From: a candidate division FCPU426 bacterium
GTDB lineage: Bacteria > Oederibacteriota > Muellerivitia > Muellerivitales > Muellerivitaceae
DNA length: 64,000 nucleotides
Assembly: GCA_963719085.1 (NCBI GenBank)
Contig: CAVRAL010000004.1
Coordinates: 192,001 to 256,000, forward strand
Direction: 5' to 3'
Positions 1 through 64,000 of this stretch are shown in pieces. Numbering within the stretch: position 1 is the stretch's first letter; each line of letters begins with the position of its first letter. Position numbers and translations under genes: made by a program. The notes beneath the pieces are model-generated. The model did not search any database and was not told the origin of the DNA. It saw only the letters and a program-made list of their open reading frames with translations.

Positions 1-70
1 TTGGCGGCCTTCCCCGTAGTAGCATGTCAGTTGGCTGGCCGGTCATTCTCAAAATTTAAGGGAGTTTATC

Positions 71-667
71 ATGAAACAATGGAAGCTATTTTTAGCCGTT
101 TTAAGCCTGACGGCCTTTGCCGGGAGCTTCGCCCAAGCCGCCGATTACACCATCGATCCCGTTCACAGCAGCATCAACTTCAAGGTGAAACACTTGAGCA
201 TCAGCTATGTGATGGGTAAATTTTCCAAGTTTTCGGGAACCGTGAAGTTCGACCCCAAAAATGTCGCCGCCTCTAAGGTCAAGGTGACGATTGATCCGGC
301 CAGCGTGGATACGGGCGAACCCCTAAGGGACAAAGACCTTCGCAGTGATAATTTCTTCGAGGTGGAGGACTACCCCACCGCCACCTTCGTCAGTACCAAG
401 GTAACGGATATGAAGGATAACCAGTTCCAAATCATGGGCAACCTGACCCTGCATGGCATCACCAAACCCGTGACACTGGACGCGACTTACGGAGGCACCA
501 TGACGGACGCCCAAGGCCGCCACGTGGCGTTCGAGGCCTCCACCGAGATCAACCGCCAGGACTATGACGTGAGCTTTAATGTGACACTGGACCAAGGCGG
601 CGTGTTGGTGGACGATCACGTAAAGCTGATGTTCGAGATCGAGGCTTTAGAAAACACAAAGAAGTAA
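71..667 (+). CDS. yceI: YceI family periplasmic polyisoprenoid-binding protein
   Basis: Signal peptide, YTIDPVHSSINFKVKH, RDKDLRSDNFF and GNLTLHGITKPV motifs. SD AGGGAG upstream. Confidence 0.93.
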   Translation: MKQWKLFLAVLSLTAFAGSFAQAADYTIDPVHSSINFKVKHLSISYVMGKFSKFSGTVKFDPKNVAASKVKVTIDPASVDTGEPLRDKDLRSDNFFEVEDYPTATFVSTKVTDMKDNQFQIMGNLTLHGITKPVTLDATYGGTMTDAQGRHVAFEASTEINRQDYDVSFNVTLDQGGVLVDDHVKLMFEIEALENTKK

Positions 668-767
668 GTGATAACCAAACCAACCGCTCACGTCATGCCG
701 ACCTTCCATAAGAATTTAAGGAGGTCGGTATAGTGCCGATTTCCTTAACTTCAGTTTGGAGAATCGG

Positions 768-937
768 CGCAAAAACGCCAAGACGCAAAGGTAGACATAG
801 TTTTTAAGTAAACAAAACTTAGAAACCCAAAACAAAAAAGCCCCGGGTTAACCCCCGGGGCTTTTTTGTTTTAAACATCTTTTAGATTTTAATTCTCCCG
901 AAAAGATTCAGCCTGCCTTGGCGTCTTGGCGTGCGCC
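768..937. repeat. CGCCAAGACG-type inverted-repeat element, copy A
   Basis: Left arm CGCAAAAACGCCAAGACGCAAAG (768-790) and right arm CCTTGGCGTCTTGGCGTGCGCC (916-937) enclose a terminator. Confidence 0.7.
829..872. terminator. Bidirectional rho-independent terminator between yceI and the helicase gene
   Basis: AAAACAAAAAAGCCCCGGG-loop-CCCGGGGCTTTTTTGTTTT between convergent genes. Confidence 0.9.
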
Positions 938-947
938 TTGGTTTAGC

Positions 948-2801
948 TTACCGGTTCCCGAAAGAATCATCCCCCGCCGGCTGTTGCTGGTGTTCCCGGC
1001 GTTTGAAGTTGCTCGAAGGACGGCGGTCTCCGCCGCCGAATCCTTGGGGCCTTTCATTCCCGCCAAACGAGGGGCGGTGATTTCCCCCCGGACGCGACGG
1101 GCGGCCTTCGGAGCGAACCCCGAAATTACCTTCCCGGGGGGCGGGCTTTGAGTGCGGGCGGTCAAAAGAACGGCTGGGCGGACGGCCATCGCGGTTCGCG
1201 GGCCGGCCCATCGCCGGACGGTCGCTACGGGGATGGGCGCCTGGCCCATGGTCCCGGCGCTGGCGGTTAAAGGGAGCCGAGTCCGAGCGCTTTCCAAAAC
1301 CTCCGCCACCCCCGCCGGGGCGGGGAGTCCATTCCCGGCGCGCCGGACGCGCGTCGGCGCGCGGCGCGAAATTGCCTTCACGCTCGGGCCTTCCGTGGGG
1401 ACGGCCGGTGGAGTGCCGGTCCGGCGTGTCGCCGTGAAAAATCGCCGGATTGCCGTTGGCGTCTTTTTGGCTGGGCAGGCCGGTCCGGGATTGATGCGCT
1501 TCCGAGCGGCGCTGGTGGCGGCCATCCGGATGGCGGCGTTTGGCGGCGTGATCATCGCCGCGCGGCCAAGAAGGCCGGGGGCTCGAAAAATTACGGGCGC
1601 CGCTGGCGCCGGCGTCATTTTTTTTGAAGGCCCTTTGATGGGCGTGCTGGGGCGCGTGCGAGGAGGTTTTCGGCGTAAAATCGCCCGAGCGCGACGGCTT
1701 GGTCTTGATCGATTCCCGGGGCGCCTTGATGAGCCTTAAAATTCTTTCCCATAAGCCGCGGTCTTCCGGCGTCAAAAGGCAAAGCGACGCGCCCTCCGCC
1801 CCCGCGCGGGCGGTGCGGCCGACGCGATGGATGTAATCCTCCGGGTTGCGGGGCAGGTCGTAATTCACGACGTGCGCGATGTGATGGATGTCCAAGCCGC
1901 GGGCCGCGATATCGGTGGCCACCAGGATCCGGTAGCTGCCTTCCCGGAATTGCTCAATGGCTTGACGCCGTTGGGATTGGGTCCGTCCCCCATGCACGCG
2001 GGTGACTTTAAAACCCGACTCTTTCAACTTTTCCGCCAATCGTTCCACCCGGCTTTGGGTGCGGGCGAAAACCAACACCGATCCCTGGCGCTCATTCAAC
2101 TCAGCCGTCAACTCCTCATACTTTTTGGCCTCCGAGGTATGGATGACCATTTGGACGATCTTGGCGATCGGCTGGGTCGATTCGCCCACCGCGATGCGCA
2201 CGGGATCCTTCAGGTAGCGCGAACCCATGGCCTTGATGTCGTCCGGAAGCGTGGCCGAGAACAAAAGGGTTTGTCGCTGCGCCGGAAGGCGCTTGCGGAT
2301 TTCTTCCAGTTGGGGAGCGAAACCCATGTCGAGCATGCGGTCCGCCTCGTCCAAAACCAAAAAACCGGCCTTGGATAAGTTAAGGCTTCCGCGGCCCAAA
2401 TGATCGATCACCCGGCCCGGGGTCCCGATGACCAAGCGGGGTTTACGGATGAGGGCCGAAATTTGGCCGCCCATATTTGCGCCGCCGATGAGAAGCACCG
2501 AGCCGCCGAGAAAATGGGTGCCGGTCAATTTTCTTAAAACTTCCAAAACCTGGGCCGCCAATTCCCGGGTCGGCGTCAAAATCAAGGCCGTCTGGTCGGG
2601 ATTCTTGGATAAAAAGGTGAGGAGGGGAATGCCGAATCCGGCGGTCTTACCCGTGCCGGTTTGGGCCGAGGCGATGACGTCCTTGCCTTCCAAAGCTGCC
2701 GGGATGGCTTGCGCCTGCACCGGGGTGGGCTTGCTGAAATTCATCTGCTTGAGGGATTTTCCTAAAAATTCCGGCAATCCCAATTCTTGAAAACTTTCCA
2801 T
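948..2801 (-). CDS. DEAD-box RNA helicase with long R/G/P-rich disordered C-terminal tail
   Basis: Q motif, AQTGTGKT, PTRELA, DEAD, SAT, ARGLD and HRVGRTAR. ATG at 2801 follows AAGGAA. Confidence 0.95.
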   Translation of the reverse strand: MESFQELGLPEFLGKSLKQMNFSKPTPVQAQAIPAALEGKDVIASAQTGTGKTAGFGIPLLTFLSKNPDQTALILTPTRELAAQVLEVLRKLTGTHFLGGSVLLIGGANMGGQISALIRKPRLVIGTPGRVIDHLGRGSLNLSKAGFLVLDEADRMLDMGFAPQLEEIRKRLPAQRQTLLFSATLPDDIKAMGSRYLKDPVRIAVGESTQPIAKIVQMVIHTSEAKKYEELTAELNERQGSVLVFARTQSRVERLAEKLKESGFKVTRVHGGRTQSQRRQAIEQFREGSYRILVATDIAARGLDIHHIAHVVNYDLPRNPEDYIHRVGRTARAGAEGASLCLLTPEDRGLWERILRLIKAPRESIKTKPSRSGDFTPKTSSHAPQHAHQRAFKKNDAGASGARNFSSPRPSWPRGDDHAAKRRHPDGRHQRRSEAHQSRTGLPSQKDANGNPAIFHGDTPDRHSTGRPHGRPEREGNFAPRADARPARREWTPRPGGGGGGFGKRSDSAPFNRQRRDHGPGAHPRSDRPAMGRPANRDGRPPSRSFDRPHSKPAPREGNFGVRSEGRPSRPGGNHRPSFGGNERPQGFGGGDRRPSSNFKRREHQQQPAGDDSFGNR

Positions 2802-2833
2802 GCTGTGCTGTTCCTTTTGAGACAAATTAAAGT

Positions 2834-2952
2834 TTTCACCGCCAAGACGCTAAGTTCGCCAAGTTAAAAAACAACCTAGAACAGAGCCTAAGAAAACCCA
2901 AAAAGGTTTCAGGTTCGCTGTCCTTGGCGCTCTTGGCGTCTTGGCGGTGAAA
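2834..2952. repeat. CGCCAAGACG-type inverted-repeat element, copy B
   Basis: TTTCACCGCCAAGACGCTAAGTTCGCCAAG ... CTTGGCGCTCTTGGCGTCTTGGCGGTGAAA. Confidence 0.9.
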
Positions 2953-3246
2953 TAAGTTTTACAAAATCATCTTATTGCGGTTTTTGAAATGGGACGCATC
3001 CGGGGAAATAGCAGGGAGAAACAACACTCGCGATATTTCGGTTCTGATGAAGCCCTTGGCAGGAATGAGGACACTTTGAAGTCCCGCTTCCTGGACGATT
3101 CCAAACTTAAAGACCGGGGTGACCCGTCTTTATTTGGGGTTCGTATTGTCACCTTCTCCTAACTGACAGGAGGTGTTCCGCGCAAGGGGACAAACCGTGG
3201 CATTACAGTAGCCTAAAACCCGCTCATTTGGAACCTTTCTTTTAAA

Positions 3247-4320
3247 TTAACGGCGGCTTAACCGGCTCTTGAACTCGTCGATGAGTCCGATCGGAGTGGG
3301 GTCCACACCCTTCAGGTAGGCCAAATAGACGCTGGCAAAGTCCCCGAGATAAATGAGTGAGAACAGCTGGGCCAAAAGCGATTTGCCCTTGGCCTCGATC
3401 TCGGTCACGCCGGCGGTTTTGGAGGTGATCATCTTTTTCAATAAATCAAACCGCCTCAGGATCTGGGGATGGTCGCCCTGGGGCTGGCGCAAAAGCACCA
3501 CGGCCATTTGTTTGGTCAGGGGCTCGGAATAAGAATAGCCCAAAATCTCATTGTGGTTCATTTCAGGGATCAAGTTCGATAAGGCGATTTGCTTGGCGTT
3601 CTCGTTCATCTGGGTTTTCCAGCGCAGGCTCACCGAATCCAAGTGGTCCTGCCCGGCGTAAAAAAGCGGCAGACGCTTGTGAAGGAAAAGCGCCAAAAGC
3701 TTGGCGGGATTTTTTTCCGTGGGCGTCAGCGGGCCATATTGGCCGGCTTGCCGGGTCAAAATTTCCAGCGCCTCGTTAAAGTCCGCCGTGGTGGAAGGCA
3801 AAAGTTTCAAGGTTTCCAACGCCGTCAATAAAGTAAAGAAGGAATAACCCAGCGCCGCCCGGGGCGGCAATCCGCCCGACAAGGCCAATATGGGAACCTT
3901 GGCTTTGACGGCTTGCCGCATCAGTTCCCCTCCCGACGTCATGACCAATACCCTTAATCGACGCGCTACCGCCTGCTTAAAAACCGAGAGGGTTTCTTCC
4001 GTGCCGCCCGAATAGCTGGAACAGACCACCAGCGTTTCCTTGGACGCCCAACCCGGCAGGGTGTAATGCCGGTTCACCGTGAGGGAAAATTTCGATTTTT
4101 TCCAAATCAGGCTTTTGAGGATATCCCCGCCGATCGCGGATCCGCCCAATCCCGACAGGATCACTTGGCGGACACCGGAGGATTTGAGCTTCGGCGGATG
4201 GGCCAGCACCGGATAACGCGCGTTTTGGCATTGAGCCGGAAAGTCCAAAATTTTGCGGATCATATCGGAAGGATCGAGTTGGGTCAGGCGGTTGGGTTGG
4301 TCCAGGATCGGATGCGGCAC
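3247..4320 (-). CDS. Bifunctional phosphoglucose/phosphomannose isomerase (SIS plus bact-PGI_C)
   Basis: GLGGSAIGGD, SYSGGTEET, RWKTQMNENAK, PEMNHNE and GDFASVYLA. GTG at 4320 follows AGGAG. Confidence 0.92.
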   Translation of the reverse strand: MPHPILDQPNRLTQLDPSDMIRKILDFPAQCQNARYPVLAHPPKLKSSGVRQVILSGLGGSAIGGDILKSLIWKKSKFSLTVNRHYTLPGWASKETLVVCSSYSGGTEETLSVFKQAVARRLRVLVMTSGGELMRQAVKAKVPILALSGGLPPRAALGYSFFTLLTALETLKLLPSTTADFNEALEILTRQAGQYGPLTPTEKNPAKLLALFLHKRLPLFYAGQDHLDSVSLRWKTQMNENAKQIALSNLIPEMNHNEILGYSYSEPLTKQMAVVLLRQPQGDHPQILRRFDLLKKMITSKTAGVTEIEAKGKSLLAQLFSLIYLGDFASVYLAYLKGVDPTPIGLIDEFKSRLSRR

Positions 4321-4355
4321 GAAAAGCTCCTTAAATTTATTAAACCAACAAAAAT

Positions 4356-4439
4356 GGCACACGCAAAGACGCTAAGACGCAAAGTTTTCAAAAACTAAAA
4401 TTTTTATTTTCTTGGCGTCTTAGTGTCTTTGCCTGCGCC
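4356..4439. repeat. CGCCAAGACG-type inverted-repeat element, copy C
   Basis: GGCACACGCAAAGACGCTAAGACGCAAAG ... CTTGGCGTCTTAGTGTCTTTGCCTGCGCC. Confidence 0.85.
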
Positions 4440-4454
4440 TTCGGTTCGATGCTT

Positions 4455-6203
4455 TCAGAATAAAATCGCCTTGAGCTCGGGCGGAACGCTTTCTTTGATC
4501 AAGTCCATCACTTCCTCGGAAGTCTTCAGCTTCAAGGCCGCTTTCGCGATCTCCTCGGCTTTTTGATGGGGCATCATGCGGATGACTTTTTTCACCTCGG
4601 GGATCACCGACACGCTGACGGAAAACTCGTCCAATCCCATCCCTAAAAGCAGGGGCACAAATTGGGGGTCGCCCGCCATTTCCCCGCACATGCCCACCCA
4701 TTTCCCGGCGCGGTGGCAGGCGTCCACCGTGATCTGGATCAAGCGCAAAATCGCCGGATGCAGGGGCTCGTAAAGATACGCCACGGACTCATTCACCCGG
4801 TCCACGGCCAAAGTATATTGGATGAGGTCGTTGGTGCCGATCGACAGGAAGTCCACTTCCTGGATCAATAGGTCCGCCATGATGGCCGCGGAGGGGATCT
4901 CGATCATGGCCCCCATCTCGATTTCCGAGCGGAAGACCTGGCCTTCTTTTTTCAACTGCTCGGCCGCTTCCCGGACCAAGGCTTTGGCTTCGCGGATCTC
5001 CGACAGCGAGGAGATCATGGGGAACATGATTTTAATCGGCCCATGGGCGGCCGCCCGCAGCATGGCCCGCAGTTGGGGCATAAAAATCTCGGGACGTTTC
5101 AAGCAAAGCCGGATGGCCCGCAGCCCCAAAAAGGGGTTGCTCTCGTGCATGGTGTTCAAGTGCGAAAGAAATTTATCGCCGCCTAAGTCCAGCGTGCGGA
5201 CGATGGCCGGATGGACGCCGATCTTCTCCGCCAACTCCCGGTAAGCCTGGTACTGCTCTTCCTCGGTGGGAACGCTCTCGCGGTTGAGAAAAAGAAACTC
5301 GGTCCGGAACAACCCCACGCCCTCGGCGCCATGGATGAAAATCTCATTCAGCTCCTGGGGGATCTCGATATTGGCGGCCAGCGTGACTTGGCGGCCGTCC
5401 GGCGTGGTGGCCGGCAGGTTGCGTAATTCTTCCAGGCTTTTTTGGAAAGCCCGGTAGGACTCTTGCAGGCGCTGGTATTGCTGGAGCGTGGCCGGCGTGG
5501 GCCGAAGCACAATCAGCCCCTTATTGCCGTCCAGGATGAGGGTGTCGCCGTCCTCGATTTCAGCCCGGATGTTGGGCATCCCCACGATGGCCGGAAGGCT
5601 TAAGGAGCGGGCCACGATGGCCACATGGGAGGTGCGGCCCCCGATCTCGGTGGCGAAACCCTTGATGATGTCGGTGGGCAGGTTGACCGTATCCGAGGGG
5701 GACAGGTCCTCCGCGATCAGGATGACCTCATGGTCCAGTTTTTTAAGATGGTCCTTTTCCCCGCCGGTCAGGTTTTTGAGCATGCGGCGGCCCACATCCT
5801 GGATATCGTTGCCGCGTTCCCGGAAATAGGGGTCGTCGATGTCGGCGATCAGGGCTTTAAATTTTTCCAATTCCTCGTGGATCAAGGCTTCGGCGTTGAG
5901 CCGGCGTTTGCGGATCGCCTCGGGAATTTCCTGCTGAAACACGGGATCATCCAGAACCACTTGGTGGGCCTTGAAGATGGCGGCGTGCTCGTCGCCCAGT
6001 TTTTCCTTGGCCTTATCCGCGACCTCGCCGATTTGAATGCGGGTCTTGGCGATGGCGTTCAAATACCGCTGAACCTCGGATTCCGTGTCCTCGGGCTTTA
6101 ACGCGCGCCGGGGAACGGTGAGGCCGGAAGGGTGGTAAAGATAAGCCGGGGCGATGGCGATACCGCCGGAAGCGGCGACCCCGTGCAGGATTTTTTCGGA
6201 CAA
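4455..6203 (-). CDS. ptsI: PTS enzyme I (PEP-protein phosphotransferase)
   Basis: GGRTSHVAI phospho-His, GLFRTEFL, NPFLGLRAIR, SIGTNDL and GMCGE. Confidence 0.97.
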   Translation of the reverse strand: MSEKILHGVAASGGIAIAPAYLYHPSGLTVPRRALKPEDTESEVQRYLNAIAKTRIQIGEVADKAKEKLGDEHAAIFKAHQVVLDDPVFQQEIPEAIRKRRLNAEALIHEELEKFKALIADIDDPYFRERGNDIQDVGRRMLKNLTGGEKDHLKKLDHEVILIAEDLSPSDTVNLPTDIIKGFATEIGGRTSHVAIVARSLSLPAIVGMPNIRAEIEDGDTLILDGNKGLIVLRPTPATLQQYQRLQESYRAFQKSLEELRNLPATTPDGRQVTLAANIEIPQELNEIFIHGAEGVGLFRTEFLFLNRESVPTEEEQYQAYRELAEKIGVHPAIVRTLDLGGDKFLSHLNTMHESNPFLGLRAIRLCLKRPEIFMPQLRAMLRAAAHGPIKIMFPMISSLSEIREAKALVREAAEQLKKEGQVFRSEIEMGAMIEIPSAAIMADLLIQEVDFLSIGTNDLIQYTLAVDRVNESVAYLYEPLHPAILRLIQITVDACHRAGKWVGMCGEMAGDPQFVPLLLGMGLDEFSVSVSVIPEVKKVIRMMPHQKAEEIAKAALKLKTSEEVMDLIKESVPPELKAILF

Positions 6204-6206
6204 GAG

Positions 6207-6479
6207 CTACTCCTTCTCCCCGAAACGTTTGGCCAAAAGGTCGCGGATGGCGGCCAGGGCTTCCTTGGCGTCTTCCCCGTCGGTGGCGAATTCCAGCTCC
6301 GTTCCTTTGGCCGCGGCCAGGGTCATGAGACCCATCAGGCTTTTGGCGTTCACGTTCTGCACGCCGTGATGGATGAAGATCTGGCATTTAAATTTATTGG
6401 CCACCTTCACCAACTCGGCGGCGGCCCTTAAATGCAGCCCCAATTTATTGATGATCGGCATTTTTTCACTGGCTTTCAT
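6207..6479 (-). CDS. ptsH: Phosphocarrier HPr
   Basis: GLHLRAAA (His15) and NAKSLMGLM (Ser46). Confidence 0.96.
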   Translation of the reverse strand: MKASEKMPIINKLGLHLRAAAELVKVANKFKCQIFIHHGVQNVNAKSLMGLMTLAAAKGTELEFATDGEDAKEALAAIRDLLAKRFGEKE

Positions 6480-6511
6480 AGCTCCCTCTTCCCTCTTTAT
6501 TCACGAAGCGT

Positions 6512-7372
6512 TTACGGCAACGGCGTTGTCGACAGCCCTCCCACGGAATCCGGCGTGGCGCTCAAATCCGGCCAAAAGGCCAGCATCAGCGCGAACAGGA
6601 CCACCGCGTAAAAAATCTGGCTGGGACTGATCTTCTTGTGCAGCACGAAGGTGAACAACCCCACGATGGCGGTGAAAAAAGTCAGTTTCAGCGTGAACAG
6701 GTAAGCCCGGTGTTCCAGGTCGGACAAGTTCACGAACACGATCAAAACCCCCAAGAGCACCACGGCCGCCAGCCTTAAACCCCGGATGGCCTGTTGGAAC
6801 CCGTATTGGCGCAGGGTCAACACCACCTGGTCGCTTTTGCGGTAACCCTGTAAAAAGCCCATCAGCCTGAGGCCCACATGGGCTACGTTATAAACCACCA
6901 CAAATAAAACCGGGATGACCCAATATTGCCCGCCCACCCAGAAGGATTTGGACAAAACCAGCGTCACGGCCAAAAGCCCGCAATAGGGGCGAATGGTGGC
7001 CCAAAATAAATTGTCCCCCATGGCCGCCAAGGGGCCCATCATGCCCACCTTCAGGGCGTTGATCTCATCTTCCTTTTGTTTCTGGCGGTTCTTCGGCTCC
7101 GCGGCCCGCTCGGCTTCCATGCGCGCCACCGCCCCCAAGATGAAGGAAGCCATATAGGGATGGGTGTTGAAATATTCCAAATGCCGGGACAAGGCCGCTC
7201 CCCGCGCCTCGGGCGGATAAAGTTTTTTAAAGACCGGGACCAGGATAAAGGCGACCCCGTAGTTCAGATAACGCTCAAAGTTCCACACCGTCTGCAGGAA
7301 AAAGGACCGGCCAAAAGCCGAGGCCAGGGTCCACCAGCCCAAGCGCGTCGGGTTCGTGTTTTCCGGGCTCAT
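6512..7372 (-). CDS. Mannose/fructose/sorbose-family PTS EIID
   Basis: WNFER, RHLEYFNTHP and MMGPLAAMGDNLFW. Confidence 0.93.
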   Translation of the reverse strand: MSPENTNPTRLGWWTLASAFGRSFFLQTVWNFERYLNYGVAFILVPVFKKLYPPEARGAALSRHLEYFNTHPYMASFILGAVARMEAERAAEPKNRQKQKEDEINALKVGMMGPLAAMGDNLFWATIRPYCGLLAVTLVLSKSFWVGGQYWVIPVLFVVVYNVAHVGLRLMGFLQGYRKSDQVVLTLRQYGFQQAIRGLRLAAVVLLGVLIVFVNLSDLEHRAYLFTLKLTFFTAIVGLFTFVLHKKISPSQIFYAVVLFALMLAFWPDLSATPDSVGGLSTTPLP

Positions 7373-8139
7373 CGCGCGTCCCCCCGCCGCATAAAAATCA
7401 AACTCAAAATAAAACCGGACAAAAGGGCGATCCCCACCAGCAAAACTCCCGGCACGTGTAAAAAAATCGCCAAGGTCATAAATGTGGCGATGGACAAGAT
7501 GAGATAAATCACTGTCTGCCTTTCCACCATCAGGTCAATGACCGCCGAGCAGCCCAGCGCCAAAAGAAGCCAGTAAGCGTAGTAAAGCCCTTCCATCACT
7601 TTCGGGGGCAGGATGAGGAAAAGCCGCCCGGTGAGATGCGCGATAAAAAGCCCGACCAGGGCCATTAAAAAACCTTTGGCGTAAAGCTCCAGCAAAACCA
7701 CCGCGTTCAACCATCCAAAAAGGCTCGTATGCCCTTCGGTGGCCAGCTTTTGCGCGAAATGCACCCAGCGCACATGAAATTTCCGAAGCAGCATCTCGGC
7801 TTCCGTACTGAGCGCCGCCAAGGGGATGCAAATGCCGATGGCGTAAGTCATCACCGCTTCCGGCGGGAAGCTTCCCTGCTTGGCCAATTCACAGGCGAAA
7901 GCCGTCGAGATCCCCGCCAGCATCATGATGTCGATGGGCAAATGAGCCCCCACCGGCAGGTCCCCAATCCAAATAATCTCGATCAAAGCCCCCATCTCAA
8001 GTCCCAGCGCGGGCTGGCCGCAAAAAAAGCCAACCAAGGGCCCCACCACAATGGGCCGGGAAATCATGAATTGTCCCACCGCCGAAACGTCGAGGCTTAA
8101 AAGCCCCAGCAGCGCGGGAAGCATCAACCATTCGGTCAT
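7369..8139 (-). CDS. Mannose/fructose/sorbose-family PTS EIIC
   Basis: QFMISRPIVVGPLVG, GALIEIIWIG..PVGAHLP and multiple TM helices. Confidence 0.88.
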   Translation of the reverse strand: MTEWLMLPALLGLLSLDVSAVGQFMISRPIVVGPLVGFFCGQPALGLEMGALIEIIWIGDLPVGAHLPIDIMMLAGISTAFACELAKQGSFPPEAVMTYAIGICIPLAALSTEAEMLLRKFHVRWVHFAQKLATEGHTSLFGWLNAVVLLELYAKGFLMALVGLFIAHLTGRLFLILPPKVMEGLYYAYWLLLALGCSAVIDLMVERQTVIYLILSIATFMTLAIFLHVPGVLLVGIALLSGFILSLIFMRRGDAR

Positions 8140-10316
8140 GAGCCGGCCGCCTCCTTCAATCGCGTGGTGAGGGTTGTCTCAAACGATTTTTTGGGCGCCA
8201 AGCTCACTTCATGGCCGAACAAAAGGCAGGATCCTTGGTACACCCGCTCGAAACCGCCCTCGGACTGGGAAATGGTCTCCACCGGATAACGCGAAAATCG
8301 CGCGGGCTGGGAGCTTTTAAAATCAATTTCTATTTTGAGCCAGCCGTCGGTCATGGAGGCTTGCTCCACATTCATTTCGGTTCCCAGACTGTTCAGCTTT
8401 CGGTCGGTCAGCTCCCGGCCTTTCACGGTGTAAAAGCGGTCCGGCGCGTCCCCGGCCAGAAGGGTCAGGTTCCATTCGGCGAGGAACAAAAATTTCACGG
8501 GCCGGGTTCCCAGGTTCTCGAGTTTGTAGTCGGTCTCTAAATGGAAGCCGCCCGGCGAGAAAGAAAGTTTTTTGGTCAGCCGAAGGGGCACCGGCTCCCC
8601 GCCGTCCTTGAAAAGACCGTCCGCGGTCAATTGAACCTTGAGCGGCTCGCCCTTCTTTTTGGGCGGGGTAACTTTAAAATCAAAAGGCAGGCGGTGAAAG
8701 TCGCTCCACTCGTCATATTGGACCTTCCAAAGCTGCTCCACCGTGGTGCCGGGGGGGACCAACCGCTCCATCAGGCTGGTGCGGACATCCCTGTCGTAAA
8801 AAAGCTTATGCTCCAAACCCGGTTCCTTGGTGCGCACGGTGTCGTGAATGCTGGCCGGCTGGCTTTGGCCCGCGGTTTGGTTGGCCATGGCCAAAAGCTT
8901 GCTGTGGTAGGCTTCCTTGCGGCGGGTCAAGGTATCCGAAAGATTGATGGGGTTTTTAAAGTAATCCAATTCCCGAAGCGATCCGCCCCGCGCCGGTTCC
9001 AGCAAAGCGCTGAAGGCGTTGGTTTCCACCACGATCTCATCCCGGCCGTCTTTGTTGAAGTCGGCCACTTGGGCCTGGATCCCATGGGAAGGCGGCGGCA
9101 AAAGCAAGCCGGCCTCGCGCTCCGCCTCCACCAACTGGCGGTAATTGGCGAACCGCAGATGGTTCAGGTAAAGACCGCCGAAAACCCCGTGCCAATAAGG
9201 GCAATTGCACTGGCCCCGGTACAAAGCCTGGACCGCCTTCTCCAGCAAGGCTTTTTGTTTGGGTGTGGATTTTTTAGAAAGATGCAGGCGCGCCTTTTCC
9301 ACTTTATCCGAGACCCAAAGCATTTTTTTATGCATCTGGTTGCTCTCGGCGTATTTCACTTGGAAGTTGCGCCAAATGCCGCCTTTCAAGTAACGGTCAT
9401 AGCGCGGCATCTCGCCCCGGTCCCGGACCTCATGGCGGATTTGCTCGTATTCCTCAGCCGCTTCCGCGGGCAGCGACCACTCGCCCATTTCGGTGTAAGA
9501 ACCCGTGGGCAGGGCCAAGGGGCCTTTGGGCGGATGTTCGGCCGCGAATTCGGCGAAGGTGGAGCAGGTGAGCCAATCCGAATTATCGGAAAGCGCCGAA
9601 AGGAACCGCTCGAGCCAGCCTTCCTCGTAAACCCATTTATAGGTATCGGGCCAGCCGCCGAATTTTTCCCCGTCATCCATCAGCACCACGCAGCGGTCGC
9701 CTTCCTCGGTGGCCACCGAGCGCAGGTAATTCAGGCTTTCATTCACGTCTTGGAAGGGAACCAGGTAGCGCATCTTTTCAGAGATCGGGAAAACCCCCAC
9801 CGTCTTGCCTTGTTCTTCCATCAGGTAATAGCCGAAGGTCTCGTCCTCGCGAAGGCCGGTGGCCTTGAAGTGCGCGTCATCCATCACGATGTACTTCACC
9901 CCGGCCTCGGCCAGGGGCCGGGTCAAATGGGGTTCCCAAACCCGCTCCGCCACCCACATGCCTTGGACGGGTACCTTGAACTTTTTTTCCAGGATATCGG
10001 TTAAGCGCCGCATCTGCCCCAGTTTGTCCCGGTCGGGCAAAATGGAAAGAATGGGCTCGTACATGCCGCCGGTAAAAAGCTCGATCTGCCCCCGCTTGAC
10101 CATCTCGCCCAAAAGCTTCAAATATTCCGGCTTATTTTCCTCCATCCACTCAAGCAGCGGCCCCGTGGTATGGACGGTGAATTTTACTTTGGGATAACGG
10201 TTGAGGATTTTTAAAAAAGGTTCGTAGGATTGGCGGTAAAGGGTCTCAAAAACCTGCCCGAAATTGCCCACCGGCTGGTGGTTATGAACGCCCAGAATCA
10301 AGGTGACTTTTTTCAT
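8136..10316 (-). CDS. GH57 alpha-amylase/4-alpha-glucanotransferase with DUF1925/DUF1926-like C-terminal part
   Basis: HNHQPVGNF, WVAERVWEP (nucleophile Glu), DDGEKFGGWP, QCNCPYWHGVFGGLY and SQSEGGFE. No signal peptide. Confidence 0.93.
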   Translation of the reverse strand: MKKVTLILGVHNHQPVGNFGQVFETLYRQSYEPFLKILNRYPKVKFTVHTTGPLLEWMEENKPEYLKLLGEMVKRGQIELFTGGMYEPILSILPDRDKLGQMRRLTDILEKKFKVPVQGMWVAERVWEPHLTRPLAEAGVKYIVMDDAHFKATGLREDETFGYYLMEEQGKTVGVFPISEKMRYLVPFQDVNESLNYLRSVATEEGDRCVVLMDDGEKFGGWPDTYKWVYEEGWLERFLSALSDNSDWLTCSTFAEFAAEHPPKGPLALPTGSYTEMGEWSLPAEAAEEYEQIRHEVRDRGEMPRYDRYLKGGIWRNFQVKYAESNQMHKKMLWVSDKVEKARLHLSKKSTPKQKALLEKAVQALYRGQCNCPYWHGVFGGLYLNHLRFANYRQLVEAEREAGLLLPPPSHGIQAQVADFNKDGRDEIVVETNAFSALLEPARGGSLRELDYFKNPINLSDTLTRRKEAYHSKLLAMANQTAGQSQPASIHDTVRTKEPGLEHKLFYDRDVRTSLMERLVPPGTTVEQLWKVQYDEWSDFHRLPFDFKVTPPKKKGEPLKVQLTADGLFKDGGEPVPLRLTKKLSFSPGGFHLETDYKLENLGTRPVKFLFLAEWNLTLLAGDAPDRFYTVKGRELTDRKLNSLGTEMNVEQASMTDGWLKIEIDFKSSQPARFSRYPVETISQSEGGFERVYQGSCLLFGHEVSLAPKKSFETTLTTRLKEAAGS

Positions 10317-10795
10317 ACTTTGATCTCCGGTAAGTACTTTTCGATGGGTTCCTTCAAGTCCCCGGGCACGGCGCGGATTTCCATCTCAATGCCCCGGGCT
10401 TTTAACCGGCGGAAGGATTCCACGTCCTCGGCCGTCACGCAAAGCACCTTGCAGACCTGCCGGCGGCCTTCGGTGAAATGAAGGCCCCCCACGTTCACCG
10501 AAACCACCCGGCCCCCTTTTTCGGCGTAAGCCAAAAGGTCCGAGGGAGTGGAAAAAAGCATCAAGGCGCGTTCCCGCTCGGAGCCCATGGACGCGGCCAC
10601 CGCCTCCTCCACGGTGAAAAAGCTCACCCGGAGGTTGGAGGGAACGGCCATTTCCATCAGGGTCCGCTGCATGGCGTTCTTGGCGATAGCGTCATTGACC
10701 ACGACCAGGCGCTGGATATTCAGGCTTTTGGACCAGCCCACCACCACTTGGCCGTGGATCAGCCGGTCGTCAATTCGGATCAGTTGGATGTCCAT
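10313..10795 (-). CDS. Mannose/sorbose-family PTS EIIB
   Basis: RIDDRLIHGQVVVGW and VNVGG. Confidence 0.95.
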   Translation of the reverse strand: MDIQLIRIDDRLIHGQVVVGWSKSLNIQRLVVVNDAIAKNAMQRTLMEMAVPSNLRVSFFTVEEAVAASMGSERERALMLFSTPSDLLAYAEKGGRVVSVNVGGLHFTEGRRQVCKVLCVTAEDVESFRRLKARGIEMEIRAVPGDLKEPIEKYLPEIKV

Positions 10796-10820
10796 CTTTG
10801 TTTTCCGCTTCTTCCCGAGC

Positions 10821-11225
10821 TTATTTTTTCTTGAACAGTTCCACCGAGGTCACCACCCCGTCCCGCGTGGATTGCTGGATATCCAGGCTTAACGCGTCCA
10901 AATCGGTCTCGTCCCGGTGCGAAACCACCTTGATGAGCATGGGCAGATTAACGCCCGTAATCACCTTGACGTTGCGGGTCGTGGCCAGTTGGATGCCCAC
11001 ATTAAAGGGCGTCCCTCCCAGCATGTCGACCAAAATCAAGGCTCCTTGAGCCTTCGGATCAACCTGATCGACGGCCTTTTCCATTTTCATCCGCAGATTT
11101 TCGGGCGAATCCTTGGAAAGCAGGGGCACCGAAACCATCCCCTCGGTTTCCCCGATGATCATTTTCAGGGTGTCCAAAAGGGCGGTCCCAAACTCCCCGT
11201 GCGTCGCGATCAGTACCCCTATCAT
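10821..11225 (-). CDS. Mannose/fructose-family PTS EIIA
   Basis: IATHG, DMLGGTPFN and GVNLPML. Confidence 0.95.
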   Translation of the reverse strand: MIGVLIATHGEFGTALLDTLKMIIGETEGMVSVPLLSKDSPENLRMKMEKAVDQVDPKAQGALILVDMLGGTPFNVGIQLATTRNVKVITGVNLPMLIKVVSHRDETDLDALSLDIQQSTRDGVVTSVELFKKK

Positions 11226-11258
11226 AAGTCTCCCTCGGTCTTGTTCCCAGGCCCCAAG

Positions 11259-12527
11259 TTACATCACCAAAAGGCGCAGGATGGCCCGGCCCAATTTTTC
11301 ACGGTCATGGCGCACGAAATCCTGCTGGTGCAAAAGATTGGCCCGGACCACCCGGGCCCCTAATTTTTTCACCTCGGCGTCGTCCACCACCACGGGCTCC
11401 TGGCCGAAGGCCGCGTAACGGGCCAAAAGCCGCGTGGGCACCTTTTCCTTGTTCACCATGACGTAATGCACGAAGTTGGGCGCGGTGTGTTTGAACAAAG
11501 CCCGCACATGGTCCGACACGGTGAAAAAATCGGTCTCGCCGGGCTGGGTCATCACATTGCAGATAAAAATTTTAACGGCCCGGGAAAGCGCGATCGTCTC
11601 GGCGACCTCCGGAATGAGCAGGTTGGGGATGATGCTGGTAAAAAGGCTGCCCGGGCCCAGGACGATGGCGTCGGCTTCCAAGATCGCTTTCAGGACTTCT
11701 TTATTCGGCCGGATCTTGCTTTCCTTGAGCGTGATCTCGTCGATGGGGGATTTGACCAGGGGAATGGCGGACTCGCCGGTCACGATTTTCCCGTTCTTAA
11801 ACCGCGCCCGCAAGGTCATGGAATCAAAGGTCACCGGCATGACGGTCCCCCGGGTGGCCAGCACCTTGCTGGATTCTTCCACGGCCTTTCCAAAGTCCCC
11901 GGTGATTTCCCCCATGACGGTGATGAAAAGGTTCCCGAAACTGTGGCCCTTCAGGTCGCCGTGGCCCTTAAAACGGTATTGGAAAAGATCGTTCAACAGG
12001 GTTTGCTGGTCGGCCAAGGCCACGATGCAATTGCGGATGTCGCCCGGCGGCGGCGTGCCGAAGTCCTTGCGCAGCCGGCCCGAGCTTCCCCCGTCGTCGG
12101 CCACCGTCACGACCGCGGTCAGGTTGCTGGTGAATTGTTTCAATCCGTAAAGCACGTTGGGCAGGCCCGTGCCGCCGCCCACGCACACGATCCGGGGGCC
12201 GCGCTTCAAGCGGGCCTGCCGGTAGGCGATGTTCATGAATTCTTTTTCCCGGTGCGGAAGCAGCACGGTCAAAACGGCGTAAAGCGCCCGCCGGATGGCG
12301 TAAACCCCGAGGACGATGCCGCCCAGGATCAGGATGAAATCAACGAACTTTAAATGCCGGAGGGTGTCCCCGATCTCCAGGATGATCGGCGGGTTATAGT
12401 GAACCCCGTGGAGGCGTCGGCCGAGGATGCCGGAAAAACCCATGAGCAGGATCACGGCCGCGCCGGCCATCAAAAAAAACCAGCGTTTGAGCCGCATGCC
12501 CGGATAAAGCCAGCGCAATCCCAGCAT
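11259..12527 (-). CDS. yvcK: YvcK/GlmR (CofD-related) family protein with N-terminal membrane segments
   Basis: GGGTGL, VADDGGSSGRLR, PPGDIRNC, GHSFGNL and GPGSLFTS. Two hydrophobic N-terminal stretches. Confidence 0.92.
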   Translation of the reverse strand: MLGLRWLYPGMRLKRWFFLMAGAAVILLMGFSGILGRRLHGVHYNPPIILEIGDTLRHLKFVDFILILGGIVLGVYAIRRALYAVLTVLLPHREKEFMNIAYRQARLKRGPRIVCVGGGTGLPNVLYGLKQFTSNLTAVVTVADDGGSSGRLRKDFGTPPPGDIRNCIVALADQQTLLNDLFQYRFKGHGDLKGHSFGNLFITVMGEITGDFGKAVEESSKVLATRGTVMPVTFDSMTLRARFKNGKIVTGESAIPLVKSPIDEITLKESKIRPNKEVLKAILEADAIVLGPGSLFTSIIPNLLIPEVAETIALSRAVKIFICNVMTQPGETDFFTVSDHVRALFKHTAPNFVHYVMVNKEKVPTRLLARYAAFGQEPVVVDDAEVKKLGARVVRANLLHQQDFVRHDREKLGRAILRLLVM

Positions 12528-13501
12528 TAAGGCTTCCTTCGTTTGCGCGGCGGCAGGGCCCGGCGAACGTTTTCTTCCTGCATCATGCGGCTCACCCGGT
12601 CCGCGAATTCCTGGGCCGTGAAATAACCCAGCTTCATCAACCGGTGGTTCATGGAAGCCACCTCAATGATGACCGCCAGGTTCCGTCCAGGCCGGACCGG
12701 GATGAGAAACATCGGGATTTCCACGTCGAAAATTTTGTGCTTGGCGGGCGTCAGCCCCAGCCGGTCGTATTCTTTTTTGTTGTCCCAATCTTCCAAGCGG
12801 ACCACGAGCTCAATGCGCTTTTTGTCCCGGATCGCGCCCACGCCAAAAAGGCTTTCCACATTGATGATGCCCAATCCGCGGATTTCCATGTGGTGCTTGA
12901 TGATTTCGGACCGGGCGCCCATCAGGATGCGGTTGGCCAGGCGTTTGATATAAACCAAGTCATCGGCCACCAAGCGGTGGCCGCGTTCCACCAATTCCAG
13001 CGCGCACTCGCTTTTGCCGATCCCCGAATTTCCCAGGATGAGAACCCCGACGCCGTAAATATCCAGCAAGGTTCCATGGATGGTGGTCTCCGGCGCGAAC
13101 TCCTCTTCCAGAAATACCGAAACCTCGGACACGAACTTGGTCGTGGGAGTCGGCGTGGTGAACAAGGGGATTTTATGCTCCCGGGCCTCGGCCACCATTT
13201 CCGCCGGCGGCTTCATTTTATGGGTGACGATGATGCAGGGCATGGAATAGGAAAATATCTTGTGGAAAATGGCCCGTCGCTGGGCCGGTTTGAGGGTTTG
13301 CAGGTAATGGATTTCGGTCTTGCCCAGAATTTGAAGGCGCTCATAGGCGAACCATTTGAAATAACCGGTCAGCGCCATGCCGAGCCGGTTGATGTCCACG
13401 CTCACGATGTGCCGGGAGGCCATTCCCTCCTCCACCACGGGGGTCAGGTGAAGGCGTTCCTTGGCTTGCTGGAGGAGGGCTTCCACGGATATTTTTTTCA
13501 T
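12527..13501 (-). CDS. hprK: HPr kinase/phosphorylase
   Basis: GNSGIGKSECALELVERGHRLVADD, MEIRGLGII and PVRPGRN. Confidence 0.97.
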   Translation of the reverse strand: MKKISVEALLQQAKERLHLTPVVEEGMASRHIVSVDINRLGMALTGYFKWFAYERLQILGKTEIHYLQTLKPAQRRAIFHKIFSYSMPCIIVTHKMKPPAEMVAEAREHKIPLFTTPTPTTKFVSEVSVFLEEEFAPETTIHGTLLDIYGVGVLILGNSGIGKSECALELVERGHRLVADDLVYIKRLANRILMGARSEIIKHHMEIRGLGIINVESLFGVGAIRDKKRIELVVRLEDWDNKKEYDRLGLTPAKHKIFDVEIPMFLIPVRPGRNLAVIIEVASMNHRLMKLGYFTAQEFADRVSRMMQEENVRRALPPRKRRKP

Positions 13502-13562
13502 TCGCTCGCTCCCGAAAAAGAAAATTCATCGCTTGGCTTGGCCCGGTCTTCGAAGCGCCGCC

Positions 13563-14027
13563 TCAGTGTTTGAGTTTTTCTTCCTCTTGGATGATCTTGA
13601 TCACTTCGTCGGGAGTCTTGGCGGACAGGAGGGACTTGCGGAAATACTTGTCTTTCAAAAGGCTGGAGATGCGGGCCAGGGCCTTCAAATGCGCGCCGGC
13701 CGCCCCTTCGGGCGCGACCAACAAGAAAAAAATATTCACGGGCTCCCCGTCCAACGCGTCAAAGCTGATCCCTTCCTGGGAGACCCCAAAAGCCGCCGCC
13801 AGATCCGAGACCGTGTCCGACTTTCCGTGGGGGATCGCGATGCCTTGGCCGATTCCGGTGGAACCCAATTCTTCCCTTTCCATCAGGGTTTGGAGCATTT
13901 TCTTTTTGTCTTTCACCTTGCCGGACTTGGCCAGCAGCTCCACCAATTCCTTGATGGCATCCTTCTTGATCTTGGACTCCAGGTTCAACTTAATGGCGTC
14001 CACGGTTAGAAAATCCAGTATCTGCAT
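13563..14027 (-). CDS. ptsN: PTS EIIA of the Ntr/fructose-mannitol type
   Basis: REELGSTGIGQGIAIPHG and HLKALARIS, in rpoN-hpf-ptsN context. Confidence 0.9.
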   Translation of the reverse strand: MQILDFLTVDAIKLNLESKIKKDAIKELVELLAKSGKVKDKKKMLQTLMEREELGSTGIGQGIAIPHGKSDTVSDLAAAFGVSQEGISFDALDGEPVNIFFLLVAPEGAAGAHLKALARISSLLKDKYFRKSLLSAKTPDEVIKIIQEEEKLKH

Positions 14028-14123
14028 CGAAAATCCTCCTGGGCCTTTGCCCTTGAAGCGCTCAATTTCACCCTACCACGATCGGCCCTGTTGAAACCAG
14101 ACCGCCCCGGCGTCCGGATCGCC

Positions 14124-14663
14124 TTAATATTCCGGCTCAATCAAGCCGATGTGATGGTCTTTGCGTTTATAAACCACGCCGGTCCGGCCGGTCTCGGCGT
14201 CATAAAAAACCATGAATTCATCCTTCGACTTGGCCAGCTGGGAGGCGGCCTCTTCCACCGACATGGGTTTGGCGGAATACTGGCGGGATTGGATGATCTC
14301 AAACTCTTCGCCCGCGGCGGAAGGCGGGATGAGCCCATGGGTGACGGACTTAAAGGGAGAGATTTCACGGCCCCGATGACGCCCCACCCGGATGTCTTTA
14401 TGTTTCTTGGCTTGGGTTTCCAGTTTTTCCAAGGCCCCGTCGATGGAATTATACATGTCCCGGGAAACGGCTTTGGAGCTCATCTTCAATCCCTTGGCCG
14501 ACAGGTTGATTTCGCAGGTATGGCCTTTTTTCTCGAAGTTCAGGATGACATGGGCTTCTTTGATCTTGCCTAAATAGCGCTCCACCCGCTTGATCTTGTC
14601 TTCCACCGACAAGCGCAGGCCCTCGGTCAACTTTTCATGACGGCTGGTGATGTTAATTTTCAT
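14124..14663 (-). CDS. hpf: Long ribosome hibernation promoting factor (RaiA/HPF)
   Basis: MKINITSRH, DMYNSID, KPMSVEEA and VVYKRKD..IGLIEP. Confidence 0.93.
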   Translation of the reverse strand: MKINITSRHEKLTEGLRLSVEDKIKRVERYLGKIKEAHVILNFEKKGHTCEINLSAKGLKMSSKAVSRDMYNSIDGALEKLETQAKKHKDIRVGRHRGREISPFKSVTHGLIPPSAAGEEFEIIQSRQYSAKPMSVEEAASQLAKSKDEFMVFYDAETGRTGVVYKRKDHHIGLIEPEY

Positions 14664-14704
14664 TAATTTTTCCGATGACAACGAAAGTGCTGAAAAACCC
14701 GCTT

Positions 14705-14732
14705 ATTCTAACACCCGAAAAAGGGAAGTCAA
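14705..14732 (-). promoter_or_regulatory. Putative sigma70 promoter for hpf-ptsN-hprK
   Basis: Minus strand TTGACT-16 nt-TAGAAT with a TG extended -10 element. Confidence 0.55.
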
Positions 14733-14819
14733 TGAACACCGACCCATCGGACGGACGACGAAACCAGGCAAATGGCGAGAATAAACAAAAAGGCAAACGG
14801 GGTTTTTCGGCGGAGGTTC

Positions 14820-16352
14820 TTAATACTTTCGGCGTTGGGAGGCGGAAGGGATGCGCAATTCTTCCCGGTACTTGGCGATGGTACGCCGGGCGATAAAGAT
14901 GCCCTGGTCCTTCAAGAGCTGGGTTAATTTTTGGTCCGAATGGGGTTTTTGCGGCGCTTCTTGATCCACCAGTTCTTTTATTTTTTCCTTCACCGAAAGC
15001 GAGGACACATCAAGCCCGGCCTCCGATTCCAACCCGCTGGTGAAAAAATACTTGAGCTCAAAAAGCCCCCGGGGCGTTTGCACGTACTTGTGGGTGGTCA
15101 CCCGGCTCACGGTGGACTCATGCATCCCGATCATGTCCGCCACTTGTTTTAAGGTGAGGGGTTTCAGGCCGGTGAGGCCCAGTTCCAAGAAATCGCGCTG
15201 GATGCGGAAGATGGATTCAGTCACCCGGTAGATGGTCTTGCGGCGCTGCTCGATGTTTTTGATGAGCCACATGGCCGATTGGATTTTATTGTCCAGGAAA
15301 GCTTTGGTTTCCTTGGTCTTAACGGCGTTTTTATCCTTGAGCATCTTTCGGTAATAAGAGGAAATACGCAGCCGCGGCACCGGCTCGTCGTTCAAGACCA
15401 CCACATACTCCCCCTCGATTTTACGCACGCTCACGTCCGGGGTCACGTATTTGGTGTTATTTTCCTCGAAAGAGCGGCCTGGTTTGGGCTCCAGCGTGGC
15501 CACCAGCGCCAATATTTCGCGCAGTTCCTCGGCGGTAATTTCCAGTTTTTTTTGGATGACGGGAAAACGCCTTTTTTCCACATCCTCAAAATGCTCGGCC
15601 ACCACCCGGTAGGCCTTGCGGGCCAAGTCCCCGGTTTTATTTTCCAGTTGAAGGATGAGGCATTCTCGCAAATTGCGGGCCCCCACGCCCGGCGGGTCGA
15701 AGGTTTGGATGAGTTGGAGCACTTGTTCCATTTGCTGAAGCGTGACGCCCTGGGCCTTGGCCATTTCTTCCAGGGGATCGATCAAGTAGCCGTTCTCATC
15801 CAGGTTGCCGATGAGCGTTTTCCCGAGTTTTTTTTCGGCCTCGTCCTTGCCCGACATCAGCAGCTGCCATTCCAAATGCTCGGCCAAAGTGGTCTGACGG
15901 GTGATGGAGGCTTCCAGGAAATCGTGCTTTTCTTGGTCGTCCCCGCCGTTATTTTCCCCCTGGCCCCCGTAATACTCGCCGTATTCCTCGCCCTCGCCGT
16001 AAAGGGCCCAGGTTTCTTTAGTCATCCGGTCGCCGTCGCGCAATTGCTCGACGACGTCGGTTTGATGCCGCTCCTTCGCGCGCTCGTAATAAAGATCGCT
16101 TTCGGTGGGGGCTCCGCTGTCGTCCACTTCGGCGGGTCCGGCGATTTCGGCCTTTTCAGCCGCGGTGGCGCCTTCGCTGGGCTCTTCCTCTTCCAGAACG
16201 GGGTTTTCGACCATTTCTTTCTCGACCCAATCCTTCAATTCCAGGGTGGAAAGTTGGAGGATCTTCATGGCCTGCTGCAGCATGGGCGTCATCACCATGC
16301 GCTGCTGCATCTTTTGATTCATCCGGAATTCTTGGCGCATATTCCATGCCAT
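14820..16352 (-). CDS. rpoN: RNA polymerase sigma-54 factor
   Basis: MTPMLQQAMKILQL, DPPGVGAR, HESTVSR and the RpoN box ARRTIAKYRE. Confidence 0.97.
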   Translation of the reverse strand: MAWNMRQEFRMNQKMQQRMVMTPMLQQAMKILQLSTLELKDWVEKEMVENPVLEEEEPSEGATAAEKAEIAGPAEVDDSGAPTESDLYYERAKERHQTDVVEQLRDGDRMTKETWALYGEGEEYGEYYGGQGENNGGDDQEKHDFLEASITRQTTLAEHLEWQLLMSGKDEAEKKLGKTLIGNLDENGYLIDPLEEMAKAQGVTLQQMEQVLQLIQTFDPPGVGARNLRECLILQLENKTGDLARKAYRVVAEHFEDVEKRRFPVIQKKLEITAEELREILALVATLEPKPGRSFEENNTKYVTPDVSVRKIEGEYVVVLNDEPVPRLRISSYYRKMLKDKNAVKTKETKAFLDNKIQSAMWLIKNIEQRRKTIYRVTESIFRIQRDFLELGLTGLKPLTLKQVADMIGMHESTVSRVTTHKYVQTPRGLFELKYFFTSGLESEAGLDVSSLSVKEKIKELVDQEAPQKPHSDQKLTQLLKDQGIFIARRTIAKYREELRIPSASQRRKY

Positions 16353-16500
16353 CCAGCGCGTTTCTTCCCTCCGAGGGAAAAAGAGGCGCACAAGTTTGAT
16401 GCCAAAAAACAAACCTCAATCCACTGACTAAATTATACTCTTTTTCATTGGGGAAGTATCACTTTGGGAAAAAAGACAAGGCCTTTGAAAAGGGCCCGGA

Positions 16501-17733
16501 TCAAGGCTCATCCCAGGCTTTTAACTCAAACTTGGTTTTTTCCCACTGCCGGATCCAATAGTCCAAGTCGAAGGGCTGGGGAAATTCCAGCGATCCTGAG
16601 GGAAACTTTTGGCCGCCCTTAAAGACCCATTGGATGGTCCTGAAATTTTGAGCGTTCGCCATGGGGTCGTGTTGATAAATCACCAAATCGGCCCACTTCC
16701 CTTTTTCCAGGCTTCCCATCTTTTGTTCCATGCCTAAAACTTTGGCCGCTTCCAAGGTGGCCATCTTCAAGCATTGGGCCGCGGTGACGCCCACGCTTTG
16801 AAGGTCTTTCCATTCCCGGATCGACACGCCAAAGGGCATGTGGGGATTACCCGCGTCCGTGCCATAAACGATTTTTCCGCCCAGGGAAAGAAAACGCTCG
16901 GCGTTCTTCAGGCATTGCTGGTGCCCCAAATGAAACCCATGCTGGCAATGCTGTCCAAAAGGATGCTCGGAGCGGCGCTGCCATTCTTCCGCCCAACCCG
17001 CGTGCGCGTGCAGGGTGGGAACAATTTTAATTTTTCGCCGGATCGCTTCTTTCCAAAGGTCGTCCGAGATGGGCCGGGACGGCATATGGGCCACCTCGTC
17101 CACCTTGGCCGCCACGCAGGCCTCAAAATCCCGCTCATCCGTGATATGGGCCGTCACCTTTTTGCCCAAGTCATGGGCCGCCTCGACCACGGCGTCGACC
17201 TCGGTTTGGGAAAGGCAGGGTCCCAGCTCATGCTCCAAACCCAGCTTGATCAGGTCCATCCCCAACCCCGCTAACTGCTGGACTTTTTCCTGGGCTTGGT
17301 AACGGCCGGTCAAACGCAGCGCCAACTGGGGGCCCCAAACATTCTCCGGGTAGCCTTTGGGGCAGGTTAAAACCGGCCCGGAAGAAAAGATCCGGGGCGA
17401 GGCGATGAGTCCGGTTTGTTCCCGCGCTTTCCATTCGAGCGCGTGAAAAGGATCCGACGCCAAATCCCGGACGGCGGTCACGCCGTTATGAAGAAAGCTG
17501 GCCAGCGTGGTTTCGTTGATGAGGGCGTGCACATGCAGGTCGATGAGTCCGGGCAGGACGAAAAAATTCCGGCCGTCGATGACTTCCCCCGCCTCATACG
17601 CCGGCGCCTTCGCATGGGGGCCCACATAGTCCAGCGTCTCGCCGGTGATGAGCAGGGTGGCATCCGTCAGCACCTTTTCGGCGGCGCCGGTGTAGATCGT
17701 GGTTTTTTCAATGGCGGTGGATACCTTCAGCAT
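16501..17733 (-). CDS. Metal-dependent amidohydrolase
   Basis: PGLIDLHVH, GTDAG and GSLEKGKWADL. Confidence 0.88.
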   Translation of the reverse strand: MLKVSTAIEKTTIYTGAAEKVLTDATLLITGETLDYVGPHAKAPAYEAGEVIDGRNFFVLPGLIDLHVHALINETTLASFLHNGVTAVRDLASDPFHALEWKAREQTGLIASPRIFSSGPVLTCPKGYPENVWGPQLALRLTGRYQAQEKVQQLAGLGMDLIKLGLEHELGPCLSQTEVDAVVEAAHDLGKKVTAHITDERDFEACVAAKVDEVAHMPSRPISDDLWKEAIRRKIKIVPTLHAHAGWAEEWQRRSEHPFGQHCQHGFHLGHQQCLKNAERFLSLGGKIVYGTDAGNPHMPFGVSIREWKDLQSVGVTAAQCLKMATLEAAKVLGMEQKMGSLEKGKWADLVIYQHDPMANAQNFRTIQWVFKGGQKFPSGSLEFPQPFDLDYWIRQWEKTKFELKAWDEP

Positions 17734-17761
17734 GGCTTTGATCTTTTCCCTTTTGTCCCGC

Positions 17762-18637
17762 TCATTTAAAAACTTGATTCAAGAGCCAGGCCAGCCGGAT
17801 GCCGGCCTTTTCCAATTGCCGGTCCACAATAAACCGCATGGCGCCGTTGCGATAGTCCCTCGGCAAGTCCGGCGCGTCCCAGCTTGAGCGGGCGGGTCCT
17901 TGGGGCAGTTCGGAGTAGATGTCGTTTTTGGCGATTAAGTAGCTTTCAAAAGCCCAATCCGCCGCTTCGCCCTTCTGCCACTGGGCCATGTCTTGCGGGC
18001 TGATCCGGCTTTCCAAACGGGCCGCCAAATCCCGGGGCACTTCAACGGGTTTTTCTTCAATCAGATGGTCCCAATAGCTGTGGAGCCGCACCCAGCGTCG
18101 GGCGCGGCCGTTAAAACTACGCTCCAAGACCAGGATTTTCTCGTTCCCACCCCGGTCCCCGTCATTGGCGCAATGGAGCGGTTGATGCAGGTCGCCCACA
18201 AAATGAATGAGGAACTTAAGCGCCTCGCGTTTTTTGTCCGGTGAGTCCTCGGGATTTTTGAGGACCGCCAAATCAAACTCAATTTGGCCGACCACGCAAT
18301 TGCCTTGAACGCAATAATCCGGGATGTCCGCCCGGGTGAGGTTTTTCCTCACATCCAGATCAATGTGGTGCCAATCGGCGGTTTCGGGTCTTTCTTGAAC
18401 GATGTCGTCGGCCCAGCTCGAGACCCAAGCCATGGTGTCGGGGGCCAAAAGCGCCCTCACCGCCCGGTCGGCCTTCGGGGTCAGGTGATCCTGGGCGATG
18501 TAAGCCACCGTGGCGTGCCCCACCGGTCCCCAGGCGCGGGTCGGCCGGGGAAAAGAAAAAAGAAACAAGACTAGGCAAAAATAAAAAAGCCCGGGGAAGC
18601 CCCAGGCTTTTTTATTTTTAAGCGCGATTAAAATCAG
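17762..18637 (-). CDS. Secreted S1/P1 nuclease (start uncertain; CTG 18637 proposed, TTG 18568 alternative)
   Basis: [32 protein letters not shown] and LHSYWD. Signal peptide KNKK plus hydrophobic stretch ending TRA|W. Confidence 0.88.
18578..18619 (-). terminator. Terminator-like hairpin after ino1, overlapping the nuclease N-terminus
   Basis: AAAATAAAAAAGCCCGGGG-AAG-CCCCAGGCTTTTTTATTTT; same style as the hairpins at 829 and 45737. Confidence 0.75.
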
Positions 18638-19734
18638 GCTTTTACCTTTTCCCCCACCTTGCCGTGCTGGGCGATAAATTGGTCCACGAACTCTTTGGCT
18701 TCCGCGTCGGAGTATTGGACCGGCGGCGTCTTCATAAAATAAGACGAGGGGCCTTCCAAGGATCCGCCGATTCCCGCGTTCAAAGCCAGCTTGCAGCAGC
18801 GGATGGCGTCGATGGCCACGCCCGCGCTGTTCGGCGAGTCCCAAACTTCTAATTTCATCTCAATCGTGACCGGCACATTGCCGAATTCCCGGCCTTCCAA
18901 ACGGATGTGGGCCCATTTGCGGTCGTTCAACCAAGGCACGTAATCTGAAGGGCCGATATAGATATTTTCCGGGTCGATCGGGTGCGCCAGTTGGCTCACC
19001 ACCGCGCCGGTTTTGGATATTTTTTTGGACTCCAGGCGCTCGCGTTCCAGCATATTTTTAAAATCCATGTTGCCGCCGAAATTAAGCTGGGACGTGTGAT
19101 CCAGCACCACGCCCCGGTCGCTGAACAGTTTGGACAAGACCCGGTGGGTGATGGTCGCGCCGAGCTGGGCCTTGATGTCGTCGCCCACGATGGGAAGCCC
19201 CGCGTCCGCGAATTTTTTGGCCCAGGCGGGATTGGACGCGATAAAAACCGGCATACAATTCACCACGCCCACGCCGGCCTTGATGGCCTCGTTCATATAA
19301 AACTTAGTGGCTTCCTCACTGCCCACCGGCAGGTAATTGATCAGGATATCGGTCTTGGTTTCTTTTAATCGTTTGGCCACGTCCACGGGCTTCTCGGCCG
19401 ATTCCTTCACCACTTCCCGGTAATATTTGCCCAGGCCGTCCAAAGTATGGCCCCGGCTGACCTTCACATTTAAAGCCGGCACGTCGGAAAATTTGATCGT
19501 GTTGTTGATCGGCGCGAAGATCGCGGCGCCCAGGTCTTTGCCGACCTTGTTTTCATCCACATCAAAAGCGCAGGAAAACTCCAGGTCACTGACATGGTAT
19601 TTGCCCAAACGCGGATGCATCAGTCCCGGGATGAAACCGTCTTCTTCCGCGTCTTTGTAAAAAAAGACGCCTTGGATCAAGGAGGAAGCGCAGCATCCCA
19701 CGCCGACGATCGCCACCCGAATTTTCGATGCCAT
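18634..19734 (-). CDS. ino1: myo-Inositol-1(3)-phosphate synthase, short bacterial/archaeal type
   Basis: [47 protein letters not shown] and [16 protein letters not shown]. Confidence 0.95.
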
Positions 19735-19760
19735 ACCCAGCCTCCTGAATATTAAACGCC

Positions 19761-20360
19761 TTATTTTCGCGTCTGCTTGAACACATGGTAAATTCTTTGG
19801 AAAACCGTGACCAGTGATAAAAGCGCCAAAATCCAAAGCATGGCCTTCGGCTGCCCCATCAAGAGACCGGCTCCCAAAATGAAAACCCGCACCGGCCGGG
19901 TCACCCAGCCTCCCTGGTTTTGAAGGCCCAACCCTTCCGCCCGGGCCCGGGTATAAGAAATGAGTTGGGATAAAAATCCCGTCCCAAAGGCCAAAGCCGT
20001 TCCCGCCGCGTCTTGCGCTCTCCCGTAATATAGTACAAAACCCAGAAAAACGAGGGCCTCCGAGATCCGGTCCATGGTGGAATCCCAAAAAGCCCCGAAA
20101 ACTCCCGGGCTTTTCAAGTGCCGGGCCAAGGCTCCGTCCAAAAGGTCGAACAGGCTGGCGGCGAAAAGCCAAAAGGCGGCCGCGACCCATTCTCCCTGCG
20201 CCAAGGTCAGGCAAACCGGGACGGAAAAAAGAACGCCCAGGAGGGTCAAAAAATCAGGCTTAACGCTTAGACGCGCCAGCCCCTTGAGAAGGGGCGCTAA
20301 TAAAAGATCTAAAATTTTTTTCAGCGACTGACGGGATGAGGCTGCGGATTTTTTTTTAAT
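19761..20360 (-). CDS. CDP-alcohol phosphatidyltransferase, PIP-synthase-like (probable ATT start)
   Basis: DLLDGALAR...[14 protein letters not shown] motif and [11 protein letters not shown]. The frame stays open upstream to ATT at 20360, 6 nt after AGGAG. Confidence 0.88.
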
Positions 20361-20389
20361 GGCCGGCTCCTGGCGAAGGCTAGGGACGT

Positions 20390-21124
20390 TTACAGGGAAA
20401 AACGCTCGCCCAGGTAAATTTCACGGGCCTTTTTATTGGAAGCCAGTTTGGCGGCGGTTCCGGACAGCAGAATTTTTCCCTCAAACATGATATAGGCCCG
20501 GTCCACGATGGAAAGGGTTTCCCGCACATTGTGGTCGGTGATGAGCACCCCGATTTTTTTCTTTTTCAGATGGCGGATGATGTTTTGGATGTCCTGAACC
20601 GCGATGGGGTCGATCCCCACAAAGGGCTCATCCAGCAACATAAAAGCCGGATCGGTCGTGAGCGCGCGCGCGATCTCCACCCGGCGCCGCTCGCCTCCCG
20701 AAAGGGTATAGGCCTTTTGCTTGGCCAAGCGGGTCACATTGAATTCTTCCAGCAGGTTTTTCACTCGCTTTTTGCGCTCCAACGGCGTAAGGGGGGTCAA
20801 TTCCAGGATCGCCATCAAGTTTTCCTCAACGGTCAATTTGCGGAAAATGGAGGCTTCCTGGGGAAGATAACCGATCCCGAGCCTGGCCCTTTTGTACATG
20901 GGCATGTGGGTGACGTCTTGAAGCTGGCCGTCTTCCTCAAAATAAACATGGCCGGCTTCGGGCGCGATGAATCCCGTGGTCATGTAAAAAGTGGTGGTCT
21001 TGCCGGCGCCATTGGGTCCCAACAGCCCCACAATTTCCCCCTGTTTCACCTCAATGGAAACATGGTCGACGACCTTCTTTTTTCCGTAGCTCTTCACCAG
21101 CTCATGGGTCCGTAGGATTCGCAT
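20390..21124 (-). CDS. lptB: LPS export ABC ATPase LptB
   Basis: [39 protein letters not shown] and [10 protein letters not shown]. Confidence 0.97.
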
Positions 21125-21224
21125 CAAGCCCCTCAATCGGAATGGTTTCAGCGCCGCCCCAGCATACTGTAGGCCCCGGTCCCTTGAAACGAAATTTCGC
21201 AAGGGCCGGTTTATCCCAAAAAGG

Positions 21225-22184
21225 TTATAGACCCGGAATCGGAACCGGGACAGGGCCTCCCGCCGTTCCACTGGGGGCGGTTTTCACCGCGCCCATTTGC
21301 GCGCTCGAGCCGGCCGCGGGTCCTGAACCCGTTGCCGGACCGGAAGCGGCGTTGGTCGCCGTCCCCATCCCGGACGGGAGGGGCGAGGAAGTTCCCGCGC
21401 CGGGCGGCTTGGTCGGGACCGGCTGGGGCGAACTGTAAAATTCCGCCTCCGCCATCCCCTCCACAATCACTCGGTGGTCGCCGGAGAGGTTGGTGGTAAT
21501 GCGCCGGCCCGCGAGAACCCCTTGGGGCGTAAAAACCATGGGATTTTCCTCCAGAATCACTTGGTCGGTTTTGCCGTCATAGGTGGCCAACTGGGCTTCC
21601 GAGCGGCCCGTGTCATGGAGAATCTCCACATCCTGATGGGCCACCACTTTTTTCTGCTGGGTATAAAGCTCCATTTGGCGGCTGCGGATGGTCATGGGCA
21701 GCCCGTTTTCATCCAGGGTGTCGATCACCGGATGATCGTGGGCGGTGATCTGGTCCATCAAATCGTGATAGTCCAGGTTGCCGCAAGTCAGGTGCATATT
21801 TGATTTTAAGTCGTTGACCCGCACATGGCCCAAAGCCGTGGCCACACGGTTGTTGGAAGAGGCTTCCACTTGGTCGCTGTTGAGGATGACCTGGTCATGG
21901 GTCACCTTCACGGCGCCGTTAAAAAGCGTCAACCCATTCAGTTTGTCGAAACTCAATTGGTCGGAAGTAATGTTGACCGGCTTTTCGGGCGATATGGATT
22001 TAAGCCGGTCTCCATCCAGGAGGGCTTTCTCGGTCGCCGGAGCCGACCCGCCATTCGGGGCCGCGGGACTGGTCGGCCCCTGCTGGGCGCGGGCTTGGGA
22101 AAAAAACGCGAGAAAAATCCCGAGGGCCCACAGGCCCGATTGCCGGTTAAAAAGGTTTGGGTCGGTTAAAATTCTCGACTTCAT
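21225..22184 (-). CDS. lptA: LptA/OstA-family periplasmic LPS transport protein with double jellyroll and low-complexity tail
   Basis: Signal peptide, PVNITSDQL and beta-jellyroll pattern, located between lptC and lptB. Confidence 0.75.
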
Positions 22185-22803
22185 TCGTATCCCTCAATTG
22201 AGTATGGACGTCCTTGGTGAACTGAATGTTATTGAGTTCGGTATCGGCCACCAGCCCCACCGCCGTGATATCGTCCGAGCCCTTAAAAACATGCACTTTC
22301 TCATCGGTGTGGATCATATCCGTGTCCGGATCCCAAGCCAGTTTTTCCGTTTCCAGCTTGGACCCATTTTCGGTGATGAGTTCCACGTGGCCCGAAACCA
22401 AGGTAGCGTTGGTCTCGGTATTGATGACCGCCTCATCCGCGGTCAAGTTGGAAACCATCCGGTTGTGTTTGTAATACTCGGCGAAAATATCATCCGTATC
22501 AGCTTGTTTCAGGTTTTGATAAAGTTTGGCGGTGGTGGCGTAAAGTTCCCAATGTTTTTCAGCCAACGCCGTTGAAATTAAATGGAATTTCTCAATCGTG
22601 GCGTCCGGGGAGGTCGCGTCTTGATTCGAATCCGCGAAGGCCGCCCGCTTTTCGCTGTTATGGCTCACCAACAAAAAGAGGACCCCAATCACCAGAACCG
22701 CGCCCCCCAAGATCCAGGCGTTCCTGCGGAAACGAAGCCGGACTAAAGTTTGATCCGGCGACTCCATCACGGCTTTCAATAATTTTTTTTTCGTTCTCGG
22801 CAC
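22147..22803 (-). CDS. lptC: LPS export protein LptC
   Basis: Single N-terminal TM, WEL.A..A, LETEKLAWD and IHTDEKV. GTG at 22803 follows AGGAG. Confidence 0.85.
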   Translation of the reverse strand: MPRTKKKLLKAVMESPDQTLVRLRFRRNAWILGGAVLVIGVLFLLVSHNSEKRAAFADSNQDATSPDATIEKFHLISTALAEKHWELYATTAKLYQNLKQADTDDIFAEYYKHNRMVSNLTADEAVINTETNATLVSGHVELITENGSKLETEKLAWDPDTDMIHTDEKVHVFKGSDDITAVGLVADTELNNIQFTKDVHTQLRDTNEVENFNRPKPF

Positions 22804-22936
22804 AGCGGCTCCTTGAGTGTTGCCCACTTTCTAGTAGTTAACAGGGCAACATGAGCCCCACCCACGCGTCAGCGTGGGTGGGAAATGAAGTTAACCACCG
22901 GCTTCCAGTCCCATCTTCATCGTTTATCTATAATAA

Positions 22937-23851
22937 TTAAAACGCTTCATCCTCCGGCCGAGTTCTCCACCGGTTGTGCATCCAAACCCACTGGTCCGGA
23001 TAGGCCTTGACGTAAGACTCGATGGACTCAGTATAACGCCGGGTCATTTCCAAAATATTCTTTTCCGCGTCGGCGCCCGTGGGCTCCGGAATCGGCTTCT
23101 CCACGTGCATTTCATAAGCCCCCTCCACACCCCGAACCACATAAGCCGGAACCAAAGGCGCCCCGCTTTTAAGCGCGATTCGGGCCGTGCCGGACTGGGT
23201 CCAGGCCGCTTTCCCCAAAAAAGGGACAAAGACGCCGTCCTTTCCCGTGTCTTGGTCGCACAGAACCATGACGATTTGATTTTCTCGAAGCGCTTCCAAA
23301 ATACCCCGCAATGCCATGCCGCGTTTGATCATGGAAACCCCCAGCCTTTTTTCCCGGAATTCAGTAATGATTTTGTCGAACCGGGCGTCGTAAAGTTTTT
23401 GGGCCACCGCGGCGGTGGGATGGCGGCTCGCCAGCGCGGCGCCTAAAAGTTCCCAATTGCCCAAGTGAGCGGTGACCAAAAGGACGCCCTTTTTTTTCAG
23501 GAGGGCTTTTTCCAGATGCTCCCAGCCGCGAATCCGGGCGACTTGGGAGGCGATTTTGGCTTGGGGCCATTTCAGCCACCGCGCGGTCTCAAACACGTTT
23601 TGTCCCAGTCCGGTCCAAACCGCCAGGCCCAAGCGGTTCAGCGCCTGGTCATCCATACCCTTCGGGAAAGCGATTTTAAGATTTCGGAGTGTTTTACGCC
23701 GCTCGCCGCCGCCCAGGGTAAAGAAAAGGGCCCCAAAGGAGCGGCCCAAACGCCCGGCCAGCGCCCGGGGCGAAAGGGAAAGCGAAAACAAAAGCGCCCG
23801 GACGGCGTAATAAATGAGATGGTTTTTTATTTTTTGAAGGGGCCGGGCCAC
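22937..23851 (-). CDS. Lipid A late acyltransferase (LpxL/HtrB-like)
   Basis: VTAHLGNWE, LCDQD, FVPFLG and PDQWVWMHNRWR. Confidence 0.9.
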   Translation of the reverse strand: MARPLQKIKNHLIYYAVRALLFSLSLSPRALAGRLGRSFGALFFTLGGGERRKTLRNLKIAFPKGMDDQALNRLGLAVWTGLGQNVFETARWLKWPQAKIASQVARIRGWEHLEKALLKKKGVLLVTAHLGNWELLGAALASRHPTAAVAQKLYDARFDKIITEFREKRLGVSMIKRGMALRGILEALRENQIVMVLCDQDTGKDGVFVPFLGKAAWTQSGTARIALKSGAPLVPAYVVRGVEGAYEMHVEKPIPEPTGADAEKNILEMTRRYTESIESYVKAYPDQWVWMHNRWRTRPEDEAF

Positions 23852-23865
23852 GAAACGCTCCTGGA

Positions 23866-24423
23866 TTAGTCCAGGCGGAAGGCGCCGGGAGGCTCAATAT
23901 TCATCGCGTGAAATTTTTTAACCGTCTTGTCCCACAAGCCTTGGGACTTGATCAACCGCTCCACGGCTTCGCGAAAAGCGCCCGAACCGCCGGCGGCCTG
24001 GGTCACCGCGTGGACGGCTTGCTTCACTTCCGGCCGGGCGTTTCGCGGCGCCACGGCCCAACCCACCTTTTGAAGCAAAGGGATGTCAATCAGATCGTCC
24101 CCTAAGTAAGCCACCTGGGCCAAGGACAAACCCCTCTCGCGGCAAACCGTTTGGGCCTTTTTCAGCTTGTCCAGCACGCCCAAATAAACCGGGGACACCC
24201 GGAGCTTTTTGGCGCGCTGGGCGGTCGATTCGGAATTGCGCCCCGAAAGCCATCCGACCGATAGTCCCGCGTATTCCGCCAACCGATGGCCGATCCCGTC
24301 CTGGATATCAAACCCCAGAAGCTCGACGTCTTTGCCCACATAAACAGTCCCGTTGGTCAGGCATCCATCCACATCGGTCAAAAATAATTGGATGGCCTTA
24401 AAATCCGGCTTTTGTTTTTTCAT
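23866..24423 (-). CDS. kdsC: Kdo-8-phosphate phosphatase (HAD)
   Basis: DVDGCLTNG, QDGIG, YLGDDLID and GG.GAFRE. Confidence 0.93.
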   Translation of the reverse strand: MKKQKPDFKAIQLFLTDVDGCLTNGTVYVGKDVELLGFDIQDGIGHRLAEYAGLSVGWLSGRNSESTAQRAKKLRVSPVYLGVLDKLKKAQTVCRERGLSLAQVAYLGDDLIDIPLLQKVGWAVAPRNARPEVKQAVHAVTQAAGGSGAFREAVERLIKSQGLWDKTVKKFHAMNIEPPGAFRLD

Positions 24424-25388
24424 GAGATACGGACCTGGCCCCGGCCTAAAAGATCATGCAAGTGGACCAGCCCCACGGGCTTCTGATGGGCGTCCGCCAC
24501 GATGAGCTGGAAAATAGCGCTCTCTTCCATCAACTGCAGGGCTTCCCCCAGTGTCATATCGGGGGAAATGGTCTTGGGCCGGGGCGTGCGCAGGTTCGAA
24601 GCGTTCCAATGCTTCACATCGGACTTTTGGAAGAGGGCCCGGCGCAAATCCCCATCCACGATGATGCCGGCGAGTTTTTTCTTGCCGTCCACCACCAGGG
24701 TACAGCCCACTTTTTTATCGTTGATTTCACGCACAATGCCTTGGAAGTGGGCGCTCAAGGAAACCCTGGGGATCTGGTCGCCCTTGCGCATCACGTCGGA
24801 AACTTTTAATTGAAGGCGCCGGCCCAAATCCCCGCCCGGATGATTGTGCGCGAAGTCTTTTTCGGTGAATCCCCGCTCCTCATATAACGCCACGGCCAAG
24901 GCGTCCCCCATGGCCATGAGGGCGGTGGAGCTGGCCGTGGGAGAAAGGTTGAGGGAGCAGGCTTCTTTTGAGACTCCCACATTGACCACCACGTCGGCTT
25001 GACGGGCCAAACCGGATTCCGTCTGGCCGGTAAACAGGATAATTTTACAGCCCACCCGTTTTAAAATGGGAATCAGTATCTTCAGTTCGTCGGTCTCGCC
25101 GCTATTGGACAAAGCCAGCACCACATCCGACTTGGTCACCATCCCGAGGTCCCCGTGCAGGGCTTCGGCGGGGCTGAGCACGAAGGAGGGCGTGCCGGTC
25201 GATGAAAGCGTCGAGGCGATTTTTTGGCCGACCAACCCTGACTTGCCCATTCCGGTCACCACGACCCGGCCCCGGCCTTTGGAGACGATTTCCACCGCCT
25301 TGTTAAAGGAGGACCCGACCTTGCGGGCCACTTCCAAAAGTCCATGGGCTTCCAAGGTCAAAACTCGTCGCGCGGTGGGCACACTCAT
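24420..25388 (-). CDS. kdsD: Arabinose-5-phosphate isomerase KpsF/GutQ (SIS plus 2 CBS)
   Basis: GMGKSG, STGTPS, EALHGDLG, SNSGET and HPGGDLG. Confidence 0.95.
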   Translation of the reverse strand: MSVPTARRVLTLEAHGLLEVARKVGSSFNKAVEIVSKGRGRVVVTGMGKSGLVGQKIASTLSSTGTPSFVLSPAEALHGDLGMVTKSDVVLALSNSGETDELKILIPILKRVGCKIILFTGQTESGLARQADVVVNVGVSKEACSLNLSPTASSTALMAMGDALAVALYEERGFTEKDFAHNHPGGDLGRRLQLKVSDVMRKGDQIPRVSLSAHFQGIVREINDKKVGCTLVVDGKKKLAGIIVDGDLRRALFQKSDVKHWNASNLRTPRPKTISPDMTLGEALQLMEESAIFQLIVADAHQKPVGLVHLHDLLGRGQVRIS

Positions 25389-25404
25389 GATGTTTAATCC
25401 TTTG

Positions 25405-26124
25405 TCAGCGGTTATGCATGGGCAGATAAAGATACCGGCCGCAATCGCACCGGGTCAACTGCCGGCTGTTTTTGGCTTCCATCAAAAGCAAGGGCGCCAC
25501 CGCCATATGGCAGCCGCCGCAAGTGTTGTCATCCAAGACCGCCGCCACGGCGATCTTTTTCCCCCGGCCGCGCAAGGCCTCGTAACCCCGGGCCTCTTCC
25601 TCGGGCAAGGCGGCCAAATGGGTTTGCCGTTCGGCTTTTTTCTCCGCCATCGCCTTCTCGCAATCGGCGATTTGAAGGTTGATTTCGGCTTTTTCCTCAG
25701 CGGTCTTTTTTTCGTCCGCCGCGATTTGGACGCTTAAGGACTGCAGCTTGGCCTTTTGGGAATCCTCCAAGAAAAGAATCTCCAGAACCTTTTCCTCGAG
25801 CTTATTTTTTTCTTCCTTGTGCTTCTCGATCTCGAGCTTGAGCGCCTCATATTCTTTGTTGCTTTTGACCTCGTCCAGCTGGCTTTGATAGCGGGTCAAC
25901 TTCGTCTCCAGGGCGCCGATCTCAATCTCATAAGTTTTGCGTTGTTTGGCGTGGCCTTCTTGGGCCTTTTTTTCCTCCAGCGCCTGGTTTTTCAGGGCCG
26001 AGACCTGGGCCGCCGCTAGGGCCAATTTATCCAAAAGCGATTGACGGTGTTTTTCCAACTGATCGTGGCCCGAATCGGCGGTTTGCAGCTCGACCAGCTT
26101 ATTGATGATTTCAGTGAGGGACAC
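25405..26124 (-). CDS. Coiled-coil protein with C4-type zinc ribbon (DUF164-like)
   Basis: Long coiled coil, KSNKEYEAL..EI, CGGCHM and CDCGRYLY. Confidence 0.88.
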   Translation of the reverse strand: MSLTEIINKLVELQTADSGHDQLEKHRQSLLDKLALAAAQVSALKNQALEEKKAQEGHAKQRKTYEIEIGALETKLTRYQSQLDEVKSNKEYEALKLEIEKHKEEKNKLEEKVLEILFLEDSQKAKLQSLSVQIAADEKKTAEEKAEINLQIADCEKAMAEKKAERQTHLAALPEEEARGYEALRGRGKKIAVAAVLDDNTCGGCHMAVAPLLLMEAKNSRQLTRCDCGRYLYLPMHNR

Positions 26125-26279
26125 GGTTTTTCCTTTGGCCGTAGGACGCCAAGCGTCCGCAGGGATTGAAGTTTAACACGCGCCCCAGTTGGCTCCAAGG
26201 GGAAAGCCGGGTAGGATAAGGCCGTTAAAACTAGCCAGCGCCCGCCGCCGCGCGACGGTGGGTCGGATTTGAGGACTTC

Positions 26280-26759
26280 GTGAACGAGGACGCGAAAAAG
26301 AAACTATTACAGATGGTTCCCCACGCCCTTTACATTTTGACCAGCCAGACGCCTTTTGATCAGGTGGCCTCCACCGTCAGCTGGCTCACCCAAGCTTCCT
26401 TTGACCCGCCGCTTTTGATGGCGGCGGTGCGCCGGGATACGGATACCTATCATGTGGCGCATCAAGCCCACGCCTTCGTGATCAACTTTTTAGGAAAAGA
26501 CCAGGCCCCCATCGCCCAAAAATTTTTCAAACACGCCGAGTTAAAAGACGGCACTCTGTCCGGAGAGGCTTTCGAACGCACGCCCATCCTGGGTTTCCCC
26601 TACTTCCCTCACCTGGCGGGCTATCTGGAATGCCGGGTGACGGACGAGGTGGACCGGGGCGACCACACGGTATTGGTGGCCCAAGTGGTCGGGGCGGAGC
26701 TAAAAATCGCCGAAGGCCCGCTGCTTCTCTCGTCGACGAAGTGGCAATACGGGGGCTAG
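26280..26759 (+). CDS. Flavin reductase-like family protein
   Basis: SWLTQASFDPP, GDHTV and W.YGG terminus. Confidence 0.88.
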   Translation: MNEDAKKKLLQMVPHALYILTSQTPFDQVASTVSWLTQASFDPPLLMAAVRRDTDTYHVAHQAHAFVINFLGKDQAPIAQKFFKHAELKDGTLSGEAFERTPILGFPYFPHLAGYLECRVTDEVDRGDHTVLVAQVVGAELKIAEGPLLLSSTKWQYGG

Positions 26760-26774
26760 TCCTCAAAAAATCTT

Positions 26775-27042
26775 TTTCACCGCCAAGACGTCCCGCAAGC
26801 CTGTTCCAAGCTGACCATGCGGGACAGTGCCGCCCCCTTTAACTGCCTTATCGAGAGGCGGCCGCCAAGTTCGCCAAGTAAACCTTAAAACAAAAAACCA
26901 GCAGAGGTTAAAACCCCTACTGGTTTGATCTTTCGCCGTTCTTGGCGCACTTGGCGTCTTGCACCGCCCCTCTTCAAAAAAATTAATGAGGGCGGCATGT
27001 CCCGCTTAGTGGGCCCATGCAGGGCCAGCGGGAGCGTTGAAA
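26775..27042. repeat. CGCCAAGACG-type inverted-repeat element, copy D, with twin-hairpin insertions in both arms
   Basis: Arms match copies B and F once ~72-74 nt insertions at 26791-26864 and ~26962-27033 are removed. Confidence 0.8.
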
Positions 27043-27055
27043 TTGTTTTTCTTGC

Positions 27056-27637
27056 TTAGTTCGCGTTAAGTCGCTTTAAGAGTTCCTCGCGGGAAATCGC
27101 CTTGTCCACATGCACCTCAAAACCCGTGCGGTTCTGGCGGTTCATATCCGGCATCAAAACCGTGGAGGCCCCTTCATAAAGGGAGTCAAATAGGGTCTTC
27201 AAGGCGTTTTCCAAATCTTCCTGGCTCTCGGCGTTATAGGGGGCGGCCAAGCGGTCATTGACGAAAACCTGAAAGTGGTTGGTGGCGAAAGTCATCTTGC
27301 CGGCCAACTCCGGTTCTTTTTCCAAAAGGTCCGTCGCCAGGAGGGCCCGCCGAAACGCGGTCTTCAAATGATCCAGTCCGCCCTTGTCCGTCGGGCGTTT
27401 CTGGGTGTAAAGCAATCCCCGGTGTCCCAGCGTCTCATCCAGGCTGTAGTTGGCCTCATGGGCGATGAGCAAAACGCCCGGCCCCTGGTACAGATGGGTG
27501 TACTGGGCCACGTCGATGAGCAGGCCTTCCAGCTTATTTTCCTGAATCCAACGGTGGAAAATAGGGATGAAGACGCTCAAGGGAACATGGGAGTCTTTTT
27601 CCACGAAAAATTTCACGCCGACTTTTTGCAAATCCAT
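27056..27637 (-). CDS. Conserved-looking hypothetical protein downstream of the siroheme reductase
   Basis: Clean ORF with SD and globular composition (FIPIFHRWIQ, LIDVAQY.H...GPGVLLIAHE). Confidence 0.8.
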   Translation of the reverse strand: MDLQKVGVKFFVEKDSHVPLSVFIPIFHRWIQENKLEGLLIDVAQYTHLYQGPGVLLIAHEANYSLDETLGHRGLLYTQKRPTDKGGLDHLKTAFRRALLATDLLEKEPELAGKMTFATNHFQVFVNDRLAAPYNAESQEDLENALKTLFDSLYEGASTVLMPDMNRQNRTGFEVHVDKAISREELLKRLNAN

Positions 27638-27715
27638 TTTGTTTCCCTTGAACCATTAATATTAATTGATGCGTTCGTCCACAAACACAGCGGGCCACCG
27701 TCCGGCGTAGCCGGA

Positions 27716-29992
27716 TTATTTCACCGGCATCGGCGCGGCCGAGGGGGCCGTAGGCATATTGGCCACGTAGCTATGGACCGCCTCGAGAAACAATTGGGCC
27801 TCTTCGACCCGGTGATGCGCCTCATCGGCATTGGCGTTGGGCAGACGGTTGTCGTGAGCCTTGAACAGATAGGCCGCGAACTGGGTGTTGTTCACGTGCT
27901 TCACGAAATCACCCGTGTCGAAAAAAAACTTCTTAAAATCAGCCACGGTCTGGTCGGCTTTACCCGTGTATTCCCGGTCCCGGGTGCGCAAGACCGCTTC
28001 CGCCGAGTGGATAAAGGACTGGTAGGCCAGATCCACGGCGCCCGACAGGTTTTGTTTTTCCAGTTCCACTTGGGCCTCAAACACCTTGCTTTCGGCGGCG
28101 GTCAGGGAAAATTCATAAGGACTCACCACTTCCCCGGCGCATTCCCCCTTTCCGATATCGGCGATGGTGTATTCGCGCGGGTCCGCCCAATCGGTGTAAA
28201 GATCCGGGTCAAAATCATGGGCCGGAATCACCGTCAGGTCTTGAAGCAAATTCTTAATCTCCACCTTACCCAACCGGCGCACAAAGGCTTGGAAGCTCTC
28301 GTCCTTTTGGCGTTCTTTGGAAAATTTTTGGGTCAAGCGCTCGATGGCTTCCGGAATCCGTTTGGAGGGGACCGCCGCCACGGCCAAGCCGTAGGCTTCG
28401 CCGTTGTTTTTACGCTGACCGCCGATGACCAATTGGAAATGCGGCACCGCGTAAGAACCCGACTTGCGGGACACGCCGTAAAATCCTAAGTCCGACACGT
28501 GATGCTGGCTGCAGGAATTGGGGCAACCGCTGACCTTGATCCGAAGACTCTTCACTTCCTCCGGCATCGAGGCGGCTTTGGCGTCCAGTTCCACCATCAG
28601 CTCGCGGGAAAGCCCGCGGGAAGCCGAGATCCCCAGCTTGCAGGTATCGGTGCCCGGGCAGGAAGTGATATCCGTGATGGTCCCGAACCCGGCGGCGTTT
28701 AAGCCCACCGTGGCCAGTTCCTCATAAATCGCCGGAAGATCGGCCTCGGGAATCCAACGGAAAGCCAGGTTTTGCTCCACGGTCGTGCGGACGCTTTCTT
28801 TTGTATATTTACGGGCGATGCCGGCCATCACCCGCATTTGGGCCGCGGTCAGGTCGCCCAAAGGCGCCTTCACGTAAACCACCACATAACCGTATTGGGG
28901 CTGGGGATAAACGTTGGTCTTGCGCCATTCCAAAAAACCCTTGGGATAAGAGGTGGCCTTCAAAGCCGTGGCGGGCTGGGAGGGTTTTTCCACTTCCTTG
29001 AGCGATTGTTGGATAAGGCCGGTCCAGCGCGGATCCGGGGTCAATACTTTCAGTTCCTCGTCGATCAAACGGCGGAACTCGTCGATGCCGAGCTTCGCCA
29101 CCAAAAACTTAATCCGGGCCATGCCTCGGATTTTTTTCTCGCCCAACCGGCCATAAACCCGGGCCACGGCCTGGGACACCGGAAGCATGTCTTCCACGGG
29201 ACGGTTCTCATAGAGAAGCTTGGCGTTATAAGGTACGGGGCCTAAGCCGCCGCCCACATAAATATCAAAAGCGTGTTTTTCTTGGCCGTTGACCGTGATC
29301 TTTTTGGCGATGAAACCCATGTCATGCATGTTGACGAGACCGCAGGCTTCTCCCGCGCAGCCCGAGAAGGCCGGCTTGAACTTACGGCCGAAATCCTGGG
29401 CGTCCGGATGGCCCAGCATGAATTTAAAAAAGGCGCGGGCATAGGGAGTAACGTCAAAGGCTTCCGTGCGGCAGACCCCGGCGATGGGGCAGGCGGTAAT
29501 ATTACGCACCGAGTTCCCACAGGCTTCCCGGGTGGTGATGCCCACCGCGGCCAGACGGCGCATGATGTCCGGCGCGTCTTCTATATGGATGAAATGCAGT
29601 TGGATGGCCTGACGGGTCGTGATATGGCTGATGCCGTCGGAGTATTCCTCGGACAGATCGGCCATGGTTTCCATCTGGGCGGCGTTGATGCCTCCCCAAG
29701 GAAACTTAATGCGAAGCATTCCGGGAGCGTCCCAATAGGTGTCGGGGCCTTTCCAGACGCCTTGGGTGGGGAAAGCCAGTTTTCGCACTTGCTTGCCGTC
29801 GTTGCGGTGGCCGTTGTCATAGCGTTGGCCGTAGGCGCCCCGGCGCAGGCGGGTTTCGGCGAAAATCCGGGGCTCAATCTTGCCCTGCTTGTTCAGCTGG
29901 ATTTGGGCCTCAAACTCATCCAGTTCCTTCGCCCAATCCGGCGGCATCACGTCTTGCAGGAGACTTTTCCAGGTTTTCGTCGGCTCGGTCAT
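27716..29992 (-). CDS. Ferredoxin-type sulfite/nitrite reductase (siroheme-4Fe4S) with C-terminal helical extension
   Basis: HITTRQ..QLH, ACGNSVRN, CPGTDTCKLG and SGCPNSCSQH. ATG at 29992. Confidence 0.92.
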   Translation of the reverse strand: MTEPTKTWKSLLQDVMPPDWAKELDEFEAQIQLNKQGKIEPRIFAETRLRRGAYGQRYDNGHRNDGKQVRKLAFPTQGVWKGPDTYWDAPGMLRIKFPWGGINAAQMETMADLSEEYSDGISHITTRQAIQLHFIHIEDAPDIMRRLAAVGITTREACGNSVRNITACPIAGVCRTEAFDVTPYARAFFKFMLGHPDAQDFGRKFKPAFSGCAGEACGLVNMHDMGFIAKKITVNGQEKHAFDIYVGGGLGPVPYNAKLLYENRPVEDMLPVSQAVARVYGRLGEKKIRGMARIKFLVAKLGIDEFRRLIDEELKVLTPDPRWTGLIQQSLKEVEKPSQPATALKATSYPKGFLEWRKTNVYPQPQYGYVVVYVKAPLGDLTAAQMRVMAGIARKYTKESVRTTVEQNLAFRWIPEADLPAIYEELATVGLNAAGFGTITDITSCPGTDTCKLGISASRGLSRELMVELDAKAASMPEEVKSLRIKVSGCPNSCSQHHVSDLGFYGVSRKSGSYAVPHFQLVIGGQRKNNGEAYGLAVAAVPSKRIPEAIERLTQKFSKERQKDESFQAFVRRLGKVEIKNLLQDLTVIPAHDFDPDLYTDWADPREYTIADIGKGECAGEVVSPYEFSLTAAESKVFEAQVELEKQNLSGAVDLAYQSFIHSAEAVLRTRDREYTGKADQTVADFKKFFFDTGDFVKHVNNTQFAAYLFKAHDNRLPNANADEAHHRVEEAQLFLEAVHSYVANMPTAPSAAPMPVK

Positions 29993-30089
29993 GCCAAAAC
30001 CCCTTTTTACGCGCTTGTTTAAGAAATTGATCCACTGGCCCCGTTGTCGGGTGATTGCGGGAGTAAACCGTACAGTAATAGAAGCTGTT

Positions 30090-30308
30090 TTAAAAATCAA
30101 TAAAGCAATTGGAAACCCAGGACCGCTTAAACCGGGCCGGAAACCGCGCGATCCCGACCCCGCCAAACCTTCGTTTCCACGCCGCGCTCATCCGCTCGGA
30201 TTGAAGCCCCGCCAATTCCTCGTCTTTTTGATAAGCGGCAAAGAATTCTTCGGCGGGAAAAACCACCCAATGGATCTCGGTCAAAACCTTTTCTTCGTTG
30301 GTTTCCAT
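30090..30308 (-). CDS. Small hypothetical protein
   Basis: ATG follows GAGAAGG and the ORF fills an intergenic gap. No recognisable motif. Confidence 0.4.
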   Translation of the reverse strand: METNEEKVLTEIHWVVFPAEEFFAAYQKDEELAGLQSERMSAAWKRRFGGVGIARFPARFKRSWVSNCFIDF

Positions 30309-30437
30309 GGCCTTCTCAATCCGTCCCCCCTAGCGGGCCATGATCCGCGCGGCTTTTCGCTCTATTCCCTGAAAAGATCGGTCTTGACCCGGGACAAGGT
30401 TAGAACGGCGACTAAGACAAACGGAGTTTTAACCGAT

Positions 30438-30995
30438 CTAACGCTTCTTCCATTCGGCGTAGCGGCGGCCCATTTGGGCCAAGTGATGGTCCAGATGCCA
30501 AATATTCAGCCCTACTAGATATTCCAAAGAAAGCGTTCCCCATTCGGGATGCTTGACCTTTCCCCGCCAAGCCTTCGTCCCCACCCGTTTGAGAAGATCC
30601 GCGTTGGCGTCGCGCAAAAGAACGATCAGGGCCCGGGCCTGAACCGGGTTCGCCTTGGAATAAAGAAGTCCTCGGCTCCACTTTTCTTGGTCATAGGGAG
30701 AGACGATTTGTCCCCGCTCCGCCACCGCCCGGCGCAGACGGACATAAAGATTGGCTTCCTGATCCGCCAAATGCCACAAGACCTGGGTGATGGTCCAGTT
30801 TCCTTTTAGACGGGTATAGCGCCACATGCCTTGGGGAAATTTTTTAAGCGTAGCCGTCAACCGTTTGGACCCTTGGGCGAAAGCCGCCAATTTTTTAGCC
30901 CGGGTCCAGCCCTGGACCTTTTCTTTCATGGCGGCCAGTTCTTGTTCCAAAAGTTTCGAGCCCCGCAAGGCGGCGGGAGACGGCAAGGGTTTCAT
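30438..30995 (-). CDS. DinB/YfiT family protein
   Basis: WTITQVLWHLAD.E, YDQEKW, HPEWG and WHLDHHLAQ. Confidence 0.87.
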   Translation of the reverse strand: MKPLPSPAALRGSKLLEQELAAMKEKVQGWTRAKKLAAFAQGSKRLTATLKKFPQGMWRYTRLKGNWTITQVLWHLADQEANLYVRLRRAVAERGQIVSPYDQEKWSRGLLYSKANPVQARALIVLLRDANADLLKRVGTKAWRGKVKHPEWGTLSLEYLVGLNIWHLDHHLAQMGRRYAEWKKR

Positions 30996-31110
30996 GATTT
31001 CTCCTCAAGGGATAAATGGAGGGTCCATGATAGAAAAATCCAGGTTGAAAGAAAAGACGCCCTCCGCGCGGACACTTAACCGCGGGCGGGCGTCCGATTT
31101 CCTCAAATAC

Positions 31111-31608
31111 TTACATATGGCTGGGTACGGTCGGCCCCTCATTGAGGCTCAAGAGGGTAAAGTTCAAATAAGACTCGAACAGAACCCAAACCATGACCGG
31201 AGCCAATAAGAAAAAGGCCGTGATCGTCAGGTAAGAAAAAGAAACGACCGTTCCCAAAACAAACATCCATAAAACCAGCAGCTCAACAAAAGCCACGAAA
31301 GGATGTTTGAGTTTGAAAAAGAAAAGAGGCCAAAGCGCGCTTAAAATCAATTGAAAGGCGAAGACCACCAGCGCGATGGTTCGGCCATGGGTCGCGGCAG
31401 GCATGCGCCAAACCAGGTAAAGCGCGCATCCCATCAGGGCATAGACGCCTGCCCAGGCCCATTCAAAGACAACGCCAGGCGGTTGAAGGACCGATTTGCG
31501 CAGGCCTTTGTACCAAGAGCTGGAAGTGAACTGGGTGAAGAGGCCTGTCGCGCCGGCGGCTTCACAAATTAAAACACAGGCGATAAGAACTAAAAAATTA
31601 AAGTGCAT
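31111..31608 (-). CDS. tspO: TspO/MBR tryptophan-rich sensory protein
   Basis: WYKGLRK...PP..VF..AW, QL.L..LW..FF and WV.F...LN. Confidence 0.88.
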   Translation of the reverse strand: MHFNFLVLIACVLICEAAGATGLFTQFTSSSWYKGLRKSVLQPPGVVFEWAWAGVYALMGCALYLVWRMPAATHGRTIALVVFAFQLILSALWPLFFFKLKHPFVAFVELLVLWMFVLGTVVSFSYLTITAFFLLAPVMVWVLFESYLNFTLLSLNEGPTVPSHM

Positions 31609-31826
31609 GAGGGACCTCCCGGAACAAAGAAGAAAACACCGGAAGCCGTTGAAGTCCCAAGGGCCTTGGGGGAACCCACGCCCCTACTCTCGGCTTCACC
31701 CTTAGCCTCCGCCTATTCTCAACTGGTTTCAAGGTCTGGGGGGCGCGCGGAAAGTAATGGGTTACCCTTGGATAATTGAGTGATCGGAATTGACCCCCTG
31801 TCGGTCTTTTCCCTCTCAAAATGAGA

Positions 31827-31857
31827 AAGCCCATTTCCCGTTACAGGAAATGGGCTT
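31827..31857 (-). terminator. Terminator-like hairpin after the NmrA-like gene
   Basis: AAGCCCATTTCC-7 nt-GGAAATGGGCTT, followed by only a short U-run on the minus strand. Confidence 0.6.
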
Positions 31858-31874
31858 GGGGCTTCAGCGCTTTT

Positions 31875-32774
31875 TCAGCCTTGAGCGAACACCGCCGCGA
31901 AAGTCTTGGCGAATTCCTCGATCGTCGTCTTGCCCCGGCGCTCGGCCGTGAATTCTTGGGTTGAATGAATCTTCCCGGCCATTCCGCCTGCGTACATCTC
32001 GATCATCAAGTCCGCCGTGCCCGGCTTCATGCCGCTTTGAAGCATGCCCTTCTTGATGTCATCCAAGGGTGTTTGGACATATTTCAAGTCCGGCTTGCCG
32101 ATGGCCGCGCCCAAAGCCTTCGTCACCTCAACCATGCTGTATTCCCTGGGACCGGTGAAGTCAAAAACCTGGTGGCCCTGGAATGAAAGCGAGTCCAAAA
32201 ACTCGACAATCTTCCCCGCGATGTCCTTCGTGGCGACCGTAGGCATGGGATAGTCCCCCGGGAAAGCGCCGCCGTTGATTCCATAAGCCTTGATGACTGG
32301 AATGCCGAAGAAATTATTTTCCATGAAGGAGGTGGGCCGAAGGTTGACCAAGTTGAGGCTGGTCAGCTTCGCCAAACGCTGTTCCTGCCGGTAGAGGCCC
32401 GTAATGGGGCCCGTGCCCGAAGGCTGTTCGGCGCCGACCGAACTAAGGTTCACCGCGTATTTCACGCCCGAATCCGTCAAGGCTTTGAGGGCCGCTTCCC
32501 CGGCCCGATCCTGGGCCGCCGAAAGCGACTCATCCTCATAAGAGGGCGGGGTCATCGTGAAAACGCCGTCCACGCCCTTGAAAGCGCCGGTCAAGGCCGC
32601 CGCGTCATCGAAAGCCGTTTTGACGATCTCCGCGCCTTTGGCTTTCAGCGCCGCCAGCTTTTTTTCGTTCCGTCCCAGGGCCTTCACCGCGTGGCCCTTC
32701 TCCAATAATTGTTCCACCACCACTTTGCCGATATGGCCGGTAGCTCCCATCACCGCGTAAGTCTTCTTGGACAT
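31875..32774 (-). CDS. NmrA-like atypical SDR, NAD(P)H-binding
   Basis: GATGHIG, LSSVGA, LRPTSFMEN and VATKDIA. Confidence 0.9.
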   Translation of the reverse strand: MSKKTYAVMGATGHIGKVVVEQLLEKGHAVKALGRNEKKLAALKAKGAEIVKTAFDDAAALTGAFKGVDGVFTMTPPSYEDESLSAAQDRAGEAALKALTDSGVKYAVNLSSVGAEQPSGTGPITGLYRQEQRLAKLTSLNLVNLRPTSFMENNFFGIPVIKAYGINGGAFPGDYPMPTVATKDIAGKIVEFLDSLSFQGHQVFDFTGPREYSMVEVTKALGAAIGKPDLKYVQTPLDDIKKGMLQSGMKPGTADLMIEMYAGGMAGKIHSTQEFTAERRGKTTIEEFAKTFAAVFAQG

Positions 32775-32900
32775 AACCGCCTCCTGTTTTTAAGTCGGGA
32801 CTAATTTGTCGCATTCGGTTTTAGATAGCAAGCCGGGAAGGCGAATGGGGGGTTAATTTGAGGTAACCCAAAAGAAACCAGCCCTTTTTATCAGGGCTTA

Positions 32901-33593
32901 TCAAGGATTGGACAAAGACTCCGTGTCCTCGTCCACCGCGGTCACCAGACAAGCCGAACTGGCGCCGCCGCTGAAAGCGCCCAAAACAGTTCGTTCGCAG
33001 GAAACCTCAATCTGATAGGAACCCAAAGTCGAAATATCATCCGCCGGAGGGGTCCAGGGCGACGTCAGGTTGGCGAGAAACCGGTAAACCAATTCGGAAT
33101 TTTGTTTCGTGATGACGGCCACATTTAAATTGCCCGGATAATCCCAGGTTATCGGCAAATCGGAAACATGGCCGGGGATCCGAATGCCTCCGGGCGCCGT
33201 CACCGACGCGGAATACTGACCGCCCCCCCAGGCCACTTCAAAAACATAAACTTGGCCGGGATAATAGCTCCAACGGCTGCTATTTTTATCCTCATAAATT
33301 CCACGGCCATCACCCGCCAAAGGGATTCCGGGGACGCCGGGAACCGTCAGGGTGACGGCGGCGTCCGGAACCTCGGTGCCTTGATTAATAACCGTGACCG
33401 ACGCCGAAAGACTATCGAGGACCCCTTTGACGCTCTGGCGGTCAAGCACGGCGGTAATCGCCAGTCCGTTTGATCCCGAACGATCGCTGGAACCGGACGA
33501 GCCTCCCGAACAGCCGGATAAAGCCGGCCCCATCAGCAAAATCCAAATAAAAAATAATGGAAGGGGTTTCAATAAGCACCTCGTTGGAAACAA
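32901..33593 (-). CDS. Hypothetical lipoprotein, beta-rich (start uncertain)
   Basis: Lipobox ALSG-C followed by a Ser/Gly linker. Confidence 0.7.
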   Translation of the reverse strand: MFPTRCLLKPLPLFFIWILLMGPALSGCSGGSSGSSDRSGSNGLAITAVLDRQSVKGVLDSLSASVTVINQGTEVPDAAVTLTVPGVPGIPLAGDGRGIYEDKNSSRWSYYPGQVYVFEVAWGGGQYSASVTAPGGIRIPGHVSDLPITWDYPGNLNVAVITKQNSELVYRFLANLTSPWTPPADDISTLGSYQIEVSCERTVLGAFSGGASSACLVTAVDEDTESLSNP

Positions 33594-33647
33594 CGGTTAA
33601 AAGCTGTTTAGGCAGCCCTAAAATAAACCGACCCGGTTCAATTGAAA

Positions 33648-34610
33648 TTATCCCCAGGGTAGCGGAAAAAGGCATAAGGCCAAAGTCGCGAAAGCCGCGG
33701 CCGCGCCTAAAAACCCCTCAACTCCGTACCACCAATTGTAAGATGGGTTTTGAAATTGAACGGGCTTCAACCAAAGGCCCAGAAAAAAGCCGGTCAAAAA
33801 TCCGCCCACATGGGCGATGTTGTTGGCCCCGATAAAAAAACCAAACATCACCGTATAAACCGCCCACTTGACCATTTGATCTCGGACCGCCCGGCCCAAA
33901 CCCGAGCCGTCTTTATGTCCCCAGCCGCCGGCCAAACCGATCAGTCCCATCAGGGCGCCGGAAGCGCCGATGGAAACCACGTTGCCGCCGAAGCATTGGT
34001 ATCCCACATTGGCCAAGACGCCGGTCACCATGAAATAAAAAAGCATGCGCCGTTTCCCGAAAATTTGCTCCACCCAAGGCCCGATCTGAAGCAGGGCCAT
34101 GACGTTGAAGGCGATATGAAAAAGGCCCGCGTGTAGGAAAACCGCGGTGAACAGCCGCCACCACTCACCCTGGGCCACGAAGGGCGGATAATGCGCCCCG
34201 AACCGGACCAGCCCCTCCGCGGTAAAAGAAAGAAGCGTGCCGGTGCCGGGAGTGAGGAGCATGCGGATATAGATAAGAAGAAGGGCGAAGGCGATCAGCG
34301 AACTGGCGGATTCAAAATGAGGGAACCGCAAACCCAACCGCCGCACGATTTCAATCCAACGGGGCGAGAGCGAGCGGCCGCAGGCCACACAGCTGGAGCG
34401 GCCTTGATCTTGGAGCGTGCCGCAATAGGGACAAATTTTATGGGCGTAACGCACGTGTTCCACCGTGGTTTGGGCCTGGTTCTTTTGGCGGCGGGCCGAT
34501 TCCCGCCAAGCCATCAATTTCCAGCGGGTGCGGACCGGGTTCATTCCGATCCAGCCCGAAAGTTTGGCTAATATTTCAATCCAGTCCAAAGGCGTTCGCG
34601 GGTCGGTCAT
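33648..34610 (-). CDS. Rhomboid intramembrane serine protease with N-terminal zinc ribbon
   Basis: WWRL, FLH..LFHIAFN, GASG and AHVGG, plus CPYCG/CVACG. Confidence 0.92.
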   Translation of the reverse strand: MTDPRTPLDWIEILAKLSGWIGMNPVRTRWKLMAWRESARRQKNQAQTTVEHVRYAHKICPYCGTLQDQGRSSCVACGRSLSPRWIEIVRRLGLRFPHFESASSLIAFALLLIYIRMLLTPGTGTLLSFTAEGLVRFGAHYPPFVAQGEWWRLFTAVFLHAGLFHIAFNVMALLQIGPWVEQIFGKRRMLFYFMVTGVLANVGYQCFGGNVVSIGASGALMGLIGLAGGWGHKDGSGLGRAVRDQMVKWAVYTVMFGFFIGANNIAHVGGFLTGFFLGLWLKPVQFQNPSYNWWYGVEGFLGAAAAFATLALCLFPLPWG

Positions 34611-34704
34611 GGCACCAAGCTAAACGAAAATGGCGGCGTTTTCCACGTTTCCTTGCTTTTAACCCAACCGGGTTTGAAAAAGAAAGAACTTCTTTTTCCG
34701 TCTT

Positions 34705-35172
34705 TCAGCGGGCCTTGCGCCCGATGATTTTCCGGCCTACCAAAATATGCAAAATCAAAAGAAAAGGCAAAGCCAGCCCGATGATCCAATGGGCCAGGCT
34801 GGTGATTTTTCTTAAATTCTCATCGCCGAAATAATAAAGACCCCAGCCGGTCAGAACCAGAAAAAACGCGACGGATAAGAGGCTCAGACCCAGGACCCGG
34901 TTGCGTTTGAGCAATAGTCCCCGGCGCACATGGACCAGAAGCGAACCGAGGAACCACAAAAAGACGAAAGCCAGGGCCCCATGGATTTCCATCAGAATCG
35001 GCGACCACTTTTCACAGGCGTCGCTCGAGGCCGGAGAATCGGAAAAACCCCGGATCATCAGCCACAACAATCCGGAGAACCAAATGAGGAAAACCACGGC
35101 GTAAAAGGCGCGCCGGTGCGGCGTTTCCAAGCGGACCTTCTCGCGGAATTCCAAATGGGACGACCCGCTCAT
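34705..35172 (-). CDS. Four-TM membrane protein with four His; putative di-heme cytochrome b (DUF4405-like)
   Basis: His in EIHG, VHVRR, LAHW and ILHI, paired on TM2 and TM4. ATGA-type coupling to apbE. Confidence 0.75.
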   Translation of the reverse strand: MSGSSHLEFREKVRLETPHRRAFYAVVFLIWFSGLLWLMIRGFSDSPASSDACEKWSPILMEIHGALAFVFLWFLGSLLVHVRRGLLLKRNRVLGLSLLSVAFFLVLTGWGLYYFGDENLRKITSLAHWIIGLALPFLLILHILVGRKIIGRKAR

Positions 35173-36107
35173 AGGCCCGGCTTGGTCAAACGGGAAAGCG
35201 GCGCGGATAAATTCCCCCCGTTCCAATCCCGGAACCCTTGATCGTCCACCGCCATATAGGCCGCGGCGTTGAAATGGTCCAATGTCTTTTGGGCGACTAT
35301 CGCCGGCCCCAACAGCACCACCTTGGTCAAGGCGTCCGCCAACGCGCATTGGCCGGCCGCCACCGTGACCCCCGGAAAAACTTTCCGCAAGCGGCCGCTT
35401 CCCGGTTTCACGATCGGCGTCGCGGGGCCTTCCTGGGATTCCCGCTGGGCTTCCCGGCCGCCCGAGGAGGCGAAGGCGCCTTCTTTGGATAAGCCCTTGG
35501 GCCAGAAACGGTCCGGTTGAAAAGGATCCCGAAGCCAAATTTCCTGGGGCTTGCGAGTCTTGATCCGAAGATCGCCCCCGGCGTTGATGACCACATCGCT
35601 CACGCCGTCTATTTCAAGCGCCGCTTCCATCGCGCGGTCCACGGCGTAGCCCTTGGCGATTCCGCCCAGGTCCACCCGGCAAGGACGCCTTAGGACCAAT
35701 CGTGAGTCGGGCAAAAGCTCAATATCGGTGTACCGGGCCCGGGTGAAATAACCATCGCCCGAATGAAATCCCGCCGGGGACAAAAATCCTTTTTGGGATA
35801 ATTTTCCGCCGACGGTCACGTCAAAAACGCCGCCCGAAAGCCAGGAAATTTTCTCGCCCAAGCTCAGCACGTCATAAATCCAAGGATCAACCGCCAGGGG
35901 CTGAAAAGCTTCTTGGCGGGCGATGCGCCCCACGTCGCTCGTTGGCTCATGCGCGCTCATCAAACGCTGGACCTTGGCGACGGCCTGAAAAGCCGCGTCA
36001 ATGGCTTGGTTGGAAATCTCCGGCGCCGGGCTTTTCACGGCCACGATCACCCAAGTTCCCAGTAAGGGCTTCGCCCTTTTAAGATAGGCGGTTTTTGATG
36101 GTTTCAT
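35169..36107 (-). CDS. apbE: FAD:protein FMN transferase ApbE
   Basis: LLGT.V, S...PTSD, G.FDVTVG, DLGGIAKGYAVD, NAGGD and ADALTK. Confidence 0.93.
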   Translation of the reverse strand: MKPSKTAYLKRAKPLLGTWVIVAVKSPAPEISNQAIDAAFQAVAKVQRLMSAHEPTSDVGRIARQEAFQPLAVDPWIYDVLSLGEKISWLSGGVFDVTVGGKLSQKGFLSPAGFHSGDGYFTRARYTDIELLPDSRLVLRRPCRVDLGGIAKGYAVDRAMEAALEIDGVSDVVINAGGDLRIKTRKPQEIWLRDPFQPDRFWPKGLSKEGAFASSGGREAQRESQEGPATPIVKPGSGRLRKVFPGVTVAAGQCALADALTKVVLLGPAIVAQKTLDHFNAAAYMAVDDQGFRDWNGGNLSAPLSRLTKPGL

Positions 36108-36609
36108 AAGTCTCGATCAACCTTTTCACCCCGCGGGTCACGTGGGTGGAGGAGAGGGTCGCCCCGCTGTAATTTTTGATGTCCTTGCCGACCGTCAATG
36201 GATCGCCCGCGCCCTTGCCCGTAAATTGCGCCCGCCAGGACTTTTCCATCACTTGTTTGCCGAAAGTTTCTTTGTATTCCAAAATTTCAACATCTTTGAC
36301 CTTGCCATCCGCCGTCAAACCAAGGGCATAGGTGATGAAATCGTGTTTGCCCACGACTTGATCCACGAACATCCATCCGCCACCGGACAGGCTCCACAGC
36401 CGGAGGTTTTTATCATCCACGGGTTCGCCCGAACCTTTTTGAATCTGGTCCACTTCCCCCTGGGTCAAGGTGACCGGCAAGGCCGCCGCCTTTTCTCCCG
36501 GGAACATCAGCGCCAAAGTCTGGTCGGCCGTCAAATAGACTTCCGCGTGGGCCACTTGGACCGCCGCCGGCGCGCTGAGCGCGGTCAACCAAAGGTATGA
36601 TTTTTTCAT
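36079..36609 (-). CDS. Secreted FMN-binding (flavinylated) protein
   Basis: Signal peptide, EILEYKE..G, WRAQFTGK and the flavinylation motif SGATLSS. Confidence 0.9.
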   Translation of the reverse strand: MKKSYLWLTALSAPAAVQVAHAEVYLTADQTLALMFPGEKAAALPVTLTQGEVDQIQKGSGEPVDDKNLRLWSLSGGGWMFVDQVVGKHDFITYALGLTADGKVKDVEILEYKETFGKQVMEKSWRAQFTGKGAGDPLTVGKDIKNYSGATLSSTHVTRGVKRLIETYETIKNRLS

Positions 36610-36676
36610 TCGAACAACTCCCAAACAAATTAGGCCGCCGGCGCGGTTTTAAGCCGTGCCGGCAAACCATCCAACC

Positions 36677-37618
36677 TTACATCGGAATCCCAAGCTTCAA
36701 TGTGGTGATTAAATCCTCATGCGAGCGTAAAAATTCCCCGTTGCCGATGAACACGCCGCTCTCATCGATTCCATTCGGAACCCCATAAACTTGTTTCAAC
36801 ACGCCCAAGGTCAGCCAAAAGCCTTCCCCGCCATAATGCACATCCGGCCCCACCCAAAAAACAGAATGTTCCAGATGCCAAAAATCGCCGTATTCATTGT
36901 GGTTATGCATTTCCAACCCGGCGAAAAAATCCGGCGCGAAACGATAGCTGATTCCAAAGTCATTATTGAAGTCCAACTCACCCTGCCAGCCTTGCACATC
37001 CGTATCGGGACCCGCTTGATTCCGAGCGATATCCCCGAAGCGAAGGAACTCAAATTCAGCCGTGGCGTTATAAGCCAAGACCAACTTGTCCTCGAGGAAA
37101 TTCTTTTGAATGAGGACTTTATACTCCGTCTCCGACGAAGGGGCGTAAGGAAGCCCGTTGTGCATGTCCGTGAAGTCAATTTCCGGCTCCATATAAAGGG
37201 CCACACCGACGCCGTCCTGGTAAGGGCTGAAAAGACGATAGACCAGCTCAAACGAAAGGCTTTGCAGAAAGGTGGCGTGATTGGTGAAGGTCGGGGTTCC
37301 CGGAACCACGTCCCCGTCGCCGCCCAGGGCGTCGTCATCCAAGGTGTTCACCGCGTCCAGATGCTCGGTATTGATGTAAAAAGCTCCCTGGAAGTTATCC
37401 GTGATGCCGTATTCCAGCTCGGTGCTGAAATCCCAAGCCGAATAACTGCCTGAAGCCCGTCCGTTTCGGTTGCGGATGAGCTGCTCAAACTCAAAATGGC
37501 CCGCCGGGGTGGTGTCCGTGGTGTAGGTATAACTGAACAAACCTTCCCCCGCCGCCGCCGGCAAAACCGATCCCGCTAAAAACAAAACCGCGTACAAAAC
37601 TTTTGAAAACCGTTTCAT
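36677..37618 (-). CDS. DUF6662-like outer-membrane beta-barrel protein, paralog 2
   Basis: Signal peptide, GEGLFSYTYTTDT.P.G..EFEQ, ELEYGITD, DGVGVALYMEP, IQKNFLEDKL and GPDVHYGG. Confidence 0.8.
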   Translation of the reverse strand: MKRFSKVLYAVLFLAGSVLPAAAGEGLFSYTYTTDTTPAGHFEFEQLIRNRNGRASGSYSAWDFSTELEYGITDNFQGAFYINTEHLDAVNTLDDDALGGDGDVVPGTPTFTNHATFLQSLSFELVYRLFSPYQDGVGVALYMEPEIDFTDMHNGLPYAPSSETEYKVLIQKNFLEDKLVLAYNATAEFEFLRFGDIARNQAGPDTDVQGWQGELDFNNDFGISYRFAPDFFAGLEMHNHNEYGDFWHLEHSVFWVGPDVHYGGEGFWLTLGVLKQVYGVPNGIDESGVFIGNGEFLRSHEDLITTLKLGIPM

Positions 37619-37770
37619 CCTCATTCCTCGTTTCATCTGAAATTAAAATCGAGGGTTTTAAACGGCCTGAGGACGAAAAGTCCCTGAAGCCTCCCGTCCT
37701 TGGCCCGGGCATGGAAACCATGAACCCGATTCAAAACCGCCCGCTCGCGTCAATGCTTTTAAATTAAATG

Positions 37771-37796
37771 GGCTGGCTTCCCTAGGGGTGGCTGGC
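37771..37796 (-). promoter_or_regulatory. CCAGCC-hairpin-GCCAGCC leader motif (putative HmuP/HemP-responsive element), copy 2
   Basis: Minus strand GCCAGCCACCCCTAGGGAAGCCAGCC, matching 39040-39066. Confidence 0.55.
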
Positions 37797-37823
37797 TTTT
37801 ATCCGCATCCATCAAACAAAAAC

Positions 37824-38192
37824 TTAATCGGCCGCGCCGTCCTTTTTAAGGGTCGAGGCCAGCAGATAGTGAAGAATGGAGTCTTTTGTCATGTCATCGA
37901 TCTTGGCTTTTTTTTGCATCTTCACCATGACCTTTTGCCATTCGTCCGGCGAAAGCTCCGAAGCGTCATGCAGATCATGGCAGGCCGCGCAATTTTGGAC
38001 ATAGGCGGTCCGGCCTTGCTGTAAATCAGCCAGGGTCGTCCCGGGCCATTGGCTATCCGCCCGGGAAACCGTCGTTGAGTCCGGAATCGGAACCCCGCCT
38101 CCGGTCGTGGCGCAGCCCAGGGGCAGGGCCCCCAGGGTTAACAGCGCCCCCAGACGCCAAGCCTGGTTGAGTTTTGTCCGGAGATTTTTCAT
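37824..38192 (-). CDS. Monoheme c-type cytochrome lipoprotein
   Basis: Lipobox LPLG-C, heme motif CAACH, and W..VMVKM supplying a candidate axial Met. Confidence 0.88.
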   Translation of the reverse strand: MKNLRTKLNQAWRLGALLTLGALPLGCATTGGGVPIPDSTTVSRADSQWPGTTLADLQQGRTAYVQNCAACHDLHDASELSPDEWQKVMVKMQKKAKIDDMTKDSILHYLLASTLKKDGAAD

Positions 38193-38210
38193 CGGGGTTC
38201 CTTTCGTCGT

Positions 38211-38987
38211 CTAGAGGCTGAAGGACGTGGCCACGCGGATCTGATCCTTTTGGCTGTCCGTCAGGTCCAGGCTTGAGCTTCCGAAGCTGGCCAACTGCGG
38301 CAGGAAGGTCAAAGCGACCCACCAGTTGCTGCCCGAGTATTCAACCACAGGCCCCAAGGAGAAGACCGACCGCATGGGGTCCTTGTCGTAAAAGTTCTCA
38401 TCCATGGACTCAATCCCGACGAAGAACTTGTCCGAAAGGAAGTATCCCAATCCAACGGAAGGGCGCAGCAAGAAGGAGCTGTCCGTATCGGCGTAATCAA
38501 AGGCCGGTTCGCCCAAAAGATTGAAGGTGGCTAAAAAGTTGCCCATTTTTTTATCGATGATCACCTTCATCTCAAGCTCGAAATCATCCGGCTCGAATTC
38601 CGGCTCCACATAAAGACCCAGCCCCACGCCGTCCGCCACCGCGTCGGTGAGCTTGAATTTCCACTCATTGGAAATCCCATCCAGCGAGGGTCCGTGATTG
38701 ATCACTCCGTCGCTGGGATCTTGGCCCAACTCCTGGGTGAAGTTTAAATAAAGCGAAGTCTGCACGCCGCCGCCCAATCCCGTCTCAAACTCCAGGTTAT
38801 AGTCCAGGGCCGAATAAAAGCTCGCCTGGCCGAATCGATAGGTGGAATAGGTCTCGATTTCCCGCTCCCCCTCGCCCAACACGCCCGACTCATAGTTATA
38901 AATAAAATGACGGTCGCCGGCCTGGGCCAAGGCGGGCATCCCCAACAACAAGGCTCCCAGCAAAAAACGCTTGAATCGGCTCTTCAT
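38211..38987 (-). CDS. DUF6662-like outer-membrane beta-barrel protein, paralog 1
   Basis: Signal peptide, F.YNYE..VL..GE.E.E, EFETGL, SNEWKFKLTDAVADGVGLGLYVE and terminal beta-strand RVATSFSL. Confidence 0.78.
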   Translation of the reverse strand: MKSRFKRFLLGALLLGMPALAQAGDRHFIYNYESGVLGEGEREIETYSTYRFGQASFYSALDYNLEFETGLGGGVQTSLYLNFTQELGQDPSDGVINHGPSLDGISNEWKFKLTDAVADGVGLGLYVEPEFEPDDFELEMKVIIDKKMGNFLATFNLLGEPAFDYADTDSSFLLRPSVGLGYFLSDKFFVGIESMDENFYDKDPMRSVFSLGPVVEYSGSNWWVALTFLPQLASFGSSSLDLTDSQKDQIRVATSFSL

Positions 38988-39039
38988 TGAAAATCTCCTT
39001 TAAAGTTTGGTCGCGTCCCAACAACGATCAACGGTTCCT

Positions 39040-39066
39040 GGCTGGCGACCCAAAGGGGCTGGCTGG
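39040..39066 (-). promoter_or_regulatory. CCAGCC-hairpin-GCCAGCC leader motif (putative HmuP/HemP-responsive element), copy 1
   Basis: Minus strand CCAGCCAGCCCCTTTGGGTCGCCAGCC, directly after the hemP stop codon. Confidence 0.6.
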
Positions 39067-39070
39067 AGTC

Positions 39071-39250
39071 CTACTTGGTCAATATCAATTTTCCGCTCTT
39101 GGTGATCCGCAGCCGGTAGTTTTCCGGGCCATGGGCGATCCAAATCTCGGTTTCGCCCGCGGGAAACAAATCCTCACTTTTCAGGGTCCGCGGATGCCGA
39201 GATGACTCTTTTTTCAAAGGCATCCCTTCGGGGGCTTCATCGGCTTTCAC
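39071..39250 (-). CDS. hemP: Hemin uptake regulator HemP/HmuP (59 aa; absent from the ORF track)
   Basis: Translated by hand: ..LKSEDLFPAGETEIWIAHGPENYRLRITKSGKLILTK*, with the HemP signature YRLR.T..GKLILTK. GTG at 39250 follows GGAAGGA; ATG at 39223 is an alternative. Confidence 0.92.
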   Translation of the reverse strand: MKADEAPEGMPLKKESSRHPRTLKSEDLFPAGETEIWIAHGPENYRLRITKSGKLILTK

Positions 39251-39281
39251 GCGTTTCCTTCCACAAGACCGGAGGCTTTCT

Positions 39282-39322
39282 GATATTGAAAATCATTATC
39301 ATTATCAATTGGAACTTGTCAA
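39282..39322 (-). promoter_or_regulatory. Fur box overlapping a sigma70 promoter
   Basis: GATATTGAAAATCATTATC (39282-39300) matches 17/19 of GATAATGATAATCATTATC, with an extra adjacent hexamer. Minus strand reads TTGACA-16 nt-GATAAT. Confidence 0.88.
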
Positions 39323-39344
39323 CCGCTTTTATCCGCCCCGAAAC

Positions 39345-39375
39345 AAAAAAAGCCGCCCCCTTTGGGGACGGCTTT
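39345..39375 (-). terminator. Rho-independent terminator after the LysM gene
   Basis: Minus strand AAAGCCGTCCCC-AAA-GGGGGCGGC-TTTTTTT. Confidence 0.85.
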
Positions 39376-39416
39376 GAAACCTTCTTAAAGGGTCAAATCA
39401 CTGCGCCCCATCCGCC

Positions 39417-39821
39417 TTAAAAGTAATCCAAGGGCAAAGTCGCCCGGGGTTGGCTATGGGATTTAAACTTCGGGGTCTTACTGCTCAAATCACGGGCATG
39501 GGATTTTTCCGAATCCGAAACGCCCTTGTCCACCTTCAAAACTTGCTCCGTCGAGATCAAATCCGGGTCCTGGATCGTATCCCGGTTGGCCTTAAAAAGC
39601 AGGGGCCACTCGTAAGGATCGCCGTAAATTTTCGACATCCCGGAAATCGACCAAAGCGTATCCCCCTTACGGACCGTGTAGCTGTCCGAAGGCACCGGGG
39701 TCGGAGCCGCGGCGGCCGGGGCGTCGGTTCCCTCGATGCGTTTATTGCTCGAGCATCCGACATTGAGACCCACACCGGCGAACAAAGCCAAAAGAATGGC
39801 CGACTTTAAAAAATTTTTCAT
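39417..39821 (-). CDS. LysM peptidoglycan-binding lipoprotein
   Basis: Lipobox NVG-C, and YTVRKGDTLWSIS...YGDPYEWPLLFKANRD.I.DPDLI. Confidence 0.92.
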   Translation of the reverse strand: MKNFLKSAILLALFAGVGLNVGCSSNKRIEGTDAPAAAAPTPVPSDSYTVRKGDTLWSISGMSKIYGDPYEWPLLFKANRDTIQDPDLISTEQVLKVDKGVSDSEKSHARDLSSKTPKFKSHSQPRATLPLDYF

Positions 39822-39888
39822 TTGTTTTTCCTTTCTAAAATTAAATTTTAAACCTCAAGTGACGCCTTTACCGCGGAGGGAAAAACGC

Positions 39889-40221
39889 TCAGATTCTAAG
39901 AACAGGAGGACGCGATAACCCCGGAGTCTCATTCACCGGTTGATTAAAAGAAGTTCTCAGGCTCGGGCCAAAGGCCGTTTTGGAGATTTCAACCCTCAAA
40001 AGAGCGTCCACGGTCGAATCGGTTTCCATTTTATCCATCCGGGAAGAAGCAGCGGAGGGGCGGACGGGAACCCCCAAGGTCGATGAGGCGGTTTTCGGAT
40101 TGACCAGCGTGGGATGAACCAAGGATTCCATACCGGCAAAACCCATGACCGGTTTCAGGACTAGGGCGAAGGCGATCAGGAGCAAGAACAAAAGGCTGGT
40201 TTTTCCGGAAGATCTCTTCAT
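39889..40221 (-). CDS. Hypothetical exported protein
   Basis: Signal-like N-terminus; the ORF fills the gap and ends in RPPVLRI. Confidence 0.55.
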   Translation of the reverse strand: MKRSSGKTSLLFLLLIAFALVLKPVMGFAGMESLVHPTLVNPKTASSTLGVPVRPSAASSRMDKMETDSTVDALLRVEISKTAFGPSLRTSFNQPVNETPGLSRPPVLRI

Positions 40222-40266
40222 GAGTCTATTCTAATCCGAAAGGCCCCGGGATCAAGCCTTCTAAAC

Positions 40267-40440
40267 TCAAGAATCCCCGTGAGGGTCCATTTGGACCGTC
40301 ACCGGAATCGAGTAAACATGGGCTTTAGGCTCCTGCGCCCTTCCCTGACCCTGCCGGGTTTTGGCCCACTGGGGCCAATAGCCCACGATAAAAAGGAAAA
40401 GATAGATTAAAACCAGCCAGATCAGTTGGTCGCGGCGCAT
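40267..40440 (-). CDS. Small single-TM protein (57 aa)
   Basis: MRRDQLIWLVLIYLFLFIVGYWPQW..., with AAGGA upstream. Translated by hand. Confidence 0.55.
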   Translation of the reverse strand: MRRDQLIWLVLIYLFLFIVGYWPQWAKTRQGQGRAQEPKAHVYSIPVTVQMDPHGDS

Positions 40441-40528
40441 GGGTTTTCCTTGAAATCATTCGTGAGGGTTTGGACGTTCGAGGAGGGGAAAAGTTTCGGG
40501 GCTTTTCAGGGGCGCCCCTTATCTCACT

Positions 40529-40663
40529 TCAATGGAAAAGAGTGGTTTCAAAAATAGGCGGATCCATTTCAACCGCGAGACGGCCCCGGGCTTCCACTTC
40601 CCGGGCGATCTCCATCGCCACCGGGTCCAGCAAATCTTCCTGGGAATCCTTGTTCGGCTCCAT
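40529..40663 (-). CDS. Small acidic protein (44 aa)
   Basis: MEPNKDSQEDLLDPVAMEIAREVEARGRLAVEMDPPIFETTLFH, with GGAG upstream and GC-rich third positions. Confidence 0.5.
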   Translation of the reverse strand: MEPNKDSQEDLLDPVAMEIAREVEARGRLAVEMDPPIFETTLFH

Positions 40664-40841
40664 GGGTGTCTCCAAAGTGGCGTGGATCGGCATTAGCTTC
40701 TATCTATAAGTGTTGAATCGGGGAACTTTATTCCAATAAATCCCAGGAAATAACCCCGCTTGCCCAGGCTTCCCTTCCTTTTTACGGCTCGGTTTCGGAT
40801 AATTCATGCCGATCAAAATCGAAGGTCAAGGAACCAAACAA

Positions 40842-42150
40842 ATGAGCCAAAGACGCGTCGTCGTCACCGGGCTGGGAACCGTCAATCCTTTGGGCCAGGG
40901 TGTGGAACAAACTTGGAAAGCCGCCCTCGCCGGAAAAAGCGGAACCGGAATCATCAGCTTATTTGACGTGAAAGACTGCCCCGTCAAGATCGCCGCTGAG
41001 GTCAAGGACTTTGAGCCGACCCAAACCCTGGCGGCCCCCATTACGGGGATCGCCGGCCGGGACCCCCTCACCCAAGCGGTTCACCCCAAAGACGTGAAAC
41101 GGTTCGGCCGCTTCACCCACCTGGGCGTTCTCGCCGGGCTTCAAGCTTATTTGGACTCGGGATTAGACCAAACCCGGGGGGCCTTCAACGACGAGCTTTT
41201 AGGCGTCAACATCGGCGTGGGCCAGGGCGGCCTGCCCGAAATCCAAGCCGTCCATGACGACTATCTGGCCAAGGGTTTCCGCCGAATCACCCCCTTTTTC
41301 ATCCTTCAATCCATCACCAACATCGTGTCGGGGCAGACTGAGCGTTCTTTTAAGCTTGAAGGGCCCCAACCATTGCAACGTGACGGCCTGCGCTACCAGC
41401 GCCCATTCCATCGGGGAATCCATGCGGGTCATCCAGCGGGGGGAAGCCGATGTCATGTTGGCGGGCGGGGCCGAAGCGGTCATTTGTGAGTTAGGGATCG
41501 GCGGATTTGCCGCCATGAAGGCCTTGTCCGACCGGAACGATTCCCCCGAAAAGGCGTCCCGGCCCTTTGATAAGGACCGCAACGGATTCATCATGGGCGA
41601 AGGCGCCACGGTTTTGGTTTTGGAAGAATACGAAAGGGCCAAATCCCGGGGCGCCAAAATTTACGGGGAATTACTCGGCTACGGGGCCAGCGCCGACGGT
41701 TATCACTTGACCCATCCGCCCGAAGGCGCCGAAGGCGCGGGTCGGGCCATGGTGTCCGCCCTAAAAGAAGCCAAGCTGAATCCCGATCAAATCGATTACG
41801 TGAACGCCCACGCCACCTCGACCCCCGCCGGGGATGTGGAGGAGGCCAAGGCCATCAGCCGCATTTTGAATCCCCACCGCGCCAAGCCGGTTTTTGTTTC
41901 CTCGACCAAATCCATGACGGGCCATATGTTGGGCGCCGCCGGGGCCACCGAGGCCCTGCTTTCGCTCTTGGCCTTGAGGGACAACAAAGTTCCCCCCACG
42001 ATTAACCTGGAAAACCTGGACCCGGCCTGCGTCCACCCCAATTTGAATATCGTGGCCAACGCCACCGTGGAAGCGCCGCTGAAATACGCGCTTTCCAACA
42101 GCTTTGGTTTTGGCGGAACGAATGGCTGCTTGGTTTTCGGAAAAATTTAA
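40842..42150 (+). pseudogene. fabF: beta-ketoacyl-ACP synthase II with a +1 frameshift at ~41337 (or a sequencing error)
   Basis: RRVVVTGLG N-half is in one frame; TACATSAH, NAHATST and SSTKSMTGH are in another. Deleting A41337 restores SGQLSVLL. Confidence 0.88.
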
Positions 42151-42167
42151 AAAGGCAAAAGAGCAAA

Positions 42168-42273
42168 TTTCACCGCCAAGACGCCAAGTTCGCCAAGGAC
42201 ACCCAAGGCGAAAATGTTTCAAATGAAAATCTTTGATTTTTTTCTTGGTGAACTTGGCGTCTTGGCGGTGAAA
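42168..42273. repeat. CGCCAAGACG-type inverted-repeat element, copy F
   Basis: TTTCACCGCCAAGACGCCAAGTTCGCCAAG ... CTTGGTGAACTTGGCGTCTTGGCGGTGAAA (29/30 complementary). Confidence 0.92.
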
Positions 42274-42316
42274 CGGTTTTAGATTTTTACTTAATTAAAC
42301 CAAAGAAAGGCGACCC

Positions 42317-42784
42317 ATGACCGCTGCGGAACAAGTCCGGGAAGAAATGTCGAAACTCGGCGACTTGGCGAAAGCCGCCGGGATGGAACTGGTCCTGCCG
42401 CCGCCGGTCTGGCATGAGCTGGGCTGCGAGTTCATCGTTTTTGAGCCCGAGATAAAACTAACCGCCCGGGTGGCTTTCAATCCGCGTTTCACCAATCCCA
42501 CCGGCGCTTACCAGGGCGGGCTTATCACCGCCGCCATGGACAACGTATGGGGGCCGCTTTCGTATATGAGTTTGAAAGGACCCTGCGTGACGGTGGAACT
42601 GGGGACGACCTTCGTGCGACCCTTTTTAGCCGCCGATGAATCCATGGAAGTGACGGCCTCGGTCACGGCGATGACCCGTAACCTGATTTTTATGGAAGGC
42701 CGGGCCACGAGCGTTCAAAACGGGAAGCTTTTGGCTTTCGGCCGCACCCAGTGTATGCGAGTTCCAGCCCGGCATAAGCCTTGA
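42317..42784 (+). CDS. PaaI-family hotdog thioesterase
   Basis: NPTGAYQGGLITAAMD and TVEL.TTFVRP. Confidence 0.85.
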   Translation: MTAAEQVREEMSKLGDLAKAAGMELVLPPPVWHELGCEFIVFEPEIKLTARVAFNPRFTNPTGAYQGGLITAAMDNVWGPLSYMSLKGPCVTVELGTTFVRPFLAADESMEVTASVTAMTRNLIFMEGRATSVQNGKLLAFGRTQCMRVPARHKP

Positions 42785-42788
42785 ATCC

Positions 42789-43172
42789 CTAAAGGTCCTT
42801 GATCGGGAACCCCTTCAACGCGGATATCACCACCCAAATCCCCATGCCGGTGAGAAAAAATCCAAAGCATAGTTTCAGCCAGTGGTCCCCCATTTTATGC
42901 GCGCCCAAAGCCCCCGCCCAAGCGCCGACAAAAAGACCCGTCGCAATCAGTATCCCCGCTTTCCAATCCACGTTTCCGTTGTGCCAATAAGCGAGAACCG
43001 CGGCTAGTCCCACGGGCGGAAGCAAAACCGCCAAGCTTGTCCCGACCGCCCTTTCTTGGGCGAACCCCGCCAATAGGCTCAAAGCCGGAACGATCAAGAC
43101 TCCGCCGCCGACGCCGAACAAACCCGACGCCACCCCGGCGGTTAAACCGATCAATAAAAAAAGAACTGTCAT
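42789..43172 (-). CDS. TauE/SafE (TSUP) family half-size membrane protein
   Basis: GLFGVGGGVLIVPAL, AVGTSLA and GA..GA. Confidence 0.88.
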   Translation of the reverse strand: MTVLFLLIGLTAGVASGLFGVGGGVLIVPALSLLAGFAQERAVGTSLAVLLPPVGLAAVLAYWHNGNVDWKAGILIATGLFVGAWAGALGAHKMGDHWLKLCFGFFLTGMGIWVVISALKGFPIKDL

Positions 43173-43321
43173 GTTTTCTCCTTAACCAAGCTGACTCAGA
43201 AACCTTGGAATATTAAGAGTCCTTTCCTATTGTAACATTTAGGTTAAAGACACTTCCCGCCCCTCCCAACCACGGACCGAATGGATAAGATGCTTCCCCA
43301 TCGACCCCTCGGGAGAGTCTC

Positions 43322-44263
43322 ATGATCAAAAAAAGCTTCCTCAAAAAATTCCTTGTCCGCCCGGACAAACCGCTTTCATTTAAAAACCTTGATCCCGGTT
43401 GGGCTTCCCACAAGGACCTCTTGGACCGTTTCGGCGAGGAACGGGTCCAAAAAATCGCCAAAAAAATATTGAAGCGTAACCTGTCCAACCTGGCCGAGGC
43501 CCAGAGCCTGCTTTGGGCCAGCGACACTTACGGCGTGCTCATCATTTTGCAGGCCATGGACGCCGCCGGCAAAGACGGCATCATCCGGCACGTCATGTCG
43601 GGCCTCAATCCCCAAGCCTGTCAGGTGCATAATTTTAAAAAACCTACCAACGAGGAACTGGACCACAATTTCCTCTGGCGCTATATGCGGGCCCTGCCCC
43701 AAAGGGGAAAAATCGGCATCTTCAACCGTTCTTATTATGAGGACGTGCTGGTGGTGAAGGTGCACCCCGAGTATCTGGATTTCCAAAAATTGCCCCCGGG
43801 CATCAAGGGCGAGAACATTTGGAAACACCGTTACAGCGACATCAACCATTTCGAGAAGCACCTGACCCGCAACGGCATCATCGTGCTTAAGTTTTATCTG
43901 CACATCTCCAAGGAAGAACAACGCAAACGGCTTTTGGACCGGCTGGATAATCCGGCCAAGCACTGGAAATTTTCCGACAGCGACCTGCCCGAGCGGGCCT
44001 ATTGGGAAGATTACATGCGAGCTTACGAAAACGCCTTGATGGCTACCTCCACCGAATGGGCGCCCTGGTACATCGTGCCCGCCAACCATAAATGGGCGTC
44101 ACGGACCTTGGTGGCGGACATCTTGACCGGGACGATCACTTCATTAGGTTTGGAATATCCCAAGATCACACCCGAGCGTCGCAAGCGTTTAGAACTCGCC
44201 AAAATCCAGTTGGAGAATGAGCCTCCTGACGCGTCAGCGGATGCCGACGGCCTCACAGCCTAA
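43322..44263 (+). CDS. ppk2: Polyphosphate kinase 2 family (class III-like)
   Basis: LQAMDAAGKDG, IFNRSYYEDVL, WKFS and APWY.VPA.HKW. Confidence 0.93.
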   Translation: MIKKSFLKKFLVRPDKPLSFKNLDPGWASHKDLLDRFGEERVQKIAKKILKRNLSNLAEAQSLLWASDTYGVLIILQAMDAAGKDGIIRHVMSGLNPQACQVHNFKKPTNEELDHNFLWRYMRALPQRGKIGIFNRSYYEDVLVVKVHPEYLDFQKLPPGIKGENIWKHRYSDINHFEKHLTRNGIIVLKFYLHISKEEQRKRLLDRLDNPAKHWKFSDSDLPERAYWEDYMRAYENALMATSTEWAPWYIVPANHKWASRTLVADILTGTITSLGLEYPKITPERRKRLELAKIQLENEPPDASADADGLTA

Positions 44264-44279
44264 AGACGGGGACTCCTAA

Positions 44280-45683
44280 TTATCCGGCCGGGATGAGTTT
44301 CGGGCCGCAAATTTCCTCGAACTCCGCCGGAGGGGCTTTTTCCAAGGGCTCCAATAGCGGCGGTTGGCCTTGGGCCGCGCGCTCCGCGTTTTCCCGGTAT
44401 CTTTTTTTGATCCGCTCATCCAAAGCCTGGCGCGCGGGGCTGGCGAGCCCGGTTTTCGCGGAGGTGATCAACGAATTCACCCGGATCCTTCGGAAATAAC
44501 AATAGCGGTCCAGATTGACGACCTTCCCCACCCAAGCAGCCCGTAAAAGAAATTCCATATCGCCGCTGAAACGAAGCCCGGTGGCGTAGCCCCCGACCCG
44601 CTGGACCAGTTCCCGCGACACCAAACTGCTGGGATGAAGCAAGGCATAGGTGGGCGTTTCCCGGAGCGCTTGATGGACATCCAGCGGATACTGGTTGGGA
44701 AAAACGCTTTCCTTCAAATACATCATTTCCTGGCTTCCCACCAGTTCGGCGCCCGACCTTCGCGCTTCATGGAGAAGCCGCTCCAACCGGTCCCGGCTCG
44801 ACCAATCGTCCGCGTCCTGAAAAAGATAAGCGTCGTATTGGGTTTTCTCAATGGCGGATTGAATCAGCCGGTAGGGCCCCCCATTTTCTTTGGACCGCCA
44901 GAGGGTCGCCGTCTTAAACTTTTCCACCAGACTCCGGGGCGGATTCACCGAGCCGTCGTCCAAAACCAAAATCCCATCCGGCGGCCGGGTCTGGCTCACC
45001 AGCGATTCCAAACAACCCTCCAGCCACTCCTCGCATTGAAAATGGGGGATCAGCGCCAAGACCTTGGACTGGCCTGAAATTTTCGGGGACGAAACCAAAG
45101 CGACTTCCGGCTTTCGAACGGAAGCCGCCAGGGCGGGCGCGGAAATATAACCCAGGGGCAGTTCTTCCATCCGGGAAAAAGTTTCCAGATCCCGCAAGGC
45201 CGGAAGCCGCCAGCCGCCCCAGGGGCCCTGAAGCATGGCCGCCCCACCGATCCAACCCGAGACCGGCATTCCCAGCCGGGGTCCTTTTCTTTCCAAGGTC
45301 AAACTCAAGGGGGCCCAAGGTTTTATTTCCCCCGGCCCCAAAGGGGTTTCGTCCCAATCCGGCGGCGCGATCACGGGTTCACGCGCGGGGCAAAAAGCGA
45401 AAAGGCGGGTGGGACTCAAGGCGGTCAAATCGCGGAGCCGGTTGGCCTCCGCGATCTCGAGGGGGGAAATTCCGCGCGAACGCGCGGCCGAAAGAACCGC
45501 GTCTTTTTGTCCGGGCGCGCAAACCAGCACGATCTTTAGACGGGCCGCTCCCGGGCCGTACCAAAAGGCCTCCAACTTCGCGAGAAACGTTTCCAAATCA
45601 TTCCCGGTTTCGAGGAACAAGGTTCCCTTTAAAAAAGAAGGATCGGAGGGCGGCAGGGGCTCTTTCAAGGCGTTCGGGTCCAT
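44280..45683 (-). CDS. GT2 glycosyltransferase with uncharacterised N-terminal region
   Basis: LESL.SQT, LDDGS, FQDADDWS...RLE and GDMEF. Confidence 0.82.
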   Translation of the reverse strand: MDPNALKEPLPPSDPSFLKGTLFLETGNDLETFLAKLEAFWYGPGAARLKIVLVCAPGQKDAVLSAARSRGISPLEIAEANRLRDLTALSPTRLFAFCPAREPVIAPPDWDETPLGPGEIKPWAPLSLTLERKGPRLGMPVSGWIGGAAMLQGPWGGWRLPALRDLETFSRMEELPLGYISAPALAASVRKPEVALVSSPKISGQSKVLALIPHFQCEEWLEGCLESLVSQTRPPDGILVLDDGSVNPPRSLVEKFKTATLWRSKENGGPYRLIQSAIEKTQYDAYLFQDADDWSSRDRLERLLHEARRSGAELVGSQEMMYLKESVFPNQYPLDVHQALRETPTYALLHPSSLVSRELVQRVGGYATGLRFSGDMEFLLRAAWVGKVVNLDRYCYFRRIRVNSLITSAKTGLASPARQALDERIKKRYRENAERAAQGQPPLLEPLEKAPPAEFEEICGPKLIPAG

Positions 45684-45736
45684 AGTGGGTTCAGACGTCG
45701 CGGACTTGGAAAAAAGGCTTTGGAATCAAACAATCC

Positions 45737-45775
45737 AAAATAAAAAAGCCCCCGGGAAACCCCCGGGGGCCTTTT
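45737..45775 (-). terminator. Rho-independent terminator after sod
   Basis: AAAATAAAAAAGCCCCCGGG-AAAC-CCCCGGGGGCCTTTT. Confidence 0.85.
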
Positions 45776-45799
45776 AAAAACGCTGAATTGACGCCAAAT

Positions 45800-46387
45800 C
45801 TAAACGGTCTCGAAATTCTTTCCCGCGAATTCCCAGTTGAGCACCTTCCAAAAAGCTTCCACGTACTTGGCCCGGGCGTTGCGGTAATCGATATAATAAG
45901 CGTGTTCCCACACGTCGCAGGTAAAAAGCGGCGTGCCCGATCCCGTGTGGGCCGGGGTCTCGGCGTTGCCCGTGGCCTCAATCTTCAGGCTCTTGTCCTT
46001 GGCCGCCACCAGCCAGGCCCAACCCGACCCGAACTGCCCCAAAGCCGCGGCCGTGAATTGTTTCTCAAACTCGGCCTGCGACCCGAAGCTTTTCGTGATG
46101 GCCTCGGCCAAGGCGCCCTTGGGCGATTGGTTTTTCTGCGCGCTCAGGCTGTTCCAGTAAAAAGAATGGTTCCAATGCTGGGCCGCGTTGTTAAAAAGCC
46201 CGCCGGTGGCTTTTTTCACGATTTCTTCCACGCTTTTATTGTCGAACTCCGTACCCGGGACCAATTTGTTCAAATTGTCCACGTAGGTCTGGTGGTGCTT
46301 CCCATAATGAAAATCAAAAGTCTCGGAAGAAAGATAAGGCGCCAAGGCGTCCTTGGCGTAAGGCAACTGCGGCAAAGTAAAAGGCAT
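45800..46387 (-). CDS. sodB: Superoxide dismutase, probably Fe-type
   Basis: HYGKHH, FNNAAQHWNH (Fe-type AAQ), FGSGWAWL and DVWEHAYY. Confidence 0.95.
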   Translation of the reverse strand: MPFTLPQLPYAKDALAPYLSSETFDFHYGKHHQTYVDNLNKLVPGTEFDNKSVEEIVKKATGGLFNNAAQHWNHSFYWNSLSAQKNQSPKGALAEAITKSFGSQAEFEKQFTAAALGQFGSGWAWLVAAKDKSLKIEATGNAETPAHTGSGTPLFTCDVWEHAYYIDYRNARAKYVEAFWKVLNWEFAGKNFETV

Positions 46388-46574
46388 ATGCGCTCCCTTG
46401 ATGTCAATATTTTCGTCTCCGGGCGATTGAACAACGCGGCCCCAAATGAAGTCAAGGCCGTCCTGAAAGTTTTCAGGAAACCAAACCCCTGAACGGGCCC
46501 GGGGAGGGCTTGAATTTCGTCTGAAGGAAGAGGTTACTAGGGGCGTCGATCCATACCTTAAAGCCGGAGGGACC

Positions 46575-47426
46575 ATGCGGGCACGGAAGCTGTTTTTATT
46601 GATTTGGGCCGCCTTAAGCGCAGCCCCGCTTTGGGCGCGCCCCGGCTCCACCGAGGATAACGGCTACAAAGCCTCCTTTTCCGAAACCCTGCCCGGACTG
46701 GACGAGCAAACCTCGCTCCAAGCCCCGCCCACCATCACGGCCACCGTGCTGGATAAATTCCGCTCCACCCAAACGGTTTTCCCGCTCAATTTTTACGCCG
46801 TCCCCCAATTTTTTTTGGAGGAGGACCGGCTCAATTTGATAGGCCGCCTCAACCGGCAAACCGCGCCCGAGGGGCCGCGCTACGCTTTTATCCAAATCAG
46901 CCTTTCCAATCAACCCGACTCCCGGCAGTTTCAACCTTTAAAAAAATACTTTTTTTCCCCCGACAACCAATTTTTGCTCGCGGTGTTCGACGGACAGGAC
47001 AAGCCCGACTCCATCGGTTTTATCCGGCTGAGCGAAGCCCCGGCCCAATTGGGCTGGCTTTTGGCCAATGGCGGGGCCTTGAACCTTTTTCAAGAATCGA
47101 TTCCCAGCCTGGGATCGCCGGTTACCTTGAATGACCCGGTTGGCTGGTCCGCCGACGGGAAAACTTGTGTTTTCATCCTGAGCGCCCCCGACAGCGGCGC
47201 CGTCGTGAAAAATTATTTGGTGAGCGTGGATCTGACCCAAGACCGGGCCAAGCCGGCTGTGGCGCCCTTGGATTTGTCCCCTTATCATTACGGCTCGGGC
47301 GCGGTCATCACCCAAATCGTCACCGACGGCCGAAACGCGGTTTTCACTTTCAACCGCAATGATTCCGCCGACACCGCCCCCGTCACCTTCGCCTTGCCCC
47401 AGCCCCCGGCATCCCCGGCCCCATAA
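46575..47426 (+). CDS. Hypothetical secreted protein (possible beta-propeller fragments)
   Basis: Signal peptide, FSPDNQFL and WSADGK. SD GGAGG. Confidence 0.75.
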   Translation: MRARKLFLLIWAALSAAPLWARPGSTEDNGYKASFSETLPGLDEQTSLQAPPTITATVLDKFRSTQTVFPLNFYAVPQFFLEEDRLNLIGRLNRQTAPEGPRYAFIQISLSNQPDSRQFQPLKKYFFSPDNQFLLAVFDGQDKPDSIGFIRLSEAPAQLGWLLANGGALNLFQESIPSLGSPVTLNDPVGWSADGKTCVFILSAPDSGAVVKNYLVSVDLTQDRAKPAVAPLDLSPYHYGSGAVITQIVTDGRNAVFTFNRNDSADTAPVTFALPQPPASPAP

Positions 47427-47505
47427 AAATAAATATAAACATCGACGCAAATTTTCCCGGTCCCTAAAATTCACCGCGTACCTTTATCCCCCTCAAAGGA
47501 CTTCC

Positions 47506-49500
47506 GTGATCCCCATTCACTCCTGGTGGAAAAACCTAGCCGAGGAAGAAACGGAAGAGGCCTCGCTTTTTCAAACCGAGCGGGCCCGCATCATCCGGGC
47601 CTTGCTTCTTTTAGGCGTTTTTATGACGACCTTTTTCATGGTCCTGGCCCTTCTCCAGGGTCAAAAATTTCCCTGGCTCCCCCTGCTGACCACCTCGGAC
47701 CTGCTGGCGCTGGCCTATTGGATTGACCGCAGGCCCCAGGACTACCGCTGGGTCTCGCGCCTGCTTTTTTTCCCTTCCCTGGGGCTAATCTTTTTGGATG
47801 TCTTAAGCTGGCCGCCGGACGTCTTGGCCCCGCCCCTGGTTTTTTTGCCCACCATGGCTTATTTCGCGGTACTTTTGGACGGCCCCCGGGCCGGAATTAT
47901 TTTGACCGCTTTGGAGCTGGGCCTTCTGTGGCTTTACGCTTTTCTTTTTCCCCAAAGCGGCCTCGCCGAATCCATGGCCCTTTCCAATTTGTATTTGGTG
48001 ACTCCGGGATACTTCGTCATCGGCTGGATGGCCTGGCGCCAATTCCGCGATTTGGGCCGGTCGGCGGCCTCCAACGCCGCCGCCTTGAAAAGCCTGACCG
48101 GGGAATGCGATCAAATTCTGGACACGATTTTTCAATCCCTTGAGGAAAAAGTATCCCAAACCCGCCGCCTTTTGCGCGGGGCCAATCCCGTGTCTTTACC
48201 GGCCCTGCGCGCCGAGGTCAACGGCATGGCCGATCGGCTGAAAGAGTTCACTGGCAAATCCCTGGGCATCCATCGGGAAGAATTGCCGGTCCCCGGCCCC
48301 CCGCTCCTGGACCAAGCCCGGCTCAAAATGATCGGCGCCTTCGTCGCCTTCATGCTTTTCTTTTTCACCCTGGGCGCCGTGCGAAACGTCCTCTTTTACC
48401 ACGCCCGAGACTGGTTCGTGCTCCTCGCTCCCCTGTCCTTGATGGCGCTTTTTCAATTGATTCTTTTCCTGCCCCGCTTGACGCCCAAAGCTTTGCCCTG
48501 GATTTTCAACCTGGCCCTTTATCTTTGCTTTCTTCCCGCCTTTTGTTACTGGGGTCGGGAATCCCTGTCGCCGCCGCTATTCGTCATCCCCCTTTTCGTG
48601 GTCGTAGCCTCGCTGACCGGACCCCTGCGGTTGGGCTTGACCGCGCTGGGGCTTTATCTGGCCGTCCTGGGCTGGTTTTTCGCCTCCCCCGTGATTTGGC
48701 TCAAACCCCAGCTTTACATTTTGATCTATCTGGCCCTGCTGGCTCCGGACCTTTTGGCCGCGGGTTGGATTTTTTGGCGGCTTCGCAACCGCCAATTTGA
48801 GCGCCGGGTCGCGCAAACGGAAAGTTACCACCGTTCTTTAAGGATGCGCCGACGCCTTTTAGGAACCCTTTTGCACGACATGCGCAATCCCTTGTCCGTG
48901 TTGTCCGCTTTGGCGCTGGAAAGCCCGTCCCAACGGGAATGGGCGACCATTCGGGATATGGCGGATCGGATGGCGGATATCCTTAAAAGCGGGCGGGATC
49001 TGTTGGACGTGGAAGGCTTGGCCCCCCGCCATTTGTTGAAACCCGTGGCGTGGGAATGGATGGTCGAGGAAATCCAGACGCTCTTTACTTTTCAAATGCG
49101 GGAAAAAGAAATCACTTTGGAAACCGCGGGCGATCCCGGCCTCAAGGCCCTCGCTATGCCGGATCTTTTGGTGAATTCCATCGTGGCCAATTTGGTTTCC
49201 AACGCCCTGAAATTCTCGCCCCGGGGTTCGGTCCTGCGCCTGGAAGCTAAGGAAGAATTGAACGAGCTGGTAATCCGGTTCGTGGACCGGGGCCCGGGTT
49301 TTTCCAAGTCCCAATTGGAAGCCTTTCGGCTGGGACAAAGCCTGGAAAGTTCCCCCGGTACCGAAGGCGAGTCCGGCATGGGGCTGGGGCTTTTTTTATC
49401 CAGGGATTACGCCCGCTTCATGGGGGGGGATTTGGTACTTCGCTTAAGAACCGAGGAGGGCGGCGCCAACGAGGTGATTTTGCGGCTGAAAAAAGCCTGA
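47506..49500 (+). CDS. Membrane sensor histidine kinase with a duplicated multi-TM module
   Basis: LHDMRNPL, NLVSNALKFS, DRGPG and GTEGESGMGLGL. GTG at 47506 follows AAGGA. Confidence 0.88.
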   Translation: MIPIHSWWKNLAEEETEEASLFQTERARIIRALLLLGVFMTTFFMVLALLQGQKFPWLPLLTTSDLLALAYWIDRRPQDYRWVSRLLFFPSLGLIFLDVLSWPPDVLAPPLVFLPTMAYFAVLLDGPRAGIILTALELGLLWLYAFLFPQSGLAESMALSNLYLVTPGYFVIGWMAWRQFRDLGRSAASNAAALKSLTGECDQILDTIFQSLEEKVSQTRRLLRGANPVSLPALRAEVNGMADRLKEFTGKSLGIHREELPVPGPPLLDQARLKMIGAFVAFMLFFFTLGAVRNVLFYHARDWFVLLAPLSLMALFQLILFLPRLTPKALPWIFNLALYLCFLPAFCYWGRESLSPPLFVIPLFVVVASLTGPLRLGLTALGLYLAVLGWFFASPVIWLKPQLYILIYLALLAPDLLAAGWIFWRLRNRQFERRVAQTESYHRSLRMRRRLLGTLLHDMRNPLSVLSALALESPSQREWATIRDMADRMADILKSGRDLLDVEGLAPRHLLKPVAWEWMVEEIQTLFTFQMREKEITLETAGDPGLKALAMPDLLVNSIVANLVSNALKFSPRGSVLRLEAKEELNELVIRFVDRGPGFSKSQLEAFRLGQSLESSPGTEGESGMGLGLFLSRDYARFMGGDLVLRLRTEEGGANEVILRLKKA

Positions 49501-49517
49501 TTCCCCCCGCGCCATTC

Positions 49518-49637
49518 AACCAAGACCCACTGCCCACGCAAAGACACTAAGACACAAAGGTAATCAAATCATTTTGTTAAGACTTTCCTCTGATTTTGCC
49601 CTTCTTGGCGTCTTTGCGTGGGCAGTGGGTGTTGGTT
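49518..49637. repeat. CGCCAAGACG-type inverted-repeat element, copy E (CCCACTGCCCA-extended variant)
   Basis: AACCAAGACCCACTGCCCACGCAAAGACACTAAGA ... TCTTGGCGTCTTTGCGTGGGCAGTGGGTGTTGGTT, between convergent genes. Confidence 0.85.
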
Positions 49638-49671
49638 TTAGCCTTTATCTATAAGCTGTTTTTCCCGCCGC

Positions 49672-50964
49672 TTATTCCAATTGTTTTAAGTGTTTCAAGG
49701 CCGTCTCATTGCCCGGCTCCCATTTCAGCGCGGAGCGATAATCCTTCGCGGCCGCCGTCAAATGCCCCGGGTCCGTGGAATGGTATTGCTCAATGACGCC
49801 CAGCATGGCGAAGGTTTCCGCGTAATAAAAACCCTCAACCGATTTATCCCGGATGGCCGAGGCTTGCCGCAAGAGGGACGCGGAGGCCGCGTAGTCGCCT
49901 TTTTGATAAGCGGCGATGCCCTTTTTATAGGTTTGCCGCATATCTAAAACCGGCGCGGGGGTTGGCGTTGCCGCCGCGGGCTCCGCCGTCGGTGTGGGGC
50001 TCGGGACGGGCGTCGCTTGAACTTCTTTTTTCGGCGGCGGCGACTGCGCCGGAGCCTCCGGTTTTTCATCGCCGAAATCATAGGTCAGCGCCGCCTTATT
50101 CGTCAGTCCCAGGTCCCCGTAAGAAACCAGCGAGTAATCCAATTGAAGTTGTCCCACCTTTAACCCTACGCCGCCCCCGAACCCGGCCTGATCCTGATAT
50201 TGAAAGGACAGGGTCGACCACTCATAGCCAACCCGGATAAAAAGGGTTTGGTCATAAGCCCATTCCAGGCCATGGTGGAATACCGCCGGCCCCGAGGGAA
50301 AGGTCGCGTCGGTGGCCAGGCGGAAGCGGGAATCCCGGGGGCCGAAACCCAGTTCCCCGCCCAAATAAAATTCCGTGGGCAGGCTGTAGCCCGATGCCGA
50401 TCCTAAATTGCGCAGACCCGCCGAAAAGCTCCCCCAGGATTGGCGGTAAAGCGCCCCCGCGTCCAAGCCAAACCCGCTCACGCTGTAACCCGTGTAGGAT
50501 TCGCTTTCGGCTTTGGCCGAAAGTCCCAGCGCCCAAGACCCGAACCGAAAAGAGGAAGCCAAGGCCGCGGCGAAGGCCTGGGGCGTTTGGCTTCCGATGG
50601 GATTTCCGAAAGCGTCCCGGTTTTGGAAGGAGCCGAAATTGACGTAGGAAACCCGGCCGCCCAGCGCGCCCCAGTCGGTGGGGAAAACCGCGTTCACATC
50701 CTGGAAAAAAGTGTCCTGAAACCATTGGTTGTAGGTGGTTTGGATCTCGGAATTTTGGATCCAGGCCAATCCCGCGGGGTTCCAGTAGATCGCGCTGGGA
50801 TCATCCGCCAAAGCCGAAAAGGCCCCGCCCAAAGCCGCGGCTTGGGCCCCCGCCTGGGCGTTCATCGATTGGAGGGCGTCTTGGGCCTGGGAAAGGCTTT
50901 GCCCCTGGATGGTTTTCGCGGAAAAAAAAACCAAAAATAAAATGGCAAAATTTTTAACTTTCAT
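49672..50964 (-). CDS. PorV/PorQ-family outer-membrane barrel with Pro-rich linker and C-terminal TPR
   Basis: ALGGAFSALADDPSAIYWNPAGL, DYS..SYGDLG.T and a TPR-like AAAKDYRSALKWEPGN. Confidence 0.82.
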   Translation of the reverse strand: MKVKNFAILFLVFFSAKTIQGQSLSQAQDALQSMNAQAGAQAAALGGAFSALADDPSAIYWNPAGLAWIQNSEIQTTYNQWFQDTFFQDVNAVFPTDWGALGGRVSYVNFGSFQNRDAFGNPIGSQTPQAFAAALASSFRFGSWALGLSAKAESESYTGYSVSGFGLDAGALYRQSWGSFSAGLRNLGSASGYSLPTEFYLGGELGFGPRDSRFRLATDATFPSGPAVFHHGLEWAYDQTLFIRVGYEWSTLSFQYQDQAGFGGGVGLKVGQLQLDYSLVSYGDLGLTNKAALTYDFGDEKPEAPAQSPPPKKEVQATPVPSPTPTAEPAAATPTPAPVLDMRQTYKKGIAAYQKGDYAASASLLRQASAIRDKSVEGFYYAETFAMLGVIEQYHSTDPGHLTAAAKDYRSALKWEPGNETALKHLKQLE

Positions 50965-53207
50965 CGGCGCACCAAAAATTTACCCTTGGCCACCACCTGT
51001 CCGCCCGAGCCGTGGATCACGTAAAAATAAACCCCGGGCGCGAAGCTGTCCGTCGCCAAGGTCGCCAAATTCGTCCCGGAACCCGAGGCGTTCTGGGTAA
51101 GGGAAGCCGCCAATTGCCCCGAGAAGGCGTAGTAATTGATCCGCACCGTTTGGGCGATCGGGCTGAGATAAACCAAGTTCACTTGGTCCGTGGCCGGCTG
51201 GGGATAGACATAAGAGCCATCCGTGGCCGGAACCGTGGGCGTCACCGTCGGCGTGTCCGTAATCGTCGGCGTATGGGTAATGGTGGGAGTGTTCGTGATG
51301 GTCGGGGTATTGGTTATCGTTGGGGTGTCCGTAATCGTCGGGGTATCGGTGATGGTGGGCGTTAAGGTTTTGGTAAAGGTGGGCGTAATGGTCGGCGTGG
51401 AGGTTTTAGTGGGTGTGGGCGTTCGGGTATTGGTGATGGTTGGTGTGGGCGTAATGGTGGCGGTGGGGGTCATGGTCGGCGCGGCCAGGGCCAAGTCCGC
51501 GATCAGGTTGCACTTGGGGCTCCCGAGCCCCGTGGCCAGGTCATAGCCGGAGGCCGCGGGGTAAGTCGAGGAAGTCCCCCAATAATTGTTATTGCCCACG
51601 GTCACGTCGTTGAAATCATTGGCGTAGGTGGCGGCGTTACTGGCCAAATTATAAAGGGATGGATTCACGAAGCCGACCGGACTGCGGCCCAGGGAAACGG
51701 CCTCTTGGTTGGTCAAAGCCATCAGCCCCGCCCAGAGCGGCGCCGCGGCGCTGGTACCGCCAAAAACATCGGTCGCCGGCCGGCTTGGCCCCAGCGTGTG
51801 GTAAAAAACCTCAATGAAATCCGCCGTCAGGGAGACGTCCGGCAGGTTTCGGAAAACCGTTGAGGCACCGACCCCCGCCGCTCCCGAAGCGGCGGGAATC
51901 TGGTAGGTGGGAATCGCCACCGGTGTGGGCCCGTCGCAAATACCGCCGCTGGCCACGGCGTTGGGAGCGGGTGTCTGGGTTTCGATGGGTCCGGGCGAAT
52001 CGTTCCAAACCGTTTCGGTAGTGTAGGTCCCGGCCGAGGTTCCCCCGCTTCCTGACGTGACAAGTTCCGTCCCCCCCACCACCGTCATCAAAGACGTCAA
52101 GTCGATCGGATCAGGAACCGTCTGGATCGGATCGGCCGAAATATAGGCGCCCGAGTCCCCTGCCGCCTCAAAAAAAGAATCCCCTTGCGCGGCGTAGGCG
52201 GCGAAGAAATTCGCGGTATTGGAATCCCCGCCAAAACTCCAGGAACAGCTGATCTGCCGGGCGGCTTTATCGGTCATGATTTTATTGAGCATGCTGTCCG
52301 TCGGTTTGACGCCGTTCTGGTCTTCATAAACGTAAACCGCCGCGCCGGGGGCCATGGCGATGGACATCTCAATATCAAGACACACTTCGCTGTTGTTGTC
52401 GCCCGGAAAAGTCCCGGCGCTGATCGTCACAGGGACCACGGGCGGCTCCGCGATGCCGGCCGCGGCCGTGTACCCCGAGATGTCGGCGGGATAATAGGTG
52501 TCATACTCAATAAGCGCCACCGTCTGTCCCGCCCCGTTGACCGAGGAAGACAGGCATGGCAGATAAATATTTCGAAAATCATTTCCAAAATAACTGTACT
52601 GTCCGGCTGCCCGGATGCCCGTCCCCTCCTGGGGTTTCACCTTGAGTAATCCCGCGGGTTGGGGCACTTTTGAGTTTTCCAGCCCCGCCACGTATTGAAT
52701 CGGCGTATTAAGGTCCACCGAAGGTTCCCGGTCCGGGGCGTGGAACCAGGTGCCGTCCTTGCGTTGGTAGCGCCGCAGGTTCACGTGGAGCGCCTGCTGG
52801 ATATCGCTCACATTTCCTTGGACGTCCACCAACAACCGGTTGGGATAAGTTCCGGTGACCGTCAAGTGATGGGCCTGGGCAAAGGCGACCACCGCGTTGT
52901 AATCGGACACGGACGGGCCAAACTGGGCGTTGAATTGGTCGGCGGTTAAAAACTTCCGAAAGAGGGGGCTATGCGGATCATAAAGGCGGTCCAAGAGCGG
53001 TTGAAGTTGATCCTTGTTTCGCAGAGGAAGGCCGATGGATAAATCGAGGGTTTGGGTCGGGTCCAGAGGGCCCAGATCCGGCGCCACTTTGGCCATCAGG
53101 GGCACATGGCCATGAAGCATTTGGCTTCCCACCCCCTGGGCAAAAAGCGAAACCGGGAAAATGAGGCCCAAACCCAGGCATAGTCGTAAAAGTTGAGTAG
53201 GGGTCAT
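50961..53207 (-). CDS. S53 sedolisin/kumamolisin peptidase with pro-domain, Thr-Pro repeats and T9SS type-A-like C-terminal domain
   Basis: EVCLDIE, AAGDSG, GGTSAAAP and GYDLATGLGSP. CTD VYPQP...YAFSGQL...APGVYFY...KGKFLVRR. Confidence 0.9.
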   Translation of the reverse strand: MTPTQLLRLCLGLGLIFPVSLFAQGVGSQMLHGHVPLMAKVAPDLGPLDPTQTLDLSIGLPLRNKDQLQPLLDRLYDPHSPLFRKFLTADQFNAQFGPSVSDYNAVVAFAQAHHLTVTGTYPNRLLVDVQGNVSDIQQALHVNLRRYQRKDGTWFHAPDREPSVDLNTPIQYVAGLENSKVPQPAGLLKVKPQEGTGIRAAGQYSYFGNDFRNIYLPCLSSSVNGAGQTVALIEYDTYYPADISGYTAAAGIAEPPVVPVTISAGTFPGDNNSEVCLDIEMSIAMAPGAAVYVYEDQNGVKPTDSMLNKIMTDKAARQISCSWSFGGDSNTANFFAAYAAQGDSFFEAAGDSGAYISADPIQTVPDPIDLTSLMTVVGGTELVTSGSGGTSAGTYTTETVWNDSPGPIETQTPAPNAVASGGICDGPTPVAIPTYQIPAASGAAGVGASTVFRNLPDVSLTADFIEVFYHTLGPSRPATDVFGGTSAAAPLWAGLMALTNQEAVSLGRSPVGFVNPSLYNLASNAATYANDFNDVTVGNNNYWGTSSTYPAASGYDLATGLGSPKCNLIADLALAAPTMTPTATITPTPTITNTRTPTPTKTSTPTITPTFTKTLTPTITDTPTITDTPTITNTPTITNTPTITHTPTITDTPTVTPTVPATDGSYVYPQPATDQVNLVYLSPIAQTVRINYYAFSGQLAASLTQNASGSGTNLATLATDSFAPGVYFYVIHGSGGQVVAKGKFLVRR
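51229..51480 (-). repeat. Coding Thr-Pro tandem repeat, 18-nt/6-aa period TPTIT(D/N/H)
   Basis: TPTITDTPTITDTPTITNTPTITNTPTITHTPTITD. Confidence 0.9.
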
Positions 53208-53322
53208 CAAAAGCCTTAGACCGGGATTTGGAGACAAAATCGATCTTAGGCATTTTACCAGCCAAAAACTTTTTGGGCAAAAAGCATATGAGCCGTCTTT
53301 TAAGAAAGGCCTTGGGAAATGG

Positions 53323-55698
53323 CTAAAGCTTGACGGAAGAGCCTGTCCATTGGTCGACGGCGGCCAAAATCTCGTCAAACTTGAAGGGCTTTTCCAGGCA
53401 GGGATTATCCACCGATTTGAAAAAATCACTCGATTCCGCCATCAAGACGCCGCCCGTGATGAAAACGAACCTCTTTTCAAGTCCGGGAAATTTCCGGGCC
53501 ACGTTTTTGAAAAGGCTGATCCCGTTCATATCCGGCATGTTCAGGTCGCTCACGACAACATCCACCTTCCCGCCTTCCCTTTCCAAAATCGCCAAGGCGT
53601 CCAGTCCGGTTAAGGCGGTCAAGACTTCGTGTTTCTTTTTCAATACCCGGTTCAAAACCTCCAGGTTGCCGGGCTCATCGTCCACCACCAGGACGCGGCC
53701 TCTCCCCTGGGCCTCGGATGGACGCGGATCGGCGCCGGGGACTTTCAAACCATTATCCAGAAGCAGGCGCACGGTGAAGGTTGTTCCCTGTCCCACCTGG
53801 CTCTTGACCTCGATGGTTCCTTTATAAAACTTGACGATTTTATCGCAGATGGAAAGGCCCAGTCCCGTCCCCACCCCGACGGGCTTGGTGGTGAAAAAAG
53901 GCTCAAAAATATTGGGAAGGATGTCCGTCGGTATTCCCCGGCCCGTATCCGTGAATTCAGCGAAAAGACTCCCGTTTTCTTGGCCGGTGCGGATATGGAT
54001 TTTATTGTCCTCCGGATTGTTTCCCTCGATGGCGTGGGCGGCGTTGATCAGCAGATTGATGAAAACCTGCTGAAGCTTGCCCACGTTGGCGGTCAAAAGC
54101 GGCAGACGCAGGGCGAAATCTTTTTCGACCCGGGCTTTGTGCTTGAACTCGTGGAAAGTCATGTTGATGGCCGATTCAATGGTTTTGTTCAGGTCCACCA
54201 CCGCCACTTCGTCCTCGTCGGTGCGCACGAAGGACTTGAGTCCCCGCACGATTTCCCGGATCCTTTCGCCGCCCTGCGCGGTCTCGTCGATCTCCTCCAA
54301 TATTTCCTCGAAGAGTTTCGGGTATCCCGCGTCCACATGGCCTTTCTCGTCCATTTGGCGCCTTAAGTCATCCAAATTCTCCTGTAAAAAAACCAGGTTG
54401 GCCAAAACATAGGTGAGGGGATTATTGATCTCGTGGGCGATACCGGCCGCCAGCGTTCCCACGGTGGCCAGCTTTTCATTGTGGCTCGCCTGGTGTTCCA
54501 ATCGATTCTGCATCGTGATGTCCCGCAAAACCATCATGACGGCCGGCTTACCGCCGAACTGGATGGAAATGCTGGAGGACTCAAAATCCACCGGCTCCCC
54601 GCCCTTCCCCAACAGCTTCAAAATTAAAATGGGATTGGCGCCTTCCTGCCCGAGGATGGGCTCAATTCTTTCCCGGACGGCCCGATGGTAATCCGAGTGA
54701 ATCAGATCGAACTTGGGGCAACCCACCAGTTCGTCCGCGGAAGGGTACTTCAAAAACCCGGCCAGGGTTTGATTGGCGAACAAAACCTTTTCGGGGTCGA
54801 CGATCAAGACACCGTTGGGCATCTGCTGGATGATGGCTTGGAAGGTCTCGTCGGACTTGCGCAGGGCTTCCTCGGATTTTTTGCGGGGCGCGGTATCCCG
54901 CAAAACCGCCATGACCGCGGGTTTCCCCTGGTAAATAATGGAAATGCCGGAAGCTTCCACGCTCAACCGGCTCCCGTCCTTTTTGATCCAGGAGGATTCC
55001 AGGAGCGGATCCACGCCTTCCTTGCCGTAAATCCGCGCGATCCGCTTTTGAATGACCGGATGAAAGTCCGGATGCACGAAAGTCAGGGGGGGATGTCCGA
55101 TCAACTCGTCTTCCCTTTCGTAACCCAGCATTTTGACCACGCTTTGGCTCACGAATAAAATACGTTCGGTATTCTCGATAAATATCCCGTCGGGTATCTG
55201 CTGGATGATGGCCCTGAAGTTTTCATCGGCCTCCCGCTGGGCTTTACCCATATTTTCCCGCTCGTCGACTTCCCGCAGAAGGACCATCGCCGCCGGCATA
55301 CCCTGATAAATGACCGAGATGGATTCCGCCTCGACTTGCGTAACACCGCCGTTCTGGGTGATGACTTTCACCTCCGTGACCGGGTTGTAAGGATGTCCCT
55401 CCATAAAGATTTTTTGGATTCGGTTCCGGACCATTTCCAGGGACTCGGGCGACACTAGGGACAGGGGCGATTGGCCGATTAATTCGCTTTCTTTTTGATA
55501 GCCTAACAATCTCACCATCCCCGGGTTGGCGTAAATGATCATACCGGCCCGTTGAATCATCAGGCAAATCGGGAGGAGGTTTACCAGGGTCTTGAACTGC
55601 TCCTCGGAATTCGTCAAAGCCTTCACCAAATCATTTTTGAGGACCACAACGGCGGGAACCGCTAAAGCTTGGACAGTTGAATCGATTTTATCGCTCAT
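53323..55698 (-). CDS. Cytoplasmic hybrid histidine kinase, 3 PAS-HisKA-HATPase-REC
   Basis: Three PAS repeats, AHEINNPL, FFTTKPVGVGTGLGL, VVDDE and SDLNMP. Confidence 0.94.
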   Translation of the reverse strand: MSDKIDSTVQALAVPAVVVLKNDLVKALTNSEEQFKTLVNLLPICLMIQRAGMIIYANPGMVRLLGYQKESELIGQSPLSLVSPESLEMVRNRIQKIFMEGHPYNPVTEVKVITQNGGVTQVEAESISVIYQGMPAAMVLLREVDERENMGKAQREADENFRAIIQQIPDGIFIENTERILFVSQSVVKMLGYEREDELIGHPPLTFVHPDFHPVIQKRIARIYGKEGVDPLLESSWIKKDGSRLSVEASGISIIYQGKPAVMAVLRDTAPRKKSEEALRKSDETFQAIIQQMPNGVLIVDPEKVLFANQTLAGFLKYPSADELVGCPKFDLIHSDYHRAVRERIEPILGQEGANPILILKLLGKGGEPVDFESSSISIQFGGKPAVMMVLRDITMQNRLEHQASHNEKLATVGTLAAGIAHEINNPLTYVLANLVFLQENLDDLRRQMDEKGHVDAGYPKLFEEILEEIDETAQGGERIREIVRGLKSFVRTDEDEVAVVDLNKTIESAINMTFHEFKHKARVEKDFALRLPLLTANVGKLQQVFINLLINAAHAIEGNNPEDNKIHIRTGQENGSLFAEFTDTGRGIPTDILPNIFEPFFTTKPVGVGTGLGLSICDKIVKFYKGTIEVKSQVGQGTTFTVRLLLDNGLKVPGADPRPSEAQGRGRVLVVDDEPGNLEVLNRVLKKKHEVLTALTGLDALAILEREGGKVDVVVSDLNMPDMNGISLFKNVARKFPGLEKRFVFITGGVLMAESSDFFKSVDNPCLEKPFKFDEILAAVDQWTGSSVKL

Positions 55699-55901
55699 TC
55701 AAAACTCCTTGTCGCGGCAATGAGGAAGGGGAAAAATCGGGGTTCTCGAAGTTCAAAATAAATCGATTGGTCAATTAGACAAAATCCAGGCGGGGCTTGA
55801 TATAAAAAAGTCATTTCGTGTGCAATCAATCGGCGCCGAAATCGGGACGATCATTTTGATAGCACGGCCCGTTTCGGAGGCGTTAACGGGGCAATTGTCC
55901 T

Positions 55902-56327
55902 TTATCGAAGGACTATCAACCGAGGAACGGCGTTTTGTCCGGCAAAGACGATGGCGTTTTGGTGGTACTTTTTCCCGAGGGATTTCGCCTCTTTCAGCCT
56001 CAGTCCCAGCACCAGCAAACTGGCCTCACTCGTCCATTGGCCCTTGGGGTCTTCGCCGACACCGGGGATGAACGAAAATCCCTCCTTGCGGACATCCTTT
56101 ATCAAACGCTTTTGAGCCAAAACGTTCTTCGCCTTGGATGTCTTTTGACCGAGTGGGTTATAAGCGGTGATAAACGCGGCGGTTGAAAAGTTTTCTTGGC
56201 GGTAAAGCGAAGCAAGCCGCGCCGATCGCTTTCCTATGTGAAGCGTCCAAGCTTTGGGCGCGGCCTTCACCCGGTAAAGGGTTCGTTGGTAGGATAAAAG
56301 GGTTTCAGACGGGATTTTGGTTCTCAT
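55902..56327 (-). CDS. DUF3293 domain protein
   Basis: FITAYNPLG, G.G.D..GQW.E.S and G..Y.QNAI. Confidence 0.8.
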   Translation of the reverse strand: MRTKIPSETLLSYQRTLYRVKAAPKAWTLHIGKRSARLASLYRQENFSTAAFITAYNPLGQKTSKAKNVLAQKRLIKDVRKEGFSFIPGVGEDPKGQWTSEASLLVLGLRLKEAKSLGKKYHQNAIVFAGQNAVPRLIVLR

Positions 56328-56417
56328 GGCCGGAAAGGATTTTAACCCATTCTGGACACCCATGACGCATCTTCGGTAATCTAATCCCAGTTTCAATCCT
56401 AAGGCCAAGGAATCCCT

Positions 56418-56975
56418 ATGCCGAAATTATCCATGTTCAACTCCGTCAGCTTAGATGGTTATTTCACCGACTTAAAAAACGACATGAGCTGGGCCCACCA
56501 AAGGGACCCTGAATGGGACGAGTTCGTAGGCGTTAACGCCTCCGGCAAGGGCCGCCTGCTCTTTGGCCGGGTGACCTACCAAATGATGGAGGGCTTTTGG
56601 ACCTCGCCCATGGGCATCCAGATGATGCCGGAAGTCGCTAAGGGAATGGCCGCCAGCCAAAAGGTGGTCTTTTCAAAGACCCTCGATAAAGTCGGCTGGG
56701 ACAACACGGTATTATTGAAGGGCGACCTGGCGACTGAGGTAAAGACGCTAAAGGCCGACTCTGGCCCCAACATGGTGATTTTGGGAAGCGGAAGTATTGT
56801 GGCCCAATTGGCCCAGGAAAACTTGATCGATGAATACCAGGTCATTATTTCGCCCGTGGCTATTGGCGGCGGCCGGACGCTATTTGAGGGCTTGAAGAAG
56901 CATCTGCGAATGAATTTGGTGAAATCTAGGATATTTAAGAATGGGAGCGTCTTTTTGGTTTATCACCCGGCCTAA
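56418..56975 (+). CDS. Dihydrofolate reductase/RibD C-terminal family protein
   Basis: SLDGYF, LFGRVTY, KVVFSKTL, GSGSIV and LIDEY. Confidence 0.9.
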   Translation: MPKLSMFNSVSLDGYFTDLKNDMSWAHQRDPEWDEFVGVNASGKGRLLFGRVTYQMMEGFWTSPMGIQMMPEVAKGMAASQKVVFSKTLDKVGWDNTVLLKGDLATEVKTLKADSGPNMVILGSGSIVAQLAQENLIDEYQVIISPVAIGGGRTLFEGLKKHLRMNLVKSRIFKNGSVFLVYHPA

Positions 56976-57144
56976 TCAGATTTATCAATTGTCCGGCCTG
57001 ACCTATTTACTTGTTTCATCATGGAAACATTTTAAGCTTTATCCCCAAAACAGAATCGATTTTCAGTTTTTCTTTGGGGGCCTGTTGGTTCCCCTGGCGC
57101 CCGGGACTTAGAATAGTCCCGCTTTTTCATTTTCAGGAGGCCCC

Positions 57145-59862
57145 ATGCCGCCCGTTAAACCCCTCGGTGACCCGTCCCAAGATTTTTTACGCACCCAGTC
57201 TGATCCCCTACAGGCTTTCTTCCGCCCCAAAAGTGTGGCCGTGGTGGGCGCCACGGAAAAAGAAGGCACGGTGGGCCGCACTCTCTTTAAAAATCTTTTG
57301 GCGACGCCTTTCGGCGGGACCGTCTTCCCCGTGAACCCCAATCGGTCCAGCGTCTTGGGCGTGAAGGCCTACCCGAAACTTTCGGCCATTCCGGACCCGC
57401 TGGACCTCGCGATTTTAGTGACACCCGCTTCCACCGTGCCGGATCTGGTGAGTGAATGCGTGGCGCTGGGCGTGAAGGCCGCCATCATTATTTCAGCGGG
57501 TTTTAAGGAAGTCGGCCCGGTGGGAGCCGAACTGGAACGGCAGGTGCTGGAAAGGGCCAAGTCCGGCAACCTTCGCATCATCGGCCCCAACTGCTTGGGG
57601 ATTATGAATCCTTTGGCGGGCATCAACGCCACTTTCGCCAACGCCATGGCCAAACCCGGTAACGTGGCCTTCATCAGCCAAAGCGGCGCCTTGTTGACGG
57701 CGGTCTTGGATTGGAGCTTTCAGGAAAATGTGGGCTTTAGTTCCATCGTATCGCTGGGCTCCATGCTGGATATTGGCTGGGGTGACATGATCGACTACTT
57801 GGGCAACGACCCCCACACCCAAAGCATTGTGATCTATATGGAGACCATCGGGGACGCCCGCGCCTTTTTATCGGCGGCCCGCGAAGTGGCTTTGACAAAA
57901 CCTATTTTGGTCATCAAGGCCGGCCGCACGGAGGCCGCCGCCAAAGCGGCGGCTTCCCATACGGGATCGCTGGCCGGAAGCCAGGAAGTGCTGGAAGCGG
58001 CCTTTCGCCGTTGCGGCGTTTTATCCGTGGACCACATCTCCCATCTCTTTTACATGGCGGATATTTTGTCCAAACAGCCACGGCCCAAGGGACCACGGCT
58101 TTGCCTGGTGACCAATGCGGGAGGGCCCGGTGTTTTAGCCACCGACGCTTTAATCGGCGGCGGAGGTAAATTATCCGACCTCTCAGCCCAAACAAAAGAC
58201 GCGCTGTCGGCCTTTTTGCCCGCCGCCTGGAGCCATGGAAACCCGGTGGACGTTTTGGGCGACGCGGACCCGGAACGATTCGCCAAGGCCTTGGAAGACG
58301 TGACGAAGGACTCGGAAAACGATGGCGTCATGGTCATCCTGACGCCTCAAGCCATGACCGACCCCACCGAAACCGCCCGCCGCGTCGCGCCATTCGCCAA
58401 GCTCAAGGACCGCCCTATCCTGGCCAGTTGGATGGGCGGAGCCGCCATGGAAGAAGGCCGGTCCATCCTCAACCAAGCCGGACTTCCTTGTTTTCCTTTT
58501 CCCGACACAGCCGCGCGGCTTTTTAATTACATGTGGCGCTACAGTTCGAACCTGAAGTCCTTGTATGAAACACCCAGCCTGCCCGAGGGGGCCGCACCCC
58601 CCGACCGGCAAAAGGCCGCGGAGCTCCTCAACCAGGCCCGCCAAGCGGGGCGGGATCTTTTAAGCGAGTACGAATCCAAGTCATTGCTCGCGGCCTATGG
58701 TATCCCCACGGTGGAAACCCGCCTGGCCCAAAGCGCCGACGAGGCCGCTCAAATGGCCGAGTCCCTGGGTTATCCGGTGGTTTTGAAACTTCATTCCTTC
58801 ACGGTAACCCATAAGACTGACGTGGGCGGGGTCAAACTGAACCTCACCCAAGCCCAGGATGTGCGAAAAGCTTTTTCGGAGATTCAAGAATCCGTCACCC
58901 GCCTCAAGGGCGAAGGCCATTTCCAGGGCGTGACCGTGCAGAAACAAGTGAAGTGGGAAGGTTACGAACTGATCCTGGGAAGTTCGCTGGATCCGCAAGT
59001 CGGCCCGGTTCTGCTGTTTGGCTCCGGCGGCCAACTCGTGGAGATTTATAAAGACCACGCCTTGGGCCTTCCGCCCTTGAACACCACTCTGGCCCGGCGG
59101 TTAATGGAGCGGACCAAAATTTATGAGGCGCTGAAGGGCGTCCGGGGACGGGCCCCGGTGGACCTTTCGGCATTGGAACAGCTGTTGGTTCGATTCAGCT
59201 GGCTCATCGCCGAACAGCCTTTCGTGAAGGAAATGGACATCAATCCCCTCTTAGCCTCGCCCGAGGGCCTGGTAGCGCTGGACGCCCGCGTGGTCCTGCA
59301 TCCGAAGGAGACACCGGACGCCGAATTATCCCATACCGCCATCCGCCCCTACCCGTCCCAATACATCACGCCGCTCATTCTTAAGGACGGAACCCAGGCA
59401 ACGCTTCGCCCCATCCGGCCCGAGGACGAGCCGGCCATGGTGAGTTTTCACGAGACCCTCTCGGCCCAAAGCGTGTACCTGCGTTACTTTCAGGAAATGA
59501 AGTTGGACACCCGGACCACCCACGAGCGGCTGATCCGCACCTGCTTCGTGGACTATGGCCGGGAGATGGTGTTGGTGGCCCTCAAGGACGATAAAATTTT
59601 GGGCGTCACCCGCTTCAGCCGGGTCAGGAAAAGGGACGAAGCCGAGTTCTCGATGATCCTCAGCGACTCGTTTCAAAACCAGGGGCTGGGCGGCCAGATG
59701 CTCAAAGGGCTTTTAGCTGTCGGGAAAGCGGAAAAGCTTAAACGCGTGACCGGCTATATCCTGCCCGAGAACTCGCGTATGCAGGCCCTCTGCGCCAAGC
59801 TGGGCTTTACCTTGGAGCGCCGGGAAGCCGAAGGCCTGGTCATCGCCACCGTCAATCTTTAG
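57145..59862 (+). CDS. Acetate-CoA ligase (NDP-forming)-like/GNAT fusion (Pat/YfiQ-type protein acetyltransferase)
   Basis: [43 protein letters not shown] and a C-terminal GNAT. Confidence 0.93.
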
Positions 59863-59894
59863 CCGAAAATAAACAAGTCCGGGGACGGGCTTGT

Positions 59895-60317
59895 TTATTT
59901 CTTTCCCGAGAAATGGTCTTCCATCTTCCCTAGAAACTGGTTCCAGCCGTTGGTATGCGATCGCCCGTCTTTATCGTTGGGAAGACCGGTGTGGCGCAGG
60001 GTCATCAGGGTTCCGGCTGTGTGCTTTTTGAAATGAACGGTCACGGTGGTTTCCAGCCCGTGGGTATAGGGCGACATCCAAGTGAATTGGACCCGCTTGC
60101 CCTTGGCCAGCTTCAAGACGCGGCCAAAGATATAGCCGACGCCTCCCACCACCACACAGTAGAGACTGCCCGCCCTTTTTTCAAAACCCAGCGTCTTTCC
60201 CACACTCCAGGGATTGCGGGATTTCTTGGGATTCAGCCAGGCCTCAAAGACCTTGGCGGGAGGACCGGCGATCACGCGCTTGAGGTTCAGGGTCAAGGTT
60301 TTGGGGGATTTGGCCAT
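59895..60317 (-). CDS. SRPBCC/AHSA1 domain protein
   Basis: VFEAWLNP, FTW, TLRHTGLP and H..GW. Confidence 0.88.
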   Translation of the reverse strand: MAKSPKTLTLNLKRVIAGPPAKVFEAWLNPKKSRNPWSVGKTLGFEKRAGSLYCVVVGGVGYIFGRVLKLAKGKRVQFTWMSPYTHGLETTVTVHFKKHTAGTLMTLRHTGLPNDKDGRSHTNGWNQFLGKMEDHFSGKK

Positions 60318-60330
60318 GGCTTGCGCCTCC

Positions 60331-60714
60331 TTACGAAATTACGAAAAATGTATCCAATTCCTCTTTGATTTTCTCGTTCCCATCCAGTGAATAGAGACAA
60401 GACCTGGCCAAGGTGACCATCGCGCCGTCAGGACCCAGGCCTATTTTCAAAGTTATAAGGACCAGGGCGCATCGTTCATCCCCAATGGTCGAGAGTATTT
60501 GAACGCTTCCGGGCTCGACAAGCCGCGCGGCTTTTATCTTGGGCTCCATATAATTGTCGATGCCGGTTAATTCAACCACTCTAAAATCAGGCTGGGTTGT
60601 CCCCACGGAAGCGCGTATGTTTGGCGCCAACATTTCTTTTGTCTTATCCCAATCCTGATGACTCCAGGCGTCGATATGCGCGAGCGCTATTTTAACGGCC
60701 GGCGAGTCTGGCAT
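60331..60714 (-). CDS. SnoaL-like/NTF2 family protein
   Basis: IDAWSHQDWD...MLAP and KIKEE.D.F. Confidence 0.75.
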   Translation of the reverse strand: MPDSPAVKIALAHIDAWSHQDWDKTKEMLAPNIRASVGTTQPDFRVVELTGIDNYMEPKIKAARLVEPGSVQILSTIGDERCALVLITLKIGLGPDGAMVTLARSCLYSLDGNEKIKEELDTFFVIS

Positions 60715-60787
60715 TTTTATCTCCCAAGATTCGGATGCAGATCCGGCCTTGCGACGGCCAAGACCCACGCTTTCATAACGGTTTATT

Positions 60788-61255
60788 TCAGCTTTTCGTC
60801 ACGGGCGGATGAGCGTCTTCCCACCGGTATTCTTTACGCGAGCCATTTCCAAATTGCTCGCCGAAAATTCCCAAAAAGTAATTCCACCCCTTCTCATGCC
60901 CCTTGGCCGGCTCGCAATCCGGCAGGTCCGAGTGCACGAGGGTCATCAAGGTTTCGTCCCCTTGCTTCTTAAAAGTCACCGTCACCTTTGATTCTTGCCC
61001 CAAGGTATTGGGCGAAACCCAAGTGTGCTGAATAAGCCCCGGCCGCTCCACCCGGGTAAAGCGCCCGTAATGGGCCGTGCCCTTGAGTGTCCAGTAAAAG
61101 AGCCCGCCCACTTTTGCGTCCAAGGTAAACTTTTCAGCCACGTTCCAGGGATTACCCGGAACTTTAGGATTCAGCCATCCGTCGAACACCTCGTCCACGG
61201 GGGCCGGGATAGTCCGTTCGATCTTGAATCCAAGAGTTTTCGTGGAATCTTTCAT
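60788..61255 (-). CDS. SRPBCC/AHSA1 domain protein
   Basis: ERTIPAP..EVFDGWLNP and HEKGWNYFL. Confidence 0.9.
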   Translation of the reverse strand: MKDSTKTLGFKIERTIPAPVDEVFDGWLNPKVPGNPWNVAEKFTLDAKVGGLFYWTLKGTAHYGRFTRVERPGLIQHTWVSPNTLGQESKVTVTFKKQGDETLMTLVHSDLPDCEPAKGHEKGWNYFLGIFGEQFGNGSRKEYRWEDAHPPVTKS

Positions 61256-61288
61256 CGCTTTTGCTCCTTTACTTTGGCCGGCCCGCGC

Positions 61289-61741
61289 CTAGCGCCATCC
61301 CTTGGGTTTTTTCACGCCCTTCGGTGACCCGCCTGAAAAGGTTTTGACCAATTTATCCAGGAAATAATTCCACCCGTCTTTATGGGCCTTCGATAATTCA
61401 TTTTGAGGAAGGCCTGAATGCACCAGCGTCATCAAGGTTTCATCGTCTTTTTCCTTAAAGGTCACCGTGACCATCGATTCTTCACCGGAGGTGTAGCGGG
61501 ACATCCAAGTGTTCTGGATTCGGCTCGGCCGCTCGATTTTCGTGAATCGTCCGTAGTGCGTAGTGCCGTCGATGAGCCAGTAAAAAAATCCACCCAATTT
61601 GGGCTGGAGGATCAACTTATCATTCTCGTTCCAAGGCGTGCCCGGGGTTTTGGGATTAAGCCACCCATCAAACACTTCCCTTGGTGGGGCCGGGATCATC
61701 CGCTCAAATTTCAACTCCATCGTCTTCTTGGACTTTTTCAT
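61289..61741 (-). CDS. SRPBCC/AHSA1 domain protein
   Basis: ERMIPAP.REVFDGWLNP and HKDGWNYFL. ATGA overlap with the ArsR gene. Confidence 0.9.
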   Translation of the reverse strand: MKKSKKTMELKFERMIPAPPREVFDGWLNPKTPGTPWNENDKLILQPKLGGFFYWLIDGTTHYGRFTKIERPSRIQNTWMSRYTSGEESMVTVTFKEKDDETLMTLVHSGLPQNELSKAHKDGWNYFLDKLVKTFSGGSPKGVKKPKGWR

Positions 61742-62073
61742 TTTTTCTTCTCCCTTTTCGCTTTTTTGTCCCTGAAATGCTCCTGGAACTTGTCGAGGTT
61801 TTGGTTCCAAAACCGTTCGTACTCGTGCGTCCACTCCGCCACCTTTTGGAGCGGTTCGGCCCGAAAGGAGATATAAACCTCCCGACCCCGCTTTTCCCGC
61901 TCAATAAGCCCGGCCCTTTCGAGCAGTTTCAGGTGTTTGGTCACCGAATTCAGCGCCGTATCAAAAGGCTCCGCCACCTCCAAAAACCGGGCCGGTCCCT
62001 TCGAGAGCCGCTCAATGATCGCCCGCCGAGTCGGGTGAGAGACCGCCGCCAGCACATCCGTCAGTTGATTCAT
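61738..62073 (-). CDS. ArsR/SmtB family transcriptional regulator
   Basis: HPTRRAII..L, VTKHLKLLERAGLI.R..RGR and FW...LD. Confidence 0.93.
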   Translation of the reverse strand: MNQLTDVLAAVSHPTRRAIIERLSKGPARFLEVAEPFDTALNSVTKHLKLLERAGLIEREKRGREVYISFRAEPLQKVAEWTHEYERFWNQNLDKFQEHFRDKKAKREKKK

Positions 62074-62079
62074 ATATTC

Positions 62080-62108
62080 ATTACACCATAAGGTGTAATA
62101 TTAGGCAA
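62080..62108 (-). promoter_or_regulatory. ArsR operator palindrome overlapping a sigma70 promoter
   Basis: ATTACACC-ATAA-GGTGTAAT (62080-62099). Minus strand TTGCCT-17 nt-TGTAAT-6 nt-ATG. Confidence 0.78.
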
Positions 62109-62249
62109 GACGTTTTTAAAATTTATCCTTCTTTAATTTTACCGATTTTTGAACTGGATCAGAGTGGCCGGCCACAAGGGAACCCTGTGGCGCATCGAGA
62201 CTTCGTCTCGATACTACCGTTTTGAAATTAAATTTTTTAAGGAGAAAAA

Positions 62250-62294
62250 TGGTGGGGCATCCTGGATTTGAACCAGGGACCAAGGCATTATGAG
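62250..62294 (-). tRNA. 3' fragment of a CAT-anticodon tRNA (Ile2/Met-type), probable att junction; not an intact gene
   Basis: CTCATAA TGCCT TGGTC CCTGG TTCAAAT CCAGG ATGCCCC A CCA. No 5' acceptor strand or D-arm upstream. Confidence 0.88.
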
Positions 62295-62361
62295 GACCTA
62301 GCTCATGAAATAAAAAAGGCCCGTGTCATACGTAAAACCCTTTCACCGAAAGGAGTTTACC

Positions 62362-63552
62362 TTAAGCAGTGACCTGCTCGTTCTTCTTTTTAGCGGCACC
62401 TGTCATATTCCTGTCATTGAAATCAGTCGCCTTGCGCAAAGCCGCGCGGCGGTCTTCCCTATCCACACGGTCATACTTCCGAAACACCGCATGGGTCTTA
62501 TGGCCTGAAATCGACATAATGACCGAGTCGCTCACTCCCGCTTTTCTCAAGTTCGTAATCGCGCAATGCCTGAGATCGTGAAACTTAAAATTCTCAATCC
62601 CAGCGTTGCGGCACGCCCTTCTAAAAGCGGTCTTCACACTTTCCATACTTTGACCGCGCCAAGTGAAAACACAGGGATTGACCAGCCGTTTTTCCCTATC
62701 CGTTAAATCAGAATACGGCTTGCCCAGTTCCCCATTTGGATATTTTTCAATATCAAAACAGGGTAGCGTCTGGGGAATCTGCTTCAGGAGTTCCTGCATC
62801 TCCTCCATCAGCGGTATTTCCCGTCGTTCCTGCGTCTTGGTGTCCTCCGCTTCGAGGACAATCACCCCATTCTTGAAGTCCACCTGATCCCAACGCAACT
62901 TCAAGATTTCACCACACCGCATGGCCGTCAAATAAGCCAGCCTTACAATGGGCTTCAAATGCCCCGAACAGTTTTCCAAGAGCTTTTGATACTCTTCCGG
63001 GTCCAACGTCCGGTTCCTAAAAAAGGGTTTGAATTTCTTCACCCCCTGAATTGGGTCCCATTCGATCATCCGGTTCAAAACCGCCCGATGCATCAGGGCT
63101 TTCAAAATGGCGATATCTAGGTTCAGCGTGGCGTCTGAAACCACTTTATCAGGCCGGTTTCGGTGTCCCTTTTCCCTTCGGCGGACCAAATAAGCTTCCA
63201 CCAAATCCGAACTAAAACTGTCCAAGGGACGATCACCAAAAAACTCCTTGAACCATTTCATCCGGTAGGTATCCCGAAGGTAGCTTTTCTTTCTGGCCTT
63301 TGAATAAGCCAAATAGGAATCCACCGCCGCGAAAAAACCAACCTTCGGTTTATCCGGAGCCAAATACTTCTGCTCCGCCATATCCCCCATGTTCTGGGCC
63401 AAAATCTTCTTGGCTTGCGACAAAGGAATCTGTCCCAACCGAACCCTTTTTCTTTTCTTCAGTCCCTTTTCCTGGACGAAATAATCCAGAAAATAACCCG
63501 CCTCATCCTTTCTCAGATGTTGCGGCAATCCATGAACATTAGGCTTAGCCAT
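62362..63552 (-). CDS. Tyrosine recombinase/phage integrase
   Basis: TAMRCGEIL.LRW, TKT, FHDLRH, ISGHKT and RKYD (catalytic R-K-H-R-H-Y). ATG at 63552. Confidence 0.96.
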   Translation of the reverse strand: MAKPNVHGLPQHLRKDEAGYFLDYFVQEKGLKKRKRVRLGQIPLSQAKKILAQNMGDMAEQKYLAPDKPKVGFFAAVDSYLAYSKARKKSYLRDTYRMKWFKEFFGDRPLDSFSSDLVEAYLVRRREKGHRNRPDKVVSDATLNLDIAILKALMHRAVLNRMIEWDPIQGVKKFKPFFRNRTLDPEEYQKLLENCSGHLKPIVRLAYLTAMRCGEILKLRWDQVDFKNGVIVLEAEDTKTQERREIPLMEEMQELLKQIPQTLPCFDIEKYPNGELGKPYSDLTDREKRLVNPCVFTWRGQSMESVKTAFRRACRNAGIENFKFHDLRHCAITNLRKAGVSDSVIMSISGHKTHAVFRKYDRVDREDRRAALRKATDFNDRNMTGAAKKKNEQVTA

Positions 63553-64000
63553 ACTTCCCCCTAATGTCCCCAGCGAAAACATTCTAGCAGGGGAACATTG
63601 CTTTTGCGAAAGCTATCAAAATTCCGATTTCTACAACACGGGTGTTAATCACCGTGTTAAAAATCAAACAAACTCCCTGGAGTGATTAAAACTACTCGGG
63701 CAAGCCATAAACAAAAACAGCAATTTTTGCGGTATTGTCGGACGAGGGAGAGAAGAAAAAAACGTGCTTATCTACCCGTATTATTTGAAATAGATTTTGA
63801 CGATGGATTGGTGAATTTAACTTGTTGCGGTAGGTAAGACTGCGGAACAGATTGCCAGCACACTCTTTCGTATTTATGCATCCGGTCTGATAGATCAGAG
63901 TGCGCTGGCTCTTAATTTAAAAAGTAATCAAAATATAAAACACAAATCGTTCTAATTAATCAAAATTTGATGAGTCACGTTCCTCTTCAAAGACCCAAAG

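Follow-up and report, generated by a model that had tools for sequence, protein, structure and literature searches.

Seven genes on the minus strand of the window (the whole 64,000-nt stretch of DNA that was analysed) share one orientation behind a strong iron-repressor site and represent two modules joined together. Module A consists of hemP, a first barrel gene (barrel 1), and a heme c lipoprotein gene; module B consists of a second barrel gene (barrel 2), an exported FMN-binding protein with an SGAT site (FMN_bind), ApbE, and a membrane protein with four predicted helices and four invariant His residues (the 4-TM protein). Judging from sequence, each module probably couples a redox protein, carrying heme c in module A and covalent flavin in module B, to a small outer-membrane barrel. 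An initial annotation had described these genes as co-oriented, and all seven are found on the minus strand at the coordinates below, given with their upstream elements in the direction of transcription:

39821-39417, minus strand, LysM domain gene upstream of the operon (Pfam)
39349..39375, minus strand, intrinsic terminator of the upstream LysM lipoprotein gene (12-bp stem with 8 G-C pairs, then a T run)
39295..39322, minus strand, sigma-70-type promoter (TTGACA at 39322-39317, 16-nt spacer, GATAAT at 39300-39295)
39282..39306, minus strand, Fur box (two overlapping 19-mers, 17/19 each, spanning the -10 hexamer)
39071..39250, minus strand, hemP/hmuP-family small protein, 59 aa (PF10636, 53 bits against a cut-off of 25, E 3e-14)
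38211..38987, minus strand, barrel 1, 258 aa, heme-partnered DUF6662 clade (DUF6662, 32.6 bits against 27)
37824..38192, minus strand, monoheme c-type cytochrome lipoprotein, 122 aa (DHC, 24.3 bits against 22.2)
36677..37618, minus strand, barrel 2, 313 aa, flavin-partnered DUF6662 clade (DUF6662, 61.7 bits)
36079..36609, minus strand, exported FMN-binding protein, 176 aa (PF04205, 40.4 bits)
35169..36107, minus strand, ApbE-family FAD:protein FMN transferase, 312 aa (PF02424, 117.5 bits)
34705..35172, minus strand, four-helix inner-membrane protein, 155 aa, putative diheme cytochrome b (ATGA start overlapping the ApbE stop)

The profile searches proposed for HemP, DUF6662, FMN_bind, and ApbE all returned matches (PF10636, DUF6662 for both barrels, PF04205, and PF02424). 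Junctions between the genes are tight or overlapping, and the overlaps noticed among the last three are located between FMN_bind and ApbE, where the apbE start sits 29 nt within the FMN_bind gene, and between ApbE and the 4-TM gene (4 nt, ATGA). The terminator at 39375-39349 forms the 5' boundary of the operon, immediately before the promoter, which was recognized correctly in the initial annotation: TTGACA and GATAAT together agree with the consensus at 11 of 12 positions and constitute the top promoter-like site within 34300-39900. The reported 17/19 Fur box over this promoter is likewise present, in two registers that cover the -10 hexamer. Allowing up to 3 mismatches, four Fur-box matches occur in the window, all at 39282-39306, compared with 0.02 expected from shuffles; the site is the best consensus match in the whole 3.04-Mb genome, where the same threshold is reached at four positions only, two of them at this box. 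The hemP gene begins with GTG behind a GGAAGGA ribosome-binding site, and no minus-strand terminator was found between hemP and barrel 1. The absence of a TonB receptor, an iron ABC transporter, and a heme oxygenase, remarked on for the operon, extends to the remainder of the window.

The cytochrome c carries a lipobox (LPLGC, with Cys27) and a CAACH motif at residues 68-72, and its match to Cytochrome_CBB3 is sub-threshold. Of 98 other genomes in the phylum, 18 have module A homologs, and in 17 of those 18 the barrel 1 gene immediately precedes the cytochrome c gene. Every cytochrome c homolog is either a lipoprotein or a C-terminal fusion to barrel 1. The fusions, each a single open reading frame, occur in three genomes and support the earlier proposal that heme c is linked to a barrel. 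Fur-like boxes at module A loci lie just upstream in 28 of 33 clusters, many with 0-1 mismatch. Several of these loci contain further metal-related genes: in both L119 and L153 Nramp comes after cytochrome c, in L131 barrel 1 is preceded by a gene for a cytochrome c-FTR1 fusion, and L132 encodes an additional DtxR-type repressor.

The two barrels are paralogous, as had been suggested (29% identity, E 2e-20). Barrel 1 has a signal peptide ending in ALAQA/GDRHF, and barrel 2 has an alternative start at 37636. The AlphaFold2 model of barrel 2 contains 12 strands (pLDDT 84.7, pTM 0.81), and its top solved folds in Foldseek are FapF (E 3e-10), the COG4313 channel, and NanC. A 12-stranded model whose closest folds are outer-membrane channels argues for the predicted outer-membrane nature of the barrels. 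Invariant residues in the barrel alignment include 20 acidic, 7 basic, and 5 His. In the barrel tree, all 74 flavin-partnered sequences fall on one side and all 30 heme-partnered sequences on the other, several of the metagenome loci being identical to genome loci, so that the counts here and among the related loci are not independent. Within these sequences, barrel clade and partner type go together.

In module B, FMN_bind has a Sec-type signal peptide (VAHA/EVY) and a predicted flavinylation site, NYSGATLSS, in which S148-G149-A150-T151-L152-S153 is at least 95% conserved across 74 cassette homologs; a 22-sequence alignment shows no variation at T151, L152, and S153 and very little at S148, G149, and A150. 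Its presumed modifying enzyme is the sole ApbE of the genome. Here and across about 70 cassettes, ApbE without exception lacks an export signal; in this gene a stop codon is reached in frame 3 codons 5' of the ATG, and the alignment to the E. coli ApbE model begins at model position 42. The 4-TM protein is modeled as four long helices (pLDDT 90.8). Helix 2 carries His64 and His81, helix 4 carries His128 and His142, and all four are invariant in 58 of 58 homologs. Among natural structures its best neighbors are the E. coli superoxide oxidase CybB (cytochrome b561, 5oc0; Z 10.8 over 134 residues, rmsd 3.4) and FdnI (1kqg_C; Z 10.3), Z values under about 13 being common for helical bundles. The likeness is limited further by a Ni_hydr_CYTB score of 24.2 bits, under the family cut-off of 30.1, and no sequence relative was found in the PDB. 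From its model, the protein looks like a diheme cytochrome b561-type bundle.

DUF4405 had been considered for this last gene. The four helices and four His of the initial annotation hold, whereas membership in DUF4405 does not: the Pfam model gives no match even at E<=10, and in a six-frame search of the genome it matches another gene, not the 4-TM gene. The nearest Atlas clusters are auto-named 'putative DUF4405'. Cytochromes co-occurring with ApbE are described as binding heme b (Huang et al. 2024, PMC11334425). As in the DUF4405/FezC flavinylation- or ferrosome-associated cytochromes b covered there, a small membrane protein adjacent to apbE has four conserved His, which would be expected to hold two b hemes, but it has four predicted helices instead of the six given there for DUF4405.

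Outside this genus the modules are separate in most genomes; they are joined only here, where a same-genus genome retains the identical seven-gene layout at 59-81% protein identity. Across related loci drawn from many phyla, module B has its four genes in an unchanged order on one strand in 67 of 80, and a contig end truncates 9 more. With up to 5 mismatches allowed, Fur-like boxes at module B loci fall in promoter zones, which make up 2.7% of the DNA, in 21 of 34 clusters, an enrichment of about 59-fold. That such boxes cluster at module A and module B promoters in genomes other than this one supports the iron link claimed for the operon. Within 7 kb of module B we find FTR1 in 9 loci (immediately between hemP and the barrel gene in 7), FeoAB in 1, bacterioferritin in 6, a Fur gene in 2, hemP in 10, and TonB receptors in 5 (4 by search, plus L046 by Pfam). 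The proposed synteny survey shows, for the two modules taken together, that hemP, FTR1, FeoAB, Nramp, Fur, and bacterioferritin genes recur beside them.

Building on the observed gene content, conservation, pairing, fusions, Fur-box positions, and fold predictions, we consider it probable that the operon serves to acquire iron by reduction, independently of TonB and under repression by Fur. Under iron scarcity, Fur would leave the box over the -10 hexamer, allowing all seven genes to be transcribed, presumably together, with HemP produced first as a small iron-starvation regulator. The putative diheme cytochrome b would draw electrons from the membrane quinol pool, move them across the inner membrane, and pass them to periplasmic FMN_bind, whose SGAT threonine would bear FMN attached by ApbE; FMN may in turn supply heme c. 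In module A, a monoheme cytochrome c, with a predicted lipid anchor in this operon and fused to the barrel in relatives, would sit where its barrel opens into the periplasm. Invariant Glu, Asp, and His are plentiful in the barrels (12 strands predicted), which may admit or bind ferric iron species, and the flavin and heme c would reduce Fe(III) to Fe(II), which would then be taken up by an inner-membrane importer encoded outside the operon. In other genomes importer genes of the same cluster are FTR1, FeoAB, or Nramp; here a ZIP-multicopper-oxidase fusion preceded by a Fur box is the candidate, and the only one in the genome. The single electron path envisaged earlier survives in part: the three natural fusions support the link between heme c and the barrel, whereas the separation of the modules in most genomes speaks against one indivisible chain.

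Several observations count against this reductive reading. The operon has no inner-membrane iron importer, and FTR1, FeoB_C, and Nramp give no match in the 99%-complete genome. A Fur-like box accompanies only 18 of 80 module B loci, as judged by the E. coli consensus. ApbE lacks an export signal while FMN_bind has one, which leaves flavin attachment unexplained. The gap of 187-205 nt between cytochrome c and barrel 2 offers room for a second promoter.

An oxidative counterpart, modeled on proposals for cytochrome c-FTR1 fusions and Cyc2, is unlikely. Fe(II) would enter through the barrels and be oxidized by heme c, the flavoprotein and cytochrome b serving as an electron sink towards quinone. 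Cytochrome c-FTR1 fusion genes do lie beside both modules (L049, L056, L131, and L132), and the sole candidate importer is fused to an oxidase, which suggests oxidation-coupled transport. However, by established flavin chemistry protein-bound FMN has a low midpoint potential and would be a poor acceptor for electrons from Fe(II), and FeoAB and Nramp take in Fe(II) with no need for oxidation. The cytochrome-porin Cyc2 is itself described as oxidizing Fe(II) (PMC8406198), but its signature motif and N-terminal domain order are absent here.

We regard as rather improbable an envelope redox module only loosely tied to iron, acting in Mn, Cu, Ni, or Co acquisition or detoxification, dissimilatory extracellular electron transfer, or periplasmic repair. 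Neighbors such as NicO/DUF1007, HMA-type heavy-metal P-type ATPases, and Nramp, which carries Mn also, favor such a role and weigh against reductive iron uptake, as does the lack of an iron gene within 7 kb in 61 of the 80 loci with module B; another neighbor of this kind is a cation-efflux protein accompanied by a MerR regulator. Against it stand the enrichment of Fur-like boxes at module B promoters and their near-perfect form at module A promoters, and no respiratory reductase or multiheme cytochrome was found in any cluster scanned.

It is very unlikely that the locus holds two adjacent operons that do not cooperate, with the Fur promoter driving module A and a separate promoter within the gap driving module B. 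The modules differ in phyletic pattern and stand apart in nearly all genomes, and the long gap contains a TTGACG hexamer, but a minus-strand scan of it flagged neither a terminator-like nor a promoter-like site, and the seven-gene layout is retained in the same-genus genome; since both modules are Fur-linked in other genomes, joint control is plausible.

Least credible are barrels acting as TonB-independent heme channels, with the redox proteins handling or reducing heme iron under HemP: hemP stands first in the operon, as it does at 9 further loci with module B and at several with module A, and HemP-family proteins are described as regulating heme receptors (PMC9131926), but the homolog ChuP is reported there to control a siderophore receptor too, so that hemP is not heme-specific, no heme oxygenase, heme ABC transporter, or hemophore gene was found in the window or the related loci scanned, and the recurrent transporters FTR1, FeoAB, and Nramp carry ionic iron.

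The reductive iron-acquisition reading has a precedent in flavinylated extracytosolic systems (PepSY-like, MsrQ-like, and P19/FTR1-associated) implicated in iron assimilation (Meheust et al. 2021, PMC8238504), where flavinylation clusters next to ferrous-iron transporters are read as assimilatory iron reduction. As in the systems outlined there, ApbE, an exported [S/T]GA[S/T] substrate, and a His-bearing membrane cytochrome share one cluster. Unlike them, the membrane component here fits none of the five classes described (Pfam), a dedicated DUF6662 outer-membrane barrel is obligate, ApbE has no signal peptide, and the operon contains, in addition, hemP and another barrel, partnered by heme c. 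We found no description of the cassette in the published literature; module A as a conserved pair behind near-perfect Fur boxes, the single-protein fusions of barrel 1 and cytochrome c, and the division into heme-partnered and flavin-partnered barrel clades are new findings of this analysis.

The Cyc2 of iron oxidizers (Keffer et al. 2021, PMC8406198) resembles module A in combining a single CxxCH heme domain, either fused to an outer-membrane barrel or partnered with one, with a function in iron chemistry, which for module A is proposed; the heme domain is expected to sit at the periplasmic opening. As described there, Cyc2 has an N-terminal cytochrome on a 16-strand porin, a PXFAR[Q/K][T/Y] motif, and a lithotrophic role, whereas the DUF6662 barrel models with 12 strands (barrel 2), the cytochrome is C-terminal in the fusions or a separate lipoprotein, the motif is absent, and the context is probably Fur-regulated uptake. 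MtrCAB and PioAB likewise combine a periplasmic c-type cytochrome with an outer-membrane barrel in iron redox chemistry, but by the same account their 26-strand barrels enclose decaheme cytochromes, in contrast to the 12 predicted strands and single heme or flavin partners here. With its clear Pfam match, the first gene is comparable to HemP/HmuP/ChuP (PMC9131926), a small protein at the head of a Fur-repressed iron-acquisition operon, although, unlike in the operons treated there, the genes behind it encode no TonB receptor, heme ABC transporter, or heme-degrading enzyme. What follows hemP is instead a set of barrel and redox genes or, in Burkholderiales loci, FTR1.

The seven genes, the Fur box and the promoter proposed in the initial annotation were all confirmed, from the gene starts, the Pfam matches and both registers of the box, and the operon is laid out as follows.

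39375-39349, minus strand: terminator of a LysM lipoprotein gene, with a 12-bp stem, closing the upstream gene
39322-39295, minus strand: promoter, TTGACA and GATAAT with a 16-nt spacer, the best promoter-like site of the region
39282-39306, minus strand: Fur box, two overlapping registers of 17/19 each, over the -10 hexamer
39071-39250, minus strand: hemP
38211-38987, minus strand: barrel 1
37824-38192, minus strand: cytochrome c lipoprotein
36677-37618, minus strand: barrel 2
36079-36609, minus strand: FMN_bind protein
35169-36107, minus strand: ApbE
34705-35172, minus strand: 4-TM protein, a putative cytochrome b

We refer to the first three genes as module A and to the last four as module B, or the cassette. 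Scored by mismatches to the 19-mer E. coli Fur consensus, matches with three mismatches or fewer number four in the window, all at the operon promoter, against 0.02 expected; the host genome (3.04 Mb) holds only four windows of this quality, the best two at the operon promoter, and encodes two Fur-family proteins. The HemP, DUF6662, FMN_bind and ApbE models all match their genes: hemP reaches 53 bits with PF10636 (cut-off 25) and ApbE 117.5 bits with PF02424 (E 1e-33, cut-off 25.6), while DUF6662 (PF20367, cut-off 27 bits) matches barrel 2 with 61.7 bits along profile positions 6-277 and barrel 1 with 32.6 bits along no more than positions 214-278. None of the seven proteins reached the cut-off of any NCBIfam model. 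The lipoprotein between the barrels has 122 aa and a single CAACH site, the FMN_bind protein is exported and carries an NYSGATLSS site, and the last gene encodes a four-helix protein of 155 aa. The barrels, whose signal peptides were read by eye, are indeed paralogs (29% identity, E 2e-20), and the claimed overlap of the last three genes resolves into 29 nt between FMN_bind and ApbE and an ATGA shared by ApbE and the last gene.

The remaining genes of the window are housekeeping genes, and the window scan bore out the claim that no TonB receptor, iron ABC transporter or heme oxygenase lies elsewhere in it; the partners that accompany hemP in a heme-uptake operon, a TonB receptor plus a heme ABC transporter, are likewise missing from the rest of the window. 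Neither barrel matches the families of the TonB-dependent transporter plug domain and 22-strand barrel (PF07715, PF00593), and the seven TonB receptors of the host genome are all encoded away from the operon. The presence of hemP at a non-heme iron locus is not contradictory, since the HemP homolog ChuP controls a siderophore receptor as well as a heme receptor (PMC9131926).

Three minor features of the region deserve mention. The spacer between the cytochrome c gene and barrel 2 (37637-37823, minus strand; 187-205 nt), which forms the seam between the modules, holds a TTGACG hexamer, and the promoter scan flagged no site there. A gene for a rhomboid protease whose N-terminus weakly matches a zinc ribbon (33648-34610, minus strand) starts 95 nt past the cytochrome b stop on the same strand and, because no terminator was flagged between the two genes, may be co-transcribed with the operon. 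On the plus strand at 40806-42150, a ketoacyl-synthase-like gene is apparently split into overlapping ORFs (40806-41489 and 41254-42150, read from the translations), which suggests a frameshift or a sequencing error.

The structural model of barrel 2 (pLDDT 84.7, pTM 0.81) is consistent with an outer-membrane-type barrel, as had been proposed: it has 12 strands, and its best solved matches are themselves 12-strand barrels, namely FapF (E 3e-10, TM 0.6-0.69), the COG4313 channel and NanC. The invariant residues of the barrel alignment include 20 Asp/Glu, 7 Arg/Lys and 5 His; by residue alternation along the strands, rather than by coordinates, the invariant charged and His residues would face the lumen.

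For the 4-TM protein, the label DUF4405 did not hold, as PF14358 gives no match to it at E<=10. The automatic Atlas names of its nearest clusters read 'putative DUF4405'; however, DUF4405 as described in PMC11334425 has six TM helices and four central His, whereas the protein here is modelled with four helices and has four invariant His. In a six-frame search of the host genome, the sole PF14358 match lies in another gene (C4:463630-463818), a 486-aa ORF unrelated to the operon. The match to Ni_hydr_CYTB (PF01292; 24.2 bits, E 3.2e-5) falls below the 30.1-bit cut-off, and a PDB profile sequence search with the protein returned nothing meaningful. Its model (pLDDT 90.8) consists of four long helices, for which the best natural matches in a wide structural search were CybB (5oc0, Z 10.8) and FdnI (Z 10.3), values that are common for helical bundles; the Foldseek rows comprised cytochromes b of bc1, b6f, hydrogenase-1 and FdnI, none at E<=1e-3. 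The residues His64, His81, His128 and His142 are invariant in 58/58 sequences, and on a positive-inside reading the pair nearer the periplasm would be His64 and His128 and that nearer the cytoplasm His81 and His142, an arrangement that fits a diheme wire.

The flavinylation site is likewise conserved, with the SGATLS residues retained at >=95% in 74 FMN_bind homologs and T151 invariant in a 22-sequence alignment. The host genome encodes one ApbE and one FMN_bind protein only, and no Nqr or Rnf was found in it. ApbE itself has no signal peptide, lipobox or hydrophobic N-terminal stretch, and the same is true of its homologs in about 70 cassettes. For the window's ApbE, an in-frame stop precedes the ATG by three codons and the protein aligns with E. 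coli ApbE from model position 42 onward; across the roughly 70 cassettes the protein starts a few residues ahead of the conserved RARPLLGT, within the 3' end of the FMN_bind gene. As ApbE lacks a leader in every cassette, its FMN_bind substrate may receive the flavin while still a cytoplasmic precursor, ahead of Sec export; alternatively, ApbE may get into the periplasm by some other route. The missing leader raises the separate question of where exported proteins are flavinylated. The overlap of the two genes (36079-36107 in the window; related loci L011-L090) measures 14-29 nt, of the form 3n+2, in the examples read off. Export of ApbE as a +1 frameshift fusion to FMN_bind, through an A5 run in the 29-nt overlap, was considered and rejected as a general mechanism because the alignment shows that the FMN_bind C-termini, and hence the A5 run, are not conserved; no single-ORF FMN_bind-ApbE fusion was seen among the cassette loci and homologs listed.

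To place module B in context, we surveyed species-representative genomes, in which 168 relatives of barrel 2 were found and 80 loci kept; the homologs of barrel 2, of which there are over 100, bear no annotation beyond DUF6662 or hypothetical. The order barrel, FMN_bind, ApbE, 4-TM on one strand recurs in 67 of the 80 loci, the others being cut by a contig end (9), barrels alone (3) or a cassette without ApbE (1). Carriers span Alpha-, Beta- and Gammaproteobacteria, Acidobacteriota, Verrucomicrobiota, Omnitrophota, Bdellovibrionota, Myxococcota and others, and include the cultivable Methylobacterium, Variovorax, Sphingobium, Bradyrhizobium and Nitrospirillum. Clustering of the flanking ORFs of these loci revealed no family widely common beyond the four genes. 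No barrel-FMN_bind fusion occurs among the listed near-length homologs of barrel 2 (up to 346 residues), and no fused form of at least 549 residues was found.

The predicted iron-linked context does recur beside module B, in the form of Fur-like boxes, hemP, FTR1 and FeoAB. Fur-like boxes with five mismatches or fewer form 34 clusters in 945 kb and are present in 18 of the 80 loci; 21 of the clusters lie between 250 nt upstream and 40 nt downstream of a barrel or hemP start, a zone covering 2.7% of the 945 kb, an enrichment whose figures overstate significance because related loci are not independent. Within 7 kb, FTR1 is encoded at nine loci, hemP at ten, bacterioferritin at six, TonB receptors at five and a Fur gene at two, and 61 of the 80 loci have no iron gene within this distance. 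Seven Burkholderiales loci share the order hemP, FTR1, barrel, FMN_bind, ApbE, cytochrome b, and at one Omnitrophota locus FeoA-FeoB follows immediately 3' of the cassette. Some loci have neighbors related to other metals (NicO/DUF1007, HMA-type ATPases, or a cation-efflux protein with a MerR regulator). The iron link of the operon is well supported by comparative evidence. In an Oligoflexia locus (L015:5860-6879), a gene for a DyP-type peroxidase, which we take to be EfeB-like, lies directly upstream of the cassette.

Module A has a distribution of its own. Among the 98 other genomes of the phylum, 18 encode a homolog of the cytochrome c (13 of the 30 in the host's own family), and barrel 1 lies directly upstream in 17 of these 18; the eighteenth locus is truncated where its contig starts, and that of one genome (G001) is ambiguous in this count. 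A metagenome scan added 43 loci; among close relatives with at least 279 nt of downstream sequence, the next ORF has a CxxCH in 11/11. In three loci (L128, L129 and L133), a full-length barrel 1 domain, a short linker and a CxxCH domain form a single ORF, while all stand-alone cytochrome c homologs carry a lipobox; together, these features place the heme domain, as a prediction from sequence, at the periplasmic face of the barrel, either lipid-tethered or fused. Of 57 loci, 27 have Fur-like boxes immediately 5' of barrel 1 or its hemP; these make up 28 of 33 clusters, and many of them differ from the 19-mer at one position or none. Iron-transport genes also adjoin this module: Nramp immediately 3' of the cytochrome c (L119, L153), a cytochrome c-FTR1 fusion gene directly upstream of barrel 1 (L131), and such a fusion gene nearby together with a DtxR-type repressor (L132). 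Cytochrome c-FTR1 fusions of 640-760 aa in fact occur beside both modules (L049:9935-11848, L056:1514-3511, L131:2786-5059 and L132:6811-8820), with a Fur-like box separating cassette and fusion gene in L049. In four of these 11, which belong to one barrel 1 sub-clade (L139, L140, L141 and L146), the partner is a cytochrome of different size (146-152 aa) that the window's cytochrome c does not detect; the two scanned by Pfam (L139:6792-7232 and L141:6771-7229) are Haem_bd (PF14376), a non-homologous swap of the heme partner. A further barrel clade (L160, L162, L164, L168, L174 and L177) has no adjacent redox gene, and several of its members adjoin accB/accC, MeaB or an HhH-GPD glycosylase gene; its sister loci L170-L172 have kept the cytochrome c.

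A tree of 130 barrel sequences (quick IQ-TREE, long branches flagged, midpoint root for drawing only) places all 74 flavin-partnered barrels on one side and all 30 heme-partnered barrels on the other, the latter comprising 24 with cytochrome c, three fused and three labelled Haem_bd. The branch holding the core of each side has an SH-aLRT support of 99%, the three fusions group together in a single clade, and the 20 unlabelled or short rows and six barrels without an adjacent redox gene fall within these two sides. The split by partner type implies that the partner type is inherited with the barrel. The seven-gene layout is shared only by a genome of the same genus. Just 2 of the 30 genomes of the host's own family carry the flavin cassette, and the nearest relatives of barrel 2 belong to other phyla, which together suggest acquisition of module B, followed by its joining to a module A already in place.

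Parts of this arrangement have precedents. ApbE-flavinylated extracytosolic proteins and His-bearing membrane cytochromes have been tied to assimilatory iron reduction on genomic grounds (PMC8238504), and heme b binding was shown for the ApbE-associated DUF4405 and FezC (PMC11334425); the portions of these two papers that were searched make no mention of barrels. The nearest precedent for the barrel-cytochrome pair is Cyc2, a one-heme cytochrome joined to a porin, which according to PMC8406198 has an N-terminal CxxCH domain, a PXFAR[Q/K][T/Y] motif and a 16-strand porin. Unlike in Cyc2, the cytochrome here either is a lipoprotein of its own or, in the fusions, follows the barrel at the C-terminus, and the barrel 2 model has 12 strands; the Cyc2 motif is absent from the cytochrome c homolog and fusion sequences inspected. 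No mention of DUF6662 was found in the literature searched, and our searches turned up no published description of the cassette. New here are the barrel-cytochrome module, natural fusions included, and the barrel clades specific to each partner; the fusions provide direct genomic evidence for a physical partnership of the barrels with redox proteins, and the split into heme- and flavin-partnered clades makes the partnership idea testable in cultivable carriers.

Iron uptake in Gram-negative bacteria is usually accounted for by TonB-dependent receptors plus Feo. As the likeliest working of the operon, we infer that Fur derepression would let electrons pass from quinol via diheme b to covalent FMN and, in the host's genus, on to heme c, with Fe(III) being reduced at or behind the barrels and Fe(II) then imported by a separate transporter. 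More tentatively, and with doubt prevailing, DUF6662-type barrels could constitute a new class of minimal, 12-stranded porin plus single-cofactor units, in which every barrel docks a periplasmic electron carrier of its own: in one clade a heme c that is lipid-anchored or attached to the C-terminus of the barrel, in the other covalent FMN. In the host's genus the two units would be chained within one Fur-controlled operon into a complete wire over both membranes, from quinol through diheme b, FMN and heme c to Fe(III), and the outcome would be siderophore- and TonB-independent reductive iron uptake. If true, a widespread Fur-controlled system of iron reduction in the envelope, equipped with small outer-membrane barrels of its own, would represent a new entry route for iron and the first function for DUF6662.

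With respect to the separate transporter, the host genome yields no match to FTR1, FeoB_C or Nramp. FeoB_N does match there, but these matches are generic GTPases, the one checked being IF-2. Outside the window, a 601-aa ORF (G000:C4:393209-395014; L135:310-2115) combines a ZIP-type transporter region with Cu-oxidase_3 and Cu-oxidase_2 and lies 165 nt behind a 16/19 Fur-like box (C4:393026-393044). Given the lack of matches to the three importer families, this ZIP-multicopper oxidase fusion may be an oxidase-coupled iron importer.
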